The notes: generated by a model not told the origin, from the sequence alone. Positions 1 to 20,389 are shown, counted from the stretch's first letter. The stretch is 20,389 nt of DNA from an uncultured Gammaproteobacteria bacterium (GCA_964507075.1 CAZDOL010000008.1:9886-30274); one strand, 5' to 3'. Program-made: numbers and translations.

Positions 1-1
1 A

Positions 2-982
2 AAACTATTTAGTGGCATTCAGCCCACAGGAACATTACATATTGGTAATTATTTTGGAGCTATTAAAAACTGGGTTGAATTGCAAAAAAAATATGATAGC
101 ATTTTTTGCATAGTTGATTATCATTCTCTGACTAATTCTATAAATCCTGAAGAATTATCAAAACAAACCATAGAAATGGCCATGGATTTAATTGCTTGTG
201 GAATTGACCCTCTTAATTCAATCTTATTTGTTCAGTCATCTGTTCTCGAGCACACAGAACTAACCTGGATTTTAAGCTCTTTTACTCCTTTAGCTGAATT
301 ACAACGCATGACCCAATTTAAAGAGAAATCTCAAAAAAATATAAAAAATGTTAATGCTGGCTTACTATATTATCCAATTTTGATGGCAGCTGATATTTTA
401 CTCTATAAAGCAGAAGCTGTGCCTGTTGGCCACGACCAATTACAACACATAGAAATAGCCCGGACCATAGCTCGTAAATTCAATAAACAATTAGGAAAAA
501 CGTTTCCTGAGCCAAAGGGTGTTTTAACGTCCGCTCCACGCTTAATGAGCTTAATAAATCCCAAGGAAAAAATGAGTAAATCTGGAGGAAACGATAGCTA
601 TATTGCTTTATCTGACACTTTGGAAACAATTGAAAAAAAATTGTCTGTTGCAGTCACTGATCCAGCCAGAAAAATGAGAACAGACTCAGGCACGCCAACC
701 AAGTGTAATATTTATCAATTACATCAACTTGTTTCAGGCTCCCCTGATTTGAAATATATAGACGATGGATGCCGTCAGGCTAAAATTGGGTGTTTAGAGT
801 GCAAAAAAATGTTAGCTAAAAATATATTTACTGAATTAAAACCAATTCAAGAAAAGAAAAAAGAATTAGAAAAAAATCCTGAGGAGATAAAAAAAATACT
901 CCAAAATGGAGCTTTGAGAGCGCGAGAGATTGCTCAAAAAAATATGAAAGAAATTAAAAAGAAAATTGGATTATTTTCTTAA
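2..982 (+). CDS. trpS: Tryptophanyl-tRNA synthetase, 5'-truncated by the window edge
   Basis: The track ORF 80..982 starts on TTG, but its frame stays open to base 2. That extension reads KLFSGIQPTGTLHIGNYFGAIKNWVELQ, which contains the class-I HIGH-type signature (HIGN). The KMSKS signature is present (EKMSKSGG). A C-terminal four-Cys motif is also present (see findings). Confidence 0.93.
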   Translation, partial: KLFSGIQPTGTLHIGNYFGAIKNWVELQKKYDSIFCIVDYHSLTNSINPEELSKQTIEMAMDLIACGIDPLNSILFVQSSVLEHTELTWILSSFTPLAELQRMTQFKEKSQKNIKNVNAGLLYYPILMAADILLYKAEAVPVGHDQLQHIEIARTIARKFNKQLGKTFPEPKGVLTSAPRLMSLINPKEKMSKSGGNDSYIALSDTLETIEKKLSVAVTDPARKMRTDSGTPTKCNIYQLHQLVSGSPDLKYIDDGCRQAKIGCLECKKMLAKNIFTELKPIQEKKKELEKNPEEIKKILQNGALRAREIAQKNMKEIKKKIGLFS

Positions 983-1749
983 ATTTCTTCTAACTGTATT
1001 TTAGAACCAAACCATAGTCGAGCTAAAGCTTGGGTTTGGTTGTTGATATCAGAAGCAAAAAATTGATGACGAGACCCTTGCAAAAGGTTCTTTTTTATTC
1101 CTGGGTTATCTTTCAAAAATTCGGATAAATAAGAATTGATAACACTCATAGGGCTAATAATCTTAACTTGTTTTCCTATCTTAATTTGGATTATATCCTG
1201 TAATTGACAATAAACAGAATTAGTTAAGACGAGAGTGTCTATTTGCTTGCAATGTAATTCGTAAAGATAAGCCCTTAACACCTTTTTAGTAACTGCTTTT
1301 TTGATCCAACCCTCTCTAATTAAAGGCCCAAGCAAAGGAGTAGCCTTAGCTAAAACTTTAACTTTTTTGTCAATTTTATGAATGGCCTTGGGCATAAAAT
1401 CAGAATCAATAATTGCTTGAGAAGCAATTACCCCTATTCTTTTGTTTTGACTCTCTTTAATTGCTGAACCTATCAACCAATCTATAAGAGATACTATTGG
1501 AACCTTAATTTTAATGTTCTCTAATACAACAGCCATACATAGGTCAGAAACAATAATTAACTTAGCTCCTTTCTCAATTAGAAAATCAACTCCTTCTTCG
1601 GCACATTTTTTAATAGTCCTCTCCCCTTTATTATCTAAAGGTCCTCTTTCGGTATCCGAAAAATACAAAATCTGAAACTCAGGAAATTTATCAATAATTT
1701 CCTTAGCTAACATTAAACCACCTAAATTTGAATCTAAAATACCAATCAT
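979..1749 (-). CDS. murI: Asp/Glu racemase superfamily protein, glutamate racemase (MurI)-like but with altered catalytic motifs
   Basis: The blocks IGILDSNLGG, YFSDTERGP, KLIIVSDLCMA, RIGVIAS and DTLVLTNSVYC line up with the MurI layout (DSGxGG, GDTxxxPYG, xxACNTA, IGVLAT, LGCTHYP). Both catalytic-Cys positions are substituted. The stop codon overlaps the trpS stop codon. Confidence 0.7.
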   Translation of the reverse strand: MIGILDSNLGGLMLAKEIIDKFPEFQILYFSDTERGPLDNKGERTIKKCAEEGVDFLIEKGAKLIIVSDLCMAVVLENIKIKVPIVSLIDWLIGSAIKESQNKRIGVIASQAIIDSDFMPKAIHKIDKKVKVLAKATPLLGPLIREGWIKKAVTKKVLRAYLYELHCKQIDTLVLTNSVYCQLQDIIQIKIGKQVKIISPMSVINSYLSEFLKDNPGIKKNLLQGSRHQFFASDINNQTQALARLWFGSKIQLEEI

Positions 1750-1759
1750 ATAATCATTT

Positions 1760-1791
1760 GAACATTAGAACATTTGAACATTAGAACATTC
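1760..1791. repeat. Tandem 8-mer GAACATTN x4
   Basis: The sequence is GAACATTA GAACATTT GAACATTA GAACATTC. It begins 11 bp upstream of the murI-like start codon (1749). Confidence 0.9.
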
Positions 1792-1826
1792 TTATTTATT
1801 ATTTTATTTACTATTGAAGTCTAACT

Positions 1827-2507
1827 TCAACAGACCTTTTGGGCAATAGTTATTAAGTTAAACCCCTTTCGGGAATCTTTTTGATTTCTGATTATTTTAA
1901 AACCCGCCTGTTTTGTTAATCTCCTAATTTCTCCCAGAGTAAAAACATGATGATAACGTTCTATTTTTTCTGGTCCTGCTTTCCATGGCACAAAAACATC
2001 TCGTTGTCCCCAAAACAAAGAATAAAGGTGATAACGCAGAATTAGTTTCCATTGCCTAAGATTCCAAACCGTAAAAATCAAAAAACCATTTGGCTTTAAA
2101 AGAGAAAAACAATTTTTTAAAATTTTAAGCCGTAATTTTTTTGAAGGAATGTGGTGCAAAAAAGCAACAGAGATTATAAGATCAAATTCATTTTTTGGAA
2201 GCTGAGCTTCCAAATCCAAGGCATCAGCTACAATAAATTTAGGTTTATTAAACTGCTCTCTAGCTATTTTAATCAACCCTTCGCTATTGTCAATGCCAAT
2301 ATATTCAACTTTTTTGTCTTTAAAAAGTTGATATAATCGCCCATTGCCACAACCCAAATCCAATATCTTCTGTCCGTCTTTGATATATTCTAAGGGAATT
2401 CTTGATTTATTCCAACTTTCTTTTCTTGTTTTAGAAAATGTTTCCGCAACAATTTGCCAATTCTCTTTATTTTGTTCCAAAATCTTCTGAACTCTTTTTT
2501 TGTTCAT
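1827..2507 (-). CDS. Class I SAM-dependent methyltransferase, Trm9/ALKBH8-MT-like (candidate tRNA cm5U34 methyltransferase)
   Basis: SAM motif I is present (ILDLGCGNG). The blocks FSKTRKESW, ISVAFLHHI, LIFTVWNL, RDVFVPW and RYHHVFTLGEI parallel Trm9 blocks recalled from yeast Trm9: FSQTRYKPW, ISIAVVHH, LIYCWALEQ, QDVFVPW and RYYHLYREGEL. The gene is divergent from elp3. Confidence 0.7.
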   Translation of the reverse strand: MNKKRVQKILEQNKENWQIVAETFSKTRKESWNKSRIPLEYIKDGQKILDLGCGNGRLYQLFKDKKVEYIGIDNSEGLIKIAREQFNKPKFIVADALDLEAQLPKNEFDLIISVAFLHHIPSKKLRLKILKNCFSLLKPNGFLIFTVWNLRQWKLILRYHLYSLFWGQRDVFVPWKAGPEKIERYHHVFTLGEIRRLTKQAGFKIIRNQKDSRKGFNLITIAQKVC

Positions 2508-2513
2508 AATTAC

Positions 2514-2541
2514 ATTCTATCAGAAATATAATAGTCAGCAA
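2514..2541 (-). promoter_or_regulatory. Candidate promoter of the Trm9-like gene (would give a leaderless mRNA)
   Basis: Read on the minus strand: -35 TTGCTG (2541..2536), a 16-nt spacer and -10 TAGAAT (2519..2514). Only 6 nt separate the -10 box from the ATG at 2507. Chance matches are common in AT-rich DNA. Confidence 0.35.
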
Positions 2542-2547
2542 GATTAG

Positions 2548-2585
2548 TTACTTGGGAGTTTACTTGGGAGTCGGACTCCCAAGTA
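2548..2585. repeat. Three copies of TACTTGGGAGT (two tandem, one inverted) forming a perfect 11-bp palindrome
   Basis: TTACTTGGGAGT occurs at 2548-2559 and 2560-2571, followed by CGG and then ACTCCCAAGTA at 2575-2585. The cluster lies 7 bp upstream of the putative -35 of the Trm9-like gene. Confidence 0.8.
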
Positions 2586-2644
2586 GATTCTCACATTTAG
2601 GAAAGATACAATGACTGAATTAGTATTATTTTTAACAAAATTGT

Positions 2645-2741
2645 AAAACAGCCAATTTCTTGCCAAATCAGAAAAATCGTCTTATAATCTACAGTTGACG
2701 CGGGTTTTAGAGAGCCAACTTAGTGGGACAGTCCCCTTTTT
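2645..2741 (+). repeat. Intergenic element A (promoter-like module + GACGCGG + GGGACAGTCCCC hairpin + T-run); candidate small RNA or elp3 leader
   Basis: It shares the ordered blocks AAAACAG, TGCCAAATC, a -10-like box, GACGCGG (2697-2703) and GGGACAGTCCCC (2725-2736) with element B. It ends in TTTTT (2737-2741). Confidence 0.6.
2660..2688 (+). promoter_or_regulatory. Candidate sigma70-type promoter at the head of element A
   Basis: It has -35 TTGCCA (2660-2665), a 17-nt spacer and -10 TATAAT (2683-2688). It lies about 115 nt upstream of the elp3 ATG. Confidence 0.5.
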
Positions 2742-2802
2742 CAAATATAGTAATGCGTTTTTTTATTGAATATTTGTACAGAAATGATAAGATTAGATTG
2801 TC

Positions 2803-4446
2803 ATGAAAAAAGAAATAGAAAGAAAAAAGATAAAAATAGTTCAGGAAATGGCCAAGGAAATAATCACCTCGGAAAAAGAATTTGAAAAAGTTAAACAGAA
2901 AACAATTGCTAAGATTAAAATAACTTTCCCAGCCAACAATGAACTATTGATGATATATAAAAAATTACGAAAACAGGATAATGTCCATCCTAATTTTTAT
3001 TTTGAAAAATTATTAAAAAAACGGCCAATCCGCAGTTTATCCGGGGTAGCAATTGTCGCTGTTCTTACTAAACCATGGCCTTGTCCTGGCAAATGCATCT
3101 ATTGCCCGACGGAAAAGAACATTCCCCAAAGCTATCTATCTGGTGAACCAGCAGTAGAAAGGGCTAAAACATTGAATTATGACCCTTATTTACAAACCAG
3201 AAAAAGAATTGAAATGTTGGAAAGAAATGGTCACCCAACCGACAAAATTGAACTAATTGTTATTGGTGGAACCTGGAGTTATTTGCCCAAACATTATCAA
3301 ACGTGGTTTATTAAAAAATGTTTTGACGGAGCTAATAATCAAAAAAAATCAGCTTCCAGCTTAGAAGAAGCACAAAAGAAAAACGAAAAAACCAAACACC
3401 GCTTAATAGGCATTACCTTAGAAACAAGGCCTGACTATATTACCCATTCTGAAATTAAAAGGATGAGGAAATTGGGTTGCACTAGAGTAGAAATAGGAGT
3501 ACAAATACTTGATGACCAAATACTAAAAATGAATCAACGTGGTCATTTAATTGACAAAACAATCAAAGCTACAAAATTACTAAAAAATGCTGGTTTTAAA
3601 ATATGCTACCATATTATGCCTGGTCTCTTGGGCTCAAACCCTAAACAAGATTTAAAAAAATTTAGAGAACTTTTCTCTAATCCTGATTTTCAACCCGATA
3701 TGTTAAAAATCTATCCCTGCGTAGTCACCAAAGGTTCAAAATTGTATAAGTTATGGAAAGAGAAAAAATATCAACCATATACCAATCGTCAGTTAACAAA
3801 TCTGCTTATCAAAATGAAATCATTGGTGCCGCCCTATGTCCGGATTAACCGCATTATCCGCGATATCCCCTCTTGGCAAATTCAAGGAGGAAGTAAAATT
3901 TCAAATATGCGTCAATATTTAAAAATTAGAATGAAAGAAGAAGGATTAGAATGTCAATGTATCCGCTGTCGAGAGATTAAATCAAGCCAATTTAAACTAA
4001 AAGACCTAAAATTAAAACGCCAAGAATATATAGCTTCTAATGGTCAAGAAATATTTTTGTCTTTTGAGGATTTGCACATAGACCAAAAATCTAATAATAG
4101 AAACTTACCCCCACACCTATGCATAGGTAGCGGGGGTAAATTAGCTGCTTTCTTAAGATTAAGATTATCTATTAATGATAAAAATTCGTCACAACAAAAA
4201 GCATTAAGAAAGAGTGCGATTATTCGCGAAATACACACTTATGGTCAACTTGTTTCCATAAACAAAAAAAGTAAAAAAGCCCTTCAACATCTTGGCTTTG
4301 GCAAAAAATTGATTCAAGAAGCAGAGAAAATTAGTAAAAAAGCGGGGTATAAAAAAATAGCCGTTATTGCTGGCATTGGGGTTCGTCCCTATTACCGCAA
4401 ACTTGGCTATCGCCTTGAAGATACTTATATGGTTAAGTCATTGTAA
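2803..4446 (+). CDS. elp3: Elp3-type radical SAM / GNAT enzyme (tRNA uridine-34 carboxymethylation family)
   Basis: The sequence RSLSGVAIVAVLTKPWPCPGKCIYCP carries a Cx4Cx2C radical-SAM cluster motif (3082-3105). Also present are ELIVIGGTWSY, ITLETRPDY and RVEIGVQILDD, plus a C-terminal GNAT-like segment (FLRLRL ... HLGFGKKLIQEAEKISKKAGYKKIAVIAGIGVRPYYRKLGY). The length of 547 aa is typical of Elp3. Confidence 0.88.
   Translation: MKKEIERKKIKIVQEMAKEIITSEKEFEKVKQKTIAKIKITFPANNELLMIYKKLRKQDNVHPNFYFEKLLKKRPIRSLSGVAIVAVLTKPWPCPGKCIYCPTEKNIPQSYLSGEPAVERAKTLNYDPYLQTRKRIEMLERNGHPTDKIELIVIGGTWSYLPKHYQTWFIKKCFDGANNQKKSASSLEEAQKKNEKTKHRLIGITLETRPDYITHSEIKRMRKLGCTRVEIGVQILDDQILKMNQRGHLIDKTIKATKLLKNAGFKICYHIMPGLLGSNPKQDLKKFRELFSNPDFQPDMLKIYPCVVTKGSKLYKLWKEKKYQPYTNRQLTNLLIKMKSLVPPYVRINRIIRDIPSWQIQGGSKISNMRQYLKIRMKEEGLECQCIRCREIKSSQFKLKDLKLKRQEYIASNGQEIFLSFEDLHIDQKSNNRNLPPHLCIGSGGKLAAFLRLRLSINDKNSSQQKALRKSAIIREIHTYGQLVSINKKSKKALQHLGFGKKLIQEAEKISKKAGYKKIAVIAGIGVRPYYRKLGYRLEDTYMVKSL
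4105..4139. repeat. Palindromic hairpin element D1 embedded in-frame in elp3
   Basis: The sequence is TTACCCCC-AC-ACCTATGCATAGGT-AGC-GGGGGTAA, with 8-bp outer arms and a perfect 14-nt inner palindrome. It is near-identical to the terminator hairpin at 9599-9626 (CCCCCACACCTAT then CATAGGT). Confidence 0.7.
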
Positions 4447-4461
4447 GATAGGTGCTTGGGG

Positions 4462-4485
4462 ATTGGATAATTGGTTAATTGGGAT
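4462..4485. repeat. Tandem 8-mer ATTGGNNN x3
   Basis: The sequence ATTGGATA ATTGGTTA ATTGGGAT lies in the convergent elp3/murF spacer. Confidence 0.8.
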
Positions 4486-4490
4486 TTTGT

Positions 4491-4518
4491 TAGAAATTAG
4501 AAATTAGAAATTAGAAAT
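4491..4518. repeat. Tandem 7-mer TAGAAAT x4
   Basis: Four perfect copies lie in the convergent elp3/murF spacer. Confidence 0.9.
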
Positions 4519-4527
4519 TTATTTGAA

Positions 4528-5820
4528 TCACCTCCATTCCTTGCTTTGGCGTACTAAAAGTTTTTTTGCTTGCTCAGGTTTAAGCATTATTTTTTTTACT
4601 ATTTTTTCTAAATGTATCCCTTGTGATCCTTTAATTAGAATAACGTCTCCTTTATAAATCTTGGATTGCAAAAAGTCTCCCGCTTCTGAGGCATTAGTAA
4701 AGCTAAAAATTCTACTCAAAGATAAACCTGAATTCTGCGCTCCCTCTGATATTTTTTCAGCTTCTTTGCCAACCACAACTAAATAATCTGGTTGCATTTC
4801 GCCTACTTCTTCTCCTGTTTCCCAATGAGCTTTGGCGCTCAATTCGCCCAATTCCAACATATCTCCCAATACTACCCATTTTCTTGCCCTATTGGCAATT
4901 TTTATTTTATCCAAAGAAAGAAGAGAAAGCTTGACTGCTTGGGGCGAAGAATTATATGTATCATCTAAAAGAAGAGTTTCTCGTATTCCTAAAATCATGT
5001 TTAAACGTCCTGGCAATGCTTTATGTTTAGGAAGAGTTTTAATAATATCAATCAGGTTTAGACCCAACGCCAAACCAACTGCAATTGCTCCTAAAACAGA
5101 ATAAATTTGGGCTTGACTTACGGTTTTGGAAAGAAATACTGGAACGGTGCTTCCTTTATAATTAACCTTAAATGTTAATCCTTTTATTTGAGGAATTCCT
5201 TCATCTAATAATTCTTGATCTAACTGAATCTCGGTTGCTTGAATATCAGCTTTTTTCGACAAGCCAAATGTCAATATTTGCGCTGAAGTTTTGTCAGACA
5301 TAGCCCTCACTCTCTTGTCATCAATATTTAAAATAGCCCAATTTTTCTCTTTCAAATTTTTAATGAGGGTCTCCTTCTCTTTTGCTACTGAGTTAATATT
5401 TTTGAAAAACTCAATGTGGGTTAATCCTACAGCTGTAATTACTCCTAATTTTAAAGGAGCAATATCTACTAAATGTTTAATATCGCCCGGATGATCAGCT
5501 GCCATTTCTAAAATTAAAATTTCCGGGTAATTAACCCGAAATAATAAAATTTTACTAACTTGGAAAAATATATTTATCCATCCCCCAATATTTTTACCCG
5601 GAGACAAAGAACCAAAAATTGTTAATGGCAATCCTATTTCGTTGTTATAATTTTTTGAGCTACAACGAGCATTAAACTTATTTTTTAAAATTGTATAAAT
5701 AACTTCTTTGATTGATGATTTCCCGACACTACCAGTAACTCCAATAATCAAAGGCTTATATTTCTTAATCACCTTTTTAGCAAAATGAGCTAAAATTTTA
5801 TGCAAAAGTTTTATAAACAT
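4528..5820 (-). CDS. murF: UDP-MurNAc-tripeptide--D-Ala-D-Ala ligase (MurF), short form lacking the usual N-terminal domain
   Basis: Mur-ligase signatures are present: P-loop IIGVTGSVGKSS, NYNNEIGLPLT, DDTYNSSPQA and GDMLELGE. The P-loop begins near residue 27, whereas I recall it near residue 100 in classical MurF. Confidence 0.85.
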   Translation of the reverse strand: MFIKLLHKILAHFAKKVIKKYKPLIIGVTGSVGKSSIKEVIYTILKNKFNARCSSKNYNNEIGLPLTIFGSLSPGKNIGGWINIFFQVSKILLFRVNYPEILILEMAADHPGDIKHLVDIAPLKLGVITAVGLTHIEFFKNINSVAKEKETLIKNLKEKNWAILNIDDKRVRAMSDKTSAQILTFGLSKKADIQATEIQLDQELLDEGIPQIKGLTFKVNYKGSTVPVFLSKTVSQAQIYSVLGAIAVGLALGLNLIDIIKTLPKHKALPGRLNMILGIRETLLLDDTYNSSPQAVKLSLLSLDKIKIANRARKWVVLGDMLELGELSAKAHWETGEEVGEMQPDYLVVVGKEAEKISEGAQNSGLSLSRIFSFTNASEAGDFLQSKIYKGDVILIKGSQGIHLEKIVKKIMLKPEQAKKLLVRQSKEWR

Positions 5821-5861
5821 GTTTAAAAATAAAAATTGCTACTTGTTGATTGCCAATTATT

Positions 5862-5957
5862 AAAACAGTGTCAAATCGTGCCAAATCTAAAAAACTACCT
5901 TAAAATCTGCACGAGGATTGAGTTTGCCGGACGCGGAGAATGGGGACAGTCCCCATT
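5862..5957 (+). repeat. Intergenic element B, a paralogous copy of element A in the ftsI-murF gap
   Basis: Blocks present: AAAACAG (5862-5868), TGCCAAATC (5879-5887), TAAAAT (5901-5906), GACGCGG (5930-5936) and GGGGACAGTCCCC (5942-5954). It has the same plus-strand orientation as A, so it is antisense to the dcw genes. Confidence 0.6.
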
Positions 5958-6024
5958 AAAAATTAAGAATTATTGATTGTTAAAAAATCCACAAGCAATC
6001 AACAATTAATCTATTCGGCGTTGC

Positions 6025-6064
6025 TATTTTGTTAAATTGTTAATTTGTTATTTTGTTATTTTGT
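6025..6064. repeat. Tandem 8-mer TAWWTTGT x5 spanning the ftsI stop codon
   Basis: The sequence is TATTTTGT TAAATTGT TAATTTGT TATTTTGT TATTTTGT. It encodes the last residues of FtsI (…QNNKITN) and runs into the 3' flank. Confidence 0.85.
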
Positions 6065-7776
6065 TCTGCGTCTGGAGGTATATTATAATATTTTAACACA
6101 AATTCGGCTAAATCGCCAAACACAGAAGCAGCGGTAGCGGCTGCAAAACGTTCTTCTTTTGGATTGTCTAATTTGACCAATGCTGCAAATTCTGGATCTG
6201 TAGCTGGGGCAAAGCCCACAAAAGAATGAATAACTTCATCCGAATATCCTCCTTCTGACTGAGGCACTTGAGCTGTGCCTGTTTTGCCAGCCACTAAATA
6301 CCCTTGAACCTTAGCTCTACTTCCATAACCGCTCTCTACTACCGAAACCATCATAGCAGAGAGCATAGCCGCCGCGGAAGGAGAAACAACATTCCTAATA
6401 GCCTTTGGTTTCATTTTGGTTATTTTCTTTCCGTCTATGACTTCATCAACAATATAAGGCTTCATCAATTGACCGGAATTAGCAATAGCGCCAACAGCTG
6501 TCACCATTTGTAATGGAGTAACTGCGATTCCCTGACCAAAAGAAGCAGTGGCTAAATATATTGATTGTTCTCTTTCTAAATTATCAATATCCCCCGCCAC
6601 TTCTCCGCTTAATTCAATGTTGGTTAGGCCACCAAAACCAAACTTTTTCAAATAATTTCGGAACAATTCTCGCCCTAATAGATCAGCTATATAAACTGCA
6701 CCAGTATTAATTGATTCTTCTAAAATTTCAGTCATATCGACTATTCCAAAATTCTCATCATCAACATTATGAATCGTTTCTCCATCAATTTTTACAAATC
6801 CTGTGTCTGTGAAAAGGCTGATGGGCGTAATCGTATTTGAATCTAATGCTCCTACCATAGTAATTATTTTAAAAATAGAACCTGGCTCAAAAGAATCAGA
6901 AATAGTCGGATTCCTAAACAAAGATAAATCTCGCACCTGAGAGTATTTATTGGGATCAAAATAGGGATAACTAGCTAAAGCCAAAATAGCACCAGTTTTA
7001 GGTGATAACAAAATTATTGAACCAGAATCAGCTTGATAATCTTTTATTGCTTTTTCCAATAGATTACAAACAAAAAATTGCAAAGAGCGATTAACGGTTA
7101 ATACTATATCTACACCATTCTTAGCATTCTTTGAGGTGTGATAAATCTGCAAAGATGATAATTTTTTAATTTGGCTACCAGCAATTCCCGTTAGGTCCTG
7201 GTCAAAAAATTCCTCTAAGCCATATTGGCCTTGTTGTTTCTCGTCTATGATCCTAGTAAAACCAGTTAAATGACTAAAAAATTCTGCCTCTGGATAATAA
7301 CGTTTTGGGACAGAATCAAAAAAAATACCAGGAAGGTTAAAACTTTTGATTTCTTCAAATTCTTGAGATGTCAGGTCTTTTCTCAACAATTCATAACGGT
7401 CATTTTTTTGAGAAATCCGCGATAACAATTTTTTAAAATCATCAGTTTGCGAGTCCTCTTCAATAAACTGAGATTGGTCTTTAATAATAATTCCTAAAAA
7501 TGGAGCTATTTTTTCCGCAACCTCCATAACCAGATTCTCTTCAACAATAAGCTGTGGATCAATAATCAGATGATACTGATTGATGTTAAGCGCCAGAGGA
7601 AAAAAAATTTCTTTCTCTTTAATAAATATCCGTCCACGGGAAGCTGGTATTGTTTGTTCGCTAACAATTGGAGAATTAAAATTGTAATCTATAATTTGCA
7701 ATTGGAAAAGGCGCCCCAAAATCAAGACGCCAAAAATAAAAATTACAAAAATAATAAGCTTAAATCGTACATTCAT
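6040..7776 (-). CDS. ftsI: Class B penicillin-binding protein / division transpeptidase (FtsI/PBP2-like)
   Basis: It has an N-terminal membrane anchor and the transpeptidase triad SxxK (GSIFK), SxN (SIN) and KTG (GKTGTA). It sits directly after ftsL in the dcw order. Confidence 0.9.
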   Translation of the reverse strand: MNVRFKLIIFVIFIFGVLILGRLFQLQIIDYNFNSPIVSEQTIPASRGRIFIKEKEIFFPLALNINQYHLIIDPQLIVEENLVMEVAEKIAPFLGIIIKDQSQFIEEDSQTDDFKKLLSRISQKNDRYELLRKDLTSQEFEEIKSFNLPGIFFDSVPKRYYPEAEFFSHLTGFTRIIDEKQQGQYGLEEFFDQDLTGIAGSQIKKLSSLQIYHTSKNAKNGVDIVLTVNRSLQFFVCNLLEKAIKDYQADSGSIILLSPKTGAILALASYPYFDPNKYSQVRDLSLFRNPTISDSFEPGSIFKIITMVGALDSNTITPISLFTDTGFVKIDGETIHNVDDENFGIVDMTEILEESINTGAVYIADLLGRELFRNYLKKFGFGGLTNIELSGEVAGDIDNLEREQSIYLATASFGQGIAVTPLQMVTAVGAIANSGQLMKPYIVDEVIDGKKITKMKPKAIRNVVSPSAAAMLSAMMVSVVESGYGSRAKVQGYLVAGKTGTAQVPQSEGGYSDEVIHSFVGFAPATDPEFAALVKLDNPKEERFAAATAASVFGDLAEFVLKYYNIPPDAEQNNKITN

Positions 7777-7788
7777 ATTTTAGTAAAA

Positions 7789-8133
7789 TTACCGAGAAAG
7801 ACGAGCTAAAGTATCAGTATTGGGCCTTAAATAATCAATACGAGCCACTTCAATCATATTAAGCTCTTGCGATATTTCCTGTAGATTTTCCATGGATTTA
7901 ATCGCAGCTTCCTCTTTCAATAAGCGTTCATTTTCGGTTTGCAAAGTTTTAAAGTCCTCTTTTAATTCATTGATTTCCAAACTGGCATAAACTCCAGCAT
8001 TAACCTGTCCTAGGGAAATAATAACAGTTAATAAAAAGATTCCCAACAAGAAACAATTTGAAAGAAAATAATTAAAGCGGGACTTTTTGGATTTTTTCTT
8101 AAAAAATACCATAAAATTATATTTTTTCCGCAA
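7789..8133 (-). CDS. ftsL: FtsL-like small bitopic division protein
   Basis: The protein is 114 aa with a basic N-terminus, one TM helix (FLSNCFLLGIFLLTVIISL) and a coiled-coil-like tail (LKEDFKTLQTENERLLKEEAAIKS). It lies between rsmH and ftsI. The track start at 8133 is a TTG, and an ATG at 8112 is an alternative start. Confidence 0.7.
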   Translation of the reverse strand: MRKKYNFMVFFKKKSKKSRFNYFLSNCFLLGIFLLTVIISLGQVNAGVYASLEINELKEDFKTLQTENERLLKEEAAIKSMENLQEISQELNMIEVARIDYLRPNTDTLARLSR

Positions 8134-8989
8134 CCCTCAATTTCGCACTTCGTGATCGCGGATTTTTTTTAATTTCTTCACTACTAGGAGTTATTGGTTT
8201 TTTGGTTAAAATTTTAAAAGAATTTTCTTCTTTAAAAAATCTTTTAACTATTCTGTCTTCTAATGTGTGATAACTAAGAACAACTATCCGACCAGAGGGT
8301 AGCAAAATATCAAGACTAGAAGTTAATGCTTGTTGTAAATTCTCTAACTCTTGATTCACCACAATACGCAATGATTGAAAAATGCGAGCTAAAACTTTAA
8401 TTTTAAAACGAAAACCTAATGTCTTTTTAATTAATTCGGAAAGTTGAGCACTAGTTTGTATCTTCTTTCTCTTTCTGTTTCTAACTATCTCTCTTGCAAT
8501 TCTAGAAGAATATCTTTCTTCTCCATATCTCCAAAAAATTTCTCTTAAAGTTTTTTCAGAATATTGGTTAATAATCTCTTGGGCAGTCAAACTACTTAAC
8601 CCTGGGTTAAATCTCATGTCCAAAGTTTCATCTCTCATAAAACTGAAACCTCGGTCACTACTTTCTATTAAATCCGAAGACAACCCTAGGTCTAGCAAAA
8701 TGCCATGAACTGGAGAAAAACTATTTCGCTCAACTATTTCTTGTAAATTTGCAAAATTGTCATTAGCTAAAATAATTCTTTCTCTTAGATTCAATGCTCT
8801 TCTTTTATTATCAATTTTTTCTACAGCTTCGGGCGACAAATCTATGCCTAAAATTTTACCATCAGGTTCAGTATAAGATAAAATTTTAAAACTATGTCCT
8901 CCCCCTCCAATGGTACAATCAATAAAATTTTGCCCTGCTTTTGGTTGCAGGTATTCTAACACTTCATCTAATAATACTGGAACGTGCAT
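8117..8989 (-). CDS. rsmH: 16S rRNA (cytosine1402-N4)-methyltransferase RsmH/MraW
   Basis: The motifs HVPVLLDEVLEYL, DCTIGGGGHS, LLDLGLSS and SYHTLEDRIVK are present. It is the second gene of the dcw cluster. Confidence 0.93.
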   Translation of the reverse strand: MHVPVLLDEVLEYLQPKAGQNFIDCTIGGGGHSFKILSYTEPDGKILGIDLSPEAVEKIDNKRRALNLRERIILANDNFANLQEIVERNSFSPVHGILLDLGLSSDLIESSDRGFSFMRDETLDMRFNPGLSSLTAQEIINQYSEKTLREIFWRYGEERYSSRIAREIVRNRKRKKIQTSAQLSELIKKTLGFRFKIKVLARIFQSLRIVVNQELENLQQALTSSLDILLPSGRIVVLSYHTLEDRIVKRFFKEENSFKILTKKPITPSSEEIKKNPRSRSAKLRVAEKI

Positions 8990-9024
8990 AATTGAATTGA
9001 TTTAATTTGTTTAAGTTCTATGAA

Positions 9025-9456
9025 CTAAACACCTAATTCAGCCAAACTCTCGGCAATGTCTTCACTGTTAGACTCTGACTTACTCTTATATTCTTCCCAC
9101 TTCTTTTCGTCCCAAATTTCTAATCTATTATAAAGACCGGCTACAACTGCTTTTTTTCCAATACTAGCGTAACGACGCAAATAATCAGGTATGATAGCCC
9201 TTCCTTGCTTATCTAGGTTAATATCCATAGCTCCTGCCAACATCAGTCGCGCAAAAGCTCTTGTTTTGGATTTACTAATAGGCATATCAGCTAATTTAAT
9301 GGCTAATTTTTCCCATTCTTTTTTAGTATATAAAAAAAGACAACTGTCTATTCCTCTAGTGACAACTGCCCCTTTTGATAAATCTAATCTAAATTTTGTT
9401 GGAACTGCCAACCTATTTTTGTCATCTATTGAATGATGATATTCTCCAATAAACAT
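9025..9456 (-). CDS. mraZ: Transcriptional regulator MraZ
   Basis: MFIGEYHHSIDDKNRLAVPTKFR and the second-half DKQGRAIIPDYLR give the duplicated DxxxR MraZ repeat. The protein is 143 aa and is the first gene of the dcw cluster. Confidence 0.93.
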   Translation of the reverse strand: MFIGEYHHSIDDKNRLAVPTKFRLDLSKGAVVTRGIDSCLFLYTKKEWEKLAIKLADMPISKSKTRAFARLMLAGAMDINLDKQGRAIIPDYLRRYASIGKKAVVAGLYNRLEIWDEKKWEEYKSKSESNSEDIAESLAELGV

Positions 9457-9512
9457 AGTAATTTATTAAAATTATGCTATTTTTCGTTATCCACAGTTTA
9501 TCTGAGTTTTCC

Positions 9513-9536
9513 CCACTTTTATCCACAGGCTTCCAC
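9513..9536 (-). promoter_or_regulatory. Three GTGG direct repeats at exact 10-bp phasing (candidate MraZ operator)
   Basis: The minus strand reads GTGGAAGCCT GTGGATAAAA GTGGGGAAAA. On the plus strand, CCAC occurs at 9533-9536, 9523-9526 and 9513-9516. The repeats sit immediately downstream of the -10 box. Confidence 0.5.
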
Positions 9537-9545
9537 AACATTTGT

Positions 9546-9574
9546 ATTATAAACCATTTGCCCCCACTATGCAA
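9546..9574 (-). promoter_or_regulatory. Candidate sigma70-type promoter of the mraZ operon
   Basis: Read on the minus strand: -35 TTGCAT (9574..9569), a 17-nt spacer and -10 TATAAT (9551..9546). This lies about 90 nt upstream of the mraZ ATG (9456). Confidence 0.5.
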
Positions 9575-9593
9575 CCACAACCTGTGGATAACT

Positions 9594-9626
9594 AAAAACC
9601 CCCACACCTATACATAGGTGCAGGGG
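9594..9626 (-). terminator. Intrinsic terminator of the upstream (ackA / Cys-rich ORF) transcription unit
   Basis: The minus-strand RNA is CCCC-UG-CACCUAU-GU-AUAGGUG-UG-GGGG followed by GUUUUU. The two UG/UG steps form G-U wobbles only in the minus-strand transcript, giving a stem of about 12 bp. The structure sits between the stop at 9707 and the mraZ promoter. Confidence 0.6.
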
Positions 9627-9706
9627 CTATATCTATACATAGTGGGGGGTAAAACCCCTATTATCTATACACAAACAGTAAAAACAATCAAAATAGTCCC
9701 TAAATA

Positions 9707-9913
9707 CTAAGAGCTTTGCTCTTTTATAAACCTTTCAAATGATCTGTCGTATGTTTTTTCAACTTTAGATGAAAAAAAACATGCGGGCAATTCTTTTCTT
9801 CCTAAATGATATCTAATACATTCACAACAAATTCCTTTCCTAGGACAATCAGGATACGTGCAAGAACAATTTATTAAATTTTGCGATTTTTGGCATTCCA
9901 TAAAAGAATACAT
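9707..9913 (-). CDS. Small cysteine-rich protein (8 Cys; candidate metal-binding, conserved-hypothetical type)
   Basis: The sequence is MECQKSQNLINCSCTYPDCPRKGICCECIRYHLGRKELPACFF. The CxC-x4-C-x5-CCxC-x12-C pattern resembles a small uncharacterised Cys-rich family that I recall only loosely. The likely start is the second ATG at 9901 (MECQ...). The gene overlaps the 3' end of ackA. Confidence 0.6.
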   Translation of the reverse strand: MYSFMECQKSQNLINCSCTYPDCPRKGICCECIRYHLGRKELPACFFSSKVEKTYDRSFERFIKEQSS

Positions 9914-10932
9914 TCTTTGGCAATAGCTACTTCTTCATTTGTGTTAATTCTCAAAATTTTTGTTTTTTTAAAAATTGGCAACCCTTGCTTAATTTTTTGC
10001 ACTGTATATGGATCGCCTGTTCCAATGGCTCCAGTAAAAACAACAGCATTTACTTTTCCTAAAATACCATAATAAGAACTAATATATTTTTGGATAGAAT
10101 AAATAAAAACATCAAAAGCCAATTGGGCTTTTTTGTTTCTCTTTTTAACTGCCTTTAATAATTGTAAAAAATTGCTTTTCCCAAAAAGCCCCTTAATACC
10201 TGATTCAAAATTTAATAAATTATAAATTTTATTATTTGAAAGATTAAAATTGTGATTTAAATGGAAAATCAAAGCTGGGTCCAAGTCCCCACAACGAGAC
10301 ATCATCACTAATCCGCTCATTGGCGTAAACCCCATACTTGTATCAATGGCTCTCCCCCCTTTAATAGCAACTATACTACATCCTCCGCCCAAATGACAAG
10401 TAATTAAATTGATTGAGTTTAATCTCTTCTTCAATTTCTCAGCCGCTTGCTGAGCTGCATATTTATGTGAAATGCCATGAAAACCAAACCTCTGAATACC
10501 ATATTTTTTATAGTATTTCAATGGAATAGCATAAACTTTAGCTTTCTCTGGCAAATCGGCAAAAAAACTTGTATCAAAAACAGCTAAATGTGAAACATTA
10601 GGCAATAATTTTCTAGCTAATTGTAAAACTTTCAATTGCCTTGGATTATGCAAAGGAGCAAGGTTATTAAACTTTGATAATATATTAAAATTACTATCGT
10701 TTATGATAGTAGGTTTTAAAAACTTGTTTCCGCCATGAACAATCCTATGCCCAGCTATTTTAATATCAGGCAAACTCTTTATCTGCTTAATAATGCTCTT
10801 GCAAGCAATAAAATGATCTGATTGTTTACTCAAATCCTGAAAATTACCACTCTTTAAAACTTTTAAAGAATTTTTGGAAAATAATTTATATTTTAAAGAA
10901 GTGCTACCACTGTTTAAAACTAAAATTGACAT
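9874..10932 (-). CDS. ackA: Acetate kinase (short form, 352 aa)
   Basis: From the internal ATG at 10932 the protein reads MSILVLNSGSTSLKYKLF. Acetate kinase motifs follow: HRIVHGG, APLHNP, AVFDTSFF, FGFHGISH, CHLGGGCS, DTSMGFTPMSGL and NTNEE. The 20-aa extension in the track ORF (to 10992) would overlap the permease gene and is not Ack-like. Confidence 0.88.
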   Translation of the reverse strand: MSILVLNSGSTSLKYKLFSKNSLKVLKSGNFQDLSKQSDHFIACKSIIKQIKSLPDIKIAGHRIVHGGNKFLKPTIINDSNFNILSKFNNLAPLHNPRQLKVLQLARKLLPNVSHLAVFDTSFFADLPEKAKVYAIPLKYYKKYGIQRFGFHGISHKYAAQQAAEKLKKRLNSINLITCHLGGGCSIVAIKGGRAIDTSMGFTPMSGLVMMSRCGDLDPALIFHLNHNFNLSNNKIYNLLNFESGIKGLFGKSNFLQLLKAVKKRNKKAQLAFDVFIYSIQKYISSYYGILGKVNAVVFTGAIGTGDPYTVQKIKQGLPIFKKTKILRINTNEEVAIAKECILLWNAKNRKI

Positions 10933-10946
10933 AAATAAATATTGTT

Positions 10947-12080
10947 TTAGTAAATAAATTGATAAACAATGCCAAAAAGAAACACTGCACAAATAATATA
11001 TGCGATTGGTTTTGCTAAATTAAAACTAAATTCTGGTTTTCTGTCTCCGATCTTTTTAGCGCGATAATAACTAGTAATCAAAGCCATGCCCTGAATGCCA
11101 GAAAGAATACCGCCGGCAAAACTAATAACAACTATAAAACTTCTCATCCCCAAAAGAAAAACAATTAAAGGAACAAAAACAGTTAATGCCCATGCTGAAA
11201 ATCTTGGGACATTATAATCACGTCTGAATAATTGCATTAGAACATGCCCTAAAGCCAAAAAAGAAGTAGTCATTGCTAGAATCCCAAAAATACCACCAAT
11301 TAATAAAATCCCTCCGTTTGTCACTTTGGCTAAACCAGTAATAGCTGTTTCCGAAACAGATTCACCACTAACGCCAATAACGGTTAAGCTAAAAAGTATA
11401 TATATTAATATGGGAATAGATAAACCAAGAATTATTGCTTTTCTCAATAATTTGACGTTATTACTCAACATCCTTCTCATAGTAGGAATAGCTGTTGCTC
11501 CACCTAAAGCAAATAAAACCGCTCCATATGGAAAAAAAAGATTTTCTGGATGGAAACTCTTCAAATTATCCACGTCAATATATGAATGACTCATTCCGAA
11601 AACTATTAAAACAATAGCAATTAATCCAAAAGCCATAAAAAGCTCTACCTTGCTAATTATGCCAATGCCCTTAAAAACCAATATGCTGGCCAAAATCCAA
11701 AAGCATAATGACCAAAATACTTGATTACCACCTAAAACAGAACCCAAAATCGCATATAAAAATTGTCCTACCCCAATAGTATAAGCAATTAGAGCGCTAA
11801 AGATTCCAAGGATTAAAGATACTGTAATCAAAATTTGCCAGTTTTTCCCCAAATAACGACGAACATAGCCAGACATTTCCATATCGCCTTTAGTGCGCAA
11901 AATTACCTCAGCATAACAAAACTTTGTAATCAAAAATACAAGACCTAATAATAAAAGATAAAAAATGCCAGGAATAAAACCAACTTTTGAAAAAGCATAC
12001 GGTAAACCAAAAATACCAGCTCCTACAATTGTGCCGATTAAAATTGATGTTGCTTGAATGAAATTTTTTCGTGTTGCCAT
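10947..12080 (-). CDS. Amino-acid transporter/permease (polytopic, about 11 TM)
   Basis: The N-terminal signature SILIGTIVGAGIFGLPYAFSKVGF is typical of amino-acid transporter families (Aa_trans or Trp/Tyr-permease-like). The protein is hydrophobic throughout. Confidence 0.75.
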   Translation of the reverse strand: MATRKNFIQATSILIGTIVGAGIFGLPYAFSKVGFIPGIFYLLLLGLVFLITKFCYAEVILRTKGDMEMSGYVRRYLGKNWQILITVSLILGIFSALIAYTIGVGQFLYAILGSVLGGNQVFWSLCFWILASILVFKGIGIISKVELFMAFGLIAIVLIVFGMSHSYIDVDNLKSFHPENLFFPYGAVLFALGGATAIPTMRRMLSNNVKLLRKAIILGLSIPILIYILFSLTVIGVSGESVSETAITGLAKVTNGGILLIGGIFGILAMTTSFLALGHVLMQLFRRDYNVPRFSAWALTVFVPLIVFLLGMRSFIVVISFAGGILSGIQGMALITSYYRAKKIGDRKPEFSFNLAKPIAYIICAVFLFGIVYQFIY

Positions 12081-12084
12081 AAAA

Positions 12085-13119
12085 TTAATCAGTTAATTTA
12101 GGTTTATCAACGGACAATGCGTCAACGCCCGCCTTGTCTCCTGTTATACCAAGAACATCCTTGTCCATTTTCTGAAACTCCTTATATGTCGTGTTATAGG
12201 CATTTACTGTCGTGCTTAGATTCTGGCCTAATTTTTGCAGAAAAACATCATAAGAACTTATATGTTTCATGAGTTTTTCTACATTTTTTTTGATTTCTTT
12301 TGCAGAATCCTCTATTTGTAAAGAGCGCAAACCCTGTAACACCATTTGCAGATAAGCTAAAAATGTAGTTGGAGAAACAATAATCACATGCTTTTTTGCA
12401 AAAGCATATTCCACCAAACTTGGGGCTTCACTCTTAATGACTCCCACCTGCCCAACTAATAAGTCATAATAAATGGCCTCAGAGGGAACAAACATAAATG
12501 CAAAGTCAAAAGTATTCTTTGAGGTATCAATATATTTAGAGGTTTCGTCAATGCGATTCTTCAGGTCCTGCATAAATAGTTTTTCTAATTGTTGTTGTTT
12601 GATTGTGTTATTCTCTTTAATTAAACGATTGTAATTTTCTAAAGAGAATTTAGCATCAATGGGAATAATTTTCTTTTGGATAAAAATTGCCGCGTCAACA
12701 ATTAAATCTTTGTCAGTTTGTTCATCTTTCCCTAAATTATATTGCATTTTATAGATATTTGGTGGTAAAACATTTTTTAAAACCATCTCCAAACAATACT
12801 CGCCCAAAATTCCACGATGTTTCGGGTTCTTTAAAATGTTCTGAAGGTCTTGTAATTGCCCGCCAAAATCAACTATTTTCTGGTTAGTCTTATCAAGCTT
12901 ACTTAACTTTTCCATAACGCCTTGAATTATTTTTATATTCTGCCCAGATTGAGATTGAATACTGCTGCGTATTTCGCCCATCTGATCTTGCAACATTAAA
13001 ACTCCTTGGCTTTTTATAACATCTTTCTCAAACCTTTCAAAACGTTTATTAAAAGAAAAGAAAAAAATAATCCCGCCCAGTACAAGAAAGATAACTAAAA
13101 TAACTAATAATATAATCAT
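12085..13119 (-). CDS. rmuC: RmuC-family DNA recombination/nuclease protein
   Basis: It has an N-terminal TM helix, a long coiled-coil segment and then an RmuC-like core (VDAAIFIQKKIIPIDAKFSLENY ... DFAFMFVPSEAIYYDLL ... VIIVSPTTFLAYLQ). Confidence 0.8.
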   Translation of the reverse strand: MIILLVILVIFLVLGGIIFFFSFNKRFERFEKDVIKSQGVLMLQDQMGEIRSSIQSQSGQNIKIIQGVMEKLSKLDKTNQKIVDFGGQLQDLQNILKNPKHRGILGEYCLEMVLKNVLPPNIYKMQYNLGKDEQTDKDLIVDAAIFIQKKIIPIDAKFSLENYNRLIKENNTIKQQQLEKLFMQDLKNRIDETSKYIDTSKNTFDFAFMFVPSEAIYYDLLVGQVGVIKSEAPSLVEYAFAKKHVIIVSPTTFLAYLQMVLQGLRSLQIEDSAKEIKKNVEKLMKHISSYDVFLQKLGQNLSTTVNAYNTTYKEFQKMDKDVLGITGDKAGVDALSVDKPKLTD

Positions 13120-13133
13120 AGATTAATATTCTA

Positions 13134-13322
13134 TCATTTTTTCAGCTTAAAAGCAAATTCGCTTAATAGGACCAGAAAACCACTTAATAAAACTATATAT
13201 AAAACAATTCTTATATCAAACCAAAATGAGACAAACCCGGGTTGAAAATCTTCTACCATACAAAGCACAAAAAAACAAACACCGCTCACAATAAATAAAT
13301 CTTTTAGAAACCTATAAAACAT
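13134..13322 (-). CDS. Hypothetical small membrane protein (2 predicted TM helices)
   Basis: This 62-aa protein has two hydrophobic stretches. Its ATG overlaps the TAA stop of the upstream 201-aa ORF (TAATG), which suggests translational coupling. Confidence 0.5.
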   Translation of the reverse strand: MFYRFLKDLFIVSGVCFFVLCMVEDFQPGFVSFWFDIRIVLYIVLLSGFLVLLSEFAFKLKK

Positions 13323-13927
13323 TATTCTTTTTTAATTTTGTTTATTAAATAATTTTTCATATCTGGGAGAATGTCTCTCAGTTCAACAGGAGACCTGTAC
13401 AACCATACTTTAATTTTCTTTATTTTAATTTCATGTCTGGCATTAGTTAGACCAGGCGCAGAAACCATAAACTCTAAAGCGTGATTGTTCATATAATTAG
13501 ACCCTGCCAAAAAATCAACTATTCCATTTTGCCATTCTTTGCTTATTGGATTTTCTAATGGCTTTAATTGAAAGTTCCAATCCAAGGGGTTAATTCTTTT
13601 TTGCATTAAAGCCAATTGTAGAATGGGGTGATTAGGATTTTGATAAGTAATCTCAATCTTCACTTTATTAAAAGTTCTGGGAATTTTTAGCTTAAAATAA
13701 GCTGGTTCAATAAAAATTCTTTGAAAACATTCTGCATCCCCTTCTCTCTCAATTAGCCCCACCCTATTTTCTGGATAAAAATCAGAAATCAAACGCGAGG
13801 AAGAACAAAAATCTTTCTCTAGAATTAGCTCTCCAGCCATTACTAAGTTTTTAGAAATCAACCAAATCCCTAACAATAAAACAATTAACATTAAAAAGAT
13901 TCTATATATTCTTAAAATATGTTTCAT
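13322..13927 (-). CDS. Hypothetical membrane-anchored/secreted protein
   Basis: This 201-aa protein has an N-terminal hydrophobic anchor (IFLMLIVLLLGIWLI). I recognised no motif. It lies in the same operon-like run as the 782-aa membrane protein. Confidence 0.7.
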   Translation of the reverse strand: MKHILRIYRIFLMLIVLLLGIWLISKNLVMAGELILEKDFCSSSRLISDFYPENRVGLIEREGDAECFQRIFIEPAYFKLKIPRTFNKVKIEITYQNPNHPILQLALMQKRINPLDWNFQLKPLENPISKEWQNGIVDFLAGSNYMNNHALEFMVSAPGLTNARHEIKIKKIKVWLYRSPVELRDILPDMKNYLINKIKKE

Positions 13928-13969
13928 GATTAAATTACTTTACTTTATATACGATGTTTTATTTAATTT

Positions 13970-14006
13970 CAAGGTTCTGCGAGCAAAGCGAGCAGGTTCT
14001 TATAAT
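13970..14006. repeat. Repeat E1: CAAGGTTCT-GCGAGCAAAGCGAGC-AGGTTCTTATAAT
   Basis: The direct repeat AGGTTCT (13972-13978 and 13994-14000) brackets a GC-rich core. The element overlaps the stop codon of the 782-aa gene and is similar to E2. Confidence 0.7.
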
Positions 14007-16348
14007 TTAATTTTATTATAATCTTGAGCCTGCGGACTATAAAGCCAAATCATTACTTTTCCTATCTGTTGACGATTGCCTAACATTTCGTCTAAGGATT
14101 CAATAATTTCCTGTCTTTTGTCAAAAAACACCCAATGCTCCTCTGTTATAAAATAACACTCTTTGGCATTAGTAATTTCCATTGCTTTAGTTAAATAACG
14201 AACCGACGGAGAATAATTCATGTTAGCGAATAATTGTACTCTTTCTGGCTGGCGATACTCAATATAATAAGGAAACCCTCCGGCCACGATTTGTCTGCCA
14301 GAGACCCCTTCTAAAGCCAATAAAGGCCAAGTATTAGCTAAAACACAAGGCAAAGAAGAAGCCAATTTGTTGTTTGTTTCGTATTCTTTCCAAATATATT
14401 TAGCAGCATTTAGTTCATCTTTCGTAACTACTTGAAACTTGGGGCCAGAAACGTAAGTAGTGACAGAAACTAGACCCAAAAAAAGAATTATTGCCCAAAG
14501 GATTATCTTCCTGCGAACAGAAGCTAAATAAGTTAATCCCCAAGCCAAAGGAAAAAACATTAGAAAAGAAACCAAAAGCACCAAACGTTTGCTGAAAATA
14601 TGATTACCCTCCATAAAAGAAGAAGCAATTATTTGACTAACCAAAAAAATAACTAGCGAGGTGATTAACCAAAAAGCAATTTTTTTGTTTTTTAATTTAC
14701 TATATTGAACAAACCCTAAAATCACTACAACTAAAATAAGGGGGGTCAAAAATAGCCACCATGGAGCAATCTCAAAAAATATAGACCGTGAAAGCTCCTG
14801 ATTGGTTTGAGCATAAAGCCAATTGTCTTGTTCAAATTGATAAATCCGAGGAAAAATAGCTTCAGAAGAGAAAAGAAAATTAACAGGAAAAATTTTAAGT
14901 GCTTGTGAAATATTAGTAGAAGAAAAGAGGGGTTTCTGAAAACTAGAATATTGATTATGGGTATCTAGTAAAGGAATTGAAATTGAAGCGCATAAAATAA
15001 AAATAATTAAAATTAAAACCCACTTTTTTGCTTTAAGCCCCATAAAACTAGAAAAAACCTTCTTGAAAATCAAAGCCAAAATAAGCATTATAATAAAAAC
15101 AATTAAGTAAAGAATGTAATTAAAATACAAAAATGGAACAAGGAAAAGTGAAAGAACTAAAAAGCGCCGACCAGAAATCAAACCCTTAAAATACTGCCCC
15201 AGAAAAATCAAACCAAATAGAAAGGGTAAAAAAGCAAAAGACATAGGCATGGTGATGCTGCCATAGGCCTGAAAAGGATAAAATAAAAAGGGCAGAAAAA
15301 TAATTAAATATAAAAATTCTTTCTTCTTGGAAAAAAGACTGGCAATCTTTAAAATCAAGAATGGTAAAAATATTGAAAAAAGCAAAGCCCCTAAAAGTAA
15401 ATCAATCCAAAAAATATCTAATCCAGTTAACCAGGACAAGGCAATGGTTAGTCCCCACATATTCGCATAAGATGTTTTATTGCCAGCTACAAAAACTTCA
15501 GGAATCTTTAAGGAGCCAAAGCTTTTGTAAGATATGTTTTTTCCAAATAAAACTGGTTCATAAATATTTCCTTCCATTAAACTTCTCTCTGCTCCTATGT
15601 GTCGCCACTTATCTCCTCCAAAACCAGCCTCATAGGGAATTAATAGATAAGCATGCAAAAGAAGAGAACAAAAAATTATTATCAATAAAAAAGTTTTTAG
15701 TTTGCATTTTGAAAAAATCAAATAGCCAACAATAAGAGATATGGCCAACCAACCATATATGTAAAGAGGGTGAATAACAGTCCACGGGGAACGAATGTAT
15801 TCTCCTGTGCGAGCCCGTAGCAATAGAAAAAATAAAAAAAGAAAAATTATAACCCCTATAAAATACAACGCTTTTGGAACCCTAAGGGATAATCTGTTTG
15901 GAATAATTTTTGACTCTAATGTTTTTGTGTCCCCTTCTTTGCTTTTTGTTATTCTTTTAGATTCCAAAGAAATAATTATAGTTAACAACAAAAGAATAAC
16001 CAAAAAATAAATAGGAATTATTTTATACAAAACAATAGGAATAGCTGTTAAAAAAGCTATTAAAAACAATAAGCAAAAAAATCCCAAAATGAATTGGAAT
16101 TCTTTTTCAAAACCATTCTTTTTTAAAATTAATCCCAGCCAATAAGAATTAAGAAAGAAATAAAAAACAAAACACAAGATATATAAAAAAGTATTTTGAG
16201 TGAATTGAAAATTTAAATACCAAACAATAACAGATAAACAACTTAATATTGTAAAAAAGAAATACTTACTGTGAGCGCAGCGAACAGCAAGGTTCTCGCT
16301 AGAAGCGAGGTTCTTATTATTTTTAATTTTAAAAATTAATCGCATCAT
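14000..16348 (-). CDS. Large polytopic membrane protein with a C-terminal soluble domain (GT-C-like candidate glycosyl/oligosaccharyl transferase; function unproven)
   Basis: This 782-aa protein has many TM helices followed by a hydrophilic tail of about 150 aa. It overlaps the stop of the upstream GT4 gene by 20 nt. The exact start is uncertain because the first ~28 codons cover repeat E2. Confidence 0.8.
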   Translation of the reverse strand: MMRLIFKIKNNKNLASSENLAVRCAHSKYFFFTILSCLSVIVWYLNFQFTQNTFLYILCFVFYFFLNSYWLGLILKKNGFEKEFQFILGFFCLLFLIAFLTAIPIVLYKIIPIYFLVILLLLTIIISLESKRITKSKEGDTKTLESKIIPNRLSLRVPKALYFIGVIIFLFLFFLLLRARTGEYIRSPWTVIHPLYIYGWLAISLIVGYLIFSKCKLKTFLLIIIFCSLLLHAYLLIPYEAGFGGDKWRHIGAERSLMEGNIYEPVLFGKNISYKSFGSLKIPEVFVAGNKTSYANMWGLTIALSWLTGLDIFWIDLLLGALLFSIFLPFLILKIASLFSKKKEFLYLIIFLPFLFYPFQAYGSITMPMSFAFLPFLFGLIFLGQYFKGLISGRRFLVLSLFLVPFLYFNYILYLIVFIIMLILALIFKKVFSSFMGLKAKKWVLILIIFILCASISIPLLDTHNQYSSFQKPLFSSTNISQALKIFPVNFLFSSEAIFPRIYQFEQDNWLYAQTNQELSRSIFFEIAPWWLFLTPLILVVVILGFVQYSKLKNKKIAFWLITSLVIFLVSQIIASSFMEGNHIFSKRLVLLVSFLMFFPLAWGLTYLASVRRKIILWAIILFLGLVSVTTYVSGPKFQVVTKDELNAAKYIWKEYETNNKLASSLPCVLANTWPLLALEGVSGRQIVAGGFPYYIEYRQPERVQLFANMNYSPSVRYLTKAMEITNAKECYFITEEHWVFFDKRQEIIESLDEMLGNRQQIGKVMIWLYSPQAQDYNKIKL
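16288..16320. repeat. Repeat E2: CAAGGTTCT-CGCTAGAAGCG-AGGTTCTTATTAT
   Basis: The direct repeat AGGTTCT (16290-16296 and 16308-16314) brackets the hairpin CTCGCT-AGA-AGCGAG. The element lies just after the GT4 stop and within the first ~28 codons of the 782-aa ORF. Confidence 0.7.
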
Positions 16349-17501
16349 AATATATTTTCTCTATATCTTTTACTATCTGTGGCCAATTATATTTTGTTTG
16401 CACTAATTTTAAGCTTTGTCTCCCAAAATCAACTCTTAATTTTTCATCTTCTGTTAGTTTTTTAATCTTTTGAGCCAAATCCTCAACATCATTGACCTTA
16501 ACTATTAATCCATTTCCTTCTACCAAAGAACTCGGTCCAGCTAAATCAGAAACTATAATTGGTTTAGAGCAAGCCATGGCCTCCAGAGAAACTAGCCCAA
16601 AAGCTTCTGACCTACTCACTGAGGGTAAAACGAAAAGGTCAGATAAATTATAATATAAAGGTAAATCTTCATTGCTCACACTGCCCGCAAATATTACTTT
16701 ATCAGAAATTGCTAATTCCTTGGCTAACCTCTCATACTCTTCTCTTAAATCCCCATCTCCAACGATAATCAATTTTATGGACAAAGAAATCAAATTTTTG
16801 CTGGCCATTGCTCTTAATAAAACCTCAACGCCCTTAAAATAATGAGCTCGGTCAAGTCCTCCAACAAAAAGCACAACCTTGTGATTATCTTGGATCTCGT
16901 ATTTTGATAATAATTTCTTATTCTTCTCTTGCGGAAAAAATCTATTTTGTTCAACACCAAAAGGGCTAATAATAAATTTGTTTTTAAATTTTTGGTAATA
17001 TTTCTTAATCTTTGAAGTTTTTAAATAGGCCAAAGAAGAAACCAAAACCCTTTGCCCGAATTTAGCTAACCAACCATTGAATAAAATATTATATAAAGAA
17101 AAAATAAAACCCCTAACACTAGTGTCAATTAGGTCCATGTGATATTGAATAATCAATCGAGATGAAAGAGACCTATTGAATAATATTGATTCCCCTGTCC
17201 CTCCAAAAGGCCAATGGAGGTGAATAATATCAAATTCTTTCAATTTTTTTGATAATCTGGGTAAAAACGCAGAATTGCCAAATTTAAAAAGCGGTTTTAG
17301 GCGCTGAACTTTAAAGCCGTAATAATCTTCTGTTAATGGCACATTTTTTTTGTATTGAGGAGTGAAAACAACCACTTGATGCCCCAATCTAACTAATTCT
17401 TTAACCTGCTCAAAACAAACATTTCCCATTCCGCTCTTATATGGAAGAAAAGCACAAATAACATGAGCAATTTTTAACCTCTTTTTTAAGTCGTTAATCA
17501 T
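16329..17501 (-). CDS. Glycosyltransferase family 4 (GT-B fold, Glycos_transf_1 type)
   Basis: The N-terminus is IAHVICAFLPYKSGMGNV. The C-terminal domain carries the EX7E-type motif SRSEAFGLVSLEAMACSKPIIVSD. Confidence 0.88.
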   Translation of the reverse strand: MINDLKKRLKIAHVICAFLPYKSGMGNVCFEQVKELVRLGHQVVVFTPQYKKNVPLTEDYYGFKVQRLKPLFKFGNSAFLPRLSKKLKEFDIIHLHWPFGGTGESILFNRSLSSRLIIQYHMDLIDTSVRGFIFSLYNILFNGWLAKFGQRVLVSSLAYLKTSKIKKYYQKFKNKFIISPFGVEQNRFFPQEKNKKLLSKYEIQDNHKVVLFVGGLDRAHYFKGVEVLLRAMASKNLISLSIKLIIVGDGDLREEYERLAKELAISDKVIFAGSVSNEDLPLYYNLSDLFVLPSVSRSEAFGLVSLEAMACSKPIIVSDLAGPSSLVEGNGLIVKVNDVEDLAQKIKKLTEDEKLRVDFGRQSLKLVQTKYNWPQIVKDIEKIYYDAINF

Positions 17502-17545
17502 AATTATTATTCATTTTAACAAAATAATAACCTTAAATCAATGAC

Positions 17546-17565
17546 AAAAAGTCGAGAAGCTCGGC
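17546..17565 (-). terminator. Weak terminator-like hairpin
   Basis: The minus strand reads GCCGAG-CUU-CUCGAC (one C-A mismatch) followed by UUUUUG. It lies between the 64-aa ORF and the GT4 gene. Confidence 0.3.
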
Positions 17566-17595
17566 CTCTCAACTTTCTAATTAAACATATTTTAT

Positions 17596-17790
17596 CTATT
17601 TTCTGAATATTCTATAAATAATCCAAATATAAGACAAAATTGCCAAAATAACCCATATCCAAATATTAATATGAATCCATGTGGCTAAAATAAATCCTAT
17701 TGCAATTCCACACCAAGCACTAATTTTTAAATCAACAAAATCAAATTTTTTGACATTTTTGTTTTTAAACCATTTAAAAAGATTTTTCAT
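17596..17790 (-). CDS. Hypothetical small membrane protein
   Basis: This 64-aa protein has a basic N-terminus and then two Trp/Ile-rich hydrophobic helices. I recognised no homology. Confidence 0.45.
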   Translation of the reverse strand: MKNLFKWFKNKNVKKFDFVDLKISAWCGIAIGFILATWIHINIWIWVILAILSYIWIIYRIFRK

Positions 17791-17826
17791 ACTTTTTGCT
17801 ATTAAACTTATTTAAATCGCTTTCTA

Positions 17827-18099
17827 TTAATTCATTCTTTCTTCTATCCCTCTCCTGAAGCATTCTGTTTCTTCGGTAGTTAGAACCTTTTTGTATTTGG
17901 TCCAAAAATATTTTTTAATTTCTGATAATTCTTTTTCAATAAAATCTGGGTCTTTTATTTTTTTGTATGTCAAATTCAGGTTTCCCAAAACCTCATCTAT
18001 CTCTTTACCACTAAAACCACCCTCATGCAAAGATTTAATCCATCCCGGAACATCATTGTCTGGAATTTGAACTTTTTTAATTTCACTAAAATTTTCCAT
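17827..18099 (-). CDS. Hypothetical protein
   Basis: This 90-aa charged soluble protein matches no motif I recognise. It lies directly downstream of ddl on the same strand. Confidence 0.55.
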   Translation of the reverse strand: MENFSEIKKVQIPDNDVPGWIKSLHEGGFSGKEIDEVLGNLNLTYKKIKDPDFIEKELSEIKKYFWTKYKKVLTTEETECFRRGIEERMN

Positions 18100-18130
18100 A
18101 TAATTTATATTATTTTTGTTTATTTAGATC

Positions 18131-19069
18131 TTAAACTTCCATTGCACATTTAATTAATTCATCTAAAAATTTTCCGAACTCCATTCCAGCGGCCTTAGCC
18201 GCTTTAGGAACTAAGCTTATTTTAGTCATTCCAGGAATAGTATTAATCTCTAAAAAATATAATTTGTCCCTTTCTGTGTCCCATATAAAATCAACTCTTG
18301 CCAAATCTTTACAACCAATGGCTTTAAATATCTCTATAGATAATGTTTTTACCTTCTTGCAAATCTTGTCTGGAATCTTTGCTGGACAAATTTCATCGCT
18401 ACCCCCTACTTCATACTTAGCTTTATAATCAAACCATTTAGAAATCCTCGGTATGATTTCAACTACGGGGAAAGCTTTTGGCGGATTATTTCCGAAAATT
18501 GCCACCGTTAATTCACGGCCTTTTATAAATTTTTCTAAAATAATAGTTGTGTCATACTTAAATCCTTTTTCAATTCCTTCTGCTAACTTTCCGCTTTTTT
18601 GAACAATCGTCATTCCGATTGATGAACCCATTTCATTCGGCTTAATAACAATTGGTAACGACAAAATGTCAACAATTTCCTTAATATTATAATTATCGTT
18701 TTGTCTTAAAACAATATCAGGTACTATTTCTAAATTAGCATTACGAGCAATAAGTTTCGATTTGTGCTTATCCATAGCTAAAGCACTAGCTAATGTTTTG
18801 GAAAAAATATATGGCATGTCCAACATGTCCAACATTCCCTGCAATTTTCCGTCCTCGCCAAAAGGACCATGCAAAAGAGGAAACACTAAATCAAATTCTT
18901 TGGCAAAAATATCATTAATAAATTTTTGCAAATCATCTCTTGCATCATATCGCAATATTTCATATTTATCTTTATCTAATGCTTCATAAACCGCATTAGC
19001 AGAACTAATTGAAATTTCTCTCTCGCTACTACAACCACCAAACAAAAGACAAATTCTTTTTTTACGCAT
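18131..19069 (-). CDS. ddl: D-alanine--D-alanine ligase
   Basis: The motifs LLFGGCSSEREISISSA, PLLHGPFGEDGKLQGMLD and LYFLEINTIPGMT are present in an ATP-grasp layout. The protein is 312 aa. Confidence 0.92.
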   Translation of the reverse strand: MRKKRICLLFGGCSSEREISISSANAVYEALDKDKYEILRYDARDDLQKFINDIFAKEFDLVFPLLHGPFGEDGKLQGMLDMLDMPYIFSKTLASALAMDKHKSKLIARNANLEIVPDIVLRQNDNYNIKEIVDILSLPIVIKPNEMGSSIGMTIVQKSGKLAEGIEKGFKYDTTIILEKFIKGRELTVAIFGNNPPKAFPVVEIIPRISKWFDYKAKYEVGGSDEICPAKIPDKICKKVKTLSIEIFKAIGCKDLARVDFIWDTERDKLYFLEINTIPGMTKISLVPKAAKAAGMEFGKFLDELIKCAMEV

Positions 19070-19120
19070 AATTATTTTTAATCAATTTTTTGGCTTAAAT
19101 TAGCTTAAAATAGAGGATAT

Positions 19121-19147
19121 AAAATGGGGTGACTGTCCCTATTTTTT
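19121..19147. repeat. Partial third copy of the GGGAC-GTCCC hairpin with flanking A-run and T-run
   Basis: The sequence is AAAATGGGGTGACTGTCCCTATTTTTT. It shares the GTCCC(C/T)-TTTTT-CAA tail with element A. It sits between the 206-aa ORF stop (19171) and the ddl start (19069). Confidence 0.4.
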
Positions 19148-19170
19148 CAAGAACCAAATCTTTAACAATT

Positions 19171-19791
19171 TCAACGAATTAAGAAACTATTAGCAATTTC
19201 AGTGAATTGAGACGCATTCTCTTCCCAATCAGCTTGAGTAGTATTAAAAGAAATAACCCAAATATCATTTCCCTTGCCTTTGACTAGAATGAAGAGAACC
19301 TTAAAATCAATCTCGTTCTGGGTCACTTCTCCTTCTAGGGCATACGCTTTGTTGTCGTTAATCTCCAAATCGTTTTCATTGATAAAAACAATTCCTGGGG
19401 TCGCTTGAATAACGGCTTGTTTTAAAGTTTCAATATATTGCTGGTCATCTAAATTCTGTACAGAATCAAGGGTAACTGCGTAATAAGGATGAAAATTAAT
19501 TTGTCTAGCTCGTTCATCATTTACCACGTCCAACATATTAACTGCCATCATAGAAACTCCCATAGGGGCTGTCTGCTCAACCCAACCTTTGGGCACCTTA
19601 ATGCTAAAACCTGTTTCCAAAACAGTTTTATCTTCTGGTTCGCCGTGTTCTCTAATTGCCTGCCTGTCTGGCTCAGAAACTTGTTGATTGTCCTGTTCAG
19701 ACAAATTTCGGTTTTTGTTTGGAGCAAAAATCAAAAATCCCGCAATAACGACAATAACAAGAATGATGATAATAATTAAAATCTTTCTCAT
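19171..19791 (-). CDS. Hypothetical membrane-anchored extracytoplasmic protein
   Basis: It has an N-terminal anchor (ILIIIIILVIVVIAGFLIF) and then an acidic soluble domain (FSIKVPKGWVEQ...). A PsbP/DcrB-like fold is only a guess. Confidence 0.7.
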   Translation of the reverse strand: MRKILIIIIILVIVVIAGFLIFAPNKNRNLSEQDNQQVSEPDRQAIREHGEPEDKTVLETGFSIKVPKGWVEQTAPMGVSMMAVNMLDVVNDERARQINFHPYYAVTLDSVQNLDDQQYIETLKQAVIQATPGIVFINENDLEINDNKAYALEGEVTQNEIDFKVLFILVKGKGNDIWVISFNTTQADWEENASQFTEIANSFLIR

Positions 19792-19875
19792 AATTTTAAA
19801 ACTATATTTATTAATTATTCTCAGGTGTTATTTTATTATACTACTTTTCAAATATAAATAAATAAAAAATAAAAT

Positions 19876-19912
19876 AAAAGCAACGAAATTTACTTAAACT
19901 TCGTTGCTTTTT
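19876..19912 (-). terminator. Intrinsic terminator (bidirectional in appearance)
   Basis: AAAAGCAACGAA (19876-19887) pairs perfectly with TTCGTTGCTTTT (19900-19911) around a 12-nt loop. On the minus strand the stem is followed by a long U-rich tract. It lies downstream of the GT2-like gene and the tiny Lys-rich ORF. Confidence 0.7.
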
Positions 19913-20011
19913 GTATTTAAAAGACTATTTCTTCTTTTTTGGTGTCTTCTTTTTTTTGCCTGCCATAAATCAATAATTAAATTATATAAATAAACGACCT
20001 TTATAATAATT

Positions 20012-20389
20012 CTACCAAAAAATAAATATTCTCACGATTTTCCAGCAAAAACCAAAAATGGGATTAACAATATACTTTATTAAGGGATGTTCAAATCCAG
20101 CAAAATCAAATTTTGTATCTATTTGTTTTATGAACTCTCTGTCGCTAATTTGACGTGTCTTTTGAATCTTATGTCTTTTTTTTAAGATTTTAGGAACCTT
20201 AGACAAAGAAGCAAAAAAACTCTTAATTTTAGTTCCAAACCAACCATCCATTAAACTATAAGCCAAAATGCCTAATTCCATCAAAATCCAGAATGGGAAA
20301 ATTAAAATTAAGGTTGGTAGTTTATAAAACTTTAATAAAGTGAGGGGACGATTTCTTTCGCTCCAAAACCAACGATTTTTAGAAATAGC
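20012..20389 (-). CDS. C-terminal part of a glycosyltransferase-like (GT2-type tail) protein, 5' end beyond the window
   Basis: The track ORF starts on TTG at 20284, but the frame stays open to base 20389 (…AISKNRWFWSERNRPLTLLKFYKLPTLILIFPFWILMELGILAYSLMDGW…). This hydrophobic tail plus a KILKKRHKIQKTRQISDRE segment resembles the C-termini of family-2 glycosyltransferases. The family assignment is tentative. Confidence 0.55.
   Translation of the reverse strand, partial: AISKNRWFWSERNRPLTLLKFYKLPTLILIFPFWILMELGILAYSLMDGWFGTKIKSFFASLSKVPKILKKRHKIQKTRQISDREFIKQIDTKFDFAGFEHPLIKYIVNPIFGFCWKIVRIFIFW

Follow-up and report, generated by a model that had tools for sequence, protein, structure and literature searches.

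Wobble-uridine modifications of the mcm5U type are known from eukaryotes and, as of 2018, from a single archaeon. For a long time Elp3 carried the annotation of histone acetyltransferase, and eukaryotic and archaeal Trm9 require Trm112. The bacterial xm5U34 enzymes MnmE/MnmG are a GTPase/FAD pair that adds glycine- or ammonium-derived groups. They share with an Elp3-Trm9 pair the target (C5 of U34) and the presumed decoding role, but their enzymes and chemistry are unrelated to Elp3-Trm9. Among Archaea, the Haloferax Trm9 HVO_1032 makes mcm5U together with Trm112, in a prokaryotic Elp3 + Trm9 pathway (PMC6144793), and clustering of the Elp3 and Trm9 genes has been reported in Sulfolobus solfataricus (PMC2584109). 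According to one review, bacterial Elp3 is confined to Dehalococcoides, whose enzyme, the sole bacterial Elp3 studied, has very weak activity; Dehalococcoides has not been shown to contain xcm5U (PMC7663514). Another review holds that no bacterial genes resemble Trm112-dependent methyltransferases, Trm9 included (PMC5372719). The Elp3-Trm9 pair described here is conserved across many Patescibacteria lineages and contradicts both review statements (PMC7663514, PMC5372719). Our literature search found nothing relevant on Elp3 in Patescibacteria/Candidate Phyla Radiation (CPR), on Patescibacteria MnmG or on CPR tRNA modification.

A conserved divergent gene pair

Within the window (the whole 20,389-nucleotide stretch of bacterial DNA that we analysed), two open reading frames (ORFs) are divergently oriented with 295 bp between them:

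1827-2507, minus strand: Trm9-family class I SAM methyltransferase, 226 aa; predicted tRNA cm5U34 O-methyltransferase
2803-4446, plus strand: Elp3, 547 aa, radical-SAM / acetyltransferase; predicted tRNA U34 cm5 synthase

Both ORFs were found exactly where the original prediction had placed them, and in the same divergent orientation. The methyltransferase blocks that it had listed are also present: FSKTRKESW (residues 24-32), ILDLGCGNG (48-56), ISVAFLHHI (112-120), LIFTVWNL (143-150), RDVFVPW (169-175) and RYHHVFTLGEI (184-194). We thereby confirm that the observation is real; its interpretation as a two-step module is supported, with the corrections given below. The cell-wall genes murI, murF and ftsI are neighbours of the methyltransferase gene in the window. 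A suspected truncation or frameshift of trpS at the window edge was rejected, as the gene simply continues past the 5' end.

The pairing recurs in related genomes. Of the 37 bacterial Elp3 loci that were informative, 28 had a divergent, adjacent Elp3-methyltransferase pair, in one more the distance was 3.4 kb, and eight had no methyltransferase within their flanks. When family members of the methyltransferase (38-88% identity) were looked up instead, Elp3 adjoined in all seven informative cases. All bacterial loci with the pair have it in divergent orientation. The surroundings of the pair are otherwise variable and unrelated, the next commonest neighbour being MurF (only 12 of 28 loci), and a third conserved gene (Trm112, a thiolase or a tRNA gene) was sought around the pair without success. 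Two archaeal loci (L042 and L043) also have adjacent Elp3 and Trm9 genes, which are co-oriented in L042.

A full-length Elp3 in its own clade

The ORF at 2803-4446 is a full-length Elp3, and its family membership predicts catalysis of cm5U34 formation. It scores 581 bits against the NCBIfam model TIGR01211 ELP3 (cutoff 350), with residues 12-547 aligned to model positions 2-522. The predicted domain architecture was recovered with Pfam as Radical_SAM, Radical_SAM_C and a borderline GNAT match (Acetyltransf_1 on residues 492-536, 20.8 bits versus a cutoff of 20.7). The best match in the PDB was the Elp3 of Methanocaldococcus infernus (MinElp3; 461 bits over residues 23-546), for which cm5U formation in vitro has been reported, followed by Dehalococcoides mccartyi Elp3 (DmcElp3; 407 bits) and eukaryotic Elp3 (348-363 bits). 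The following features were located:

2803-3030, plus strand: basic N-terminal extension of Elp3 (residues 1-76; 21 K+R versus 10 D+E)
3082-3105, plus strand: radical-SAM [4Fe-4S] Cys motif CPGKCIYC, Cx3Cx2C (residues 94-101; C94, C98, C101)
3952-3969, plus strand: zinc-binding motif CQCIRC (CxCxxC) in the inter-domain linker (residues 384-389)
4075-4137, plus strand: window-specific KAT-domain insertion of about 18-21 residues, HIDQKSNNRNLPPHLCIGSGG (residues 425-445)
4285-4302, plus strand: acetyl-CoA-binding motif QHLGFG (QxxGxG) in the GNAT/KAT domain (residues 495-500)

The archaeal stand-alone Elp3 proteins (M. infernus / M. jannaschii) likewise combine a basic N-terminus with radical-SAM, CxCxxC zinc motif and KAT regions, and no other Elongator subunits would be expected for either these or the window Elp3. 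The N-terminal region of Elp3 has been linked to tRNA binding (PMC6367351). Every bacterial Elp3 ORF of our set has this extension (median 75 aa); the MinElp3 N-terminus is matched from query residue 23, whereas DmcElp3 begins only at residue 73 and lacks the extension. At the other end of the protein, QHLGFG aligns with QHMGYG of MinElp3 and QHRGLG of DmcElp3. The KAT-domain insertion is missing from MinElp3 and DmcElp3 and, in an alignment excerpt, from the other Elp3 sequences (10 bacterial and 2 archaeal), including the 80%-identical L011.

The CPGKCIYC (residues 94-101) and GGTW (155-158) blocks of the original prediction were both found, but the spacing of the cysteine motif had been misstated. 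The motif, PWPCPGKCIYCP, is Cx3Cx2C and not Cx4Cx2C, which is the archaeal form: we found Cx3Cx2C in 41 of 41 bacterial Elp3 ORFs with the motif located (37 non-redundant) and Cx4Cx2C in five of five archaeal ones. MinElp3 further differs from the window protein in having GGTF rather than GGTW and a 5-residue insertion after the Cys motif. DmcElp3 also comes from a bacterial host and has an identical CPGKCIYCPT and the same domain order, yet its score is lower (407 bits). In a neighbor-joining (NJ) tree, the bacterial (Patescibacteria) copies formed a clade of their own in 100 of 100 bootstraps, and DmcElp3 fell nearest the archaeal sequences, never with the Patescibacteria clade. We therefore rejected a single bacterial Elp3 clade based on the common CPGKC motif, as CPR and DmcElp3 grouped in 0 of 100 bootstraps. 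Elp3 homologues had been supposed to be only sporadic in bacteria, but within Patescibacteria Elp3 is common, in a clade separate from the Dehalococcoides Elp3.

A methyltransferase of the Trm9 family

The ORF at 1827-2507 belongs to the Trm9 family, which bears out the likeness originally proposed. Yarrowia Trm9 (5cm2_Z) was the top PDB match by phmmer (75 bits; next 58), in an alignment that extends through the C-terminal blocks. It was also first by profile (94 bits), followed by two uncharacterised archaeal methyltransferases (88 bits), and in the fold comparison with Foldseek (E 1e-16, TM 0.83, 28% identity; AF2 model pLDDT 91). Because Pfam and NCBIfam have no dedicated Trm9 model and their generic methyltransferase matches were not decisive, we built a hidden Markov model (HMM) from fungal Trm9 sequences. 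The window methyltransferase scores 90.3 bits with it (E 2e-26). Among 3,777 ORFs, a negative set with few close class I methyltransferases, which limits the specificity that can be claimed, 36 of 36 full-length Elp3-adjacent methyltransferases scored 65-115 bits and the next unrelated ORF 16.9 bits. Comparison of the two family profiles with hhalign gave a probability of 100% (E 2.9e-41, 204 columns, 28% identity).

A grouping with generic small-molecule methyltransferases was the alternative to this placement. Every NCBIfam model scored at most 69 bits and far under its cutoff (CpaM 68.8 versus 180, UbiG 53.7 versus 103, BioC 48.7 versus 185 and UbiE 47 versus 216), against 90 bits for the Trm9 HMM. 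Note that placement by profile scores is a surrogate for a rooted phylogeny with UbiE/UbiG-type outgroups. Relatives carry the database names 'UbiE' or 'class I SAM-dependent methyltransferase'. In two family members the protein continues into a WecG/TagA glycosyltransferase domain, for which a role in tRNA biology is not known, and WecG also turns up at times as a separate neighbouring gene. We set these fusions aside as evidence against a tRNA role, since the WecG-fused gene remains paired with Elp3, 4 bp away.

The catalytic residues of Trm9 are largely kept in the window protein:

1842-2438, minus strand: Trm9 catalytic signature R28, D73, H118-H119, W148, Q152, W175, R184-Y185-H186-H187 and N217, aligned to Yarrowia and fungal Trm9

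In Saccharomyces Trm9 (ScTrm9), mutation of R29, D72, H116, W145, W168, R241, Y243 or N271 abolishes function (PMC4678810). Seven of these eight essential residues are identical in the window protein (R28, D73, H119, W148, W175, R184 and N217). The exception is Y243, whose position holds H186 and is variable in the family (Tyr in 18 of 32). Across the 32 sequences, the equivalents of R29, D72, H116 and W145 are invariant, those of W168 and R241 occur in 29 each, and that of N271 in 30. Of the 35 family members in a further alignment (A1), 5 have Gln or Glu in place of the essential second His.

The window protein thus shares the fold and domain extent of eukaryotic Trm9 (yeast, Yarrowia and the ALKBH8 methyltransferase domain), and its family shares the TR, HH, VW, PW, RYxH and C-terminal N signature. 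Unlike eukaryotic Trm9/ALKBH8, its gene adjoins Elp3 and has no Trm112 gene nearby, ScY243 is a His, and AlkB and RRM domains are absent. The Haloferax and Sulfolobus Trm9 proteins have archaeal hosts, with Trm112 dependence shown for Haloferax, whereas the window pair is in a bacterium. A Trm112-like gene was found neither in the window nor recurrently within 6 kb across the 28 loci. Of the Trm112-contact positions, F116 and D117 (Yarrowia numbering) are kept, but the hydrophobic V59 and F78 are replaced by K/R and D/E/N, respectively, across the family. This suggests that the bacterial Trm9-like enzyme may not need Trm112, and the 'self-contained' module of the original prediction, in the sense of one without Trm112, is plausible.

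The intergenic spacer

The spacer between the two genes contains the following features:

2508-2802, no strand: divergent spacer; the ancestral ~70 bp (2508-2547 plus 2770-2802) is split by an insertion
2548-2769, no strand: lineage-specific insertion of ~222 bp; a 3-bp ATT duplication may flank it
2548-2593, no strand: hairpin of two tandem TTACTTGGGAGT copies and a third in inverted orientation, with a 23-nt palindrome as its core
2660-2688, plus strand: sigma-70-like promoter match TTGCCA-17-TATAAT inside the insertion, facing Elp3 (11/12 consensus; a consensus match only)

A shared control region of 295 bp, as first proposed, is not a conserved feature. The aligned spacers of the nearest relatives, L061 (88% identical) and L011, are about 70 bp, and those between maximal ORFs at other loci are mostly -131 to +145 bp. 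The hairpin has a 19-bp stem (-28.2 kcal/mol, z -5.75), its 11-mer occurs in three copies versus 0.18 expected, and its exact core is present in 45 metagenome stretches. Comparison of these 45 stretches led us to reject the 222-bp insert as a dispersed repeat unit, as only the 23-40-nt hairpin recurs. We likewise rejected the spacer as a conserved regulatory region or RNA gene, given that the insertion is lineage-specific and matches no Rfam family.

Proposed pathway and alternatives

In this Patescibacteria-like bacterium, the pair is probably a two-step tRNA wobble-uridine (mcm5U34) module of the kind used by archaea and eukaryotes. We infer its products and tRNA substrates as follows. By family membership, the stand-alone Elp3 would grip tRNA by its basic N-terminus, split SAM at the [4Fe-4S] cluster and, with acetyl-CoA at the KAT domain, carboxymethylate U34 at C5, yielding cm5U34. 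In the second step, for which family membership is joined by the conserved catalytic residues, R28 and H119 of the methyltransferase would place the cm5U carboxylate, H118 and N217 would recognise the uracil, stacked on W148, and a methyl group from SAM would be transferred to give the methyl ester mcm5U34. Counted against this module are the very weak activity of the Dehalococcoides Elp3 (PMC7663514), the narrow margin between Trm9 and the next PDB match by profile (94 versus 88 bits), the change of ScY243 to His, the loss of the second His in 5 of 35 members, the eight unpaired loci, the WecG/TagA fusions and the lack of a Trm112 gene.

Several of these points would also fit a U34 tRNA module with an end product other than mcm5U, which we consider unlikely. 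The methyltransferase could act on another Elp3-derived intermediate or atom, or the product could be another xcm5U derivative, possibly made via enzymes encoded elsewhere. The non-conserved ScY243, the subclade without an ScH116 equivalent and the bacterial Elp3 loci without an adjacent methyltransferase are consistent with this. In Haloferax, moreover, cm5U fails to accumulate without Trm9, so that the chemistry there branches (PMC6144793), and yeast trm9 mutants are reported to accumulate ncm5U (PMC3110198). The equivalents of R29, H115/H116, W145, R241 and N271, proposed to position the carboxylate and uracil, are nevertheless kept by nearly all members, the window protein included, which favours mcm5U.

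It is quite improbable that the protein is instead a generic, UbiE/UbiG-like class I methyltransferase whose substrate is a small molecule, a lipid or a precursor of the cell wall, and whose adjacency to Elp3 has no functional meaning. The exclusively generic Pfam/NCBIfam matches, the names given to the relatives, the rare WecG/TagA fusions and the murI, murF and ftsI genes beside it in the window all invite such a reading. However, the best NCBIfam match reaches only 69 bits of a required 180, and the Trm9 profile scores higher and picks only Elp3-adjacent genes (among 3,777 ORFs with few close class I methyltransferases). The adjacency is also kept at 37-50% identity in unrelated contexts, where MurF is an inconstant neighbour, and even the WecG-fused gene stays beside Elp3. 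Most improbable of all is that Elp3 is a protein lysine acetyltransferase, or acts on another RNA, and shares a non-tRNA target with the methyltransferase. Histone acetyltransferase naming, which persists in PDB entry names, would fit this, but every bacterial copy retains the basic, tRNA-binding N-terminal region and the partner bears the uridine-recognition residues of Trm9.

Significance

What is new here is most likely a bacterial member of the known mcm5U pathway; Elp3-Trm9 clustering had already been noted in Sulfolobus. The pair predicts mcm5U chemistry in a third domain of life. More tentatively, Patescibacteria may long have carried a stand-alone, Trm112-independent Elp3-Trm9 system, with an Elp3 clade of its own, that replaces MnmE/MnmG and makes mcm5U (or mcm5s2U) in Bacteria; this is possible rather than probable. 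If true, two proteins would be a minimal set from which the mcm5U pathway could be reconstituted in full. The compact, possibly partner-free gene pair could be expressed in E. coli, which would allow the full route through cm5U to mcm5U to be studied without the six-subunit Elongator or Trm112. Our findings also call for a corrected annotation of about 270 representative clusters now labelled 'UbiE' or 'class I methyltransferase'. They are of relevance to decoding accuracy in bacteria with reduced genomes, and to gene flow or shared ancestry with Archaea.

The gene pair and its surroundings

The pair of genes that the original prediction had read as an (m)cm5U34 wobble-uridine module is present as described: two divergent open reading frames (ORFs) separated by 295 bp, with every peptide block that had been quoted found in their translations.

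1827-2507 (−): Trm9-like methyltransferase, 226 amino acids
2803-4446 (+): Elp3, 547 amino acids

The window is AT-rich (~32% GC) and carries bacterial cell-division and cell-wall genes (murF, ftsI, an ftsL-like gene, rsmH, mraZ, ddl and a divergent murI), together with trpS, ackA and rmuC. The assignment of murI, which lies downstream of the methyltransferase gene (979-1749, −), is made because its product is a clear glutamate racemase homolog in a PDB sequence search (101 bits to 1zuw); it had no Pfam match, even at E ≤ 1. Three further ORFs of 201, 90 and 90 amino acids (13322-13927, 17827-18099 and 20012-20284, all −) had no Pfam match at E ≤ 0.01.

For both proteins, the nearest relatives belong to metagenome-assembled genomes (MAGs) titled Patescibacteria or Parcubacteria; on this basis the host is probably a member of the same group. 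Note that our taxon labels for loci and relatives are record titles, some of them clearly mislabeled. Several records with Patescibacteria-type Elp3 loci (L002, L004, L008, L011, L024 and others; L numbers denote homologous loci from other genomes) bear the title 'uncultured Gammaproteobacteria bacterium' or 'Candidatus Saccharibacteria', and an 886-kb complete chromosome (OZ246416.1, the source of L008) is among the MAG records with such doubtful titles. Methyltransferase relatives also carry the labels Bacteroidales or Actinobacteria. The titles of MAG records with these loci look unreliable.

Elp3 in Patescibacteria

The NCBIfam model TIGR01211 (ELP3) covers the 547-residue protein end to end (581 bits versus a cutoff of 350). 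Against solved structures, it scored 461 bits with Elp3 of Methanocaldococcus infernus (MinElp3), 407 bits with that of Dehalococcoides mccartyi (DmcElp3) and 348 to 363 bits with eukaryotic Elp3. The following features were located in the protein.

Residues 1-76: basic N-terminus, aligned with the tRNA-binding N-terminus of MinElp3
Residues 94-101: radical-SAM cysteine triad, CPGKCIYC
Residues 384-389: prokaryote-type CxCxxC zinc motif
Residues 495-500: QxxGxG acetyl-CoA motif

DmcElp3, unlike the window protein and MinElp3, lacks the basic N-terminus. The radical-SAM motif had been given as Cx4Cx2C, which is off by one: the actual spacing is Cx3Cx2C, as in all 41 bacterial Elp3 ORFs in which the motif was located (37 non-redundant). 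The Cx4Cx2C spacing occurs in all five archaeal ORFs with a located motif. We also observed an insertion of ~18 to 21 residues in the KAT domain, HIDQKSNNRNLPPHLCIGSGG (residues 425-445, window 4075-4137), that is unique to the window Elp3; it is found neither in the 80%-identical protein of L011, nor in the other excerpted sequences (10 bacterial and 2 archaeal in all), nor in the MinElp3 and DmcElp3 structures.

Elp3 had been taken to be sporadic among Bacteria. This does not hold for Patescibacteria, given that scanning one genome per species for the pattern yielded 51 Elp3 loci, about 40 of them bacterial and 11 archaeal. In a bootstrapped neighbor-joining tree, a simple distance tree of limited sample (50 sequences, 456 columns), the Patescibacteria proteins form a single clade in 100 of 100 replicates. 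DmcElp3 joins that clade in none, and its nearest sequences are archaeal.

Sequence and predicted fold place the methyltransferase in the Trm9 family

Pfam and NCBIfam, neither of which holds a Trm9 model, returned generic class I methyltransferase matches only, with every NCBIfam score far under its cutoff. Relatives are labeled 'class I SAM-dependent methyltransferase' or 'UbiE' in their source records, and once 'alkB family protein 8'. Five independent tests (PDB sequence, profile, fold, Trm9 HMM and profile-profile comparison) favor Trm9, as had been proposed. In the PDB sequence search, the Trm9 chain from the Yarrowia complex of Trm9 with Trm112 (5cm2_Z) came first with 75 bits (E = 5e-20); its alignment reaches the C-terminal DVxVPW and RYxH blocks, and the next matches (≤58 bits) span the Rossmann core only. 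When a profile of 35 family members was searched against the PDB, Trm9 again came first (94 bits). The runners-up, two uncharacterized archaeal structural-genomics proteins, were close to it at 88 bits; the Trm9 signature residues are missing from the alignment of 3sm3. The AlphaFold2 model (pLDDT 91, pTM 0.89) likewise had 5cm2_Z as its top Foldseek match (E = 1e-16, TM 0.83 normalized to Trm9, 28% identity).

We built a Trm9-specific HMM on 60 sequences of fungal Trm9, many of which carry the annotation tRNA (carboxymethyluridine(34)-5-O)-methyltransferase. The window protein reached 90 bits with it. The set searched held 3,777 ORFs, taken from the window and from 57 loci; every one of the 36 full-length methyltransferases beside Elp3 scored 65 to 115 bits, a truncated archaeal one 43 bits and the best remaining ORF 17 bits. 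Profile-profile comparison of the family with fungal Trm9 gave a probability of 100% (E = 2.9e-41, 204 columns). When 1.84 billion representatives were searched exhaustively for the family, 273 clusters matched at E ≤ 1e-30.

Eight residues are required for yeast Trm9 function: R29, D72, H116, W145, W168, R241, Y243 and N271 (Létoquart et al. 2015, PMC4678810). Seven are identical in the window protein (R28, D73, H119, W148, W175, R184 and N217), and Y243 is replaced by H186. Across 32 non-redundant Elp3-adjacent methyltransferases, the equivalents of R29, D72, H116 and W145 are kept in all, those of W168 and R241 in 29, and that of N271 in 30; the Y243 position is Tyr in 18. In an alignment of 35 family members, the second His of the HH pair is Gln or Glu in five (P0053, P0064, P0096, P0110 and P0119), so catalysis may differ in part of the family. 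This HQ/HE subgroup has no equivalent of yeast H116, mutation of which inactivates the yeast enzyme. One of its members, P0064, still adjoins Elp3.

Conservation of the pairing

The adjacency of the two genes is conserved, in line with the original prediction. Of the bacterial loci, 37 leave enough space upstream of Elp3 for a neighbor; the methyltransferase gene lies directly upstream and divergent in 28 of them, and in the other nine it is 3.4 kb away (one locus) or absent from the flanks (eight loci). The reverse look-up found a divergent Elp3 next door to seven of seven family members on informative contigs (38 to 88% identity). What surrounds the pair varies from locus to locus. When genes up to 6 kb away are counted, Elp3 and the methyltransferase occur in 28 of 28 loci by construction, MurF is the next commonest neighbor (12 of 28) and all others reach at most 9 of 28; no small Trm112-like ORF recurs. 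Two archaeal loci (Culexarchaeum and Pacearchaeota) show the same adjacency, in agreement with a report of Elp3-Trm9 clustering in Sulfolobus solfataricus (PMC2584109).

At L004 and L006 (gaps of 1.1 to 1.2 kb) and L039 (3.4 kb), the pair is still divergent with extra DNA in between, which suggests insertions. Separately, two family members (P0338 and P0356) are natural fusions of a Trm9-like domain with a C-terminal WecG/TagA/CpsF glycosyltransferase domain. One WecG-fused member adjoins a divergent Elp3 at 4 bp in two independent assemblies, and at L027 the methyltransferase gene overlaps, at its 3′ end, with an unfused WecG-type gene. The fusions are probably lineage-specific joinings of neighboring genes.

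WecG fusion or neighbor loci
L109: 5001-6422
L110: 1700-3121
L027: 330-1157

The intergenic spacer

The 295-bp spacer, proposed as a control region common to both genes, is not conserved: the nearest relatives, L061 (88%-identical methyltransferase) and L011, have ~70 bp. The window spacer consists of ~70 bp of ancestral-type sequence split by a ~222-bp insertion at about 2548-2769, which contains two features.

2548-2593: very stable hairpin with a stem of 19 bp (−28 kcal/mol, z = −5.8)
Facing Elp3: candidate sigma-70-like promoter, the best consensus match of the region

The 23-nt palindromic core of the hairpin, ACTTGGGAGTCGGACTCCCAAGT, recurs exactly in 45 metagenome stretches (GC 35 to 52%), on variable self-complementary lower stems and in at most three copies per contig; outside the hairpin, the insertion shares nothing with these stretches. 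At L076 (7486-9006), L077 (464-1985) and L100 (31-1551), a pair of core copies in inverted orientation, 1,498 to 1,499 bp apart, flanks a unit of fragmented ORFs, one of which is a C-terminal fragment of a DDE_Tnp_4 transposase (41 bits, cutoff 24.8). This unit resembles a degraded insertion sequence whose ends bear hairpins, and the window copy may therefore be a miniature derivative.

A predicted two-step pathway and its significance

By homology, Elp3 would install cm5 on U34, and the Trm9-like enzyme would then methyl-esterify cm5U to mcm5U, as in yeast and Haloferax. MinElp3 was reported to form cm5U in vitro (cited in PMC7663514), Elp3 proteins of all three domains are reported to hydrolyze acetyl-CoA when triggered tRNA-specifically (PMC6367351), and the esterification has been shown for yeast Trm9 and Haloferax Trm9-Trm112 (PMC6144793). 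In most genomes the two divergent genes lie a few tens of base pairs apart, an arrangement that fits joint regulation from a single short region. Of the six hydrophobic residues through which Yarrowia Trm9 contacts Trm112, two differ in the family (V59 is K/R in 29 of 32 and F78 is D/E/N in 26 of 32), and F116 and D117 are kept. These substitutions hint that the bacterial enzyme may be independent of Trm112.

For Patescibacteria and the Candidate Phyla Radiation, our literature search found no paper making a connection with Elp3 in the sense of this pathway. Archaeal Trm9 orthologs were described from Sulfolobales and Halobacteriales only (PMC5372719), and the wording of one 2026 paper places Elp3 in "numerous bacteria" (PMC13315578). 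The two-enzyme pathway is already known and the kind of system is not new; what is new is a predicted bacterial member. The pair contradicts published statements that bacterial Elp3 is confined to Dehalococcoides (PMC7663514) and that Bacteria have no genes like those of the Trm112-dependent methyltransferases, among them Trm9 (PMC5372719). It is predicted to extend mcm5U-type chemistry to Bacteria, and as a compact system it lends itself to reconstitution of the pathway.
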